Part shown: positions 1 to 64,000 of the stretch, one piece after another
Numbering within the stretch: the first letter of the stretch is position 1
How the letters are laid out: the number at the start of each line of letters is the position of its first letter
Source: Trichoplax adhaerens
Lineage: Eukaryota; Animalia; Placozoa
NCBI RefSeq assembly: GCF_000150275.1
Contig: NW_002060943.1
Location: 305,077 to 369,076, forward strand
DNA: 64,000 nucleotides
Direction of reading: 5' to 3'
Translations under genes and position numbers: made by a program
Notes under the pieces: generated by a model
The model's database searches: none
The model's input: the letters and a program-made list of their open reading frames with translations, nothing else
Told to the model about the DNA's origin: nothing

Positions 1-2101
1 GCAAAAATGATTACTTCTACATACTGTATTGTTTATATTTTGTTGCTGGAAGATTGGTATCTTGTGCCTACGAATTAATTTATTATAGTTAATACACATA
101 CAGTGAAATACGATTTCACTCCGGCGCGTGAGTAAGTATATTGAAATGAAGAGAATACTTTTGTAAAGTTCCTATATTGGTTAGGCGCGACATAATGCTC
201 GATTTTCCGACACCTTCAAGGCCTATTACGCCAACTACTAAGTAGTCCGATTGATCTAGGAAATGCTAGGAAATGCAAAACCCATTTATAAGAGGAATAT
301 TATTGATACGTATATTGTCGAAATGCATGGAACATTGCAACATAGCGGAAGGATATAATCTACCTCCGATGTTAGATTGGTCCATTGGTTAAAGCGATCG
401 ACTAGCTTTGCACATTTAGTCATTCGTTGTTGTTCTTTTAGTTTCAGATGCGATAATAATCGAGTATTGCCAGATACTGTTTGTACTAAGAGCCATAAGT
501 AGTATTGTTATTCATTAAGAATGATGCATGCTGTACGAACATTTTTTTTTTTGCAACTGTTATTCTCGCTCTATACTTTAAAATGCATTATTTCCATTTC
601 ATAAACACACGCAAGTTTAATATGTTAAGAATATGAATGAACAATACAACGATGAAATATTTACCTTTCTCATTGCCGCTAACCACGTTAGCCAAGCCGG
701 GCTTGCTCTTGTTGTTGACATCATGCTTCATCTTCTCGTTGGCTTTGATCATGACAGGTGGACTGACTTTCGTTGCATTCAGAATGGACTTTTGATCTTT
801 ATCGGTATCCTGTGATGGCTGCATCTCCGTAGCATGATTACTAAGTGAAATCGTGGTGGAAATAATAACTTTAAAATTTTCCTAATCCGGGGAAAACTAC
901 CAAATACATCATGCTCCATCTTGATTGTGTTGGAGGACAATGTAAGATGTATTGCTTACCCATTTAATATACTGATGACATTTCCTTCCAACTTTAAAAC
1001 AAATGCATTCAGTTCAACGTATATGACATACAACAAAGCAATTTTTATAGATTTAGGTATCATTGAAATAAACACGAATGTCCTGCTAAGAGACCATTGG
1101 ATCGACCAAAATTGTCCATGTATAAGCATAACTACTGACCTTATTTGCTTTGGTTAAAATTTTGGGTGTTTGTATTTCGAAAGAATTTTGTTGTCGCTGT
1201 TTATTTTAAATTCAATCATAATTTAAGTTAGATTGAGGAGTTATCATTATCGCTAAGACATGGTGATTGTCAATCAATGGATTGATGTATCGGTTGTAGT
1301 AAAGTATGGAAATTGATTTTATTACCAATCCATTGGGGCTGTAGCACTTGCAGTATTTGAGGTATTTATATTATTTTGTTAGTTGATTACTAGTAGTACT
1401 TGATGATGGTTCGTTACGATAAAGTCATATACACACCCGTGTAGTAAATTGACTATTGCTATTTTATTGTACACGTCTTTTCACTTGATAGGAAATGGAG
1501 AGAATGGAAGATTGCATTCATGCATACGATTGCATTGGATGATTAGCTTGGTTATAGGAAAGTGAAGTAGAGGATGCATTGACGATAGAGTAGTTTACAA
1601 CCAATTCCATCGATTCATGCTGTATGGTAAAATCATCTTTTTCTATTAAACTACTTCCTAGTATAACACAAATGGTGGATAGTAAGAATGAATTACATTG
1701 AACAACGTCTACACTTTCAACTGTGCATGCATTGAATGGTCAGTCTAATCCTATACGCGTATTGATTCAACTTGGGTCCATGTTGATGATCTTTGTCAAT
1801 AAAGTACAACCAGCAGTAAATACTATAACAACCATGATTGAAATGGAAATGGTTGCATATTACCATTCCATCTCTTATTATACTGTATGCTATCCAGAAT
1901 GGATTGATTGAATAAGTTAGTTACCCTATTGGCTCGATCTTTGTCACGATTTTTCCCTTTCTTTCTACCCTTGCGAATATCACCACTACTTGATAATGGT
2001 CTTGCTTCGTTGCTACGTTGAGTTGCAGCGGCGCCAAGACTTCTGCTATAATCGCCATAGCGATCATGCTTGATATCCTGATCACTATTAGGATTGTTCA
2101 T
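1..2101 (-). CDS. SMG9: Nonsense-mediated decay factor SMG9 (5' part; gene continues beyond window start)
   Basis: Phase-consistent GT-AG exons 2101-1925, 1196-1140, 991-960, 840-665, 476-364, 265-159, 67-25. They encode a disordered N-terminus, QTPKILTK, RMTKCAKLVDRFNQW and the P-loop FLDQSDYLVVGVIGLEGVGKSSIMSRL, matching human SMG9 LLDQTDVLVVGVLGLQGTGKSMVMSLL. Confidence 0.88.
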
Positions 2102-2659
2102 GTTGATATTGGCCGCTGTTGACTGATTGAAATCATGCCTGATGGCTTATTTGTTGCTTTCTCGATGCCATCATGGCTGCTTGTAGACTCTTTTGCCCAT
2201 CTAATAGGGGGGGGGGGGGGGGTAAGGCCCATTAGTGATCCTATCCTACCAAGCTAGTGTGTATCTCAAACCGGAGTCCCATCTAGTCGATACAGTAGGC
2301 AGCGGTGGTCGAAGAGAGTGACGTGACCAGTCCCCCATTGCTGACCGAGAAGTCGTCTCTCCCACCCATCTCTGATGCCTTCCTGGTCATTACACTGTAC
2401 TCTATCACTAACACCATACACTATACTCTCTAAAATCAATCTGCAAGCTGTTCCCCTGTCGATCATCCAGGCAGATTGAGACTCGCTTCGACTAGAGTAG
2501 TCGATACATATGTCCAAGTCAATACAAATTGACTCACAAAATCGTCTAACGCAGCATGAAGATTCAACGCTTAGGATTAGACGTCCTTCTCTCTTTCTCC
2601 TTTGCCAGTTGCTTCTCGCTTGCAGAGATGGAAAAAAAATAAACTGAAAAGTTCTTTTT

Positions 2660-3760
2660 TAGGCGCTATGCTCCCCATTGGATAGTACTACGATAATATT
2701 GGTACTTAAGAGAGGTGTCCATGATACTACTGACTGAGTGATGACACCATTCTACTGTCATGATGATCACCCATCAAGCACTTGAGAAAGTTGTCCAAGA
2801 TGCAAAAATAAATACTATTTTTATTTTTTGAGCTTGTATGGTTCCCATTGGACAGTATTACGATAATACTGGTACTAAAGAGAGTTATCCATGATACTAT
2901 TAACTGAGTGATGACAACATTCTACTGTCATGATGATCACCAAGCACTTGAGAGAGTTGTTCATGATACAACTGACTGAGTGATGAAATAATCTACTGTT
3001 CATCAAGCACTTGAGAATGTTGTCCATTATGCAAAAATAAATACTACTTTTATTTTTTGAGCCTGTATGGTCCCCATTGGACAGTATTAGGATAATACTG
3101 GCACTTAAGAGAGTTATCCATGATACTATTAACTGAGTGATGACAGCATTCTACTGTCATGATGATCACCCATCAAGCACTTGAGAAAGTTGTCCAAGAT
3201 GCAAAATACTATTTTTATTTTTTGAGCCTGTATGGTTCCCATTGGACAGTATTACGATAATACTGGCAGTAAAGAGAGTTATCCATGATACTACTGACTG
3301 AGTGATGACACCATTCTACTGTCATGATGATCACCCATCAAGCACTTGAGAAAGTTGTCCAAGATGCAAAATACTATTTTTATTTTTTGAGCCTGTATGG
3401 TTCCCATTGGACAGTATTACGGTAATACTGGCACTTAAGAGAGTTATCCATGATACAACTGACTGAGTGATGAAAATAATCTACTGTTCATCAAGCACTT
3501 GAGAAAGTTGTCCATGATACAAAAATAAATACTATATTTCTTTTTTGAGCCTGTATGGTTCCCATTGGACTCGACTACACTTAGGAGAGTTGTCCATGAT
3601 ACTAGTAACTGAGTGATGACACCATTCTACTGTCATGATGATCATCAAGCACTTGAGAAAGAGTTGTCCATGATACAACGGACTGAGTGATGAAAATATT
3701 CTACTGTCACTAAGCACTTGAGAAAGTTGTCCATGACATAAAAAGAAATACTATTTTTGT
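2660..3760. repeat. Complex tandem repeat array A (modular subunits: ACTGAGTGATGACACCATTCTACTGTCATGATGATCA / AAGCACTTGAGAAAGTTGTCC / GAGCCTGTATGGTTCCCATTGGACAGTATT)
   Basis: Many near-identical modules visible directly; diverged copies continue at about 4110-4340. Confidence 0.9.
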
Positions 3761-4347
3761 AAGAAGTTTTCCAGCAAATGTAGAGACAGCGTATTAGCAA
3801 AGTAGAGAACTTTATCAAGACTTCAAAGTGCGAACTAATAAAATATGACAGCAAGACTCCTATATCCAATCGATGATGGAATATTGTAGAACTTACTGCA
3901 TTAGTAGTTAGTATCATATACTGTACATAGAATGAGTATTGTAGAGGGTTCTACATTAGAGGGATCCAGAATGTCAAAAATGTTTCATCATGTTAGCTAG
4001 ACACTTGCATATTGTACCATATTCCATTTTCTATCATCGCTCCAAATTTCAAGTTGCTAATTTAACGAGAACCTTCCTCTATCACTCTACTAATACTATG
4101 ACAAATTTTTTAGACTCTATGGTCTCTATTGGACAGCACTAGTGCAATACTGGTACTTGGAGAGTTCTCCATGATACTCCTAACTGAGTGATGAAAATAT
4201 TCACCTATCACGAAGCACTTGAGAAAGTTGTCCATGATATAACAAAAATAGATATAATTTTGGTAGACTGTATAGTTTCTATTGGACAGCACTACAGCAA
4301 TGCTGGCGCTTGAAAGAGTTATCCATGATACTCCTGACTGAGTAAGT

Positions 4348-5167
4348 AGTGATCGCACCCAAACTTTACTATTTACTCTAAGTTGATCTCCGTTTAACTC
4401 TCATCGGAGACTGGTAGTCAGTGGAAACTAATTGACTGCATTTTAGTATGGACTGTTTGTAAGAGATGCATGATCGGATTAGTGATCGCACCCAAACTTT
4501 ACTATCTACTCTTGAGTTGATTTCCGTTTAACTCTCGTCGGAGACTGGTAGTCAATGGGAAACTAATTGACTGTATGCTAGTATGGACTGTTTGTTTGTT
4601 TGTAAGACATGCATGATCGGATTAGTGATCGCACCCAAGCTTTACTATCTACTCTTAAGTTGATTTCCGTTTCACTCTCGGAGACTGGTAGTCAATGGGA
4701 AACTAATTGACTGTATTCTAGTATGGACTGTTTGTTTGTAGGAGATGCATGATCGGATTAGTGATCGCACCCAAGCTTTACTATCTACTCTAAGTTGATC
4801 TCCGCTTAACTCTCGGAGACTGATAGTCAATGGAAACTAATTGACTGTATTTTAGTATGGACTGTTTGTAAGAGATGCATGATCGGATTAGTGATCGCAC
4901 CCAAACTTTACTATCTACTCTTGAGTTGATTTCCGTTTAACTCTCGTCGGAGACTGGTAGTCAATGGGAAACTAATTGACTGTATTCTAGTATGGACTGT
5001 TTGTTTGTAAGAGATGCATAATCGGCTATGATCGGATTAGTGATCGCACCCAAGCTTTACTATTTACTCTAAGTTGATCTCCGCTTAACTCTCGGAGACT
5101 GATAGTCAATGGAAACTAATTGACTGTATTCTAGTATGGACTGTTTGTAAGAGATGCATGATCGGCT
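4348..5167. repeat. Tandem repeat array B, six units of 130-149 bp
   Basis: AGTGATCGCACCCA recurs at 4348, 4481, 4624, 4760, 4890 and 5039. Confidence 0.92.
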
Positions 5168-5418
5168 TTATTGAAGCAGATTACGGATAATCAATACTGT
5201 AAGTACCATCACAGGTGTGGATTTACTGGTCCCTGATACAGCAATTCCTGAGTACGCGTCCATCATCTAGCGCTCCAAGTCTACCTTTTCCACTAGCAAG
5301 AGTAAACTAGCTCCGTTGTCCAACAGTAACATCATTTTGGAGTACAGTAGTGTTCACTACAGGCCATGATTTACAGCCGGTTCTATTCCCTCAATGGATA
5401 ACAGTAGTATCGTAGAAG

Positions 5419-5468
5419 NNNNNNNNNNNNNNNNNNNNNNNNNNNNNNNNNNNNNNNNNNNNNNNNNN
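5419..5468. other. Assembly gap (50 N)
   Basis: Run of n characters. Confidence 1.
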
Positions 5469-8238
5469 GAGTGATGACACCATTCTACTGTCATGATGAT
5501 CACCAAGCACTTGAGAGAGAGTTGTTCATGATACAACGAACTGACTGAGAGATGAAAGTAATCTACTGTTCATCAAGCACTTGAGAAAGTTGTCCAAGAT
5601 GCAAAAATAAATACTATTTTTTGAGCCTGTATGGTCCCCATTGGACAGTATTAGGATAATACTGGCACTAAAGAGAGTTATCCATGATACTATTAACTGA
5701 GTGATGACACCATTCTACTGTCATGATGATCACCAAGCACTTGAGAGAGAGCTGTTCATGATACAACGAACTGACTGAGTGATGAAAGTAATCTACTGTT
5801 CATCCAGCACTTGAGAAAGTTGTCCAAGATGCATAAGTAAATACTATTTTTATTTTTGAGCCTGTATGGTTCCCATTGGACAGTATTAAGATAATACTGG
5901 CACTAAAGAGAGTTATCCATGATACTATTAACTGAGTGATGATACCATTCTACTGTCATGATGATCACCAAGCACTTGAGAGAGAGTTGTTCATGATACA
6001 ACGAACTGACTGAGTGATGAAAGTAATCTACTGTTCATCCAGCACTTGAGAAAGTTGTCCAAGATGCAAAAGTAAATACTATTTTTATTTTTGAGCCTGT
6101 ATGGTTCCCATTGGACAGTATTACGATAATACTGGCACTAAAGAGAGTTATCCACGATACTATTAACTGAGTGATGACACCATTCTACTGTCATGATGAT
6201 CACCAAGCACTTGAGAGAGTTCTTCATGATACGACTAACTGACTGAGTGATGAAAGTAATCAACTGTTCATCAAGCACTTGAGAAAGTTGTCCAAGATGC
6301 AAAAATAAATACTATTTTTTGAGCCTGTATGGTTCCCATTGGACAGTATTAGGATAATACTGGCACTTAAGAGAGTTATGCATGATACTACTATTAACTG
6401 AGTGATGACACCATTCTACTGTCATGATGATCACCCATAAAGCACTTGAGAAAGTTGTCCAAGATGCAAAATAAATACTATATTTATTTTTTGAGCCTGT
6501 ATGGTTCCCATTGGACTCGACTACACTTAGGAGAGTTGTCCATGATACTAGTAACTGAGTGATGACACCATTCTACTGTCATGATGATCATCAAGCACTT
6601 GAGAAAGAGTTGTCCATGATACAACTGACTGAGTGATGAAAATATTCTACTGTCACTAAGCACTTGAGAAAGTTGTCCATGACATAAAAAGAAATACTAT
6701 TTTTGTAAGAAGTTTTCCAGCAAATGTAGAGACAGCGTATTAGCAAAGTAGAGAACTTTATCAAGACTTCAAAGTGCGAACTAATAAAATATGACAGCAA
6801 GACTCCTATATCCAATCGATGATGGAATATTGTAGAACTTACTGCATTAGTAGTTAGTATCATATACTGTACATAGAATGAGTATTGTAGAGGGTTCTAC
6901 ATTAGAGGGATCCAGAATGTAAAAAATGTTGCATCATGTTAGCTAGACACTTGCATATTGTACCATATTCCACTTTCTATCATCGCTCCAAATTTCAAGT
7001 TGCTAATTTAACGATAACCTTCCTCTATCACTCTACTAATACTATGACAAATTTTTTAGACTCTATGGTCTCTATTGGACAGCACTAGTGCAATACTGGT
7101 ACTTGGAGAGTTCTCCATGATACTCCTAACTGAGTGATGAAAATATTCACCTATCACGAAGCACTTAAGAAAATTGTCCATGATATAACAAAAATAGATA
7201 CAATTTTGGTAGACTGTATAGTTGCTATTGGACAGCACTACAGCAATGCTGGCGCTTGAAAGAGCTATCCATGATACTCCTGACTGAGTAAGTGGTGATC
7301 GCACCCAAACTTTACTATTTACTCTAAGTTGATCTCCGTTTAACTCTCGTCGGAGACTGGTAGTCAATGGAAACTAATAGACTGTATTCTAGTATGGACT
7401 GTTTGTTTGTAAGAGATGCATAATCGGCTATGATCGGATTAGTGATCGCACCCAAGCTTTACTATTTACTCTTAAGTTGATCTCCGCTTAGCTCTCGGAG
7501 ACTGGTAGTCAATGGGAAACTAATTGACTGTATTCTAGTATGGACTGTTTGTTTGTAAGAGATGCATGATCGGCTATGATCGGATTAGTGATCGCACCCA
7601 GGCTTTACTATCTACTCTTAAGTTGATCTCCGCTTAGCTCTCGGAGACTGGTAGTCAATGGGAAATTAATTGACTGTATTCTAGTATGGACTGTTTGTTT
7701 GTAAGAGATGCATAATCGGCTATGATCGGATTAGTGATCGCACCCAAGCTTTACTATTTACTCTTAAGTTGATCTCCGCTTAGCTCTCGGAGACTGGTAG
7801 TCAATGGGAAACTAATTGACTGTATTCTAGTATGGACTGTTTGTTTGTAAGAGATGCATAATCGGCTATGATCGGATTAGTGATCGCACCCAAGCTTTAC
7901 TATTTACTCTAAGTTGATCTCCGCTTAACTCTCGGAGACTGATAGTCAATGGAAACTAATGGACTGTTTGTAGAGATGCATGATCGGCTTTATTGAAGCA
8001 GATTACGGATAATCAATACTGTAAGTACCATCACAGGTGTGGATTTACTGGTCCCTGATACAGCAATTCCTGAGTACGCGTCCATCATCTAGCGCTCCAA
8101 GTCTACCTTTTCCACTAGCAAGAGTAAACTAGCTCCGTTGTCCAACAGTAACATCATTTTGGAGTACAGTAGTGTTCACTACAGGCCATGATTTACAGCC
8201 GGTTCTATTCCCTCAATGGATAACAGTAGTATCGTAGA
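5469..8238. repeat. Second copy of the ~2.8-2.9 kb block (array A + unique spacer + array B + unique tail)
   Basis: 3645-3917 is nearly identical to 6591-6863 (offset 2946). The tail 5165-5418 matches about 7985-8238. Array B has five units here (7294, 7441, 7587, 7733, 7879). Confidence 0.92.
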
Positions 8239-8239
8239 A

Positions 8240-10080
8240 GCAGTCCTAGACAGCGATTTGTAATCAAGAAGAAATGGCACTTCCAAGTCCCTGTCATGGA
8301 ATTCAATCCATCTACAAGCGCAGCCATGTTCTGTCTTCATCCCTAGCCATTGCAGTTTGGTAAAATGGAAAATCTCCTGCTGTCAATACAACTGCATTGT
8401 TGACATGCGCTGTCACCACAGTGGTTCTTCATGCCCACTTGGCCACCCCTGTGACCCACTATGTCACGCATATTCGTAGAGTAGAGTATAGTATCACGTT
8501 ATTGGATGGCACCACATTGAGATCGATGGCTTTAACACGGGCTACAAAAGCACCTGGTGTGGTCGCTGAGTGGACTGTAGTACCATAGTGGTACCGTAGT
8601 GGTAACGTAATAGTACCGTAATAGTACCATAATGGTACCGTAGTGGTACCGTAGTAGTACCACACCGTACCACACCCGTGGCTAACGCTGACTCTCACCA
8701 GTAGTGCAGTGCAGTGGTCGAGTTCTCCAGCATTACCCTAGCCTAGTATCACGTTATTGGATGGCACCACATTGAGATCGATGGCTGTAACACGGGCTAC
8801 AAAAGCACCTGGTGTGGTCGCTGAGTGGACTGTAGTACCATAGTGGTACCGTAGTGGTATCGTAGTAGTACCGTAATAGTACCGTAATAGTACCGTAATA
8901 GTACCGTAATAGTATCATAGTGGTACCGTAGTGGTACCCAGTAGTAGTACCACACCGTACCACACCCATGGCTAACGCTGACTCTCACAGTCTCACCACC
9001 AGTGGAGTGCAGTGGTCGAGTTTCCAGCATTTCCCTAGCCTAGTAAGCCTACTGTACTGTATACACTATACTGCCCAACCAAGCACACTTGCCCTCACAC
9101 CGGTCCGGTCCGGTCCGGTCCGGTCCGGCCCTCACTGCCCAAGTGCACATTCAGTACTAGGCGGAGACCTCAGCGCTGATCAACTCACTCTTACTGGGTG
9201 TGTTCACGTGTCGTTGCGTGTAGGAGAGGAGAAAGACAGTGAGAGGGTAATGTCCATCATGGCCATCTTGTAGTCATTACTGTTGATTGGCAATATCATT
9301 ATTATTCTGTGGTGTAGAAAGGAATTTTAATCCAGCGAATGGTTTAATCGATATCATTTAGGTTACAATCCATGTCTGAAGAGAACGTCAAGATGCGAGG
9401 CAAGCGAAAAGCGTCCAATGCTGGCTTTGATGCGATACCGGTAAATGATGTTGATGGTACAATTTGCTAAACAGATTGAATTCAATCATCAGTAACCTCC
9501 ACTGAAACGGATAATCATGCATGTTATGTATACGTTTATGGATCATCGATTCATGATGGAGGTAGGGGGAATGCACTGGGTGATACAACAATCTTTGGCC
9601 ACTTTGATGTGCAAGCTACAGTACGACAAGATTGCGTGGAGAACAACAACTCTTCATCGACTTCTTGTCACCTAAGTGTAGTCCATTTTCCAATAAAAGC
9701 CGCTATCAATCACCTTGATCTTGAGTTGAGAAAAGACAGGATTGAATCAATGGCTTGCCTACAAGTTCAATTCAATGGTAACAAGTAGCTAGTAGCTCTA
9801 TCCACGTCTGATGGCGATATCCAAAATGGGTCGTCGCAAATCTCCGCTCTATATCCATTTTGAAGTAGTCCTGCCTGATAGGATCATCAATCACAAATCG
9901 GAGGAGAACCGGTTGTATTCTAACGGCAGATACCACAGTGATCAAACTACGCTTCTGCATAGTGGACTTCTATTTCGTTGGATAATATTCATCATGGCTG
10001 TATACAGTAGAAATTGTAAAATGAATTTCATTGCGTAGTTATCGCCAGGCTAATTGGAATTTCACCAAGAGTTTGATTCA
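8240..10080 (-). pseudogene. Degenerate cadherin-repeat sequence (pseudogene fragments)
   Basis: Frameshifted, stop-ridden minus-strand peptides resemble cadherin motifs: MNQTLGEI..FYNF/TVYSHDEYYPT, SLITVVSA, DYFKMDIE(SG), DVDRATSYLL, VSVEVTDD, SDMDCNLN, ATTPGAFVARVKAIDLNVVPSNNVILYS, TAMARDED. Confidence 0.55.
8489..9046. repeat. Two-copy direct repeat (~255-300 bp) containing an 11-mer minisatellite (GTACCGTAATA/GTACCGTAGTG)
   Basis: TAGTATCACGTTATTGGATGGCACC begins at 8489 and 8744; the number of 11-mer units differs between copies. Confidence 0.9.
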
Positions 10081-10267
10081 TTTCCACTACTCATATCCTG
10101 CTGTTGCAACAGTATCGTACATGTTCTACACATGAGTACAATATTACCAATAGGCCGTATGGCGTAGACTCAGGGGAAAAAAAACAGGTATACGGACTAC
10201 TCTCTACTTCCCCAAAAATACACTAGTTCCGGATAGGCGTGATGTCCGTCCATGAAGGACAGTAGTG

Positions 10268-13200
10268 ATGATGAATCTACCAAGTAGAAGTAAGCATTTT
10301 AGGCTACACCTAAATAGACGGGACAAAGTGATTTCTACCTTGGCTACTTGTATCGTAAGCGAATAATCAATTTTGTCCATTCAAGTTGACCTGATTACAT
10401 AACAAAAAAATTGCAATCTTGAGATTACTTGTACAGTTTACGATCAGGCTTTAAATTAAATATCATTGGAATCATACCTCCAACGACATGTTCAAAACGA
10501 CAAATGCCGACAATTTAGCCAACAAGTATTGCAAAGCATTAATAATAGATAATTATATCATCTTTCCTGATTTGTCAAACTCGTGTCGTGATTGGATTAT
10601 GGAAATAAATGTGCAAGCACCGTGTAGTGTTAGCATGCCAATCAAATGGCGAAATTTGAGTGTGTAGCATCAGCAATATGTAACTAAAATGAGATTGAAA
10701 ATACGAGCACATAGTGAACATTTTCAATTTGTTTTGCATTACGTATGAAAAGGTACAAAATAACCTACTGTAGTTACTACGTTATACATGTGTACTAGCG
10801 ATATAAAGTATAGCTTGATAATAGTGATCGACAGTAATTACTATTGATCGTTTAGGCCTTTGTCCACAACAGGGCTTTCCTTTGCCATTAATAAATAGAA
10901 ATGAACAAATAAATAAATACTCTTCGGCCTACCTATTCGTATTCAGTGATGATTGTAGCAAATTTTTCATTATACGTATCTACTAAATTTGAATTCATTC
11001 AAATCCTGCCAGGTGTACAGCGTGATTTTTAAAGTTATGATATCGTGATTGAACTTTGATACTAATGAATCAATTGGTGTGTGCTAATAATTTCTGTAGT
11101 GATGCCATGGCTAACATTGAATTCTTGTCATGTTTTATTGTAGCTTGCAGCTAAGAGACCGGCGCTTTACGCACATCAGGTGGAAAAAAATGGAGAATCT
11201 TACGTTCCAATATCACTCGAGGATGCTCAATCTGGCAAAGGTTCGATGCTATTGCTAGTATAATTTTGCCTAAATGATAAGGTGTTGTCTTGATTGAGTT
11301 TATTAATTTGCTAAAAGATGAGCCTTGTACTCGTATACAGTTGTATCAAATCTTATCAGTATTTATCGTTCAGTTTGGTTCCTTACTGTCAAGGGGTAAT
11401 AGTTTATCGAACTGACTTGCCTTTCACATTACTCGTAGATCGAAATTTTTGAGTGAGGCTTAGAGCTAGCCTTTCCGTTAAGAATAATCTTTTTATTTGC
11501 TAGTGTCGAATATTACATACTGCATTATTTATCAATTTATCATGCTAAAATCAAATTTATCAAATTTACATGTCTACATGGTATACACGTATATTGTATT
11601 ACTTGCCAAGTTATGATGCTAAAATTGAATTTATTCTCCCATGAATTATATTTCAGCGTCAAGGCCGGTAAGAGTATATGCCGATGGAATTTTTGATTTA
11701 TTTCACATTGGTCATATGAACGCCCTAAGACAAGCAAAGGGTGTTTTTCCAAATGTCTATTTACTGGTCGGAGGTATATTTTGTGCATATTGATCAATAA
11801 AATTAGGGCTTAAGGTGTAAGCTGCTTTTCGTATGAGAATTTAGTTTTTACTCCATTGGGACTGCCATGATGATATTAGCCAGTGGTTGTAACATAGATA
11901 CTGTAGTTTATCGTATAATAAATGTGTTGATGCTGTAAAGGAGTTGATTGATATGTTGATACAATCATGATCGATAAGAAAGAGGGACTATCGACAATTG
12001 TCAATAATAATTGTTCATTGCTCAAAATGTGGAAGCTGACAATTTTGTTCCATCATTTCAGCTGTACTGGATATCTGTAGCCGGTAACCGTGCACTGTAT
12101 ATCGTTCACAGGTGCATTCCTAAGTAGTCACCAAGTTAGTTGCACACTGTACGACGTGCGGCTTCAGTTTTCCGATATAGTTAAATGACCAACAAAATAG
12201 TCAGCCTATACACTTTTAGCAATAAACAGTTGTTTGACTGTCCCTCTCTTTTTTCTTCAAGTAGTCCCTGATATGAAGCAGCTTCCAAAAGGTAAATGTT
12301 ATTAACATTTTGGAAGCTGAGTTCATGTCAAGGTATCAGGGAGTGTTATCTAAAATTCATACTATGATGTCGATAACTGTATACAATTGATTTATTTTGA
12401 CTGAATGTAGTCTGTAGTGATGAATTAACACACAACATGAAAGGATTTACCGTCATGACTGAGAAAGAGCGCTATGAATCATTGGTTCATTGCCGTTATG
12501 TGGACGAGGTTGTTACGGGTGCGCCGTGGTTGATTACTCCAGAGTTTATGGAAGAACATCAGGTCTAGCTTGCACTTTTATGCAGTATATGTACAGTATG
12601 CTATTATTTTTTGCTCTGTATCACAATGATATAAGGGGATAATTACAAGAGTTTTGCTTTAGAATGTGCACTTATACATCTTTTTATATTTGCTGTATTT
12701 AGATTGACTTTGTAGCCCATGATGATCTTCCATATCAATCCAGCACTTCCAACGATATATATAAGGATATTAAGGCGATGGGAAGGTTTGTTGCAACTCA
12801 ACGGACTGAAGGTATATCAACGTCCGACTTAATTACCAGAATTGTGAGAAACTATGATACCTACGTCAGAAGGAATTTACGTAGAGGTTATTCTGCGAAA
12901 GATTTAAATGTTGGTTTTGTAAAGGTATGATTAATAAAATTCTAGTCATCAAGGATAATTATGCAGTGTAAAAAGAAACTTGAAAATTATTGCTTTCATT
13001 CAAACTACAAATTATAGGGAAAGCAATACGAAATGCAAAATACTGTTAGTCAGTTAAGAGAAAAATTTAAAAACGTTGAAGATCGATCACAGCGATTTAT
13101 ACAAAGGGTTGAAGGAAGATCCCATGAAATATGGAAAAAGGTAGAAGATACATCTTCAATTCTTGTCCAAAAATGGGATGAAAAATCACGGGAACTTATT

Positions 13201-13537
13201 GGAAACTTTTTAAAATTTTTTGAACACAATGGTGGATTGGTAAGGATATCATTACATGATAATATTCCTAAGTGCACATACTCTGTAGTTGCATGTTATG
13301 CGAGACTGACTTTACATATACTACTTTCAGAGGCAAATTTTCAACGATGGTAAAGAAATAATGCAAGGTGCCTTCCATTCACCGCCAAATTCACCTCGGA
13401 ATATGTTTTCCTTCTTTGATAGCGACAATAATAACGATGAAGAAAGCGATGGTACCGCACCAGAAATGCTATCGTCAGATGAATTGAATGGCACAGATGA
13501 TGTGGTTAATAGTGATAAATCTCTTGTTAGTGCTTAA
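10268..13537 (+). CDS. PCYT1: Choline-phosphate cytidylyltransferase (CCT), canonical copy A
   Basis: Exons 10268-10289 (tentative first exon), ~11151-11240, 11657-11773, 12411-12562, 12703-12924, 13018-13239, 13331-13537. Motifs [51 protein letters not shown], autoinhibitory helix [16 protein letters not shown] and an SP-rich acidic tail. Confidence 0.95.
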
Positions 13538-15603
13538 AGATACGATCTCGTATCAATTAACTGAGCAAACACTAACTACTTTGTTAAAGGATATGTAGGA
13601 GATGGTTGTTATTTGTAGTTTATGCTTGTTACATATTAGAAAGGCAACGTTTGTCAATTTAGTCCTTCTTAATGTAATAATGACAACATTTGTTATCCTT
13701 TAAATAATGATTAAAATAGAAATTGTAATTATTCGTAAATATCTTCGTTATAAAGCTTAAGTTGACACTGTCCTGCTTAACGTTGGTGGCTTCTGTTCGT
13801 AAACATACGTGATTGATTCAGAATACTGTATTCATTCAAAATCTTTTGCAGAATAGGCCACAGAAAGTTAGTACTGGAGATAATAACTGTTTATGTAATA
13901 TGAGCTTAAGATTTCTTATAAAATGCTTCAATCTTTTAGTGCCGTTATTATCTGCTTTACTATGCTTTACAAAGATCAAACAAAATTTAGACGATAGTCA
14001 TGAAATTTACACTGTCAAGTGTAGCATTCTATACTTTTTGTTCTGTTTCACAACTTCTGAATGTCTAATATCGAATGCAATGTTATAAGATAATATTTAT
14101 ATTAGCTAGCATCAGTGGAGTTCAGGATTTTGTAGTTTCATGTAATTAATTACGAAACCATATTTTTTTTCATAACACTGTAAGCGGTTGATTAATCATC
14201 ACTATGATAAGAATGACGTATTGTAAATCACATTTAGAATGATGAACTAATTAATGTATGCCTTCATTGTGCTTGTCTACTGATAAATGCGTACTTCGTT
14301 TCTTAGCTTATGCAGGATTATAGTATATCTGTGAAATTTTAGAATCACCGATTAATACTTCATTTCTACGAGAATTATCTTATTCTAAAATACTTGACAT
14401 TGCCTCATACCTGTGCTAGTAACAATAAAGCGAAGTGCTGCCGAATGGGTAATTTGTCAACTTCTTTTACGTTTACAGATGCATTTTTGTTCATACGTGT
14501 ATTTGAGTCTGAGAATTAATCAATTAATTATACTGTACAGCACGCGTTATTAGCAACTAACAAGAGTACACTGTACACTGTTCTGCACATTGTAGTATAG
14601 CAATTGCTATCGTGAATTCTTGGCCATTTTTGAATCAATCTAATATTTTACGCGTTGAGTAAGCACCACATGTATGTATTTAATGCAGTTAACATTAATT
14701 GAGCTAAAGGAGGTATATACTAACTATCGTCATAAATATAGCAATGGTAATTTATGCAAGATGTGCCCGAATAGGTTCTGTACTTTAATTGCAGACGATT
14801 GATAAGAAGTAAATGATGACGTAAGTTCGTAATGTAGAAGCGTAAGATCGAGGTCATCGGAGAGCACTGCTATACGCAGTTACAAGTATACATCTGCAGT
14901 ATCGCTTCATTGCCAAAAGGTTACCCTGTGTATTTATCACTGATGTTGATTCTCTTCAACATATTTAGCATACTCGTTCAATGCGATAAATAAGTCCATT
15001 CCGTAGAAATATACAAATTTAATCTGAGAATACTTCATTAAGAAGACCAATTAATATACAAGTTTTTATCATAAATGAAACCTTACTGCTATTAAATAAT
15101 ATGATATTCTAGCTGCTTTGGATAATGCCGCAGTAGTAATCACTTTGAAAGATAGTTATATATTCTTTGGTAGTATAGTAGCAACAAATTCACAAAAAAC
15201 AATTTAAATGAATCTTAACCAGATAAGTGTCAAATACACACCAAAGGTAATTTATCATAGTCTACGAAGTTCGGGAATCGATACACAAGCTACGAGTCTA
15301 CTTTTACAGATACTTTTAAAATTTTTTCTTTAGTGTCATTAAAATGATTAACCGCTATATGTTTTTAAATTATATACCAGTTTCAGGAATTTTATGATAC
15401 AAAGTTAAATGTTGTGTATACGTGTACTGGGCCTATATAGATATTATAGAGACTTACTTATACGCGTATATACTCATCTGTTAATAGGTGTCTGGTTGTC
15501 ATGCCAGACTAAAATGAACCTTTTGCTAAACTGACTTACTTTATGGGTTTATAAAGTACAGTTTTAGCCTTACGCAATAACGGTTGCAAGTACTTGCAAT
15601 CAT

Positions 15604-16315
15604 TTACCTGAAGGCTAATCTATAAGTGTTTACTTGAGTTATTTGTTGAGTTGTAGTTCTAAATGTATTATTTTGCTGTTTTTGACGACTGGTGTAGTAG
15701 TTCTTCATATCCCAAGTGCCCGTATATGATCCCCAAACAGATTCCTTACGTTTTGGTATCCCTGCGAGCAAATGGCCGTTATTATTCGCGATAATTCTCG
15801 TATAGCCATTTAAGCTTCTTGGTTTCTATATTTATAAAACGTTAATATTTTAAACTTTTTTAAAATAATTAACTTTACTCGTAAGAGTATCTGGATAACT
15901 GAAAGTATACCTTTTTGTATTGCTTAGGAATTTCCCAGTTTCTTAATCTTCCTGGTGAATAAGCATTTTCAAACTATTTGACAATAATAATGCATTTGTA
16001 TTAGAATCATTTATTTCTATCGTCAGATGTTTTCGCCATTATGAAATATATGTATAGTCGTGAAATAGTATAACTATATTGGCATATTTGTTATTTTTAA
16101 TCATGTAAATGGGGTCATGAAATATTAGCTCTACAATTTACACGATTTTTCAACAGAATAATTACACTAAGATAATGATCGCTATCTATTTTTCCCTAAT
16201 ACATCGATTGAAAAAATGATAAAATGATGTACGTCATTACAACCCAATACAATTACGGGAACTATATGAGATTATCTTCATAGATTACCTGGTTAGCATG
16301 AAATGTTAGCGACAT
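15604..16315 (-). CDS. CFAP126: Flattop / cilia- and flagella-associated protein 126 (3' end uncertain)
   Basis: Exons 16315-16289 (MSLTFHANQ), 15973-15911 (FENAYSPGRLRNWEIPKQYKK) and 15825 onward (KPRSLNGYTRIIANNNGHLLAGIPKRKESVWGSYTGTWDM). These match human MATNYSANQYEKAFSSKYLQNW...GYTQIIANDRGHLLPSVPRSKANPWGSFMGTWQM. Ends at TAA 15606-15604 unless it splices further. Confidence 0.9.
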
Positions 16316-16836
16316 CGTTTGCTTTTTTGCGATTTTTCCGGTGATGTATATCGATATACAAATGTAATATTAGCGATCGGTTGATTTTGACAATGATTGT
16401 AGTCAAGATGGATGAAGGTCTGTGTTGATTGAAATAATTGCCAACGTTGATATTTGCTAATAAATTAGTCTATGAATGCAATTATTATCGCGTTCTACCA
16501 GAAAAACTAAAATATAAAAAAAATGAAAAAATGAAGGCTAAAGCAAAATTGCACGACGGGCGCGGACTTCCGACAGTCCGAGCTGATGATCTGTAGTGTC
16601 TGTAGTGAAGGTATGCAAATATTGCACTAGCTCAAATTAGAAAGTCAATTTCAAAGATATATAGTATTAAGCATGATATACTGTAGTTAAGCATTAGTTT
16701 TAGAGTAGTATACAGAGCAGCATATTGTATAAACAAGCTCTTCAATAAGTAACAAGTGTAGGGATTGATTGCTTTTCCTAGCGTAGCATGTCGGAACTAG
16801 CGCGGTGCATCAGACAGTCCATTACCGAATGACACT

Positions 16837-16850
16837 GTTGTCATAGTAAC
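16837..16850. promoter_or_regulatory. RFX X-box GTTGTCATAGTAAC
   Basis: Exact match to GTHNYYATRRNAAC, about 520 bp upstream of the ATG of the ciliary gene CFAP126. Confidence 0.7.
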
Positions 16851-17824
16851 AGCGTTCCTTGTAGACATCTTTAATTATCTTACAGATTATAAACGATGCA
16901 ATAATAACCAGCAGGGGAGCCATTAGAACCATTATAATAATAGGATCATACAGTACATTTTATTTTTTAGTAGGTAGAAGCGCCAATTATAATTAATTAA
17001 TAATGCAGTTTAATCAATGCAGTAGTAGTATAGAAAGAGGAAAAATATTATTCTCTTCAATCTTGAGAAATTATCTTTATAAGAATTACAAGTAACGTGT
17101 ATAATATACAGTAGTATACAAGTGTACAATGTACATGTACACCGGTATTAGCTAGATGTATTAGGTAAACGTAGCAAATAGGGTAAGTTGGTTCCTTTAC
17201 ATGAAGGGATCAGCTGGATTAAACAACTAAATTCAATATTTAAAATTAGCGAAATAGACTAGTCAGTGACTCCGTGCTCGTATATAGTATATAGTGCTAA
17301 TTGTGGCGTATTGCGTTAAATTCTAGTCTACTATACACTATACTGTACAGTCAACTACCCATACTAATCTTGACCAGATACTGAATAGGGTAAGTTAGCA
17401 CTTTGTTTTTTTCTTACCTCTATGTTCTAGACAAAGTTGTTGTACTGTACTTATACAGTGCTCACTCAATAGTTAAAAAAAATGACGGCGTATATACTGT
17501 ACTCTTATACAGTATTCTATGTTGAAATTAAATGCAGTTAATCGGGTAATGACTTCATTACCCAGTACGACCACAGACGACTCAATAAAGATTATCCCGT
17601 AGCAAAGTTATTGTATTTGCTGCTTGTTGACCTACTATTCGAGGCACCTATCGAAATAGGGACACAAATAGACCTAGCCCGTATTACAGACAGAACTGCT
17701 ATAAAATGCGTATGTTCATAGTTACATTACACCAGGTTTTTTTGGTCAATTACTGTAGTACAGTTGATTATGACATGCGCTGGTAATACAGTATTTTCGT
17801 CTTACGCAAACCCAACTTTGAATG

Positions 17825-18219
17825 CTATCCTGTTGCTCTACTAGATGAAGTGGCAGAGTGGTATATATTTTACAAGATTGATGAACAGAATCTTCAAAAT
17901 TTTTATCGTTACATGCATAATCGTATATGCTGTATACACGATATGCGAATGCAGCTGGTAGGGATTTGTATACGCATTGCTGGACTATTGACCCTATGTT
18001 TACGTTCTATAGTGTTCTATCCTGTTGCTGTACCAGATGAAGTGGTAGAATGGTATATTTTGCAAGAATTGATGAACAGAATCTTCAAAATTTTTATTGT
18101 GACATGCATAATCGTATATACTGTACTTGCACTGTATAACACGATATGCGAATGCAGCTGGTAGGGATTTGTACACGCATTGCTGTACTATTGACCCTAT
18201 GTTTACGTTCTATAGTGTT
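17825..18219. repeat. Two-copy diverged tandem duplication (~192-203 bp)
   Basis: CTATCCTGTTGCT...CCCTATGTTTACGTTCTATAGTGTT starts at 17825 and 18017. Confidence 0.9.
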
Positions 18220-18716
18220 TCTATATATATATAACGACCGCCTTGTTCGATGAAGTCCAAATTATGCTTTCAACATGTAGTTGATGTTCAAATTGCCACA
18301 TTCTATAATCATAATTGCTGATCTCCGTCTTTCCGTTTTCATCGATTTTTGCAGTCCACCGTCGCCTTTTTAATACTGTACTGTAGCATGGAATACTACT
18401 ACTACTACTCATAATTAATTCATTCAATTTAGGAATTATCGTCTGTGTACACTGTACAGTATGCTATGATTAAAAACATTCTTTATGCGTACTGTACTCT
18501 TTCTCTGATGATTTACAGTATCTCTATCTTACGGACCGCGACAGCAATAGAGGGTCTAGTACTGTACATTTAAATATTGTTCAAACATTTTATTTGAAAT
18601 GGAAACTCGATGAAATTACGATCGATCTTTTCCATTCACATTGCAAAGTAAAATTTTATTTTAGAACAGGATACCAGCGACACTGATATTACAGCTTGAA
18701 ACTGGATTTTGTTTGA

Positions 18717-19597
18717 CCAGGGGACTTGTGAGGCTGTCTCTGAACTCTCTGCTTCAACCTACTGGATTTGACTCGCGATAGCAGACTGATGTCACAAGCC
18801 GTGACACACCACCCGTAAAACAATCAGGGGACTTGTCAGGCTGTCTCTGAACTCTCTGCTTCAACCTACTGGATTTGACCCGCGATAGCAGACTGATGTC
18901 ACAAGCAGTGACACACCACCCGTAAAACAACCAGGGGACTTGTCAGGCTGTCTCTGAACTCTCTGCTTCAACCTACTGGATTTGACTCGCGATAGCAGAA
19001 TGTCACAAGCCGTGACACACCACCCGTAAAACAACCAGGGGACTTGTCAGGCTGTCTCTGAACTCTCTGCTTCAACCTACTGGATTTGACCCGCGATAGC
19101 AGACTGATGTCACAAGCAGTGACACACCACCCGTAAAACAACCAGGGGACTTGTCAGGCTGTCTCTGAACTCTCTGCTTCAACCTACTGGATTTGACTCG
19201 CGATAGCAGACTGATGTCACAAGCAGTGACACACCACCCGTAAAACAACCAGGGGACTTGTCAGGCTGTCTCTGAACTCGCTGCTTCAACCTACTGTAGT
19301 TTGACCTACTACTGTATTTGACTTGCGATAGCAGACTGATGTCACAAGCCGTGACACACCACCCGTAAAACAACCAGGGGACTTGTCAGGCTGTCTCTGA
19401 ACTCGCTGCTTCAACCTACTGTAGTTTGACCTACTACTGTATTTGACCTGCGATAGCAGACTGATATCACAAGCCGTGACACACCACCCGTAAAACAACC
19501 AGGGAACTTGTCAGGCTGTCTCTGAACTCTCTGCTTCAACCTACTGGATTTGACCCGCGATAGCAGACTGATGTCACAAGCAGTGACACACCACCCG
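18717..19597. repeat. Minisatellite, eight units of 107 bp (variants of 104 and 125 bp)
   Basis: Unit starts at 18717, 18824, 18931, 19035, 19142, 19249, 19374 and 19499. Confidence 0.95.
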
Positions 19598-19814
19598 ACC
19601 CGACCTGCGCAGTACCGACAGCATTGAAGGACTTTTTCACTGAGAAATTAAATCAATTTGGCCGACTTGGTAGACTGCTAAGAAAAAGGAAAATGGAGAA
19701 GAGGAGAATCGCCGAGAGTCATTTAGAAACTACCATCAAATTCGATTAAGAGTATACTGTTAGTGGTGATTGATTAGCTTATGCTATAATATCTATTGTT
19801 GGATTGGCTGAAGA

Positions 19815-22800
19815 ATGAGCGAACACTGCCCTCGTAGTCGTCAAAGTAAACAGAAATACAGAAATGCTACCAAATACGAGCTTCAATCACAACGTTGGGT
19901 AAGACAACGTAGAAAAAAGATTTTCTTCTCGATCGGTGTGCAACGAAATTGCTCTAGCGTAACCGCATGATTTTATCATGAATAGACTGGTATCTGCTAT
20001 GGCAGGATTACAGTAGCATTAATACTACTAGTACTCGTAACAGACTGTATGGAGCAGCTCCAGTGTATACTGTATCATCATGGAGAATTGGAGAGAATGA
20101 AATTTTGTAATGCCAAGGTTGATATTGAGTTTGACAATGCATGGAAGGATACCACTCATACACTATCGTCTGCTGTACTATAGTATGCACATCGAAATCA
20201 TGCCCTAATCCATAGGCTAAATGAATGTACTTGAATAGGTTATTTAGTATTCTGTAATAAGAATGGAATGAGAGCATAATGGAAATGGTCAATGAGTGAT
20301 ATTAATAATTCATTTACACGACTTGTAAGTCAGTTTGGGTAGTAGTACAGTATAGACCAACGTTTGCCCTAAGCAATAATGCTGAATCGAATAAAACTAG
20401 ACAATCAGATACGCCATAGTCGGATATTGTTGTAGGAGTATTGATGTAAATGATTCAATGAATTGGACCATAGGTAATCAATCATACATCATATGCTGAG
20501 AAACTTTAGGCAAGACTCTAACGTCTTGGCAACAGCATGATCAATATATAATCAATAGGACGTAGTTTGATCGTTCAAGTCAAGCATCAGCGCTCATTGA
20601 AATGGTCGACGATCATCATATTGATCAATTTACTGTATCGAATTAATATTTCGATTGAATTTGTCATGGAGATAAAATAATTCGAGCCACAGATACCATT
20701 GTTCTATCAATTTTATAGTTAGTTAACTTAAGGATGAAATTAAAATTGCAATTGCAATAAATACTTTTTTTATTCTATTCCTTTCCTAGATTGAGCCTGC
20801 ACTATACTCCTGCCAACTGGCCAAATCTGACAAACCATTTCTCCCAATACCTCTAGCGGAAGCTCGCTCCGGCAAAGGTTGAGCATGACTGTAAATTGTA
20901 GATGGGATCCATAATGCATCTCAAGCTATAAAATTATTGTAATTATCAAACAGTTAAGTGCAATGTTTTACTGCCTTTACCTACACCCGCAACAATCCCC
21001 ATCACTGCAATGTGTTTTCTTTAACTTAAGATTAGAAATTGGCCTTTTAGCTAATAAAGCTTGCAAAAGTTGCAGATTTTTTTTGTCCAGCATTGATATA
21101 CAGTACATTAAATATTTTCTATTATAAATTGATCCCTTTCATATTGTAATCTTATATATTTTACAGCAACAAGGCCTGTAAGAATTTATGCTAATGGAGT
21201 TTTCGATGTGTTTCACATTGGTCATATGAATGCACTAAAACAAGCCAAGAATTTCTTTCCGAATGTTTATTTAATGGTTGGAGGTAAATTTTCCCAACTA
21301 AAAGTTATTAATGATAAACAAATAGATGTTATGTAAATGATTACTATTTATGCTGCGGTGATTTATTTTAATATATTAGATCAGTTTAAGCCTTAATGAA
21401 TTGATGAAAGATAATAATACCCTGTTGTACTGTATGGCTTAGACGAAAAGCGCCATCATTGACAGGATAAATTTATAAAATTATTCTTTAGTGTTAAACA
21501 TACTTTTATGATTGACGATTGTAAGCGAAATTATAGGCTCTTTGGATTGTACAGTATACGCCGGCCAAAAGGGCCTATATTTTTACCTGTCATTATACGG
21601 TATATCCAATATTCTGGCGTAAGACTATTTTAAAGTATTTATGCTCTTGCTTTGCATAAGCTTGTCATTTCTGGAGTTTGAAGCTCATTCCAACATCTTG
21701 ACTTGTATCGTATCAGACGATCTCGTGCAGTATATGTAGATATTTCTTGACGGGAGATTTTAAAGAAATTGAAATATAAATACAGGCAATCCAAAATTGC
21801 CTTCCAAGATTTTATCAATAAATTGTCCGTAGTCTACTAAATTCATTTCTGGCAAATTTCTGCTCTAGTCGGTATGTTGCAGACTTTCTAGTTTTTCGCA
21901 GTTTCTATGTAATGTGAGTTATATATAGATGACTTTATCTGCCAAATTTCATGGTATATCATTATTCAAGTAGAGTACGTATGTTTATATTGTAGGCTAT
22001 GCTTCGATGTGTCTTGTCATTCATGATTCCGACTAGATCAAAAAAAGTAATTACGCATATTCTTACAAATTCTTTAGTCTACAACGACAATATAGCACAC
22101 TACAAGAAGGGATTTACCGTCTTGACACAAAGCGAACGTTATGAATCATTAATTCATTGTCGCTATGTTGATGAAGTGGTCACTGATGCACCATTGGCAG
22201 TGACGCCAGAATTTATGGAAGAATATCATGTAGGCATTGGATTAGCTCTAAATATGCAAATGATCATGATACCTATTCGTAGACACGAAGAAGAGAGCAT
22301 AAGTTGAAATCTGTATCTCATTTTTACATATCTAGATTGATTTTGTAGCAAATGATGGTCGCAAAGCCGGTCATTCCAAAGATGTATATAAAGACATAAA
22401 AGCTATGGGAAGATTTATTCCTACCGAGTCTACTTCAGGGATATCAACCTCGGAGATAATAGCCAAGGTTACTCGAAATTACGATATTTATGTAAGAAGA
22501 AATTTGCGTCGCGGTTATTCAAGGAAAGATTTAAATGTTGGTCTTGTAAAGGTACTATCAATCGATTTTTATTGAAGATGTTAATTATGATTGCATGGGA
22601 TCTTCTAATTGATATTATCAACTTTGTTTACGGAAAATTGAATACAGAAAACGCACTACGAAATTCAAGATGCTATTGGTGAATTACATGAGATGGTAAA
22701 AAATGTTGAAGATCAATCTCAACTACTTTTACAAATGGTTGAGGGACGATCGTATGAGTTTTGCAAACGGTTAGCAGATATATCTGCGAATTTTCGTGAA

Positions 22801-22884
22801 AATTGGAATGGAAAGCTACCTGAATCCAAGGAGGGTCGCTCGAAATTTTATGAACTCGATGAAGGTTGGTATGAATTTGTGTAA
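19815..22884 (+). CDS. Divergent CCT paralog (copy B) with active-site substitutions and a truncated C-terminus
   Basis: Exons 19815-19898 (inferred first exon, phase 0), 20790-20877, 21167-21283, 22078-22229, 22336-22551, 22648-22884 (or splicing to 22958 and stopping at once). Core intron positions match copy A. Motifs [47 protein letters not shown]. Confidence 0.88.
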
Positions 22885-25064
22885 GGAAATCAGTATGCTG
22901 CTATGAAATTATAAATTGCTATTTCTATCTGATACACCCTTTTGCTCTTGTTTGTAGGTAAAAATATGAAATAACAGTAGAGAAATAAGATAGCAAGGCT
23001 CAATTGACTCTATCGTCTGCTGTAAAATACCTTCATGCCAACGAAGGAAATAGTAATGAATCACGAAATGAAAGCGATGATATGCTTGCAAGATGCATTA
23101 CTAATAGTACTAATTATATAATTAAAGCAAATACTCGTAGATAAACTGATCATGTATCGACGGCAGGTTATGTTATATTCTGCCAATATTTTTAATACTT
23201 AATGGGTGACGCTATTGTCACTAACGATGAATGTGCTTACGAGAAGGTTTTACATTTATAGTTCGGCAGTCATAGTGTATGGCATAAATGACGTTTATCA
23301 TATAACCAACTTAATTGAATTGTTTGATCTCCATTATCTTCCGCATACCTACGCGTATAAGGCCAGAATATGGCCTAATTATTCATTTTCAATCTAAATT
23401 TTATTTATACCACTCCTTAAATAAATGGTTGATAGATTTTATAGCATGGATGTAAAACAGAAGATTAAATCCAAATTTTTTAATGTTGATAATACGATCA
23501 TATTACGATCATACATGCTCTTGTCTATAGAATGTGTGGCAGATGTCACAATCATGTCGGTTTTCATCACTGTACTCTACTTCGCCGTTATAGCTTATTG
23601 TGGCGATAGCTTAAAATAGATAGATCAATGTAATTAAGAATATACATTTTCTAGTGCACCTTCATAGTGCTGTCTTGGAATGGCATACTAGTACTAATAT
23701 CTTATTATAGGTAGTGGTTTATATTTGCAATATTGCTATATGTGATAGCATCCGTAAATATTTATTGAATCTGAAATGAGGCATATCTATTAGAAATTAT
23801 TGTAAAACAATTATGAAAAATAATCAGCAATCAATTAAAGTGTATATGTATGACGTAATTTTATTTCTATGTTATCTGTATATATAAGCTATGCAAGGTA
23901 ACAAATGATTTGTTGATGTAAATACTTATCCTGTACAATGTACAGCATATCACGGATATCCACCTATTATTAAAGTTCAATTTGTTACCAACCTCCAATG
24001 TTGTCCTTAATTTGTTATCGTAATTGTCTTCGCCAGTATGGGTAGCTTGCTGAATGCTTGGCATTACATTATTAATAGAAATCTTGCATTATTATTTTCT
24101 CATCATTTCTAATTTGATTATAAAGTACTGACACTATCAAGGTACATGTTATATTTATGTGGCCATATATCAATAAGTAGTGATCACATCTGCCAGCCAA
24201 TGCCTTGACATTTTCTATTCATCTGAGGATGCAGAACTTAGTTATGAATATGTTGCAAACGGTAATCTTTGTACTCTTATTGCATGCACTTCGTTTTGCT
24301 GTACTGTATTATTAAATATGTAAGAGTAAATAGCATGGGTGAAGGAAAATTCAAGAGCTATTCTGTGACAGCTGAGCCATCCCATTGAGATTGTGATAGT
24401 GAGTATACCAATGTATGATGTATGTTTAAGGAGAATTTGCTAAGTAATCAGATCCGTACCAATTTGAATTCCCTATTTTTCGATTCAGGTTTAATTAATT
24501 TAAATTGCTAGCAGGTTTTGATGCAGAACAATTCAATATTACAGAGGCTTTATTTATCCTGTATGCAACGATGCATGTACATTAAAATACAGTACTATAA
24601 ACCTTTTTAATTATTTGGTAACTCATTTACTTTCAAAGTGGTCTGAATATAGAAAATTTTAAAATGAAAAAGATTTGAATTTAATTTGAAGATTAAGCAA
24701 ATAAAGTATTCATGCTATCATCCCTGTAGCTGTCAAAGATAGCATCATACCATAAGATAAATTACGTCTAGCTAGTCACAGTATACTTATATCGTATGAG
24801 CGCAGTTTACTTAATCTGAGACAGCTAGCTTGGACGCGTTGTTCTATGCGTAAGTTTTTGTTATTTCTAGGTATAAGCATAAACAGTATTATCGAGGTCT
24901 CCATTGCAGCGCAGAAAAAGCTATGACACTATTGTGCACACATACGTACGCGTATAATTATATCTTATATACTGTAACTGGCAATGATTGTATTACTTTT
25001 TTATCCAATAATTTCATGATGTATAATTTAATCTACAAATTTGATGCAGTTACTGTAGGCAAGG

Positions 25065-25292
25065 TTATTTATTTTTAGTTGATGTAATGCTTGTATCTGC
25101 AACTTCAGTGTCGGGTCTGATGCTTTCGGTCATTATTCGACTAAGAGGTCGTTCCTCTATACCAAATATGGCTGTTGTAATAGTTGGTCCATACCATCCA
25201 ATAATCATTCCAAGACAGCCTAGCGCAAACCGTTGAGTTCTTGGTAATTTCTTCCAGCTGTTCCAAAAATCAGCTATAGGATTGAAAGCCAT
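25065..25292 (-). CDS. Putative 75-aa single-pass membrane microprotein
   Basis: ATG in good context (ACCATGG). Amphipathic/basic N-terminus (FWNSWKKLPRTQR), Gly-rich hydrophobic segment (FALGCLGMIIGWYGPTITTAIFG). Head-to-head with COPS9. Confidence 0.55.
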   Translation of the reverse strand: MAFNPIADFWNSWKKLPRTQRFALGCLGMIIGWYGPTITTAIFGIEERPLSRIMTESIRPDTEVADTSITSTKNK

Positions 25293-26220
25293 GGTACGTT
25301 GTTCTATGTTTCGGGTAGCTAAACTGTATTCATTAATTTATAAAGTCTACTTATAGTCTATGCAGCAAGACACAATGTCCTCTATCCTGTCTCACTATCT
25401 GCAATCTTTGCCAATCAACGAAATACTGCACCGCTTTTATGTATCAAGTTTAGAGCGAAAGATACCTTCAACTTTGATGTTACCAAATAAGAATTTAGCA
25501 GTAGACCAGCACAGCAATCAATGCAATGCAGCTTATAATACAATCGAATGCGCTCGTATGGAAAAGGCGAATCCAATTGCGAGCAATAACCGTCTAATAA
25601 GGGGAAGGACGTCTAGAGCTTTCAGGATAGGAAGGAGGAATAGGCAGAGTTGAAGTTTTGGATAGTCGCTTTACCGGTTGCACACCGCGGAGTTGGAATT
25701 GTATGGACTACGAGATACATTTAGTGCATCAAAGTACCGTCCAGTATGGCTGTAGAAGAGACCACTGGAAGAATACTAAGACGGACAGACACCTGGCCTC
25801 ATTTCGTCAATCAATTCTGTTTATCCCATTAGTATGCAGACAGTCGATTCTAAATTGAGTGATTTTTTTCTAAATTAAGTAATATTACATTGGATGCCAT
25901 TGCCTATTGTTAAGTTCTACTTGCAAGCAGTAACTTTGTATCATAAACGTTATTTCAATTACTACAAGAGAGTTCGAAAACAGACACGGAAGATCGATAC
26001 TGAATAGCTATTTTTCGAGATCGTCTGGATTGTCCGTCTTTCCGAGGAGAGTGTCTAGTCCAGGTCTATTTCTAGTGGTCCGTGTAGTACTATGACAGTA
26101 TTGGATAGAGTAGTTGCTGGGCAACGTACCGTCCGTATCCCCGGCCGAGCAGTCTTCATCAATCCGTCAGAAGTAAAGTAATCCATTAATTCATTTCCCA
26201 ATCCAAGCTGCATAGCTAAC

Positions 26221-27385
26221 ATGGCGTTCCCTGGCGATGGTGGAGTATCATTAGATAGCGAAGACATATATGGCGAAGAGAGCAGTAGAGGAGCCTTTGT
26301 CAATTTAGGAGAGGTAATACTAAATATCTGGCTATTATAGTAAAACCTCATTATTGTTTATCGTATCATATTGTCTAAAAAATAAATATTCAATCGAGGG
26401 AAGGCATCTTGTCGAGAGTTGAATAGCTACGAGAATGCTGATAGATCGTAGTTAAGTCGTTGTGAAATTTTTCATCCAATGCATCGTAATAGCATCATGG
26501 TATGAGTAGTAGCAATTGGTTATTAGTGATGGATACGCTAATTCATATTATGCCAGCCTATATTGAAGTGTAGATACTGCAGTCTATGTTGAAAAGATTA
26601 TGGATGACTAGTAGACTACTAGTACAGTAAATAACAGTTCTAGTCGTACTGATAGCCAAATATCAATACATTTAAAGAATGATTCTCTTTAGAATGTGTT
26701 TTCTTGGTATTAGAAATAGCCTATGCACATTGCTGTAGATTACGCCATGTTACAAGCTGTTCATGTGTAGTTGTTGTCAAGGTGTTTCAAGATTTATAAT
26801 GTAAGATACTGGGCCAGAAAGAACAGCAGTCGCTAGGATGATTTACTTGCGTGAACAAAGATAAGAAGACTTTCATGTAGTTTATGGTTCATGTTTATGC
26901 TGTTTAAACGAGCTATTTGTACCAACTGTATATATTATATTACTCATGCAACCTTTAAAAAGAGCCAAAGTTTCATTTTGTCGCTTGAACGTTGAAATCC
27001 ATTGCAATAATGATAAGTCATTTCAAGTCAAACTAAGATCTGGCTTATTGCATTAGACGTTATTCTTTCACTCTATTCCTTTCAAAGTCTGTGTAGAAAT
27101 TATTAACTTTTTGATTCAATCATCGATTGAATATGACAGGAAAGCAGCTTTATGGAGTCGAACACGAATACTGTGGTCCGAGAACGGGCAATCCACAACG
27201 ATTTTCAAAACAGTAATACTTTGATTTCAAATATACTTGTATGGTGTAATTTGATCTATTTTGAACTTACATGACAATTAGCACACAATTTTAAATCATT
27301 CTATCACTGAAGGTTAATTATGTAATAATTAATGATGGAATTTTTAGATTTTGGAGACATTTTCGACGATGATGATATCGATTAA
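26221..27385 (+). CDS. COPS9: COP9 signalosome subunit 9 (CSNAP/MYEOV2), 67 aa
   Basis: Exons 26221-26313, 27140-27212, 27348-27385 give MAFPGDGG...ERAIHNDFQNNFGDIFDDDDID*, matching the human C-terminus [22 protein letters not shown]. Confidence 0.88.
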
Positions 27386-29432
27386 CGGCAAAAATAGACT
27401 CGGAATAACTTGACGTTGTACATATGGACGTTTAGATGATCGAAGACTAGTATAAGTGTATTGTACAGTATATTTATGCGAGGTTGGAATAATTATATCT
27501 AGGACTGTTATTGGATTAGCAATATATATTATGAAGCAATATTCAAGCTTATTCAAGGATTGTTGTGATTCAATTTTTATCCTTTCCGTTATATGATGTA
27601 ACATTTCTATCCCTTAATTAATTTTGTTTTATTGTCAGTTTAAACTATGAATGCAAATAAGATCTACTTATAATAAAGTGACTAATATTTCCATAATGTG
27701 GTTTCAGTTCGTAGATTAGTATACGACATTATTAAAATATCCATTTGTTATTCTTACTCAAGAATGATATGTTGTTAATGTGGCTAATAGATGAAAGATT
27801 TGCCATAACGGCAATGGCCTGATCGCTATACTAAAATATATACGACAGACTGCCTCATGTCATATAGAGCAGTATTGAAGACCGTGGATTCTACTCCTGT
27901 ATTGGTTAGCGGTTTATGAACAAAATTCAGTATTATTTCCGCTTTATATAATGCACATACAACTAGGCTAGAAAGATATAAAGCTAAATATCACAACTTA
28001 TTCTATTCTTTACCGATCAGTTTTGTATGTCCAGCAACTTGATTGTGGGTCGCCAAATTGATTGCATGATCGGAATCAATCGAGGCATTGGATGATAAGC
28101 GATGCATATCGATATCTACACCATTTTCTATGTAATGCCTTTCTTAATGGGCTAACTTTATTCCAAGCAAATTAAATTGAACGTACAAAAGTGTACTGCT
28201 TTGGCCTACTAGCTAAGCTGTTATATTGATTTTATAAATGCGGTATGAGTAGAATAATAAATACGTATATAATACTGTAAGATTATCATGCATCCCGATC
28301 GATTATACGATTTCATGCAATCGTTTCAAGAATCGTTTGTAGTAAGTGATACTTCAATTTAAAAACTACTTTACCCTTTCTACTCGTCCAATTTTCCATC
28401 TTCTAATATATTGCAGTGCATAAATAAATATAAAATGTATACGGAGTGGTTCATTGCAGGTAAACATGGCATGGCTGTTTAGTACATGCATGGTGGTGTG
28501 GCTACAATTTTGTGACTGGTAGGTTGCATATACCATTTCATACTACTACCAACATCGTTTAATACAGTTACAGTTAGATTGAGATAATGTTACAGAATTA
28601 TTCTAACACTTGATATAGGCAAATAGCAATAGTGAGCTATTGAAGAAACGCATCCATGAACTTTTTAAACTTTCAGTTGCAACCATGAGGCTAGGGTGCG
28701 AGTAGTTGTTAAATAGGCTAATTTACTTTAGTATCGGATAAAATACGATACAAGTCCTTTCTGAATTATAACTACTGGAACTTCACTTTCAGTAATGTTG
28801 GGTGGCTTACAAACAAACTATTAAACTTCGGTTCCAAATTAAGAGCTAGTGCTTCAGCATGCAATTTAACGTGATGTAGGCCTACCTGTATTTTAATGAT
28901 AATAATTTCATTTTCAAGGTTGCAAAGTTGTTACTTCTAAGAGTAAAACTTTACAACCTTTATTACTAAACTGATAGCCAGCGGTAGAGTAATCAATAAA
29001 GTAAAGTAAATTTATTTCAGCATGCGATAAAGTACGATGCACTGCTTTCCTATTCTGAATGACAATTACTTCATTTCAGGACAGTTATGCTGTGTTGAAA
29101 ATAAGCTTTTTGATCTTCCATTCCAAACTGAGAACTAACTTACAAGGAAGTGGATATGCCAATTTACTCTTCAATAAGCGCTGAAACATGATCTAAAACT
29201 AAGGGAAGCTGTCAATACTTCACTTTCTCAATGTATAAGTAGTATTTGATCTAGAATACAACGAAGTGTAGATTATCATAATGGCCCTAATGCTTGTCTA
29301 ATTTCTCAAAGGTACGGTTAAGGTCTTCTAATTTCAATGAGAACCAAAAAACTCGCAATATATAAGAGAATTAGCCCTTTATTACATTATGTTTTAGCTA
29401 GTGCTGTATACACAGACAATTCCAAATGCAGT

Positions 29433-30909
29433 TTAAGAATTTTCTTCTTCTTCTTCATTGATCTGGAAGTAACGTAGTTCGTATCCCATTGGACCGGCCG
29501 ATACAACACGTAGCCAATCACGAAGGTTATTCTTTTTCAAAAATTTCTTGGTCAGGTATTTGAGATATCTATAATAAGGCAAAACAAGGGTTTAAAGTCA
29601 AAATCGTTGACATGCTAAAAAGTAATACGTTCAAAGGAAAAGGTTGGTTTTGGTGACTGACTTGGAGGATCTATTATAGCTAAATCATCAAGGTGTGCAC
29701 TCGTGACCCTGTACTAGCTGTTTTTAGTACAAGGTCATAAGTGTGCACGATATTCATATATAGCTTTGTTTTTATCTACTGTACTAAGTATCTAATGTAA
29801 TGATTGTACTAAGCATGGTTTATTAAAGTAATGCGGGACATATAGGCAGATATCCTTTCAAGCAGGGGTGTAATATGTTCAATCGCATTGATAGCATTGG
29901 TATACCTTTTTGAAAGAGGGATATCACTGTTAACTACCAATTTTGATTTTGTTTTCTCGATTATTATATGATCACTTAAATTGTTCGTTTTGCCTTCAAC
30001 TTTGATGGTTCCATTAAGGAATTGTTCCTATCGAATGAGTAACTTTGAATTAATCATGGTGATAGGTGAAATTGATATGAGCTTGCGTTTTCTATACAAA
30101 CACTTACAAAGTTTTCGATATCCATAATTTTGTCCTCAACAGGCTGGGCACAGTCCAAAGAGAACTTCAGCTGGATCTTCTTCTTTTTTTGTCTTTTCTG
30201 TAAGATTGATGAGTAAATAGTAGTTACAACCTAGTTGACTTTCATCATGCGGCGGCATACAAGGCTAAAAAAGTAAAAGCTTATCCTCTGTCGTGACGCT
30301 CATTTTTTTTTATACATCTTCATCAACGTCTACTCAATTACCAATCTGATGTAAAAATTGAAGTAATCCAGTCATCGTAACAATCTACTTCACTTCAATC
30401 ATGTGGCATCAAATGGAAAAGTAAAGTAAAAGCTCATCCTCTCTTGTCTTTTTTTCGAGACCTTCATCAATGCATACTAATCTGATGTCCAGATCGAAAT
30501 AACCCACATGCATCTCGGTGTGGCAATATTGCAACATTGGATATACAAGTACGGTATCATTTGGTATAAAATTTCATTTCTTCTCTACATCATTGCACTA
30601 TTTTGCTATACAATCCATCATGATCGTCTATGATCATGTGTAAGTGATAAAAATGTATTTTAAGTCAGTCAGAACTATCATTTTTCGCTATTTTTTAAGA
30701 GGCACGGCAGAAAGACTTGCCACGAAGTCAAAGGAGTGTAATTGTCCACATTGTCCACTGTTTAAAGTTTACTACTTTCAAGATGAAACACTTTTAATGC
30801 GATTTTCTCTCTCTACTTGTTGATTACGATAAGCTAATCATGGATTTGAATGGACAGCAGTCGTAAAAAAAAGATTCAAGAAGAAAAACTGTTCACATAC
30901 CTCGGGCAT
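29433..30909 (-). CDS. RPL22: 60S ribosomal protein L22 (eL22)
   Basis: Exons 30909-30901, 30197-30108, 30027-29906, 29568-29433. [57 protein letters not shown]. Confidence 0.97.
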
Positions 30910-32466
30910 CTTCTCACAAGGATAGTTTTGGTTCTAACAGTGACAACGAAGGCGGCGGTAATCCACGAGGCCTTGACTTATAGTAATGAGATGCTGAAAT
31001 AGTCGACAGCAGACCAGACTGCCAGACTCACAGGGAAGAAATAATGTCACCTGTGGTGATGATCTTATACTGAGCTTTAGCGATGGAACAATGACATTAT
31101 TTTTGCAAATGATCGGAGACGTTTACAGTGTACAGTACAGTACTGTACAGTACCATTCGTACAGTACTTCTTTCCGGTGGTATTGACCAGAATGCAACGC
31201 GGGTGTGAACTACAGTGAAACTATACAGTGCACAGTACTGTAAAGGGCTAGAGCATGAAAAGTACTGTACTTGTTCGACCTTACCTCCGTCTGTCTGTGT
31301 TCATTCAGCAGCGGAGTCCAGCTGGGCAGTGTATCTCTCTCTCCTCGACAGTACTGTACAGTGTACACTAGGGTTAAAAACATGCACATTGAACATACAG
31401 TCCAGTACAGTGGTGTAGATCTCTTTTCCCTCTTTATGCTCGTACTGAACTCTCTCTCCTACCGGACTGGTCGACATCAACTACACTACCTACGGTAATT
31501 AGTGTGGATAAACGAATAGTGTGGGTTCTTAATTAGTGCTATCCACATTAAATATAGTATTACTAAAAATGGGCTAACGACCCACACTAAATATTGTAGT
31601 GTGCGTACGCACGCACGTACCTTGGGACGGTCAGTCTACTGGACTGTACGTGCTCCACGGGTGACGACTACAGTATGGTACGCACGTCCGTGTGTACTGT
31701 AGGTTTACCCGCATCTAGTCAAATCCTGTTAAGAAAGTACTGTAGAATGGGTAGCATAGTTTATTGAAACTTTTTTTATTTTAAAGCTTAATATCTGTAA
31801 AAGTACAAAACCTACAGCTTTAAAGTTTTCAGATTCTGATAGGTTATTTATTACTCTACATTTCGGTATAATTTTTGGAGCAAATTACTGCTCGATTTGG
31901 CAATACTAATTTTAAATTTGTGCGCGGCGATAATTTATGGACACCCTGTACACTGAGTGTACAGTACAGTACTCTAGTGGACATACAGTACAACACCAGT
32001 GACGTACACAGTATTGTACTGTACCGTACAGTACGATGTAAAAGCACAGGAACGCTGCTACAGTAGAGTGCCGTATTGTGACAGGACTGGGTACCAATCT
32101 GAAAGCTTTCCTTCACAAAATTGGATCAATTTGGTCTCCAACTTTTCCTATCGACCTGCATCTTTTCCCTTATAAGCAGTTCGTTGAACAGTGGAAAAGA
32201 ATAAGAAAAGATTGTTTGTTACACCCAACTGGTGACTATTATAGTAATTAGGCAACGATCACCGTTGTATACAACACCACAAAAGGTACGTTATTACAAG
32301 GATGTCCACAGTGTCATTATTGCCAGTCGATTACTACCACAGTATTAATGCTGGACGCCTATAACCAAGTCGTTCGATGTTGCAATCTTCTTTTACAGGG
32401 TACCCAAAACGGTGAATCATTGGTAAAGGTTGACAAAGTTGTGGTAATACTCTTGAGGTAGACGGT

Positions 32467-35400
32467 ATGGCTACTGGTAAAAGCAAAAAGGAAACGAAAA
32501 TGAGAATTCGGGCTTTTCCGGTATATCAATTTTGCTTGTTCTATGGATGTCTTGAAGAAGTTTTAGTAGTGTTGAGTCGTAGTTGTTTTTGACTGATTGA
32601 TATCAATTTTGAAAGCCAAATTGCATTTTACAACTTTGACTATGGTTATACACTACCTTGACTCTTGATAGGATTGTCTGCTATGATCAATGGCGTTATT
32701 CTTATTCATATTGCATCACTGGCTATACCCTGTAGACATGATATGATGATGATTACAAGGTATAACAGACATCCTGGCTTAACTTGTGCTCAAGTCAATG
32801 CTCCGCTGCAGACAACCACACTACTGTATATCATTCTACCGCATAGTAAAATACACTACAACACATTACTCTGGCTGTATTGCACTTGTGTGGACAGTCT
32901 ACAATGTGTTAATATGGGCAAAAGCTTTTACTAACAGTCAATGACTACTTGTTCTAACTTTGCTAATACATTTCTTCAACCGACAAGGATTAATGACAGC
33001 CATGATTAGTCAATATCACGTCAAGAAGACAAACTATCGTCCCAATAATGATACAGAATGATTTTCCGATAGCATTAAACTACACTGGAGACATTTGTCA
33101 CTAGTAACTTGTCAGTGATTGCAAATTCATTTTTTTTTATTTATTACCCTACCAAACACCTTCTTCACTGAACTGATGGAGATCTTTGTCTGTCGATGTT
33201 GAAACGATCCAGTACAGTACACTGAGTACAGTATGGTACTGTACTGTACAGTGTACAGTACTGTTGGCCGCCAACATCAACAGCAGCACAAAATTGTCAT
33301 CACTTGCCTATTTTTATTTGATACACTTTGCACTAACGACAAGCAACAGTCATTCTCTCGACTATTGGATCAAGTTTGTTACACTTTGATGCTACTCCTT
33401 AAGCAAGTTATCGAGCCATTGAACGTATAGGATGATACCAATATGCTCATAAGATCGTATACAATTGGACGATCATAATAATCATCCAACTTTGACACCA
33501 CTACTAGAGTTGAAAGCAAGGAATCTTGACTGCATCAGATATAGAACTAACTGAAATTATATTCAAAAGTTGAACCATTGATTGTGCTATTGAATATCAG
33601 CTTGCATTTTGCTTAATCAATTGTATAATGATGATCAATTAGATGAGTATGGAGGAGAAATACGTGGATGATATTTGGCAGTTATTGCGCAATGCCATCA
33701 TAGAAATCCTTAACAAAAATAATAGTGGATTAAGTTTTGAAGAATTGTACAGGTAACAAGATGTGATCATTGTACCATATACGGATGATAAAATCTCCGT
33801 AGTCGTCCATTTTTGTTATAATAATGTAATTAACAAATCATTCTGCTCTTCATAGAAATGCATATACGATGGTACTTCATAAACATGGTGATAGATTATA
33901 CACTGGTTGTAAGGATGTTATTGCAGAATATTTAAGAAAGGTAAGTAGAAAGAGGTGATCATCATATCGATTTATGGCTTATTGATTCACAAAAGAGAAA
34001 AGGGGAAATAGAGCCTACAACTATCCATGTATCCAGCCCGCTAATACAGGGTCTATTGTATCAACATTTAGGTTTGTCAAGATCTACGAAATTCCGTCGA
34101 TAATAACTTTTTGACTATATTAAACCGTGCTTGGACAGATCATCAAACCGCAATGACTATGATTAGAGATATTTTAATGTATATGGTAAGAGTAACATAA
34201 TTGTAATATTAATCAAGGGAATAAACATGTTGACATTCTTAATTTGATTTTTTGCATAGGACCGAGTATACGTCCATGGAAAAAGTTTAGATACCATCTA
34301 TAACATGGGGCTTATATTATTTAGAGATTTGGTAACCACACATTATATATAGGAATTAGTTATTTGGAGTTACTTGTTACTGTCGTTATCAATCTACTGT
34401 ACACAATTAATATCTTTATTGAGACTATGAAACAAAAACTATCAACTCTGTCATTGAAATAGGTTGCACGATCTGGCCATATTCGAGATTATTTATGTAA
34501 AACATTATTAGAACTTGTAGATAAAGAAAGACAAGGAGAAGTTGTAGATAGGTATTAATTATTATTTATTGTACCTTAGTTCTTTACTACAAAAATTTTG
34601 AATTGAAGAGAAAGTACTAAATTTCCTTATAATTCTGATTACTCTTTTCAATCGGTAATCATAGGGGAGCAGTAAAGAATGCTTGCCACATGTTAATAAA
34701 TCTAAGTTTAGGAGGCAGATCTGTATATGAGGAGGATTTCGAGCAACCATTTTTGGAGCAGTCTGCTGAATTTTATCAAGTATTAACAATATTCCAAGTG
34801 AAGGGAATTGTAATTGCGTAGATTCACAACAAACTTTTCTTGCCTTTATAGCGTGAAGGCCAGAAATATTTGCAAGAAAATGATTCTTCAACATATATTA
34901 AAAAGGTGCAATTCTATCATTTTTATCCTTTGAAGTTTGTAATGCTTTATTACCAATGACGCTATTATTGCAGGTCGAAGGACGTCTAAATGAAGAAGCT
35001 GAACGAGCAGCACATTACCTTGATAAAAGTACTGAAAAGAGAATTGTTCGGGTTAGTTTAATGATGCACTATTGTAATTCTTACTTCGTAGCTTATAGGC
35101 TTACTTCAATTGATGCAGGTTGTAGAAGCAGAACTTATCGAAAAGCATATGAAGACCGTAATTGAAGTTCGTACTCAACAATTCGTCTGATGATAATTAA
35201 GTTTATAGAGTTGTTAAAACTTGCATTTATTAACAATTACGTCATAATTATAGATGGAAAATTCCGGTCTAGTAAGCATGTTAAGAAATGCGAAAATGGA
35301 CGGTCCGTTTCTTATATTCCTTTATAATATCTATATGGATTCTAGTTGAAGTTGATCATTTTCTTACGGGTAAATGTAGATCTCGCACGCATGTACAGCA

Positions 35401-38400
35401 TGATGAATCGTGTTCATGGAGGAGTTGAATTAATGTGTGATTGTATGGGCGTTTATCTGAAAAGCCAAGGAAAAGCCCTAGTCAATGATGATGATGGAAA
35501 AACTGGCATTGCTTTTATTCAGGTTTAGCAAAAAGCGAAAAATTATTTTCTTCTTAATTTTAATTACTCCGGAGTATTTAGGTAACTGATAAAGTAAGGC
35601 GTATACTTACTATTTTGTTTATTAATTGTAATAGAGCGTCATCGATCTAAAGGATATTTATGAACAGTTTCTGGAGAAATCATTTGATAACAATCGTCAT
35701 TTTAAACAGACGATAAATAAAGTAAGTTGATTCTAAAGGTTGTATTAAGTTTTCTGACCAATTACTTAATTGATACTATAATTGGTTTCCATTAGGAATT
35801 TGAATCATTTCTAAATATTAACCCAAGAGCCCCTGAATATTTGTCTTTATATATCGACGATAAGCTTAAAAAAGGCACCAAAGGAGTTAGTCTAATGAAG
35901 ATAATTTATTTTGTATTTATTCGTCGTTTTAACCTTGATATTTACAATTATTTTAGTTGTCGGATCAGGAAATAGAACTTCTTTTAGAAAAGACTATGGT
36001 ATTATTTCGATATCTACAAGATAAGGTAAAATTGATTATACAGTAATGCTATTCTTATTCTGCATAATGAATGGCGATTTGCTATTGACAAACCAAAAAC
36101 TTGCATACCCTCTGTTTATTATAATATTATTATAAGTTTTCAATAATTATAAGTGCCATAACTTATAATCGTAGTAGCTCAAAACTAATGCAACAACGTA
36201 GATTTTATTTGGCTATATCATTCATAAGCACTAGTTTGGTTAAACTTGTTGATCACCGACATCAGTCACTTAGATATATCTATATTCTAGAATCCGCCGT
36301 ATTTACGGAGGAGTATCGTCAAAGTTGGGCAAACGTTTTTGATGATGTATTTGTGAAAAGTTTCTCTACTTACAAGATTAAATTTATGTAATATATTTGA
36401 GAGTTACATAAAAAGTAAATATTTGTCTTGCTTGTAGGACGTATTTGAAAAATATTACAAACAACATTTAGCCAAGAGATTGCTTCTTGGTAAAAGTAGT
36501 TCTAATGAAATGGAGAACAGTATGATTTTCAAGTTAAAGGTATAATGATTATTTTATTAATTGTACATAAATTTAAGCTAATTTCGCTAATCTTTATTTA
36601 CATATTTGCATAATTTGTTTAAAATTATCCTTAGTCGGAATGTGGATGTCAGTTTACATCGAAGTTAGAAGGAATGTTTAAAGATATGTCGGTATCCGAA
36701 ACTGTAATGGAGAAATTTAAGAAGCATTTAGATAGCTCTCAGGTTCGTGGAGCAATATTTATTTTACAATTTTCACATTTTATATTGTCAAGATCTATTG
36801 CGCTTTTATTGATAAATTAAATTAAATATTATTTTGATATCAAATATTAAATATAGACCACCATAAACTTTGATCTGAATATTCGTGTCCTCACTGCTGG
36901 TTTTTGGCCTTCTCAGTTATCTTCAAACCAATGTAATATACCCACAGAAATTTCTACCTGTTATGACGCTTTTCAGAGGTATAATATATTACATGAGTTA
37001 TACTATTAGATCACTAATTACCATCACATTATTACATTACTGTATTGCTACATTATATCGCTATAGTTGCTACTAGTTTTGTAATAATAGAGTTACTTGA
37101 TACAATCGCTCAATTGCACTTATATATGATCACTTGCATTTCTTTTAATAGTTTTTATTTAGGCGGTCATAACGGGCGAAAACTAGTATTACAAGCTCAA
37201 TTGGTATGCTTTATTTGCAATTGTAATTTATAAATGACGTTGTGGAAATAACAAACTTGCCTTTAAATAATAGGGATTTGCAGATTTACATGCCACGTTT
37301 TTTGGCTCCAAAAAGGTAGCTTAGGTAGAGCTTTGTGTTGTTATCGTTTTGCGTTGGATATGTAACGTTATCCGTCCTTACTTTATAGCCTGATAGCGTT
37401 AAGCTTGAAACTAGGAATCATATTTTACAAGTATCGACTTTTCAAATGGTTATATTATTACTATTCAATAGTAAAGAAAAATTATCATTCGAGGTACAAG
37501 CTATGAACGTGTGCATAAATGACTTTTTTATTATGTCCTATTTTGCTAAGAAGTAATTATTATTAGGAATTAAAGATTGCAACGAACATTCCGGATCGGG
37601 ATTTGATAAGAGCATTACAGTCACTTGCTTGTGGAAAGACATCGCAGAGAATATTAACAAAAAATCCAAAATCAAAAGAGATAGGTAATACAAATATAAC
37701 TTGGTAGTTAAATCAATTTAATTGGCTTTAATTTGCGTTATTTTTTATGCCTTTAGGTCCAGCTGACGAATTCATTGTTAACGACAATTTCACTTCTAAA
37801 CTCGTTAGAGTAAAGATACAAACAGGTGAATTGCTGTCCATAGCTGTTCTGCAATTATATAGAATTTGCTAATTTAAACATGTTTTAGTATCAACGAAGG
37901 GCGAATCGGAACCGGAACGGAAGGATACGAAGCAGAAAATTGACGACGATAGAAAGCATGAATATCTTTTAATATACTATGTTATAGCGTGATGTAGTCT
38001 CTTTATCGTACAGCTACGCTAATTCATTTTTGGTCGATATGTATTACGGATTTTGAAAATTTCTTTAACAATTATTACGATTGAAGCTGCCATAATTAGA
38101 ATAATGAAGGCTAGGAAGCAATTACATCATAGCGCATTAGTCGTCGAGGTATACTTGTAAATCGAAGTTGTGATTACATGTTAAATGAAAGCATTGTATT
38201 TGATGATAATATGATAAAATTGAGCATTGATTTAATCTAAATTTATCCTGTAATAGACTACAGAACTATTAACGGCAAGGTTTATGCCTCATCCTATGGT
38301 TATTAAGAAGAGAATTGAAAGCTTAATTGAAAGAGAATATTTACGCCGTACCGATGATAGGTAATTTACTCAATTATGTAAAGTATGAGATTTTACATGA

Positions 38401-38486
38401 GATACGTCGTTGCCATTGTTATTATTTAACTGTACTCATGTTTTCTTTTATAATCTTACAGGAAAATGTATTCCTACGTTGCATAA
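32467..38486 (+). CDS. CUL3: Cullin-3, 27 coding exons
   Basis: [11 protein letters not shown]|MSMEEKYV...[90 protein letters not shown] (neddylation site), [19 protein letters not shown]. Confidence 0.97.
37962..38078 (+). other. U12-type AT-AC intron in CUL3
   Basis: Required to join CAT GA|...|G ATT GAA GCT (KHEIEA). 5' end ATATCTTT, branch point TTCTTTAAC at 38061-38069, 3' end AC. Confidence 0.9.
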
Positions 38487-39296
38487 AGGATAGACTATAT
38501 AAGATATTTGACAATTAGGTATCTACAATCTTGTAAGCGAACTAGTACAGTATAGTAATATTATTGTATATTGTTCTAGTAAAATCGTTCTATCACTTGT
38601 ATACGCAATTAATAATTTTGCGTTTAGCTGCTGTTTACGACTTGATTGTACAGAATTTTACTCAAACGGATGCATTTTTGATGTTAAGTATTCAATTATG
38701 ATACCTTTAACTTATGCAGACTTGTTTGTTTATGCGTAAGTTAAATTTAACTGTTAATACTCTATGAAGTTGTTTTCTTAACTTTTAATAGACTGGTATT
38801 ACTTTACGAAATGGTCGTAACAATTTTTTTTGGACTAAAATGTAAACTTGATCTAGTGTATTGCAGGATCAATACTAATATTGGTGTATGCAACAGGCGC
38901 TTATCTATTCTGTGTAAATGCTTTTACATTGTCTTTTAGTACTTAGCTAAAGAATGATTTCTGAACTGTCGTCTCTAATAGTTATACGAGAGATAATTGG
39001 CATTTTGTTTTGCTTCAATTCGCCAATAATAATTAAGATACACAATTACACATGGGTGCAAAACATTTTTGTAACATAAAGCAAATTATATTTAATCTTA
39101 CTGGGCATAAGCGATCACAATACCAACATTAGTAAAGGAATTAGGCTAATCAATCAAAATTAAAATTGCATGATTTTTTACTAATATTTGTTAGTATCCT
39201 TAGCAACGATGTATGTTGTTAGTTTTACAATAAAAGGATTCTAAAGCAAAACGTTATGCGTATTTGTTAAAATGCTCAATTGGTAGAATTAGCAAA

Positions 39297-41496
39297 CTAT
39301 AATTTGCTCAATAAACCAGTTTCGGGAGCTGATGTTGCGATTAGTTTTTGAATATCCCTAAATTGGGGATGTTTCGATCCTCCCATGAGAGCAAGTAAAA
39401 CACATTCACTTGTAGTTATATAGGCCCCCGATTGTCGCAGTCTTTCAATCCCGTACATGCGGTCTACCATGGAGCGTGATGAAACTGCATCTGCTACAAT
39501 ATGAACCTGTTTAATGTAAAGAATATTAGCAATTATTTATTTATTAATATATTATTAGGAGGATTTTCTTATTCATGAGCTCGTAATAATTAGAAATAGA
39601 GATAAATCTGCTGTTGCAAAAGCAGCATCAATGTGCATTGATCGAGTGGAAATTAGGCTACTGAGAGCTTTATACCTCGTAATCTTTATCAATAAGGTCG
39701 ATTGCAGTATGGTGTATGCAGACATGAGTTTCTATGCCAAATAATACAATAGATTTAACATGTGGCATTTCCTTCAATAAGGCTTCAGTTTCAGGCACCA
39801 GCATGGAGAAGTCCGTTTTCGGAAATATTCCTTATAATGATAAGTAGGTGATTTTCAATGAGATTTAGAGCTTTCATTTCAAATATATTATGAAGTTGTT
39901 AAGTACGTTATTAGTCATATTGATAACCATACACGATAGCATTAGAGTTAAATCTACCTTTAGCCTTGCTGGTGTCTAAACTTGAAACAGTTTTTCCCAA
40001 TCCTTAAATACAAATAGAGGACATTAGAATATCAATATAGTATACTATAATTGCAAATAAAATCTCTTGTGTATACGATTGTACGGCCGGTTGTACTACT
40101 AGTTTCCAATTATTTAGCGATAATATTCGGTAGATTGTTTATAAGTTATGGATAAACCCGGAAATTAGAACATAATCGAAGCTATTTAATGACACACTTC
40201 CTGCAACTGCGTATACACATCTGCAACTCTAGCTTGATAATGATATCATTGGGAGTTTTTAAACTGCTTATTGAGCTATTCGAATATTTTATATAACGTT
40301 CCTTAAACTAGAGCATTCAATCATTGGAAATCCTCCTACCGGTATACGTGTAAAACAATAATTTATTTAGATGCACAACGTCTATTTACATAAAGTTTAA
40401 TAATTTCACAAGGCTCAACTAGCACCCATGTACTGTGACGAGAATGGAAATTGTTGAATCGCTAGCGTGATCATAAGGTTAAACTAGATATTTGGAATTG
40501 AATTCTTTTTTTATCGTACAGATAGCATTACGATATAGAAATTAATAAAAGTTTAAATGTACGTTATACGTGTACTTCATAGAAAATCAAGTTTGAACCT
40601 ATCAGATTATGAAGATTTAGATAGGTGTTGCAGCATGCTGGTTTCAGGGCAGAATTGGTACACATTTGACAGGTTGGATGTTAATTAAGGCACATCTTGA
40701 AGTCAACTGCAGTACTTTTAAATGGGCATAACATTAATATGGAAAGATCTGTTGTAATGGAATATGTTCTCATTGTACGAACGAAGGAATAATACGCATA
40801 CTTGACAGAATTCAGACAAGCAGACCAATCGTTTAACTGTCCAGTAAAGAAGTTTATCAAGATTTGTCACGTAGTCTGATTGGTATAATTTACTACTGTC
40901 ATATACAGCCTACCGGCATATTAAAAAACACAGATAAATAAAACAGACGTGCGTACCATTTAAAACTGAGACATAATGATTGCAACTTCATCATCAAGTC
41001 TATAGAACTAATCTGTCATGGTGTATTATTCTTATAGAAATGGATATAAAATAAACGACTGTTATTTTTGATATCATTCCAGTGGGTGGAATTCCGTGGT
41101 AACGGGAGATTTTAGCCTATCTACGCATCAGATATTGATCTGTTTGGTTAACACAAACGAACTGTAGGGTAGCGATGCGATTGAAAATTAGCACTATTCC
41201 TAAGAAAATTTTGACTCCACGGGAATGATAAAGATATCCATACAGTATTCCATCTTAAAATAAGGTTAGTTCAGTCATTGGATCATGCCATCACGATCTC
41301 CATTACCTTGAGGATATTGTTCAGTTGCGATTAAAGGAATATTCAAGGTATTGGCTGCAGCGATCAATCGTTGTTGTACAGCTACAATATCATCGAAGTA
41401 GCGAATTGTTTTGGTAAATTTCTCTTGCATATCACAAAGAAAAAAGGACGTTGAATTGGCTGCTAAACGACCAAGGCGTGCAGTTGCTCTTGCCAT
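39297..41496 (-). CDS. ISOC2: Isochorismatase domain-containing protein (ISOC1/ISOC2 family)
   Basis: Exons 41496-41307, 40002-39958, 39830-39676, 39506-39297. [44 protein letters not shown]; ends ...[10 protein letters not shown]. Confidence 0.93.
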
Positions 41497-42875
41497 CTTG
41501 ATTTAGATTGAATTTGCTTTAAATTAATTGTTGGCTCAGGCCTGCAAAATGTGGCTTGGGAGATACCTACCGATCGCAATCACCTACAGTAATGTCTGCT
41601 ACTACGCAGTTTTCTCCAGGTTATAGAGGTGATAGACAGGATACGCCTTTGCTAAAGTCTTTATGAGTGTGCATTACATGGGTAAAATCTCATACAAGTT
41701 TATAACTGTTTTCCCTCGATACAGTCGTTTCCCCAGGGATTATGGTACTGTATTATGCAAGCGGATAGGTAGGGGGTGGATTAGCCGGCTTGCTCCGCTT
41801 TTACCTCCCTGTTTTGATGTTCATGAAAGATGTCGGTAGAGAACCTTTGCTGTATTTCTATGGATGACATCGTTGCACTTATGATTCTAGGTTGTAAGAG
41901 CTCTTACAGCTACTCCGTGTGCAAATTCTACTTTAATATTGTAAATCAGACCCTCGGAATATTGTATCGTTATTATATTGCGCTGACCCAGCCAGGTGTG
42001 GAGTTGATCGAGAAATAAAGTAGTAGCGGGCCTTCACTAAAGTATACAACCGAGCTGCCTCCTCCGTTTTCGATCAATTATATACTGTATATTAATAATT
42101 CACAACAGAACAGTGAATAACGAACAAGAAAATGCTGTGGTAATTCTGCTTAGCTTCCATGTACGAGAGACACTCCACTCCGATTTAGCTGGGTTGTGTC
42201 ATCATTTGGCATGAAAAAAGTTGAATCTTTTGAAGATGATGAATGATTTGGACCTAGTACAGTGTACATTCTGTAGACTACAGCATAGCTATTACCATAG
42301 ACTACTAGAAAAGACTAGTTTTAGTAGTCCTTGTCTAAGGAATCATTAGTAATGATACTCTATCGGAATATAGGATGGAAATTTTCCGAAATACGATAGG
42401 AGGTAAGCGTGAGGAAAAGTGTGTCTAGCATGCGAGTATGCGGCACAGCAGTAATGTAGTTAGTCGTATAGATCAAGCTTAACAACAGGTGTATCCTTCA
42501 TTCGGTACACGTAGTTTGGATAGAACAAGTTATATGGCAGGAAATGGACGAGCTAGGCTAGATTTCGCCGAGAGCTTGAACTCTTGAACTCTTGAACTCT
42601 GTAGTAGCAGAGCAACTCGGCTTAAGCTAAATACAGTATCGCCAATGATTTTAGGTTGCAGTAAGAAGGTTTTCGAGAGTACTGTCCGCTATTACGGCAA
42701 GACAACTCGTGCCAAACAGATGATGAAGATTAAACCACCCCCACCAATATGACTATGACATGTTTGAGTTTGTGCAACAGATTTTCAGTGTTTTTCCTTC
42801 ACTTCATTATTGCATTACCATATAGCAGTAGATATAAAATATGTTGTACTAGGTAACAATATAGGGATAATCTGA

Positions 42876-43831
42876 TTGGGCAACTAATTCAATCCATAAG
42901 CTTGATTTAGTTGGTAGAATTGGACTGTTCTAGATGTGAGATACGATTGCTTGCGGAAAGCAGACGTTACTTTGGGCTACTAATTCAATCCATAAGCTTG
43001 ATTTAGCTGGTAGAATTGGACTGTTCTAGATGTGAGATGCGATTGCTTGCGGAAAGCAGACGTTACTTTGGGCTACTAATTCAATCCATAAGCTTGATTT
43101 AGTTGGTAGAATTGGACTGTTCTAGATGTGAGATACGATTGCTTGCGGAAAGCAGACGTTATTTGGGGCTACTAATTCAATCCATAAGCTTGATTTAGTT
43201 GGTAGAATTGGACTGTTCTAGATGTGAGATACGATTGCTTGCGGAAAGCAGACGTTACTTTTGGGCTACTAATTCAATCCATAAGCTTGATTTAGTTGGT
43301 AGAATTGGACTGTTCTAGATGTGAGATACGATTGCTTGCGGAAAGCAGACGTTATTTGGGGCTACTAATTCAATCCATAAGTTTGATTTAGCTGGTAGAA
43401 TTGGACTGTTCTAGATGTGAGATACGATTGCTTGCGGAAAGCAGACGTTACTTTGGGCAACTAATTCAATCCATAAGCTTGATTTAGCTGGTAGAATTGG
43501 ACTGTTCTAGATGTGAGATGCGATTACTTGCGGAAAGCAGACGTTACTTTGAGCTACTAATTCAATCCATAAGCTTGATTTAGTTGGTAGAATTGGACTG
43601 TTCTAGATGTGAGATACGATTGCTTGCGGAAAGCAGACGTTATTTGGGGCTACTAATTCAATCAATAAGCTTGATTTAGCTGGTAGAATTGGACTGTTCT
43701 AGATGTGAGATACGATTGCTTGCGGAAAGCAGACGTTATTTGGGGCTACTAATTCAATCAATAAGCTTGATTTAGCTGGTAGAATTGGACTGTTCTAGAT
43801 GTGAGATGCGATTGCTTGCGGAAAGCAGACA
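42876..43831. repeat. Minisatellite, ten units of ~96 bp
   Basis: TTGGGCTACTAATTCAATCCATAAGCTTGATTTAG...GCGGAAAGCAGACGTTAC repeated with about 96-bp periodicity. Confidence 0.95.
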
Positions 43832-44547
43832 TTATTAACAAAGAGATTTAGCTAAAGCACCCACACAACGTATACGTATTTCTTATTATTGATTGAATTA
43901 GTTCATCAATGTTACCACTACATTGTCTGTCTTTTTATCAAATCTCCTTAAATCACCCACTACCATAACGGTTCAATTGAACAGGCGGTTTTCTAAAACT
44001 AGGTATGGACAGGGAGAATAGATATTACTTGATGAAAAGTTTAAGTGAACGCCAGAATATTATACGCGGTATCGTAAACATTATCACTCGAATGTCATCA
44101 TCAATCTACCTAATTTCTTATCCATACAATTCGCCGAATAAAGTATACAATTTCTTGTTGTAAGATGTAAAAACTATCAAAGTCGCGGTACATAGGCTGG
44201 TGAGTTATTTACATGGTCGTGGCATTGAATTTATAAATGTATTGTAATCCACGATTTGCTGCGCTATCTTCTATTTATTACTGTGAACATTGATAATTTC
44301 ATGGTAACATATCAAATTATGTATGAACTAATAGCTACATGAAATTTCGTTAGAAGTTACTACATTCGATACAAATTATAAAAAATAAAACAGCTACCAA
44401 TAAGTCGTATCCATAGAAATTTATCATAGAGTATTTTAAGAGACAGGGAAGTTCTGTTAGTTGCTACTAGTATGGATGAAGTAAAGATCTAAACATAAAA
44501 TGTGACAGACTTGGATAGGATCATTAAGCACAAATAAATGAAGAAAG

Positions 44548-47500
44548 TTAGTGGCAAATCTTGTTAATTGCTGACAGAATCCTATGATTGAGTAAAATGA
44601 ACAATAGAAAAAAAATGAATGCAAATATGGAAAACACTTTTCTTCGCTGCACTGTACCGTACTAGACATACCTTATATTCATACGTGATTTAACTTATTT
44701 GTTACAATAGTAATTAATTATAGTTTAGTAAAAATTCAAAAGTCAAACTTACATTGATTCGGTCATTCGCTCCGTTTCACACAGGTTAACCAGAACATAA
44801 ACCATACGCATGGCATAGTCATTCTATCAAATATAATAGTCTATTAGCTACTAGACCTTGTAACAACTCTACTTTATTAAAATCTTCTACATTACCTTGC
44901 CAAGGTTATAACATTTCTCTGAGAACGATTTAGTCATAACATGTAAACAATCAAAATTCTTAATATCATGCTTTTGGTGATGCATAATATGATGAGCAAG
45001 TTCAAAATTGTTTTCAACAGCTTCTATGAGAATGGATCGTATCGTCTTATCAATTTTTTCGCGATGCTGCAAGGTTTAGTAGAGGTGTGAAAGGATAAAA
45101 TATTTAAAGATTGATATCTATTAGTAATCATGACATATAGGAAAGATTAAATTTACAATTTACAGATTCATACGATCTCCAATTTACGACATTCGTGTTT
45201 TACCTCAATTAGCTTCTCTAACTGTCCTATATAGTGTTGTCGCTCAGTCTTTGATGTGGCATCAGTAATACGGTTACTTAAAATAACTACTGGTACATCT
45301 GGAGCTGCGACAGTGTCCATCGGAGGTAACGGATAAGGATCGAATAGTTTTGATGGAGTATTGGATTTTGGATCGCCTTGAAAATTATCTAGATCTTCCT
45401 CGTCGAATGACTAGCCAAACACAAGATTGTGGTTAAAGGATATAACTTATTTATAAATCAATTTTTTCTTCCTATCCAATAATTCTACAAGGAAATTACC
45501 ATATCACCATATTTGCAGACTTTACTAGTATTGGTCTTTCTTCGAACGGTATCAAACTGTTGAATTAAGGTTTCTGTTTGCATGTCAGCCTAGAATTTCG
45601 TTTTATTATTTATTGCAATGAACAAAAGCTGTAGCGTAAAAGGAAGCCACAGGAAAATGTGGATTTAAAGTTATCAATTATTATTAATTAATCGTATCAC
45701 TTTATACCTGATCGGAATTTTGCATCCAATTTATGCTGTATACATCACCAAGATATGTGCCCCTTTTCCTATCATAATAGCAGGCGTACGAGGAATGAGT
45801 CGGATCGGAAGCAGTAGTAACATAAACTGTCGAAGAAAATGAATCAGATCTTAAATATTGCACACGTGTGACTATATTTCATGGATTAAGGTTTTACAAT
45901 TGTATTAATACCATTTTTGTTATCGGCTAAGACATTATGAAACATTGATCCTGCCTCACAAGCTTCAACGTAAATAACCAACTAGAATCATAGAGAAATG
46001 TTCAAGTTGTAGATTTATCTTATCTGATTCATTATATAATCAGTATAGAAAGCGGATTTGAACCTGTTTGAACATTTTCTTCATGTACATTTGGTTGATG
46101 GTCTGGTTAAGCATCTTAGCGGTTAACTGATTAAGGAAAGGATAACATAAAGAAATAGTTATGATAAGGATAAAGATATTTTGTCTGCTGTGTATAGAAT
46201 GATTAATCAAAATAGAATGTGATATTACTTACAATGTCCTCAGGAAAGGCCACAAGACCTTGCGCACCATGATCGACAAAATTGATGAAAACACGATCAT
46301 TTGGCCCACTATTTGAGAAAAAGATTGCATGCTTTTAAATGGCCTTAGCACGATTTCTATTACAGTAATTAACAATTTCAATAAAATTGTTTGCTGTTTC
46401 CGTTACGAGATATAATATCAGACCTCTTCAGTACTTTTCCACTGCCACCGGTGACTTTGTCTGCATTACCCAGTAAAACGTTGATGAAATTTGTTGGATT
46501 GACATGCTATTATGTAAACAAAAACAAATAATTGAAGTTATTTCTAATCAAAAGGACTATAAATTTTAAACTTCGATGTCCATGAGAGTGATTTCAACGG
46601 AAATGATGTAGTAAGACGATCAACTTACATTTTTGGTGTAATCTTTTAGAACGTTGGCGTATACGTTAGGACCATAAGGCTAATAAAGGAGAAAAAAGGA
46701 ATAATATGAGTAACATTTTGCAGATGCTGTACTAGTTGATAAAATATGAAAAGACAGAGACACTGCCGATTCCTCATAAGAGCAGTTCATTTTAAAAGCA
46801 TACGTGTCCTTTTAAGATTGCCAAATATCTTGACAGTAAATTTGCCCTTATATATACCCATGTGCTGACAAGAGCAAAAAAGTGCTCCAAGATTACTGTG
46901 TAGTAATCATTAAGATCGATAAAATTAGACTTACCCTATTGATAATCTTTCCAGGGGTTGGGTTGCTAGTTTAGTCAACAAAACAGATGAAAACAAAATG
47001 TTCGAAATGTCAGTGTTTCATCCATAACTAGCATTAGGAGAGCTGTGATTGCGACTTACTTTTCGTTTTCGGCAATGTCATCGTACATCATGACCACAAT
47101 ACGCTCATCAGGGAATCCATTTTTATGAAGGATCTGATAAGCATGGCATATATCGGCCTAAAATAAAAAATCAGTAAGATTTGAATGAGATTGAAAGAAA
47201 TGAAGGCCAATGTTGTACAAGATTGGAAAATAGGCATTGATATTCTTGAGTATAACCTGGCTATTATACGGTATTTCATACGTGTATAGCAAAGTCTTTT
47301 CATGATTGCGCTATTCATTTTAGTCTTATCCTTTTGAATAGGATATTCAACTCAAATTGGAATGCTCCATTCTGTCATAGCGTGTAACACCATGTCGAGA
47401 AAATGAATACTATTGCCTTGTTTACATACTACAAAACGACCGATGATCTTCATTTTCTCTACTATCTATCCATCTCCCATACAATAAATGGAAGAAAAGT

Positions 47501-48706
47501 GGCAATCGATCTAGTAAAGTATTAAGCGATCGCCATTTACAGTAATAGAACGTAGAAGTAGTGTACTCTTTCCAGTGTAGGCAAATTGATTATCGTCAGT
47601 TCCATCCTAATATGAGCCAAGGTTGCAAAAAAGGTGAGCAGTAGTCGCACGATGGAGATGCTTTACTGTTACGCATTCATTCCTCTCCTTTCCTACTTAA
47701 TACTGTATGTAAAGGATATTCAACTCAAATTGGAATGCTCCATTTCTGTCATAGCGTGTAACACCATGTCGAGAAAATGAATACTATTGCCTTGTTTACA
47801 TACTACAAAACGACCGATGATCTTCATTTTCTCTACTATCTATCCATCTCCCATACAATAAATGGAAGAAAAGTGGCAATCGATCTAGTAAAGTATTAAG
47901 CGATCGCCATTTACAGTAATAGAACGTAGAAATAGTGTACTCTTTCCAGTGTAGGCAAATTGATTATCGTCAGTTCCATCCTAATATCAGCCAAGGTTGA
48001 AAAAAGGTGAGCAGTAGTCGCACGATGGAGATGCTTTACGCATTCATTCCTTTCCTTTCCTACTGAATACTGTATGTAAAGCATTACCATCAAGATGCAT
48101 GACGTAATAGTCTTACCGGACAATAACATCCGAAAAGTACACACAGGATCCAAGTGGAATAAGTTCGCGATTTAGAATCAAAATTCGATTGGGAAGTACA
48201 TGGATCCCTCAGTAGTATCACACAGTATCACTGTGTAACATTTCTATATCGTGAAATTGTCAATGGGAATATGTGTAAACGAATTATTTTATTTTTCTGG
48301 CCTTCCTTGCAGAGAGATGGTCAAGTGGTATACAGAGTACAGTATAGCGTGTTTCATTTCCTTTTCGACGCTTGAACTGGGGGAAAAATATATAACTAAA
48401 AACTAACGTGTCAATACAATAGTTTATAACGACATGTAATCTTGAAGTTAACTGTATGTATAGAAGTAGTTGTATGGATAGCAATCACTTTGATTGATAC
48501 ATTTAATTTAAAATATTGGATGCTAAAATAACATTGCTGTCCTACGATGGAAAACTTACTTGATGTCTGTAATTGTCCCAACCATTGGAGCCAGCTACGA
48601 GGACTGCCCAATTTTTGCCGTCATCTTCACGAGAATGCAACGATGGTAGAGCTAGCAAGAGCCCCGTTAAACAGGTCATAACAACGATGACTGTTAATTT
48701 CCACAT
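44548..48706 (-). CDS. LGMN: Legumain (asparaginyl endopeptidase, C13 family), 14 coding exons
   Basis: Signal peptide MWKLTVIVV..., [25 protein letters not shown], catalytic His (FVDHGA) and Cys ([10 protein letters not shown]), [12 protein letters not shown], prodomain ending [10 protein letters not shown]. Confidence 0.96.
47340..48080. repeat. Near-perfect two-copy tandem duplication (373 bp) in legumain intron 1
   Basis: AGGATATTCAACTCAAATTGGAATGCTCC at 47340 and 47713. Confidence 0.93.
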
Positions 48707-49101
48707 TTTACTCTTGTATGCAAGGGATTCTCTCAATAATTGTGAAATAAGTTGGAGCTATATCTGCAACAGCCAGAAGATTAATATTTGACAGTAGTGG
48801 AGAAGAAGGTTAACGCGCAACTACTGTAAATCGACGTGGATTGACTGACAGACTGACGAGTCCGTCGTACACTACAATGGCTATTGTTTACATTATTGGA
48901 CAAGCAGAGACAAGTACTATCCTACTGTACTATGGCGACTGGTGATAGTTTTCAGTATGTATATAGTTACAGTATCAGAGCAGGTCAGAGTCACGTGACA
49001 TACAGTAGCATCACGCAGGACAGTACTGTACACTGTATACTACTTTATCCTTCTGTACAGTGTACAGTGTACAGTGGACTATGCAGTACTGTACACTGTG
49101 C

Positions 49102-49695
49102 ACTGTACAGTTTGTCCCAGTCCATTTTCCCCATAAACTTCGAAAGTAAAAAATTGAAATTTCTGTCGATTTTCAATAAAATACAAGTCAATCGATAGAT
49201 TGTATAACGTAGTTCTGCATATAGTTAATTTCTGTCGATTTTCAACAAGATACAAGTCAATCGATAGATTGTATAACGTAGTTCTGCACATAGTTAATTA
49301 GACTGTATAACGTAGTTCGGTATATAGTTAATTTCTGTCGATTTTCAATAAAATACAAGTCAATCGATAGACTGTATAACGTAGTTCTGCATATAGTTAA
49401 TTTCTGCCGATTTTCAATAAAATACAAGTCAATCGATAGACTGTATAACGTAGTTCTGCATATAGTTAATTTCTGTCGATTTTCAATAAAATACAAGTCA
49501 ATCGATAGATTGTATAACGTAGTTCTGTATATAGTTAATATGTTATACTATAGCAGTTATTGTACCCAGATAAATCGATCAATTGATATTGAGTCAATCG
49601 ATAGATTGACATGTATTTTATTGAAAATGGACAAAAATTTCAATTTTTTGTCGATAAAATTTTTCGGGAAAAAGTTCTGGGACAATTTGTACAGT
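49102..49695. mobile_element. Foldback/MITE-like non-autonomous element with ~95-bp imperfect terminal inverted repeats and internal 69-bp tandem units
   Basis: Left end ACTGTACAGTTTGTCCCAG...AAAAAATTGAAATTTCTGTCGATTTTCAATAAAATACAAGTCAATC matches the reverse complement of about 49598-49695. Internal units at 49160, 49229, 49332, 49401, 49470. No transposase ORF and no clear TSD. Confidence 0.7.
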
Positions 49696-51028
49696 ACTTA
49701 ACCCTCCTGTATACTACAGTATGATCCTTTTCCAAACCGATAAATCAGTACACATTAATGTATACTGAACGCCGGCATTTTGGTACGAAATCCGGTCAAT
49801 TTTTGATACAGTATGTGGAATTGGTGTATATGTCATATATTGGTTCATAGTAAAGCGTTGAACTTCATATTAAAGAATTAGATACCAAAAAGATCACGCT
49901 GTACAGTTGAAGTTATTGTAAAACTAACTACTAACTCTATTCTCTCTTTCTTGTATTGAAAAATGCCGGCTTATGCTCGCCATACTTTGCATATTTTATA
50001 CGCGTAGGGAACATATGAAGGGACAGTAGAGGACATGGTGAAAAATAATTCTGTTCAATGGATTCCAGAAAAGCATGTTGGATTCATACTTTTACTCTTG
50101 TAACTACTCTAAATCAAACGTAAAATACATGCGTATAATCTTAAACCCTACCAACTACTGTTGGTATCTTTAGTCTGGCAACAATTCTCAACGAAGCAAA
50201 GTCACGTCTTATTTGCATTTGGTACATACTTTATTTAAGTCATAGTTAACTAGGATTGCGGACAACGTGCTAATATTACAGAAAGATAATACATATGTAC
50301 ATTACTATTTAATTTGCGACAACTACTGCAGAATGGACGAATTTACTGTAACACACTAAAATCCTACTTTTAGTTATACAAATACTGTACATAGATACAG
50401 CACGCGTGCATTTATACAATTATTTTTCCCATTCACTTGATTGACGATTCAATAAGGAAAAGATCTTATAGACTAGTATGGTACTTTGAAATAACACACA
50501 TATTTTTCTTTTTTGTTTGCTTGGAGCATTAATCAGCATGTGGCAGGCTAAAAGAGTAGTTCAATGGCGCAAGTCCTGTACAGTCCATTATTACTTTATC
50601 TTGTGATTACTTCTACCAGTATGTGATGTATTGTTATGTGTTTCAAAGAAACTTTATGATAATTGAACTATAAAAAATTAAAGAAGCCAATTTTTGGCCA
50701 ATTTCCTTAATTATCAGTGATATACTAATTACGAAGAACGCATTTTATTAAACAATTGCATGACAGGATCCAAACGCCTCAAGGGGCATTAATTCACTGG
50801 AGTAAGCAAATGAGATAACTTTAGGTAATTAGGTAAAAGTATTGATGAGTCTATCGGTAGTGGTTATGTATAATATAACACTATAGTTTGTAGTTATAGT
50901 ATTTATAAATTTCCTTACAGAGCTTTTACGAGCGAAGAGTTATAACTACAATCATAGCTATGAAAATTCTTATGTGTTAATGAGAACAGAGGCGAAAATT
51001 AAATCATCATGCCACAAGTTTCAGGACG

Positions 51029-51042
51029 GTTCCTATGGTAAC
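51029..51042. promoter_or_regulatory. RFX X-box GTTCCTATGGTAAC
   Basis: Exact match to GTHNYYATRRNAAC, ending 223 bp upstream of the 996-aa ORF ATG. Confidence 0.5.
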
Positions 51043-51264
51043 ATAATTAAAAGCAATATATTATAATGCATCCAAGATTTAGATGAAAACAAGTTAAAAG
51101 CTATACTTTCATGAAGGATAGAAATACATACGCAATTATCAAATATTGCCCAGCAGAGTATCGACTACATTAACTTTGGTCAGAGTCGGTAAACCCGGAT
51201 ACTACGCCTGTATTTCAGAAAAAATTATGCTCAAGAATTCCAACGATCACGTAAGCCCAAGTTA

Positions 51265-54255
51265 ATGGCGGACAGACGTCAATTACAAATAATCTTAGGT
51301 AATAAAAATGATGGACAGTACCAAAGCAAACTTCGTGCTAGAGTTTTATTGGAAATGTGGGATAAAAATCCTGAATTAAGACCAGAGGGCCACGTCTATA
51401 CTCATGGTTTTTATCCTCCCCAATTAATAGCGGATCCTGACCCAGATCAGTTACCTGAAAAATGTAAGGTGCTATTTTTATTTACAAAAAATATCTCCAA
51501 TAGTTATTCACCTCGTTTCCGGAATGAAATACTTCAACTGCCTGATATTTCTGATGAAATTGATGATTTGCCTATCAATACGGTCACTATCTTACTTGGA
51601 GCAATCACTTTGATTTCATTAATTTATTGGAATTATTATGGCCACATCAATGCATTCCGTAGCCCTAAATTGCCTATTAGTCTGCATAACGCTTGGATAG
51701 AATGCTGTAGGAAATTGCATCGAATTCCTTCCTATACAATTGACACTCTAACTATAGATAATATTCTTTTAATAAGATCTGTTGAAGAGTTTTCTCGTAA
51801 AAACATAAGGCAAAGATTTTCATTTTTTAATGCGGATGAATTCGGCTCTAGTTCCGAAACTACTTTTTTGGGATATTCATTCGCTGCTCTCAGATATGCA
51901 TGCCATGGCATTGTAGACATAGCGTTAAATCTTCAGCTGGCTATGCACAACCATGATAAAGAGGGGATTATAGCAAATCTTAACCAATTAATTGTAATGG
52001 CTGATCAAGCGTCTAATGCGCTGTCAGAAGTCAAGCTTAATCCCTATGCCGAAATAGCTATAATCCCTTCACATTGGAGCATTCTAGGCCAAGTTGGACC
52101 TATTCCACCAGAGCAGCTATTAAGTCCTAAGAGTAAGAAAACAGTCGAAGTATTAACTGAAGAGAATTTAAATTGGAATACTGCTACAGATGAAAGCTTA
52201 AATAACTTAGCGAATGAGAATAAGTTATACGGGACTACTGCTAGTGGATTATTTGATCCCATTTTTGCCACTTTTGATATAATTATTGATCGATCACATA
52301 CATCGGAACTTGGGAAAATGTTTATTAGTACACAGCGACTATTGCCTAAAGCCTATCTACAATTCTTAGAGGCGTTTAGATCAGATTTTAAGAAAACAGG
52401 TAGCCTTAGACAATACTTAGAAACTTTTGGTGATTCAGAATTAGCAAAGACTTTTAATTTACTCGAGCGCTCCTACCATAGATTTTTGAATATGCATCGT
52501 AGCAAAGCCCTAGGACTTCTATCTTTTGCAACCCAAATGGATAGAAATATGACTGTAGCTAATAGAGAGACAAAGTCTGAAAACGCTTACAAGGAAATTA
52601 GCGCTGATTTAGATGCAGGAATTAACGATCGTCAATTTATAAGCCGATTGTATCCTGCAACTATTCAATCTACTCCTGCAAATCTTAATCAACGTAAAAA
52701 TCTACAATATGTAATGTTATTTATTGGTAGTAAAACCTTTTCATATCGAGAGGGTGACAAAATCGGTGTACTAATACCAAATACTGCTACAAATTATCGC
52801 AGTATATCTCAAAATTTTACATTAAACATACATACTAAAGATCCAGTTGAAAGCCAATGGATACTATTTTTGCGTCAGTATTTTGGAATAGTGGATGGTA
52901 AGCTATCAAAAGAAATATTCATCAAATATGCTGATTTTTCGAATAGCAATATTAAAAGCTCTCCATCAGAAATTCCTCCTAAAGTACCTCGTGTATATAG
53001 CATAGCCTCATTCGATAATGACAACATTAAAATACTTGTTGAACGCATAGATAATGGGGAAGTATCACCAATACTTGCACCTCAAAATAATTTATTTAAT
53101 AAAGATCAAATTGTTAATATTTTTCCTGTTAGTTCTTCATTCCAACTTCCACAAGATACTTCAAAACCAATTGTCATGATTGGTATAGGTTCAGGGGTTG
53201 CTCCATATCAATCATTTATTGATCGTAATAAGAAAATGGATGAAGGTCGCAATATGTTTCTATATTTTGGTTGCAGGACTAAAGAGGGTGCTCCTGATAA
53301 GATCGATTACACAAAACTCTGTCTCTCTGCAGATAATAGGCAAAACTTGAAAGAATCGGAATACATCTACAATGGTCGAATTACTAGTTACTTATCATCA
53401 ACAGAAGGGCAAAATAAATTGCGTGAATTATGTTCTCAAGGTGCATTTATTTACATTTGTGGTCCAACAACTTTGTATAGAGATATGATTACAGTATTGA
53501 AATCGGCTATAGGTATAAAACAACTATTGACAATGTTGACTGATCGTATTAGAATTGAAGTATATAGACCAATATCAAATGATGGTAGACGGAAAATATC
53601 GGTATACGATGTTATCACTCATAATGGAGGATCGAATGGTTCGTGGATGGTTATTGATGACTGTGTCTACGATGTCGGCCAATATATCGATCTTCATCCA
53701 GGGGGCAATGAAATAATAGAATCGGTATTAGGAACCGATGCAACGGCGTTATTTAATCTATTTCCGACTTTACATGGAAAAATGGCACGATCAATCTTAC
53801 AGTTATACTATATTGGTGATGTTGAGAAATTAGGTAACGATTTTGAAAGGTTAGCTTATGACGTGACAAGGAAGCAAAATTCTATTGCTGCATGGTATGG
53901 TGATAATCGTGAAAAGCAATATTTTTTCGTCATGAAAAATTTGGATGCTCATGTTGCGTGTCAACATTATTTTAATGACGTGAAGAAATCCTTAGTTGGA
54001 GATGGTAGAGTTAATAAAGAATTACCCGCTTTACAGGTGATACATGAGTATAATGAATTAGTTCAAGATGAAAAATTTGTATTTCCATATTTGAGAAATA
54101 CTGCAGGCGATCTAGTGACGGAGGACGATGAATGGAAAATTATGCAAACGTTGTATGAATATAAATCGATAGTGAAACAATTAGATATTTTCTATTTAGA
54201 TAGACTAAAACGAGTGTTGGTGAAAGATCTTTGTTGCATTACAAGTGAAAACTAA
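51265..54255 (+). CDS. 996-aa fusion: IDO/PrnB-like heme domain + FNR-type FAD/NAD(P)H oxidoreductase + cytochrome b5 + C-terminal helical region
   Basis: Uninterrupted ORF. IDO-like motifs HGFYP, ASGLFDPIFATFDIII, RLLPKAYLQFL, SLRQYL, FLNMH411RSKA. FNR motifs YREGDKIGVLIPN, PRVYSIAS, FQLPQDTSKPIVMIGIGSGVAPYQSF, LYFGCR, IYICGP, EVY. b5 motifs WMVIDDCVYDV, H811PGG, GTDATALF, H837, YIGDV. AATAAA at 54419-54424. Confidence 0.9.
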   Translation: MADRRQLQIILGNKNDGQYQSKLRARVLLEMWDKNPELRPEGHVYTHGFYPPQLIADPDPDQLPEKCKVLFLFTKNISNSYSPRFRNEILQLPDISDEIDDLPINTVTILLGAITLISLIYWNYYGHINAFRSPKLPISLHNAWIECCRKLHRIPSYTIDTLTIDNILLIRSVEEFSRKNIRQRFSFFNADEFGSSSETTFLGYSFAALRYACHGIVDIALNLQLAMHNHDKEGIIANLNQLIVMADQASNALSEVKLNPYAEIAIIPSHWSILGQVGPIPPEQLLSPKSKKTVEVLTEENLNWNTATDESLNNLANENKLYGTTASGLFDPIFATFDIIIDRSHTSELGKMFISTQRLLPKAYLQFLEAFRSDFKKTGSLRQYLETFGDSELAKTFNLLERSYHRFLNMHRSKALGLLSFATQMDRNMTVANRETKSENAYKEISADLDAGINDRQFISRLYPATIQSTPANLNQRKNLQYVMLFIGSKTFSYREGDKIGVLIPNTATNYRSISQNFTLNIHTKDPVESQWILFLRQYFGIVDGKLSKEIFIKYADFSNSNIKSSPSEIPPKVPRVYSIASFDNDNIKILVERIDNGEVSPILAPQNNLFNKDQIVNIFPVSSSFQLPQDTSKPIVMIGIGSGVAPYQSFIDRNKKMDEGRNMFLYFGCRTKEGAPDKIDYTKLCLSADNRQNLKESEYIYNGRITSYLSSTEGQNKLRELCSQGAFIYICGPTTLYRDMITVLKSAIGIKQLLTMLTDRIRIEVYRPISNDGRRKISVYDVITHNGGSNGSWMVIDDCVYDVGQYIDLHPGGNEIIESVLGTDATALFNLFPTLHGKMARSILQLYYIGDVEKLGNDFERLAYDVTRKQNSIAAWYGDNREKQYFFVMKNLDAHVACQHYFNDVKKSLVGDGRVNKELPALQVIHEYNELVQDEKFVFPYLRNTAGDLVTEDDEWKIMQTLYEYKSIVKQLDIFYLDRLKRVLVKDLCCITSEN

Positions 54256-56644
54256 AGGTTTAGGTATTACTAATCTGTAAGCTACATTAGAAGTTTTGAC
54301 CTTTCTAGAATATGATAACAAATGTATTTAAAAACAGGAAAAGCTGGCAATCTCTTTAACTTGAGGGATTGTAATTGAAATATGCTTCTCCTGGTGATAT
54401 ATTGCTATATAAAACTCAAATAAAATTGTAGTAGTAACAAGTTTATAGTATTTCTTACGTACTGTAAATATTAATATTAATTAACGCTATGTTACTAAAT
54501 ACAGTATAACGTAGTTCTGTATATAAGTAGTTAATATGTTGTACTATAGCACTTATTGTACCCATTCGTAGTATTTAGCTATTAGTGCTAGTTAATACTA
54601 ACGGTAAGCCTGAATATGAGCCATAGCTTTATTACTGCGAATTAGTCTAGGAAATTATATACTCAACGGCTCGTTAAGAGAATAAAGCATACAAGCCGAT
54701 CGAAGGAGTACAGTATACGGAATCGTGTTTAATTGTGGATAGACTACATATCTACTGTATGTAAAGACCATTCCATTAATATTATGGGATAAAGTACGTA
54801 GTTTATCATTGATGTGATTTAAGGCCTGGTTTTTGCTGTGATCGTCACCATATACAGATAATGGTTATAGCTATTGCATTATAGTATTACGTTGGCTATT
54901 AAGGGAATGCTATGAATTACAAGATGTCTATTTTACTGTCTTTTAACAGTACTGTATTAGTTCACTTAATCGCTTAATTTATATGTTTAGGTATTTAACG
55001 CATGAATGTACTAAAAATAGCATTGTCCTAAAAGTATCTTTATTCAGTGGATTGTCAAAGAGAATAAATCGTCAAGAAATTTTACGCAATGCATTTGCCG
55101 TATACTGTATATTGCCAGCCAGTTACCGCTTTTAGTTGATGTTTGTTTTTGTTAACTGTTATTACTACTATTAATGTTGACTAGTTAAGAAATGCTACTA
55201 TGGAATAAGATGGATTGCTAAGAAACAATTTACAGCTTCTTCTTACTGTGTTGCTGCTAAATACTGCAATATACCGTTGCGCACAAATGGCACAACGCTA
55301 TTGACTGCATTCATGGTGGCTCCAGTAGCACATTAAGCAATCACGTTTAATTGATGCTATTGTAGTATGCTTAGCGATGCAAGTACAAGTGCATCGACAA
55401 TTAAAATTGTAAATTAGAATGCTGTAGCTGCGTGTTTGCAGAGCTCAGCTGTGCATTCAATAAGTGTACAAGACTTTACTGTGTTTCGGATTATTTTGAG
55501 ATAACTAGTAAAACAGTAGGAAATCAGGTTAATGAATAAACGTTTCTTGTAGTCAATATCTTGAAAAAAAAAAGGAAGCAGAGGCTTGTAGTATTGCGAT
55601 GATTTTCACAGAGATCTCTAAAAAAAGTAAACCTGGTAAAAGCAAGAAATTTTCTGATATCATTTGGGCAGTGTCCTGTCTCTAAGGGTCTCTAGTGTAG
55701 TAATGAGTGTAAACTTTACTGTAAAGTACAGTCCAGACTACAGATTTTGCGGTATCGTAAAAGATGTTAAATGAGCACATTATCGTAAACCGTCAGTAAA
55801 GCGACGGGAGTTTGCACTAGTATATATATGAAATATGGTATAACATTAAGAAAATATGTTCATCCATTTTGTGATCAGAATATCTATCTACTATATCTGA
55901 AAAGAATACAGTTTATATAACACTGGTTATGTGTATCGCCAGTCAGGCGACTTTTCTTTAGCAAATGTAGCCGTTATTATCCCAAAATGACTACTTAGTA
56001 TGGATCTTCCGCGTCTGTTTTCTAAATCACTGGTACTAATTTAAATAGCTTCCATGATCTTGTATAACTGTTTTTTAACCAGAATTTTGTAACAGATAAT
56101 AAGATTCAATCTCTCAATCCTTAATTGAGAAAATATTGTCAATTCAAAATCGACCGACTGCATACTAAATTTAGTTCTGCCATAACCAAGTGTTTGGCCC
56201 AATATTTTAACGAGATGAGTCTGGAAATGTCTGTCCGTCCGAGAGTGATAGTACCGTAGCATACAGTACTCTACGGCAGTGTACAGTCCTGTACTGTACT
56301 GTACACGTACAGTACAGGGTTAGGGTTAAACCTGGCCTGGTACCGTATTGTACGTACTGTAAATGTCATACAGATTCCTACAAAAATAATAACAGTGTGT
56401 AGTAAATAAACTGACGAAAATTACTCATCGACTGTTATTAACTAAGTGCAGAGAGTACTGAGCTTAAATCTTTTGGATATCGGCATTCCAGATTGCACAT
56501 ACTACTACGAGCTTATCGCTAGGTAGCTACTACCTTTCGATCTGATTCTTTCCTCAATCCTAGATACATGTACAGTGGTACACTGGCGTAGGAATATTAT
56601 ACGATGACTTTGCATAAGCACAACACTGCTCGTCAATAATTATA

Positions 56645-56857
56645 ATGAATGACGATGAGGAAGATGCTGGACAAGATTGCATTTGCACGATCTGCGATGC
56701 CTGTATTATAAGATGCTGTAGCAATTGCTATGAAGTAGTTTGCAGCTTTCTACGATCGATAGCAGCTCGATTAGGCTGCAAAACTGCCGTCAAGAATAAT
56801 GCTCAACGTGACGAAGTCCATCATCGTCCTGTAAGAGACGTTGAAGTAGACGTTTAA
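56645..56857 (+). CDS. Putative 70-aa cysteine-rich small protein
   Basis: Acidic start, nine Cys (CICTICDACIIRCCSNCYEVVC...C), amphipathic helix, C-terminal EVDV. Sits behind a promoter-like TACAGTAC cluster. Confidence 0.55.
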   Translation: MNDDEEDAGQDCICTICDACIIRCCSNCYEVVCSFLRSIAARLGCKTAVKNNAQRDEVHHRPVRDVEVDV

Positions 56858-57429
56858 TGAGGGCGTCTTGCGCTCATGCTTGGAGAAAGGATACTATTAC
56901 GATCGTCATTTTCAACTCCGTCGCTGCCTAAGGAATTACTGTAGGCACACTCGATTACACTAGATAGTTAACTCAATAGCTTGCACATTAATATACAACA
57001 GGTTAGAAATCCATTGTGACTTGTGAGGTATCTGATGAAAAATTACTCTATTTAACACCACTATCAGTACGTATGTTGTCATACTATTTTACATGATTAT
57101 ATTTCCATAGCATCAATAACAATAGCTAAAACAGTGTAATTAATTTAGGCTTCTAGTGGAAAGATATGATAGTATAGTTTGCATTTATTTCGCCCTATTT
57201 CAGGTTTCCGATACTATGACAATATATCCTGCAATCCTTAATTTTACATGCTAGTTAGTAACGAATACACGTATTATAGTCTGTCAGCTTAATTTACCTT
57301 ACAGTTTTAAACAACGTACATTAGAGTTCTGTCAAATGCAAATTATTTTACATATGTGTGAAATAAGAAAGCAGTTCTGATTTTCTGGATGAGATAAAAA
57401 AATAGAGCGATTGAGGAAAATTTTGATTC

Positions 57430-60400
57430 TTAATAAATATTTTCGTTATCGTATTTCGCGGCGATACCACGTCTTCCTTCAACAACATTTATAGGAGAAG
57501 AATCATCGTCTGGAGTATCATCGAGTCCTTTCCAAGAGCGATTTGATAAGAATTCACCTGCCGATTAAAAATTGAATATTTCAAGAGATATCAAATAATA
57601 ATGTACCGGTTGCATGTTGGTTGAAATAGAACTGGACAATAAATAATACATAAGTGGCACCAAATTCAGCCTCAACATACCTGCAGATGTATGATGTTGA
57701 ATAACTTGCATGCGATCTCGAGTTACTAAGGATTGTTGCTTATCGTGATTGATATTCTCGTCATCATCTACGAAAATCATACTATATTTTACTATTTAAA
57801 TGGTTTATTTAGCATAGCTATTGTTCAACAACAATAATTTACGATAAATCGATAAGCCTTTTTTATAATAATTGATATAGCAAATGACTACAATATCATA
57901 AAGAAATATAAAGTTATTAAAGTGCTTCAGTTAGTTGCTGTAAAGTAGTTCTCAGAAAACAAATTTATTTACCGCGTAGCGATGTATATTGCATATGTCC
58001 GGTTATAAAAGAATAATCTGGATTTCGATTCTTTCTTTCATCCTATAAAAATGATAGTATTTGTTATTATAGAAACATGTCATTTTGAGAAATAATAATT
58101 ATTTCTGAAAAATTTGTCACTAGCATCTTACAAACAATACAAAGATAATCTTACAGTACAATGTAGGCACACGTCATGAATAAATGCAATGCCTAAATCT
58201 CTATATACGTATGTAGCAAGCATTATTATGAATTTTCGGCTATGTAATACAAATCTTAATCTTAATAGATATGTTACTACAGTTAGAGACTTAAATTATT
58301 TCAATATTTAATTACTAATAATGACTATCAAAAATCTGGTCTAAGTTTAAATATGCTTACATCCACATTGAATTCAAGATTAGATAATCCGCCTAGTAAT
58401 ACAACAAAAAAAACTTTCATTTATTTTTTGTTACTTTCAAGGAGCAATTACCTTCAGATAATCCTACGTTACCTGGTAATAATTGCCTAAAGTCTGTTAT
58501 ATAAGTACCGTCCCATTCTCTTTCCCTTAGAATATTTAAAATTTAAATAAAGTTAACAACTGAAATTATAAAATATATAATTGATTAACACCGACATATT
58601 GATAATCGATCGCCAAAAAGGGAAAAACGTAATTATGTTCAAATAAGATTTAATTATTTCTACTTTAAACAGGCGATTTCCAGTTCGTAAGGTGTAAGAA
58701 TGGGCTTATAAAATTCCTAAGTAAAATTACAAGAGTAGCTATTGAGCGCAAGGATACAACAGGAAAAGGATATACTGTAGCAATAACAAATGGAATTCCT
58801 TACCTTAGAATCCAGCAGGGTATTTTCGGGGCAGGCTACTAATACAAAGACATCTATTTCCATGAAATTTGCTAATTTAGCAACATTAATTTTTCCCACC
58901 GAAAAGGTGTATGTCTATACAATTACAGTCATGAACACAACATTACGTATTGTATACGTAGAAGATTAATAGGATTATGCGCAGATAATAGCTTCAAATT
59001 AAAAAACTGTTCTAATATTGTACCTTCTTGTTAGCTGCTTTCAAAACTGCTTTTAGCCTGTCTAGCGTCTGCAAATAATCGGCTAAGGTGTTACCGGTAA
59101 AACATTAGTACAGCACGAAAATATTGATAAAATTTAAGGCGACTAATCGATTAATGTCCAGACCTACGCCTAACGTTCCAATAACTATTCCAACTACTAG
59201 GGCCTCTTTTGCTTTCTGAATTAAATAATATCTGCATGAGAAATAAGATCACTTTTTAATTAACTGAGAACATTATCATGCTGTAACGTTGCAATATTAT
59301 CAAATATAATATATTTTGATGTTATGGTCACACCTTTTCATCAGGGCTTTGTTGACCGATAATGATTCTGATCTACTACTATCCAAATCAGGATTGTAAG
59401 AATAAAACTAATCGATAATAAGATAGATAAAGAGTAGTCATAATTTACTCGTGAAATGAAATATCAACAATGTCAGTAAACTGTTTACCCGACACTTATT
59501 GTATGACATCATAAGATTTGTTAGAGTCAACCCTTCAGAGCCAATATAGAATATAACATAATCATGTATCTCTTTTCCTTCATGTAAGTGAAAAATACGA
59601 CCATACTCTTCTTGATCGCAGCTTTGATTTTCTTTATCTTCTAATAGTTTTGCTGAAGATTCAACAATTGCACTTAATTTTCCTACCTTTATTTCAGAAG
59701 CAATTAAATTTGGATATTGGGCATGTAATGTTTCATATACGGCATCTAAAATATCATATTATAACTCGATTAGTATTAGTTATCACAGATGTTGTGCATC
59801 TATTTATTAAAAGTACCAACAATCCAAATTACTCGCCTATTGTATGGTAATAGACGACATCATATAGAAGGATAGCGTAGCAGTTACGATCGCTTACAAC
59901 GGCTGACAAACTCTCCTTGCATTTATTGGCATCAACAGGATGACGTCCAAACACGTATAAAACAGGCAACCTACGATTACTAAAAGAAGAATAATTTCAT
60001 TTTTTTGGCATAATTCTTACTACTTTGCGAGCTAACTCTTTGTATCTTATTCTACGTATTCTATTCCATGTTGTTGCTATTTAAGAAAGTTCAATACGAT
60101 GCTACTACAGTATTATCATGTAATGATCAATAGCATACTTACGGGCTCAAACAAGCAGAGCCAAAGTGTATTAAACAGTCAGCGTTACCATGGGATGCAG
60201 CAATTTCGTCTACACAACAACTATAGATATATAATATGAATTAAAACGTAAGTATATTGGCACCTACATTAAAAATTGTATCGTATGATGTATTGTGTAT
60301 GTTTATGATGACGACCGAAGTAATCGTAATTTCACGAAAATAAGTACGTCCATTAGCCAAATAATTGAGTAATTACTCAATTATTTTATCCTGGCTTAGA

Positions 60401-61144
60401 CAGTAAAGTATCATTACTTTAACGATTATAATAGATGATTGCTTGTTTGACCTGCCATAAGAAGTATCCGCCAAAATGAAGACATCTATAGATTGAGGAG
60501 ATATAGTTTGTATTTCTAACGCAAGACTTGCTGAATCGGGTAGAAGGCTATCAGGAAACTGTAGAGCAATCTAATACAGTTGATTAAGTATACAGTAATA
60601 TGCATTAAACCGATTTCAATGATGTCCGGCATTAGCCATGTTAGATTAGCATGTATTGATTACTACATCTCTGTCGGTGAAGTTGCTGTCCTATTTTCTT
60701 TCATATTGCCAAGAAAATACCGTACGAGTAAGCGTCATAACAAGACTGTATTTGCGTAGACTTGATGCATTTACAATACTGTCTACACATAATAATACTG
60801 GCATCAAAGTTTGATACTTTGTGAGCTATTTTGATATGCCAACTGGTATTGCTAAGTTAAATTTGATCTCAAATGCAACAACATAACTACATGCTAATCC
60901 ATCAGTTGGAATTGTGCATGCATTGATTGCATTCATTGAAATAACGTACTTTCAAGGCTATAGAGTAGATTCTTACCCTTTTATACCCATGGCTCGTTAT
61001 GAATTGTACAATTCGATCGAGGCTGTAGTATGATTGCAATTCATTTCGATCTTTCTGTGCATAACTATCTATTTGTAATCGTTGAGCAATAACTTCGCTA
61101 CCATCATTACTGAGATTATATTTATCCAGCTGTGGAGTTGCCAT
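57430..61144 (-). CDS. DPH2: Diphthamide biosynthesis protein 2
   Basis: Spliced exons give [112 protein letters not shown]. One GC-AG intron (59836-59746). Confidence 0.95.
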
Positions 61145-61601
61145 AACAATTTACTAATCACGAGAGGACCTGATCGAAATGGGATATATGGCCAAGCTCA
61201 ACCATAGTGGTAAATCCAATCGATTAGTAATATATACGATACCGTATAGATACAATACTGCAGTTTGCGTACCTCAAATCGTCAACATGCTGCAGCCAAT
61301 CAATATTGGGCACGATGATACAGTACTAAAGCGTACTCTGCAGAAGTGCTACTGCATCGTATAATAATTACAGGCTAACATCGCAAACATGTCATAAATT
61401 GCATACTGTACAGTATTCAGTCGTTGACTTTAATCAATAGGAAGCACGATGACAGGTGCTCGCCTGATTGAAAGGTTCTGCCAGTAGTCAAGTTGATCAA
61501 CAAGCAGCTAGCTCGTCATCAGCTGCAGTATTCCTATCATGATGATGGCTATCGAGATAGATTAGTACCCTAGTCAATGCAATATTGCATATTATTTCGT
61601 C

Positions 61602-64000
61602 ATGTCTACTATGAAAAGCAATGATAATCATCCTTATCCAATGTATGACGCTTATAATGATGGGCCGCAACCACAAGGTTATGTTTTTCCTCCAAGGCGA
61701 CCAGCCTCGCAGCCAGGTGGTGCAGTGAGCAATCCACCATTCTCCACTAGACCTCGTTCTCGCTGCTTTCAAGGTCGTACTCGTATGCCTTATCATCCTT
61801 CTTCATCGTCAGGTATGCCAGACTATGCACCATCCAACTATCAAAACACCTCTCCACATGGGCAATATTTGCCACCTCGAGCTACACCACCGTTGGATAT
61901 GGAAGGGAATGCATTACCTAGCAACGTGCACCCTTCACCCTATCCGCAACATTATTTCCATCATGATGAATATTCTCACAGTGGTAAAGCCTATCCTGAA
62001 CGTAGATATAGAGGCAACTTCTCACGTCCATTTACAGTAAGTAAAATTGTTTCCAAAAATAGCTCTGTATGAATAGCGATAAACACTTCGTAAGATGAAA
62101 ATTGGTAGCTTCTTCTGAAATGGTCTTAATCCATTAATACTGTAATAATTAAATAACTCTACTTATCTTGCAACCTTGACATCGATATAATATCTGATTA
62201 TTAATTATGCATACAGTATATAGGTAGTTGTTCGTTCGTAAATAACTGCAAGCATACGGTAGTTAAAATTTGCATTTATTGGAGCATTCTCGTAAACTGT
62301 GTAAAAGCTATTACATCGATGCACGGTAAAATAGGCTAGACATAGATTTCGCTCGATCGTCAGTTAGTTTTAAGATTAGTAGTGTGATAGTGATATTCTA
62401 CATAGACTACGAGCTAATGTTGTGAATGAAATCTTACATGAAGAGAGGTGGACAAAATTCAAGCCGAAATTATAATTCAAAACAGCCTATTAAAAGGAAG
62501 AGATCAGAAAACGAAGAGACCAGAGATAAAAATGATTATTCTTTTAGTGTAAGTTTCAGCAATAAAGAGTTAAAGTCTTACAATATTGCGATGGTATTAT
62601 CATTTAAGGTCTAAAATATCCAAATGCTCTCATCGGTCTAGGGGGAAGAAAAAGTTTCTAAAGCTAGCCATATCAAGGTTAGCTCAATTCATCATGTTGA
62701 AGCTGTCTCTATCTATAATTCATTTATATTTGTATATAGACCAATTAGGTGATATTAATACTATATAAAATCTAGGCTTCATTTACTTCACGATTTAACG
62801 TAAAACTTGATTCTCCTGAAGATATTAAAGCATGGCGTGAACAAAGAAGAAAGTTAGTTATGATACTAATATACATGTACAGCATATTCATTTTACTCTA
62901 TTAAATGCATTATTGGCCAGGAATAGTCGAGAAAGTGACAAGTAGAGCATAATATAACTAATCATGTGTTTTAAATTTTGAAAGGAATTACCCAACAGCT
63001 GCTAACGTTGAGAAAAAGAAGCAAGAAGCTCTAGACAGAATTGAACGCGGTGAAATCATACCAGAAAAATCGAAAAGGTTTAGCTTAATTAAGACTCTGT
63101 GCAATTTTGATTAATTTACTAATTGTCTTGGATATATTTTAGATACTTAGGTCGAAGTAAACATCATAAAGGAAGAGGACAAAGGGGTAGAGGATATAAA
63201 TTTCAAAATAGAAATAATAGAAGAAGAGACAATTTCTCTGATGGACGGAAAAGGCAAAATAAAGGAATCAATCAAAGCGGCTTAGATTCAACCTTCAAGG
63301 GCGACCCCTTATCGATGTTAGCTGATGAATGTGGTAGTAACAATTCTGATGGTAAATTTACTTGGCAATGCCTTAAAAAGTTAAGATATTTACAACTTAA
63401 ATTTTGAATTAATTTAAGTTGAACAAACCTTTTACTTAGATGAATCGTCACGTGAAAGACCTGTTGGTCCCGACACAAATACTAAATCTGCCCCTCCGGT
63501 TCAATTATCGTCTGGTCTTACAACGTTGATGACTTCGTATAACAGCGAAGATAGTTCTGAGAATGATGAGAGTTCTATTAGTAAGTTATAAAGTCAATTT
63601 ATAATTACTTGGATATTTATTATTTCTAGCCTTGCTCTAGAAATGACATACATAATAGATCGCACCACTATGGGCTGTGTACCTAACGTATGCATGTAGG
63701 AATATGTTGTTTCTTTTTGCATTAAATTATTTAAGTGTCGTTCGTATCTGCTCCAATAGACAAATTCTCAACGGTTCTAAATGCTGACCTAAAAGCCCGT
63801 AGCGGTAATACTGACGAAATTAAGCGTGCTAAAGAAATTGTCAATAATTCAAAGCAAGAACGGCGATCAAATAATCGTCCCGAGGTAATTTTTTTATCAT
63901 TTAAACCTAAAATTATTGGCTGAAGAATCAAGTAAGATGAGTATATTTTTATTCATTTATTATAGTGGATGAAAGCAGCAGTAAATTCTAAACTAAAGAA
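61602..64000 (+). CDS. NUFIP1: NUFIP1 / Rsa1-like box C/D snoRNP assembly factor (continues past window end)
   Basis: Pro-rich exon 61602-62036. Later exons give KLDSPEDIKAWREQRRKNYPTAANVEKKK, matching the NUFIP1 domain LDTPEEIARWREERRKNYPTLANIERKK. Confidence 0.85.

What the first reader, a model, noticed from the sequence alone, without database searches (positions are those of the whole stretch)
51265..54255. Self-sufficient IDO/PrnB-like heme enzyme fused to its own FNR reductase and cytochrome b5
Seen: one polypeptide carries an IDO-fold heme domain (aa ~45-455, putative proximal His411 at 52495), an FNR-type FAD/NAD(P)H module (aa ~465-767, ending in the FNR-like EVY) and a b5 domain with both heme-ligating histidines (His811, His837). 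Established: IDO-type enzymes need ferrous heme and are kept reduced by cytochrome b5 and its reductases; animal IDOs are single-domain. Inference: this is a built-in NAD(P)H -> FAD -> b5 heme -> catalytic heme chain, with b5 standing in for the FMN domain of P450-reductase-like modules. It may be an undescribed animal oxygenase for indole or secondary-metabolite chemistry, or for detoxification.
Basis: partly seen in the sequence, partly recalled or inferred. Interest (0 to 1): 0.92.

Follow-up and report, generated by a model that had tools for sequence, protein, structure and literature searches.

The report
Self-powered IDO-like enzyme in Trichoplax
The placozoan Trichoplax carries an intact, transcribed, intron-free gene, most likely acquired from Coxiellaceae-like bacteria, that fuses an IDO-type heme oxygenase to its own NAD(P)H-flavin reductase and cytochrome b5, an enzyme layout for which I found no biochemical study.

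Summary
Window 51265-54255 (+) is a single 996-aa ORF. Pfam finds Cyt-b5 and an NAD-binding domain but no IDO domain. The IDO assignment still holds: an exhaustive HMMER search links the N-terminus only to proteins with Pfam IDO domains, a fusion-family profile matches standalone IDOs (hhalign 99.9%), and an AlphaFold model superposes on human IDO1/IDO2 (Z~30). His411 is invariant in 11/11 family members and aligns with the canonical proximal histidine. Both b5 histidines and the FAD/NAD(P)H motifs are present.

New findings:
- The genome is Trichoplax and holds a second intronless paralog (62% identity).
- The same four-part layout (IDO, FAD/NADPH, b5, helical tail) occurs in Coxiellaceae, Cyanobacteria, Chloroflexota and the alga Klebsormidium.
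- The placozoan pair groups with Coxiellaceae-type proteins (97/100), which argues for horizontal transfer.
- RNA-run contigs cover an unspliced ~4.4-kb transcript.
- The arginine that binds the tryptophan carboxylate in canonical IDO is absent.

The built-in electron chain and the substrate remain inferences. I found no paper describing this fusion. The scan noted this same stretch twice before (s1-762645, s1-762659), not on other DNA.

The parts
50921..55344 (+). Approximate transcribed unit (5' UTR ~250-340 nt, CDS, 3' UTR >=760 nt), unspliced
   Evidence: Contigs of four runs from four studies (one on record as RNA-Seq) cover 50921-55344. No run has contigs in 49997-50784 or in the last bin, 55513-55700 (three of the four stop at about 55,040). 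Single contigs span 51346-55018 and 51805-54313 without gaps.
51265..54255 (+). CDS, 996 aa, intronless
51331..52644 (+). IDO-fold heme domain (aa ~23-460)
52081..52200 (+). Placozoan-specific insertion of ~37-40 aa (aa ~273-312) in the loop before the distal S-G motif; low model confidence across aa 260-328
52243..52248 (+). Ser327-Gly328, equivalent of the IDO1 Ser263-Ala264 distal-pocket motif
52495..52506 (+). His411-Arg-Ser-Lys414. His411 is the candidate proximal heme ligand, invariant in 11/11 family members
52657..53565 (+). Diflavin-reductase-type FAD/NAD(P)H module without an FMN domain (aa 465-767). Motifs: YxxGDxxxVxPxN 494-506, RxYS 576-579, GxGxxP 640-647, GCRT 669-672, CG 732-733, stacking aromatic Tyr767
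53596..53823 (+). Cytochrome b5 domain (aa 778-853) with axial His811 (HPGG, 53695-53697) and His837 (53773-53775)
53827..54252 (+). C-terminal helical domain (aa 855-996), homologous to the tails of bacterial family members; no known fold match

Best explanation
The gene encodes a self-sufficient heme oxygenase of the IDO superfamily. One polypeptide carries an IDO-fold catalytic heme domain (proximal ligand His411), a CysJ/CPR-type FAD/NAD(P)H dehydrogenase module that lacks the usual FMN domain, a cytochrome b5 domain that takes the place of that FMN domain as one-electron shuttle, and a family-specific helical tail. Inferred flow: NAD(P)H gives a hydride to FAD, FAD passes single electrons to the b5 heme, and b5 reduces the catalytic heme to the ferrous, O2-binding state. 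The substrate is probably an indole or other aromatic compound rather than free L-tryptophan bound in the canonical way, because the carboxylate-binding arginine of canonical IDOs is absent across the whole fusion family. Whether one or two oxygen atoms are inserted is open. The gene family arose in bacteria. An ancestor of Trichoplax acquired it from a Coxiellaceae-like (intracellular) bacterium, its base composition drifted to match the host's, it diverged fast, it duplicated, and both copies are kept intact; the window copy is transcribed. Shown: ORF, domains, fold, conserved ligands and motifs, paralog, bacterial relatives, tree position, transcript-like RNA coverage. Inferred: cofactor binding, electron path, substrate class, donor lineage and direction of transfer.
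For: Domains and motifs. IDO homology and fold. His411 is invariant in 11/11 and aligns with the His of the canonical FRKKH motif, which aligns with the LRSYH His of human IDO2; His405 is variable. The same four-part architecture occurs in P0002, P0004, P0015 (Cylindrospermopsis), P0031 (uncultured Coxiellaceae MAG), P0032/34 (Chloroflexota), P0033 (Klebsormidium) and three more genomes of the Coxiellaceae order, with plainly bacterial gene neighbourhoods. Tree: placozoan pair + (P0002, Coxiellaceae P0031) at 97/100; AU test rejects a placozoan+Klebsormidium clade, p = 0.0008. Both Trichoplax copies are single uninterrupted ORFs, in a genome where typical genes such as TDO match exon by exon. 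The paralog lies on a 9.66-Mb scaffold and, in an independent assembly, is flanked by animal genes. ORF GC is 0.346 against flanks of 0.347 and 0.332. Strain variants: 10 synonymous to 10 nonsynonymous against 21% synonymous expected, with no stops. Transcript-like coverage. The Arg231 equivalent is absent in all fusion members under either alignment but present in standalone IDOs. From established knowledge rather than tested here: IDO needs ferrous heme and is kept reduced in cells by cytochrome b5 plus its reductase or CPR.
Against: No cofactor or activity data exist. Pfam IDO does not detect the placozoan protein directly. The placozoan stem branch is very long (~2.2 substitutions per site), so function may have shifted or decayed. 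The FAD-binding region is shortened relative to bacterial members and misses Pfam FAD_binding_1. Model confidence is low for aa 260-328, next to the active site. The AF2 alignment included bona fide IDO-domain relatives, which biases the model towards that fold. The tree has only 11 taxa, is unrooted, and several rows have deviant composition. A dioxygenase needs only one initiating electron (PMC12921851), so the purpose of a fused reductase is unclear.
Confidence: 0.65

Rival explanations
1. It is an ordinary tryptophan 2,3-dioxygenating IDO (first step of the kynurenine pathway), and the fused reductase and b5 only rescue heme that has autoxidised to the ferric state.
For: Full IDO fold, proximal His and S-G distal motif. 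The cyanobacterial member sits next to a canonical IDO and amidohydrolases. From established knowledge: b5 and its reductase are the physiological reductants of IDO1.
Against: The Trp-carboxylate-binding Arg (IDO1 Arg231) is missing in every fusion member but kept in standalone IDOs. Trichoplax already has multi-exon TDO genes for that step. The His-bearing helix has a distinct L-x-x-H-R-x-K signature, and Pfam IDO matches stop at about position 340 of 412 in all fusion members.
Confidence: 0.2
2. It is an electron-consuming enzyme, in which the fused reductase supplies electrons on every turnover: a His-ligated heme monooxygenase (like MarE or the monooxygenase side-activity of IDO), or a flavohemoglobin-like NO dioxygenase.
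For: A permanently fused NAD(P)H reductase is typical of enzymes that use electrons every cycle, such as P450 BM3, NOS and flavohemoglobin, and the reductase half resembles theirs. IDO dioxygenation needs only an initiating electron, whereas its monooxygenase route consumes reducing equivalents (PMC12921851). Loss of the Arg231 equivalent suggests a different substrate.
Against: There is no direct evidence on stoichiometry. The fusion could equally serve reactivation. This overlaps with the best explanation, which leaves mono- versus dioxygenation open.
Confidence: 0.3
3. The N-terminal domain is a decayed, heme-free relic, and the protein now works only as a flavocytochrome b5-type reductase.
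For: Pfam sees only Cyt-b5 and NAD_binding_1, and the paralog is annotated 'Cytochrome b5 isoform A'. The post-transfer branch is long. There is a ~40-aa low-confidence insertion near the pocket.
Against: The two paralogs are 57% identical over aa 1-460 with both ORFs intact, and His411, Ser327-Gly328, Asn166, Phe201 and many other N-terminal positions are invariant between placozoan and bacterial members. The fold is predicted over the full IDO length. Variants indicate purifying selection.
Confidence: 0.07
4. The gene is not a horizontal acquisition. It is either bacterial contamination of the assembly or an ancient eukaryotic gene lost almost everywhere.
For: A second eukaryote (Klebsormidium) has the architecture. 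Many bacterial relatives exist. Placozoans harbour intracellular bacteria (established knowledge).
Against: Against contamination: host-like GC with identical flanks; location inside large scaffolds; the paralog sits between animal genes in an independent assembly; only eukaryote-style sparse ORFs surround it. Against vertical descent: eukaryote monophyly is rejected (AU p = 0.0008); both copies are intronless; no other animal hit appeared in the exhaustive search.
Confidence: 0.04

Closest known systems
Indoleamine 2,3-dioxygenase 1/2 (human IDO1, IDO2; Pfam PF01231)
   Same: The same two-domain all-helical fold over the full length (Z~30). Proximal His at the equivalent helix position. Distal Ser-(Ala/Gly) motif and Phe163/Asn133 equivalents.
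   Different: About 14% identity and not detected by the Pfam model. The His helix reads L-x-x-H-R-x-K instead of R-x-x-H. The Arg231 equivalent is absent. There is a ~40-aa insertion. It is covalently fused to a reductase, a b5 domain and a helical tail, whereas, as far as I know, the characterised IDOs are single-domain and use separate reductants.
Self-sufficient heme enzymes with fused diflavin-type reductases (P450 BM3/CYP102, nitric oxide synthase) and flavohemoglobin
   Same: One polypeptide joins an O2-activating heme domain to an NAD(P)H-FAD module of the same superfamily. The presumed logic is NAD(P)H -> flavin -> one-electron carrier -> catalytic heme.
   Different: The catalytic domain has the IDO fold with a His ligand, not P450/NOS (Cys) or globin. 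The one-electron carrier is a b5 heme instead of an FMN domain. Domain order is catalytic-FAD/NAD-b5-tail.
Flavocytochrome b5 fusions (NCB5OR/CYB5R4, assimilatory nitrate reductase)
   Same: A cytochrome b5 domain and an FNR-superfamily NAD(P)H-FAD module in a single chain, with b5 as the internal shuttle (established knowledge; domains).
   Different: Those use the b5-reductase-type FAD domain (FAD_binding_6). Here, relatives carry the CysJ/CPR-type FAD_binding_1. Their partner is a CS domain or a molybdenum domain, not an IDO heme domain, and the domain order differs.
Uncharacterised bacterial and algal members of the same family (e.g. Cylindrospermopsis WP_303860205, uncultured Coxiellaceae MAG GCA_964449835.1, Chloroflexota MBI1258594.1, Klebsormidium GAQ86515.1)
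   Same: Collinear four-part architecture with 19-27% identity end to end, and shared His411, RxYS, GxGxxP, CG, HPGG and tail motifs.
   Different: The placozoan proteins lack about 60-100 residues of the FAD-binding region, carry the ~40-aa IDO-domain insert, have Glu/Gln where most members have the Arg of the Ser-Arg NADPH-2'-phosphate motif, and have a b5 loop 2 residues longer. Klebsormidium has an EF-hand pair inserted.

Membership tests
IDO family (PF01231 / heme-dependent aromatic oxygenase superfamily) | Sequence match to the curated family model | tested here: not met
   No PF01231 hit at E<=1 for the window protein. It is met only transitively: all 6 exhaustive-search hits carry PF01231, and profile-profile probability is 99.9%.
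IDO family (PF01231 / heme-dependent aromatic oxygenase superfamily) | IDO fold (small plus large helical domains) | tested here: met
   AF2 model against human IDO1/IDO2: Foldseek probability 1.0, TM 0.70-0.75; VIA Z~30, rmsd ~3 A, ~350 aligned, covering IDO1 1-400. Caveat: this is a predicted model whose alignment contained IDO-domain relatives.
IDO family (PF01231 / heme-dependent aromatic oxygenase superfamily) | Proximal histidine heme ligand (IDO1 His346) | tested here: met
   His411 is invariant in 11/11. It aligns with the canonical FRKKH His in hhalign, which aligns with the IDO2 LRSYH His. Actual ligation cannot be tested here.
IDO family (PF01231 / heme-dependent aromatic oxygenase superfamily) | Distal Gly-Ser-Ala loop over the heme (IDO1 262-264) | tested here: met
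   Ser327-Gly328 aligns with Ser263-Ala264.
IDO family (PF01231 / heme-dependent aromatic oxygenase superfamily) | Arginine binding the tryptophan carboxylate (IDO1 Arg231) | tested here: not met
   The position is Ala/Ser/Glu/His (HMMER/MAFFT alignment) or Asp/Ile (hhalign) in fusion members, and Arg in standalone IDOs.
IDO family (PF01231 / heme-dependent aromatic oxygenase superfamily) | Heme binding and O2-dependent indole-ring oxidation | not testable with these tools
   Needs expression, spectroscopy and assays.
Diflavin-reductase-type FAD/NADPH module (CysJ/CPR/MSR; FNR superfamily) | NAD(P)H-binding domain: family model, GxGxxP, and CG plus C-terminal stacking aromatic | tested here: met
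   PF00175 at 25.9 bits against a cut-off of 22. GIGSGVAP 640-647, CG 732-733, EVY 765-767. Best PDB relatives are MSR, BM3, CPR, nNOS and CysJ.
Diflavin-reductase-type FAD/NADPH module (CysJ/CPR/MSR; FNR superfamily) | FAD-binding domain: family model FAD_binding_1 and the RxYS motif | tested here: inconclusive
   RVYS 576-579 and YREGDKIGVLIPN 494-506 are present. PF00667 does not hit the window protein, although it hits most bacterial relatives. The placozoan region is shortened by deletions.
Diflavin-reductase-type FAD/NADPH module (CysJ/CPR/MSR; FNR superfamily) | FMN (flavodoxin-like) domain | tested here: not met
   No flavodoxin domain is found in any family member. A b5 domain follows the module instead.
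Cytochrome b5 (PF00173) | Family model and both axial histidines | tested here: met
   58.3 bits against a cut-off of 23.7. His811 lies in HPGG. His837 aligns with the second axial His of outer-mitochondrial-membrane b5 after a 2-residue insertion.
Bacterium-to-animal horizontal gene transfer | Nested within bacterial diversity, and not grouping with the other eukaryote | tested here: met
   97/100 with the Coxiellaceae-type clade; AU p = 0.0008 against a eukaryote clade. Only 11 taxa, unrooted.
Bacterium-to-animal horizontal gene transfer | Physically integrated in the host chromosome, host-like composition, intronless, expressed | tested here: met
Bacterium-to-animal horizontal gene transfer | Absence from other animals | tested here: inconclusive
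   No other animal hit among 1.84 billion representatives with the N-terminal query. However, distant members such as Klebsormidium were also missed by that query, and no other placozoan genera could be searched.

The most novel reading that the evidence does not exclude
This family is the IDO-fold counterpart of P450 BM3: a natural, catalytically self-sufficient, histidine-ligated heme monooxygenase that draws two electrons per turnover from NAD(P)H through FAD and an internal cytochrome b5, and that acts on indoles or other aromatics rather than tryptophan. Placozoans captured it from intracellular Coxiellaceae-like bacteria and kept two diverged copies, possibly NADH-dependent, for detoxification or for making an indole-derived signal.
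Probability: 0.3. Interest if true: 0.85.

Novelty: new variant of a known kind. Interest (0 to 1): 0.72.

Why it matters
IDO, TDO and PrnB-type enzymes are intensively studied in immunology, oncology and natural-product chemistry. Their in-vitro study is hampered by the need for artificial reductants, and for PrnB no working reductant has been found (PMC11791213). A natural single-chain version with its own NAD(P)H-FAD-b5 supply line would be a ready-made model for how the catalytic heme is reduced. It would also be a candidate biocatalyst for indole oxidation, and it would test whether His-ligated IDO-fold hemes can run electron-consuming monooxygenase cycles. For evolution, it is a clean case of a large multidomain bacterial enzyme from a lineage of intracellular bacteria becoming fixed, duplicated and expressed in one of the earliest-branching animal phyla. 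The databases label these proteins only as 'cytochrome b5' or 'sulfite reductase flavoprotein', so the catalytic domain has gone unannotated in the placozoan proteins and unnamed in the bacterial ones.

Tried and rejected
- Direct detection of the N-terminal domain failed: Pfam at E<=1 and phmmer against PDB.
- The ESM Atlas was busy on both tries.
- The word-indexed homolog search with the full-length alignment A2 was swamped by CysJ flavoproteins and missed known members.
- I first suspected His405 as the proximal ligand, because window RSYH resembles human LRSYH, and MAFFT/hmmalign put the canonical His there. I rejected this: that column is variable in the family, while His411 is invariant and is the residue aligned by the profile-profile comparison.
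- The 97-nt 'skip' at 51521-51619 in run X7 is not an intron. It has 23-nt support in one low-depth contig, and the loose end at 51641 in that run encodes the paralog's sequence, so it is a chimeric contig.
- Searching the genome with PF01231 gave nothing, but the controls were silent too, so this says little.
- A possible co-transfer with the intronless YtcJ-type amidohydrolases noted elsewhere in this genome (s1-739386) was tested. Similarity to the cyanobacterial cluster enzyme is weak (E~1e-15, C-terminal third only), and there is no linkage to the fusion in the four bacterial genomes checked (two of the Coxiellaceae order, one more from the class sample). Dropped.
- The fold search of the C-terminal tail found only generic or designed helical bundles (E>0.2).
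- Ringrose et al. 2013 (Trichoplax proteome and HGT list) is not held, so I could not check whether this gene is listed there.
Full report
WHAT IS THERE. Window 51265-54255 (+) is one uninterrupted ORF of 996 codons (ATG to TAA). In the whole 64-kb window only one other ORF reaches 150 aa, so this is an intronless gene in an otherwise ORF-poor eukaryotic sequence. Pfam recognises Cyt-b5 (aa 783-853, E 7.9e-16) and NAD_binding_1 (aa 638-740, 25.9 bits against a cut-off of 22). It recognises nothing in the first ~460 or the last ~140 residues. NCBIfam gives partial CysJ, flavohemoprotein and FNR-type hits over aa 572-758.

WHOSE GENOME. The only close database relative, P0001 ('Cytochrome b5 isoform A', Trichoplax sp. 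H2 / T. adhaerens, 1094 aa, 62% identity), is 100% identical to an ORF on another contig of the window's own assembly (G000:C1412). The genome is therefore Trichoplax, and P0001 is a paralog rather than an ortholog. That copy is also a single ORF. In an independent Trichoplax sp. H2 assembly it lies between animal genes (ribosomal protein L1, EGF/Kringle/ZP and laminin-G proteins).

THE N-TERMINAL DOMAIN IS AN IDO DOMAIN. phmmer of aa 1-460 against PDB finds nothing. An exhaustive phmmer against 1.84 billion representatives finds six proteins (E 1.5e-10 to 9e-4), and every one has a Pfam IDO domain at its N-terminus. A profile of the family hits human IDO1/IDO2 at E~1e-51. A profile made only from fusion-type proteins aligns with a profile of standalone bacterial IDOs at hhalign probability 99.9% (E 3e-36, 327 columns). 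An AlphaFold2 model of aa 1-460 (pLDDT 70, pTM 0.74) has human IDO1/IDO2 as all its top PDB matches. Foldseek gives probability 1.0 and target TM 0.70-0.75. VIA-align gives Z~30, rmsd ~3 A, ~350 of ~380 residues, with model 23-460 aligned to IDO1 1-400. PrnB does not appear among the 50 best rows listed.

WHICH HISTIDINE. RSYH405 looks like the human LRSYH346 motif, and MAFFT/hmmalign put the canonical His there. That column is variable across the family (S/G/H/N/E), whereas His411 is His in all 11 full-length members, within L-x-x-H-R-x-K. hhalign aligns His411 with the His of the FRKKH motif of standalone IDOs. That His in turn aligns with the LRSYH His of human IDO2.

OTHER POCKET RESIDUES. 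Ser327-Gly328 matches the IDO1 Ser263-Ala264 distal motif, and Asn166 and Phe201 match Asn133 and Phe163. The arginine that binds the tryptophan carboxylate in canonical IDOs (Arg231) is not conserved in any fusion member under either competing alignment, but it is present in the standalone IDOs. In all fusion members the Pfam IDO match stops near position 340 of 412, whereas the standalone IDO matches 2-411. This is therefore a distinct IDO subfamily. IDO1 residue numbers are from established knowledge of the human enzyme.

REDUCTASE AND b5. Residues 461-775 are most similar to the FAD/NADPH halves of methionine synthase reductase, P450 BM3, CPR, nNOS and CysJ. They carry YxxGDxxxVxPxN (494-506), RxYS (576-579), GxGxxP (640-647), GCRT (669-672), CG (732-733) and the stacking aromatic in EVY767. 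Bacterial members hit Pfam FAD_binding_1. The placozoan proteins have lost about 60-100 residues of that region and miss the model. No member has an FMN domain; the b5 domain follows instead. Where most members have the Ser-Arg pair that in diflavin reductases binds the NADPH 2'-phosphate, the window protein has Ser698-Glu699 and the paralog has Ser-Gln. That the placozoan enzymes may therefore prefer NADH is my inference. In the b5 domain, His811 lies in HPGG, and His837 aligns with the second axial His of outer-mitochondrial-membrane cytochrome b5 after a 2-residue insertion.

A FOURTH DOMAIN. Residues 855-996 align with the tails of bacterial members. They align best with the Coxiellaceae-type ones, through the motifs VT..QN, FLMK.L.AH, FPY.R..G and L..LK. 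The tail folds as a confident helical bundle (pLDDT 85) with no specific PDB relative.

DISTRIBUTION. The same IDO-FAD/NADPH-b5-tail architecture occurs in:
- Cylindrospermopsis and Dolichospermum (annotated 'cytochrome b5 domain-containing protein' or 'sulfite reductase flavoprotein');
- a Chloroflexota MAG, an uncultured Coxiellaceae MAG, and unnamed bacteria with bacterial gene neighbourhoods;
- at least four further genomes of the 86 in the Coxiellaceae order, three of them confirmed by Pfam, plus one further genome among the 401 sampled from the class;
- the charophyte alga Klebsormidium nitens, with an EF-hand pair inserted.
Shorter IDO-b5 versions also exist (P0003, P0005). In Cylindrospermopsis the gene heads a cluster that looks biosynthetic, with a second standalone IDO, two amidohydrolases, an ABC exporter, a sulfotransferase, PhyH, a glycosyltransferase and an upstream APS kinase.

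ORIGIN. In a maximum-likelihood tree of 11 full-length members, the two Trichoplax proteins are sisters (100/100). They group with P0002 and the Coxiellaceae protein P0031 (97/100). Klebsormidium falls elsewhere among bacteria, and a placozoan+Klebsormidium clade is rejected (AU p = 0.0008). Other evidence points the same way:
- both copies are intronless, while for example the TDO genes match exon by exon;
- no other animal hit appeared in the exhaustive search;
- GC is indistinguishable from the flanks (0.346 against 0.347 and 0.332).
Together this points to an old transfer from a Coxiellaceae-like intracellular bacterium, followed by drift of base composition to the host's, fast divergence (stem ~2.2 substitutions per site) and duplication. 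Caveats: few taxa, an unrooted tree and compositional heterogeneity. Other notes of this scan list many more intronless bacterial-type genes in this genome.

EXPRESSION AND SELECTION. Contigs of four runs from four studies, one on record as RNA-Seq, cover about 50921-55344. No run has contigs in 49997-50784 or in the last bin laid, 55513-55700. Single contigs span the ORF without gaps (51346-55018; 51805-54313). This is the pattern of an unspliced ~4.4-kb mRNA, not of genomic DNA. Because these are contigs, exact ends, strand and level are not shown.

MECHANISM. Shown: a collinear set of domains, each with its cofactor-binding signature. Inferred: NAD(P)H -> FAD -> b5 heme -> IDO-type heme. 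The inference rests on analogy with P450 BM3, NOS, flavohemoglobin and nitrate reductase, and on the established dependence of IDO on ferrous heme and on b5 plus b5 reductase or CPR in cells. Dioxygenation needs only one initiating electron, whereas the monooxygenase route of IDO consumes reducing equivalents (PMC12921851). Given that, and given the missing carboxylate-binding Arg, an electron-consuming oxidation of a substrate other than free Trp is a serious possibility. Trichoplax has ordinary TDO genes for kynurenine formation.

NOVELTY. Seven full-text searches and targeted reading found no description of an IDO-reductase-b5 fusion or of this Trichoplax gene. Subscription-journal papers are largely not covered, and domain databases probably already display the bacterial architecture. 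I rate it a new variant of a known kind: the components and the electron-transfer logic are known, while the combination is uncharacterised and its presence in an animal is unexpected.

Noticed in passing
window 49905-49938: A 34-nt stretch (AGTTGAAGTTATTGTAAAACTAACTACTAACTC...) is matched by the ends of many different contigs in all four runs, at depths up to 228, each continuing into different sequence on both sides. It looks like a repeat or a sequence shared by many transcripts.
   Followed up: no
G000:C1412:2652946-2656227 (-) = L008:2946-6227: A second intronless copy of the fusion gene (1094 aa, 62% identical to the window protein, annotated 'Cytochrome b5 isoform A'). It has a 95-aa N-terminal extension that the window copy lacks.
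   Followed up: partly
G000:C1410 ~829-832 kb, ~839.8-840.6 kb and 538.6 kb (L012-L019): Multi-exon tryptophan 2,3-dioxygenase (PF03301) matches at two or three loci, so Trichoplax has the ordinary animal route to kynurenine and possibly tandem TDO copies. No canonical IDO was detected, although that search's controls were silent.
   Followed up: no
L009:8862-23399 (Cylindrospermopsis raciborskii contig JBGBCW010000067.1): A cluster that looks biosynthetic: APS kinase, IDO-FAD/NADPH-b5 fusion, standalone IDO, unknown 369-aa protein, Amidohydro_3, ABC exporter, sulfotransferase, PhyH, GT90 and a second Amidohydro_3. It suggests an unknown sulfated tryptophan-derived metabolite.
   Followed up: no
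P0033 (Klebsormidium nitens GAQ86515.1), aa 663-719: The algal family member has an EF-hand pair inserted between the FAD- and NAD-binding parts, which hints at a Ca2+-regulated version of the same enzyme.
   Followed up: no
L011:8001-10262 (P0003) and P0005: Two-domain IDO-b5 proteins without the reductase, one of them next to an NRPS-like adenylation/thioesterase protein, an ATP-grasp enzyme, a GST and a methyltransferase. These are shorter relatives of the fusion family, apparently in secondary metabolism.
   Followed up: no
window 50921-51264: The RNA contigs start inside this region (50921, 51011, 51124) with no non-matching leader letters, so they give no sign of a trans-spliced leader on this mRNA. 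The 5' UTR contains several upstream ATGs.
   Followed up: partly
G001 (uncultured Coxiellaceae MAG), C12 and C78: The same small genome carries both the fusion gene and a separate ~380-aa standalone IDO. In the order search of 86 genomes, five matches lay in ~380-420-aa open frames, the size of standalone IDOs, which is notable for a family of intracellular bacteria.
   Followed up: partly

What the first reader, a model, noticed from the sequence alone, without database searches (positions are those of the whole stretch)
51265..54255. 3-kb intronless CDS amid intron-dense genes: candidate horizontal acquisition
Seen: neighbours have 14-27 short exons, yet this CDS runs 2991 bp uninterrupted. 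It is contiguous with host sequence and has AATAAA about 165 nt after the stop. From memory (unverified), IDO-like/FNR/b5 architectures occur in bacteria and fungi rather than animals. Inference: a domesticated gene from a microbe or virus; retroposition is the alternative.
Basis: inference. Interest (0 to 1): 0.8.

Follow-up and report, generated by a model that had tools for sequence, protein, structure and literature searches.

The report
Bacteria-derived IDO-reductase fusion in Trichoplax
A placozoan (Trichoplax-like) genome carries an intact, intron-free 3-kb gene for a haem dioxygenase-like enzyme fused to its own reductase and cytochrome b5; every detectable relative outside placozoans is bacterial, so it was most likely acquired from bacteria and then kept and duplicated.

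Summary
Window 51265-54255 (+) is one 996-codon ORF; the next-longest open frame in 64 kb is 168 aa. A diphthamide-synthase gene 4.4 kb downstream is split into at least 7 exons. The genome looks like Trichoplax.

The protein has four modules: an IDO-fold haem domain with the proximal His conserved, a CPR/FNR-type FAD/NAD(P)H reductase, cytochrome b5, and a helical tail. A second intronless paralogue (63% identity) lies on another scaffold between ordinary animal genes. dN/dS between the two is about 0.25.

An exhaustive search of 1.84 billion representatives with the IDO-like domain found six relatives. Five sit on bacterial-looking contigs; the sixth is on a short metagenome contig that also looks bacterial. 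A bacterial protein aligns colinearly over residues 85-989 (E=1e-45). The family occurs in 36 or more bacterial species genomes of at least 8 phyla. None was found in viral contigs, and no other eukaryote appeared.

Trees place the placozoan pair on a very long branch beside an uncultured gammaproteobacterium's copy (UFBoot 89 / SH-aLRT 97). An AU test does not reject placement outside all bacterial members (p=0.09), so the donor is unresolved.

Best reading: ancient bacterial HGT of a self-sufficient IDO-like oxygenase (about 0.7). The substrate is unknown. The scan noted this same stretch once before (s1-762645).

The parts
51265..54255 (+). Intronless CDS, 996 aa plus stop (copy A of two placozoan paralogues)
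   Evidence: paralogue at G000:C1412:2652949-2655936, 63% identical
51352..52644 (+). IDO-fold haem domain (aa about 30-460)
   Evidence: AF2 model pLDDT 77, pTM 0.81; Foldseek top hits IDO1, prob 1.00, TM 0.73-0.77 normalised to IDO1; family profile vs IDO1 E=8e-38; Pfam IDO 3.4e-4, below cut-off, for this sequence alone
52078..52236 (+). Placozoan-specific insertion in the IDO-like domain (aa 272-324), predicted disordered
   Evidence: absent from all bacterial members; pLDDT below 50; dN/dS 0.52 vs 0.23 for the domain
52495..52497 (+). His411 codon, the putative proximal haem ligand (motif HRxK)
   Evidence: invariant in 43 sequences and 27 full-length sequences; by ungapped spacing it falls at IDO1 His346, 7 residues after the last aligned column (position inferred)
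52675..53580 (+). CPR/FNR-type FAD/NAD(P)H reductase module (aa 471-772), shorter than in bacteria
   Evidence: NAD_binding_1; RVYS at 576, GSGVAP at 642, YICG at 730; Foldseek hits to sulfite reductase flavoprotein, CPR, P450 BM3 FAD domain and FNR; PDB sequence hits
53587..53838 (+). Cytochrome b5 domain (aa 775-858) with HPGG (His811) and second His837
   Evidence: Pfam 8e-16; motifs; PDB b5 hits
53839..54252 (+). C-terminal helical domain (aa 859-996), no Pfam family; carries Asn872 and His896, which match the Asn and His invariant in the bacterial tail alignment
   Evidence: helices 859-877, 886-912, 921-932, 956-990; colinear with the bacterial tail in BLASTP; hhalign E=9e-4, prob 23%; invariant residues
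54419..54424 (+). AATAAA, candidate poly(A) signal 164 nt after the stop
   Evidence: function not tested
58666..60558 (-). Context: neighbouring diphthamide-synthesis (DPH1/2-like) gene in at least 7 short exons

Best explanation
The ORF is a functional host gene of bacterial origin. It encodes a 'self-sufficient' IDO-superfamily haem oxygenase. In the proposed mechanism, NAD(P)H reduces FAD in the CPR/FNR-type module, electrons pass one at a time to the fused cytochrome b5 haem, and from there to the His-ligated haem of the IDO-fold domain. This keeps or returns that haem in the ferrous state needed to bind O2 and oxidise an aromatic (probably indole-type) substrate. A conserved helical tail completes the protein. 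The whole four-part gene was taken up from a bacterium by an ancestor of the Trichoplax lineage. It then took on host composition, stayed intron-free, duplicated onto a second scaffold, lost part of the reductase's connecting subdomain and gained a disordered insert. Shown: the ORF, the domains, the cofactor motifs, the fold, the bacterial relatives, purifying selection and host integration. Inferred: the direction and age of transfer, the order of electron flow, the catalytic activity and the substrate.
For: Architecture and homology: BLASTP to bacterial P0002 is colinear over aa 85-989 vs 63-1011, E=1e-45; to the cyanobacterial P0007, 3e-34. P0002, P0004 and P0007 carry Pfam IDO+FAD_binding_1+NAD_binding_1+Cyt-b5.

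Relatives: exhaustive phmmer of aa 1-470 against 1.84 billion representatives gave 6 hits and no canonical animal IDO. Five of the six contigs have bacterial gene content and packing; the sixth cluster lies on short JGI contigs that also look bacterial.

Spread in bacteria: 36 loci in Actinomycetota, Myxococcota, Chloroflexota/Thermomicrobiota, Cyanobacteriota, Bdellovibrionota, Pseudomonadota, Bacteroidota and Armatimonadota. Fused, two-domain and split forms all occur. The nearest Atlas clusters are b5+IDO+NAD_binding_1; taxa are recorded for only one of them (Bacteria 100%, phylum known for 4 members).

Phylogeny: the placozoan pair is sister to P0002/L008 at UFBoot 89 / SH-aLRT 97 and 99 SH-aLRT on the full length. 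P0002's host is an uncultured gammaproteobacterium (PNPase 88% to a MAG).

Host integration and age: no gaps, host GC3, a split DPH gene 4.4 kb away, and paralogue B is a single-exon model between Kringle/EGF/ZP, RPL1 and EGF/laminin-G genes in an independent assembly.

Function retained: dN/dS 0.25 overall and 0.19-0.30 in each of the four modules. Every family-invariant residue is present, including His411, RxYS, GxGxxP, CG and HPGG. IDO fold confirmed.

Mechanistic precedent: cytochrome b5 with a reductase, or CPR with or without b5, supports IDO1 reduction (Maghzal 2008, Vottero 2006, Pearson 2010, as cited in PMC13142367).
Against: Identity to any bacterial member is only 20-26%, and the placozoan branch is 4-5 substitutions per site, so long-branch attraction could create the P0002 pairing. 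The AU test does not reject the placozoan genes lying outside all bacterial members (p=0.0945). The stand-alone IDO outgroup attached without support. Absence from other eukaryotes rests on a single-sequence search with a very divergent query, and records close to this genome are withheld from the libraries, so other placozoans could not be examined. The FNR and b5 modules taken alone are only slightly closer to the bacterial fusions (47 and 51 bits) than to PDB reductases and b5s (43 and 41 bits). The tail homology is weak (hhalign prob 23%). The equivalent of IDO1 Arg231 (the Trp carboxylate binder) is Pro in the family alignment, and no kynurenine-pathway genes neighbour the bacterial homologues, so Trp 2,3-dioxygenation is not established. 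No expression data were available.
Confidence: 0.7

Rival explanations
1. Ancient vertically inherited eukaryotic gene: the fusion existed in an early eukaryote or early animal, survived only in placozoans and was lost everywhere else. Bacteria either share it by still older descent or received it from eukaryotes.
For: The AU test does not reject placement outside all bacterial members. The branch is extremely long. Cytochrome b5 domains are more typical of eukaryotes (general knowledge). Composition is fully host-like.
Against: No eukaryotic homologue appeared in the exhaustive search, the word-index searches or the Atlas. The family spans at least 8 bacterial phyla with fused, two-domain and split forms. 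Both copies have no introns in a genome whose neighbours are densely split. This reading needs many independent losses.
Confidence: 0.13
2. Retrogene: a processed copy of an intron-containing host gene (host IDO fused or shuffled with host reductase and b5), with the parent since lost.
For: Intronless with an AATAAA downstream. Two dispersed copies on different scaffolds. Nucleotide homology between the copies is limited to the CDS plus 40 nt upstream, which fits an RNA-mediated second copy but does not require one.
Against: No intron-bearing relative anywhere in the genome: the only full-length matches are the two uninterrupted copies, and the other hits are unrelated b5 exons. No PF01231 match elsewhere (a weak test). 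No A-run of 8 or more within 1.2 kb after the stop. The colinear four-part match to bacterial proteins would be left unexplained.
Confidence: 0.04
3. Viral origin or viral vector: acquired from a giant virus or other virus of the placozoan or its prey.
For: Giant viruses carry IDO-fold proteins: a Harvfovirus 768-aa protein (E=6e-9, TMq 0.65, rmsd 3.9) and a Catovirus IDO.
Against: Pattern scans of 2.9 million viral contigs with the placozoan profile and with the bacterial profile found no relative. The viral hits lack the FNR-b5-tail architecture, judging by length and name. No viral hit in the exhaustive sequence search. No mobile-element hallmarks of matching age around the gene.
Confidence: 0.05
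4. Bacterial contamination or chimeric misassembly.
For: Bacterial-type architecture and no introns.
Against: Contiguous sequence without gaps for about 45 kb. It lies inside a scaffold of at least 7.6 Mb and 4.4 kb from a split eukaryotic gene. GC3 is 26%, like the host. The paralogue is present with 1 nt difference in 3285 in an independent assembly of another strain, between animal genes. Only 20-26% identity to any bacterium.
Confidence: 0.02

Closest known systems
Uncharacterised bacterial IDO-FAD/NAD(P)H reductase-cytochrome b5 fusion proteins (e.g. Cylindrospermopsis raciborskii WP_303860205.1 / WP_324139919.1, 'cytochrome b5 domain-containing protein'; P0002 from an uncultured gammaproteobacterium)
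   Same: Same order of four modules, colinear alignment over about 900 residues, and all family-invariant residues shared, including the putative haem-ligand His, RxYS, GxGxxP, CG, HPGG and the tail Asn.
   Different: Only 20-26% identity. The placozoan reductase is about 80-130 residues shorter (Pfam FAD_binding_1 not detected). There is a 50-residue disordered insert in the IDO domain. The gene sits in an animal nuclear genome with host codon usage. I found no paper describing the bacterial family.
Indoleamine 2,3-dioxygenase (IDO1/IDO2; Pfam PF01231; histidine-ligated haem-dependent aromatic oxygenase superfamily)
   Same: Whole two-subdomain fold (TM 0.73-0.77 normalised to IDO1). The family profile hits IDO1/IDO2 at about 1e-37. 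A His sits at the position of the proximal ligand.
   Different: 13-16% identity in the listed hits. The window sequence alone is below Pfam's cut-off. The IDO1 Arg231 equivalent is not conserved. It is fused to its own redox chain, whereas IDO1 relies on separate b5 and reductases. No kynurenine-pathway context in the bacteria.
Self-sufficient redox fusions: P450 BM3 (CYP102A1), flavohaemoglobin, NOS, assimilatory nitrate reductase, NCB5OR (b5 + b5 reductase)
   Same: A haem or catalytic domain covalently joined to an NAD(P)H-flavin reductase (plus b5 in nitrate reductase and NCB5OR). The FNR module is structurally CPR/SiR/BM3-like.
   Different: The catalytic domain has the IDO fold rather than a P450, globin or NOS oxygenase fold. 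There is no FMN/flavodoxin domain; b5 takes the one-electron shuttle position. There is an extra helical tail.
Previously proposed bacterial LGTs in T. adhaerens (Driscoll et al. 2013, PMC3641634: BPL_N, DapF, MurA, RsmE, PhrB, GNAT, MhpC)
   Same: Bacterial-type genes on large eukaryote-like scaffolds of the same genome.
   Different: This gene is not in that list: a text search for cytochrome b5, sulfite reductase and dioxygenase found nothing. It is far more diverged, and its nearest sampled relative is not rickettsial.

Membership tests
Bacterial IDO-FNR-b5-tail fusion family | Colinear four-module architecture | tested here: met
   BLASTP colinear over 85-989 vs 63-1011, E=1e-45; domain probes; Pfam on the bacterial members
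Bacterial IDO-FNR-b5-tail fusion family | Family-invariant residues present | tested here: met
   35 invariant columns across 27 full-length sequences, the window protein included
Bacterial IDO-FNR-b5-tail fusion family | Homologous C-terminal helical domain | tested here: inconclusive
   hhalign E=9e-4 but prob 23%; phmmer hits only P0002, at 12 bits; the Asn and His invariant in the bacterial tail alignment are matched by Asn872 and His896
IDO (PF01231) / HDAO superfamily | Sequence match above Pfam's gathering score | tested here: not met
   20 bits against a cut-off of 26 for aa 1-470, and no hit for the whole protein. However, the profile of the fusion family, with this protein in it, hits IDO1 at 8e-38
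IDO (PF01231) / HDAO superfamily | IDO two-subdomain all-helical fold | tested here: met
   Foldseek prob 1.00, TMt 0.73-0.77, 435-448 aligned columns
IDO (PF01231) / HDAO superfamily | Proximal haem-ligand histidine | tested here: met
   His411 is invariant; ungapped spacing places it at IDO1 His346 (inferred from spacing, not from coordinates)
IDO (PF01231) / HDAO superfamily | L-Trp-binding residues and Trp to N-formylkynurenine activity | tested here: inconclusive
   The IDO1 Arg231 column is Pro in the family; alignment there is uncertain; the activity cannot be tested with these tools
Cytochrome b5 (PF00173) | Domain match and two axial His (HPGG plus a second His) | tested here: met
   58 bits against a cut-off of 23.7; HPGG at 811 and His837
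CPR/SiR-type FNR module | NAD_binding_1 match with RxYS, GxGxxP and CG motifs | tested here: met
CPR/SiR-type FNR module | Full FAD_binding_1 (PF00667) with connecting subdomain | tested here: not met
   No PF00667 hit in either placozoan copy, while the bacterial members have it. The module is about 300 aa against 380-440
Horizontally acquired gene in an animal | Physically integrated among host genes | tested here: met
Horizontally acquired gene in an animal | Nearest relatives are prokaryotic; absent from other eukaryotes | tested here: met
   The absence rests on a single-sequence search, so it is provisional
Horizontally acquired gene in an animal | Phylogenetic nesting inside the donor group | tested here: inconclusive
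   Sister to L008 at 89/97; AU p=0.0945 for the outside placement
Horizontally acquired gene in an animal | Transcribed and functional | not testable with these tools
   Indirect only: dN/dS 0.25, intact motifs
Retrogene | Intron-containing parent; poly(A) remnant or target-site duplication | tested here: not met
   The flanking 64-nt direct repeats are too young to belong to the insertion

The most novel reading that the evidence does not exclude
Placozoans domesticated a bacterial enzyme class that has not been described: a naturally self-sufficient IDO-superfamily oxygenase with a built-in NAD(P)H-FAD-b5 electron chain. In an animal where no canonical IDO was detected, the two copies would make an indole or aromatic-derived metabolite (a signal, a defence compound or a detoxification product) that no other animal makes this way. 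The natural fusion would also be independent evolutionary evidence that cytochrome b5 plus a flavin reductase is the cognate reductant of IDO-type haem enzymes, which is still debated for IDO1.
Probability: 0.4. Interest if true: 0.75.

Novelty: new variant of a known kind. Interest (0 to 1): 0.6.

Why it matters
Well-supported, functional bacterium-to-animal transfers of large multi-domain enzymes are rare. Here an entire four-module redox machine appears to have been captured, kept under selection and duplicated in one of the simplest animals. The public name for the paralogue is 'Cytochrome b5 isoform A', and its precomputed Pfam domains do not include IDO. The bacterial family itself seems unstudied. 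As a natural fusion of an IDO-type haem domain with b5 and a reductase, it offers a tractable single-polypeptide system for studying how IDO-type haems are kept ferrous, and a possible self-sufficient biocatalyst. For placozoan biology it points to a lineage-specific metabolite pathway.

Tried and rejected
1. Word-index protein searches with the whole protein and with a six-sequence profile found only the placozoan paralogue and unrelated sulfite-reductase flavoproteins. They missed the known bacterial members, so these blanks mean little.

2. The search for related loci with an alignment that included the placozoan sequences had no stretch conserved enough. The bacterial-only alignment worked.

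3. A six-frame search of the own genome with PF01231 found nothing, but the control genomes did not ring either, so absence of a canonical IDO is not shown.

4. Rooting with a stand-alone cyanobacterial IDO failed: support 19/0 and a 4.9 branch. The AU test was not significant.

5. Two viral scans and two metagenome scans found no relatives. These rest on one or two short peptide patterns each, so sensitivity is limited.

6. Conserved-neighbour analysis of 40 bacterial loci found no kynurenine-pathway genes. It found a PAS hybrid histidine kinase in 8 loci (mostly myxobacterial), CBS-domain proteins, PAS-LuxR regulators and biosynthetic genes. This gives no clear substrate.

7. Pfam on 18 neighbouring open frames was almost blank. 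The IRF-2BP1_2 hit at 49294-49698 lies in a 69-bp tandem array and is an artefact.

8. The 64-nt direct repeats bracketing the gene were considered as an insertion footprint and rejected. They are 84-95% identical, far younger than a gene whose paralogues have dS of about 1.

9. The first Atlas call failed because the machine was busy.

10. The relatives of P0002's host lack the gene at the syntenic rpsO-pnp site, so no extra close sequences could be added to break the long branch.
Full report
OBSERVATION

Window 51265-54255 (+) is a single ATG-to-TAA ORF of 996 codons. The stop-free frame is 1020 codons, and the next-longest open frame anywhere in the 64-kb window has 168 codons. AATAAA lies 164 nt after the stop. 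GC content (34.6%) equals the window's (35.2%), and GC3 is 25.6%. The only N run in the window is at 5419-5468, about 46 kb away.

The window is G000:C1414:305077-369076 in a 105.6-Mb assembly of 1414 contigs. The one full-length database hit is named Trichoplax sp. H2 / T. adhaerens, so I take the genome to be a Trichoplax-like placozoan.

The contrast with split neighbours is real. A six-frame family search finds a diphthamide-synthesis (PF01866) gene on the minus strand at window about 58666-60558. Its matches run colinearly through profile positions 1-32, 33-60, 61-108, 108-174, 189-219, 240-276 and 276-293 in separate short pieces. I searched that gene exon by exon only and built no joined model.

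WHAT THE PROTEIN IS

Pfam finds cytochrome b5 (aa 783-853, 8e-16) and NAD_binding_1 (638-740, 1.6e-5). NCBIfam and PDB sequence hits place the reductase with the CPR / sulfite-reductase / P450 BM3 / NOS type of FNR module. The motifs RVYS (576), GSGVAP (642), YICG (730), HPGG (811) and a second His (837) are present.

The N-terminal 470 residues, taken alone, give only a sub-threshold IDO hit (3.4e-4, 20 bits, cut-off 26). An AlphaFold2 model built on a 43-sequence family alignment (pLDDT 77, pTM 0.81) matches IDO1 structures over 435-448 columns with probability 1.00 and TM 0.73-0.77 normalised to IDO1. The family profile hits IDO1 and IDO2 sequences at about 1e-37. Human IDO1 appears here only as PDB entries in tool output. 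I met no contig that I took for human.

His411 (motif HRxK) is invariant in all 43 sequences. By ungapped spacing it falls at the proximal ligand His346 of IDO1 (inferred from spacing). The column of IDO1 Arg231, which binds the Trp carboxylate, is Pro in this family, so the substrate should not be assumed to be L-Trp.

Residues 859-996 form a helical domain with no Pfam match. The full-length model has pLDDT 78 and pTM 0.79. Its reductase part matches SiR-FP, CPR, the BM3 FAD domain and plant-type FNR.

COPIES IN THE GENOME

The genome has exactly two full-length matches, both uninterrupted: this one (copy A), and one on C1412:2652949-2655936 (copy B) at 63% identity. The remaining hits are single b5 exons of other genes.

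Copy B equals P0001, a 1094-aa protein. In the independent Trichoplax sp. H2 assembly it is a single-exon gene model lying between a Kringle/EGF/ZP gene, ribosomal protein L1 and a large EGF/laminin-G/Ig gene. Its CDS differs by 1 nt in 3285 between the two assemblies.

Between copies A and B, dN=0.24 and dS is about 1.0, giving dN/dS 0.25. Each of the four modules gives 0.19-0.30, and the placozoan-specific insert gives 0.52. Both copies have therefore been under purifying selection since an old duplication.

RELATIVES ELSEWHERE

An exhaustive phmmer search of 1.84 billion cluster representatives with aa 1-470 gave only six hits at E<=1e-3, the best at 1.1e-10, and no canonical animal IDO. 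The paralogue did not appear, so records near this genome seem to be withheld. For that reason other placozoans could not be assessed.

Three hits (P0002, P0004, P0007) have Pfam IDO + FAD_binding_1 + NAD_binding_1 + Cyt-b5. Two have IDO + b5, and one has IDO alone. P0007's cluster is from Cylindrospermopsis and Dolichospermum.

The contigs of P0002-P0005 and P0007 have bacterial gene content and packing. Examples are rpsO-pnp; Peptidase_M23/CtpB; PAS-LuxR regulators; an NRPS-like/ATP-grasp/methyltransferase cluster; and, in the cyanobacterium, APS kinase / second IDO / amidohydrolase / ABC transporter / sulfotransferase / PhyH. The sixth hit's cluster lies on short JGI metagenome contigs that also look bacterial.

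BLASTP of the window protein against P0002 is one colinear alignment from aa 85 to 989 (E=1e-45, 22% identity). It runs through all four modules, including the tail. The alignment to P0007 gives 3e-34.

A pattern scan of one genome per species (185,579 species) with the bacterial IDO-domain alignment returned 36 loci. They come from Actinomycetota, Myxococcota, Chloroflexota/Thermomicrobiota, Cyanobacteriota, Bdellovibrionota, Pseudomonadota, Bacteroidota and Armatimonadota. This is a lower bound, because a single peptide pattern was used.

About 29 of the sequences analysed have the full four-part form, and about 10 (mostly actinomycete) have IDO-b5 only. In one metagenome contig the IDO gene is followed by a separate reductase gene.

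The tail is the weakest link: hhalign gives E=9e-4 with probability 23%. It is colinear, however, and the Asn and His that are invariant in the bacterial tail alignment are matched by Asn872 and His896.

The nearest ESM Atlas clusters are all b5+IDO+NAD_binding_1. Taxa are recorded for one of them only (Bacteria 100%, phylum known for 4 members).

PHYLOGENY

On the full-length alignment (quick search) the placozoan pair sits on a 3.9-substitution branch next to P0002, with SH-aLRT 99.

On the IDO domain (careful search, LG+C20+F+G4 PMSF, 44 rows x 399 columns) the pair is sister to L008 (=P0002) at UFBoot 89 / SH-aLRT 97, on a 5.2 branch. The stand-alone IDO outgroup attaches elsewhere without support.

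Forcing the placozoan pair next to the outgroup, that is outside every bacterial family member, costs 17.5 log-likelihood units but is not rejected (AU p=0.0945). Nesting is therefore favoured but not demonstrated, and long-branch effects cannot be excluded.

P0002's host is an uncultured gammaproteobacterium with a contig GC of 41.5%. Its PNPase is 88% identical to that of a 'Gammaproteobacteria bacterium' MAG and about 72% to Thioalkalivibrio and Methylococcaceae. It is thus not the rickettsial symbiont of Trichoplax. Two relatives of that bacterium lack the gene at the syntenic rpsO-pnp-CBU_0592 site, so the gene is patchy among bacteria too.

INTERPRETATION

The whole four-part arrangement is shared with a family that is widespread though sparse in bacteria and was not found in any other eukaryote. 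Both placozoan copies lack introns in an intron-dense genome, and no spliced parent exists. Transfer from a bacterium into the placozoan lineage is therefore the most economical account (about 0.7).

The transfer must be old. Composition is fully host-like; some of the bacterial homologues, including the nearest, are also AT-rich, so composition alone says little about the source. The paralogues have dS of about 1, and identity to any bacterium is only 20-26%.

Since acquisition the placozoan genes shortened the reductase (no PF00667 match; about 300 aa against 380-440) and gained a disordered 50-residue insert.

Vertical descent with massive loss (about 0.13), a viral source (about 0.05), retroposition (about 0.04) and contamination (about 0.02) are the rivals.

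MECHANISM (INFERRED)

IDO-type haem must be ferrous to bind O2, and it auto-oxidises. For IDO1, cytochrome b5 with a reductase, or CPR with or without b5, has been reported to support activity (Maghzal 2008, Vottero 2006, Pearson 2010, cited in PMC13142367). That same paper notes that the in vivo relevance remains unclear.

The fusion contains exactly this chain in one polypeptide, with all cofactor motifs conserved. The likely flow is NAD(P)H to FAD to b5 haem to IDO-domain haem.

Related His-ligated haem oxygenases (PrnB, MarE, SfmD, TyrH) act in natural-product pathways (PMC11791213). Several bacterial homologues here sit in biosynthetic-looking clusters or next to PAS sensor kinases and regulators. 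None sits beside kynurenine-pathway genes. An aromatic, probably indole-type substrate is my best guess, but this is not shown.

NOVELTY

I found no paper on this fusion or on its presence in placozoans. The 2013 survey of bacterial genes in T. adhaerens lists 12 LGT candidates, and a text search for cytochrome b5, sulfite reductase and dioxygenase in it found nothing (PMC3641634). The public name of the paralogue is 'Cytochrome b5 isoform A', and its precomputed Pfam domains do not include IDO. The scan's own notes hold one earlier first-reader note on this same stretch, calling it a self-sufficient IDO/PrnB-like fusion (s1-762645). My results agree with that reading of the architecture.

LIMITS

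There are no expression data and no read-level data. Other placozoan genomes could not be reached, and only one exhaustive search was allowed. Residue equivalences to IDO1 come from sequence alignment and spacing, not from model coordinates.

Noticed in passing
window 49148-49649 and 54501-54564: A 69-bp tandem array (6 units, 49158-49609) is bounded by 55-nt inverted repeats (49148-49202 / 49595-49649, 91% complementary), which looks MITE-like. One 64-nt unit recurs 250 nt after the ORF's stop (84-95% identity), so direct repeats about 4995 bp apart bracket the gene. A genome-wide DNA search found this sequence only at these two places. It is too well preserved to date from the gene's arrival, and its meaning is unknown.
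   Followed up: partly
window 49294-49698: The 135-aa open frame with a weak IRF-2BP1_2 zinc-finger hit (E=0.0023) lies entirely inside the 69-bp tandem array and is most likely a repeat artefact, not an exon.
   Followed up: partly
window about 58666-60558 (-): A diphthamide-synthesis (DPH1/2-like, PF01866) gene in at least 7 short exons. A second, better-scoring copy lies at G000:C1403:369470-371066.
   Followed up: partly
window 51225-51264 vs L051:10246-10285: Nucleotide homology between the paralogues starts 40 nt upstream of copy A's ATG and corresponds to about codon 82 of copy B. Copy B's 98-aa N-terminal extension is therefore partly traceable in copy A's leader. Copy A's frame is open back to 51193.
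   Followed up: no
L012:95-12637 (cyanobacterial contig, Cylindrospermopsis-type): The bacterial homologue sits in an apparent biosynthetic cluster: APS kinase, the IDO-FNR-b5 fusion, a stand-alone 375-aa IDO, an unknown 369-aa protein, an amidohydrolase, an ABC exporter, a sulfotransferase, a PhyH dioxygenase and GT90. This suggests a sulfated indole-derived product.
   Followed up: no
L024:4011-5885 and 7 other loci, mostly myxobacterial (L015, L017, L030, L032, L034, L040, L047): A PAS-HisKA-HATPase-receiver hybrid histidine kinase lies immediately upstream of the fusion gene in 8 loci. PAS-LuxR (GerE) regulators flank P0003 and P0004. This may link the enzyme to signalling or redox sensing.
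   Followed up: partly
L013:209-3315: A split version of the family: an IDO-only gene (559 aa) directly followed by a separate gene with NAD_binding_1. This supports a functional coupling of the modules.
   Followed up: partly
BFVD A0A3G5A0E3 (Harvfovirus) and A0A1V0SAS2 (Catovirus): Giant-virus proteins with an IDO-like fold. One, annotated as tryptophan-tRNA ligase (768 aa), aligns to the model over 425 columns (E=6e-9, rmsd 3.9) and may be an IDO-TrpRS fusion.
   Followed up: no
L008 vs L052/L053: In P0002's gammaproteobacterial host the fusion gene sits right after rpsO-pnp-CBU_0592. Two related genomes have ffh, or a FitA/PIN toxin-antitoxin pair, at that spot instead. The site is variable and the gene is patchily distributed among bacteria.
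   Followed up: partly
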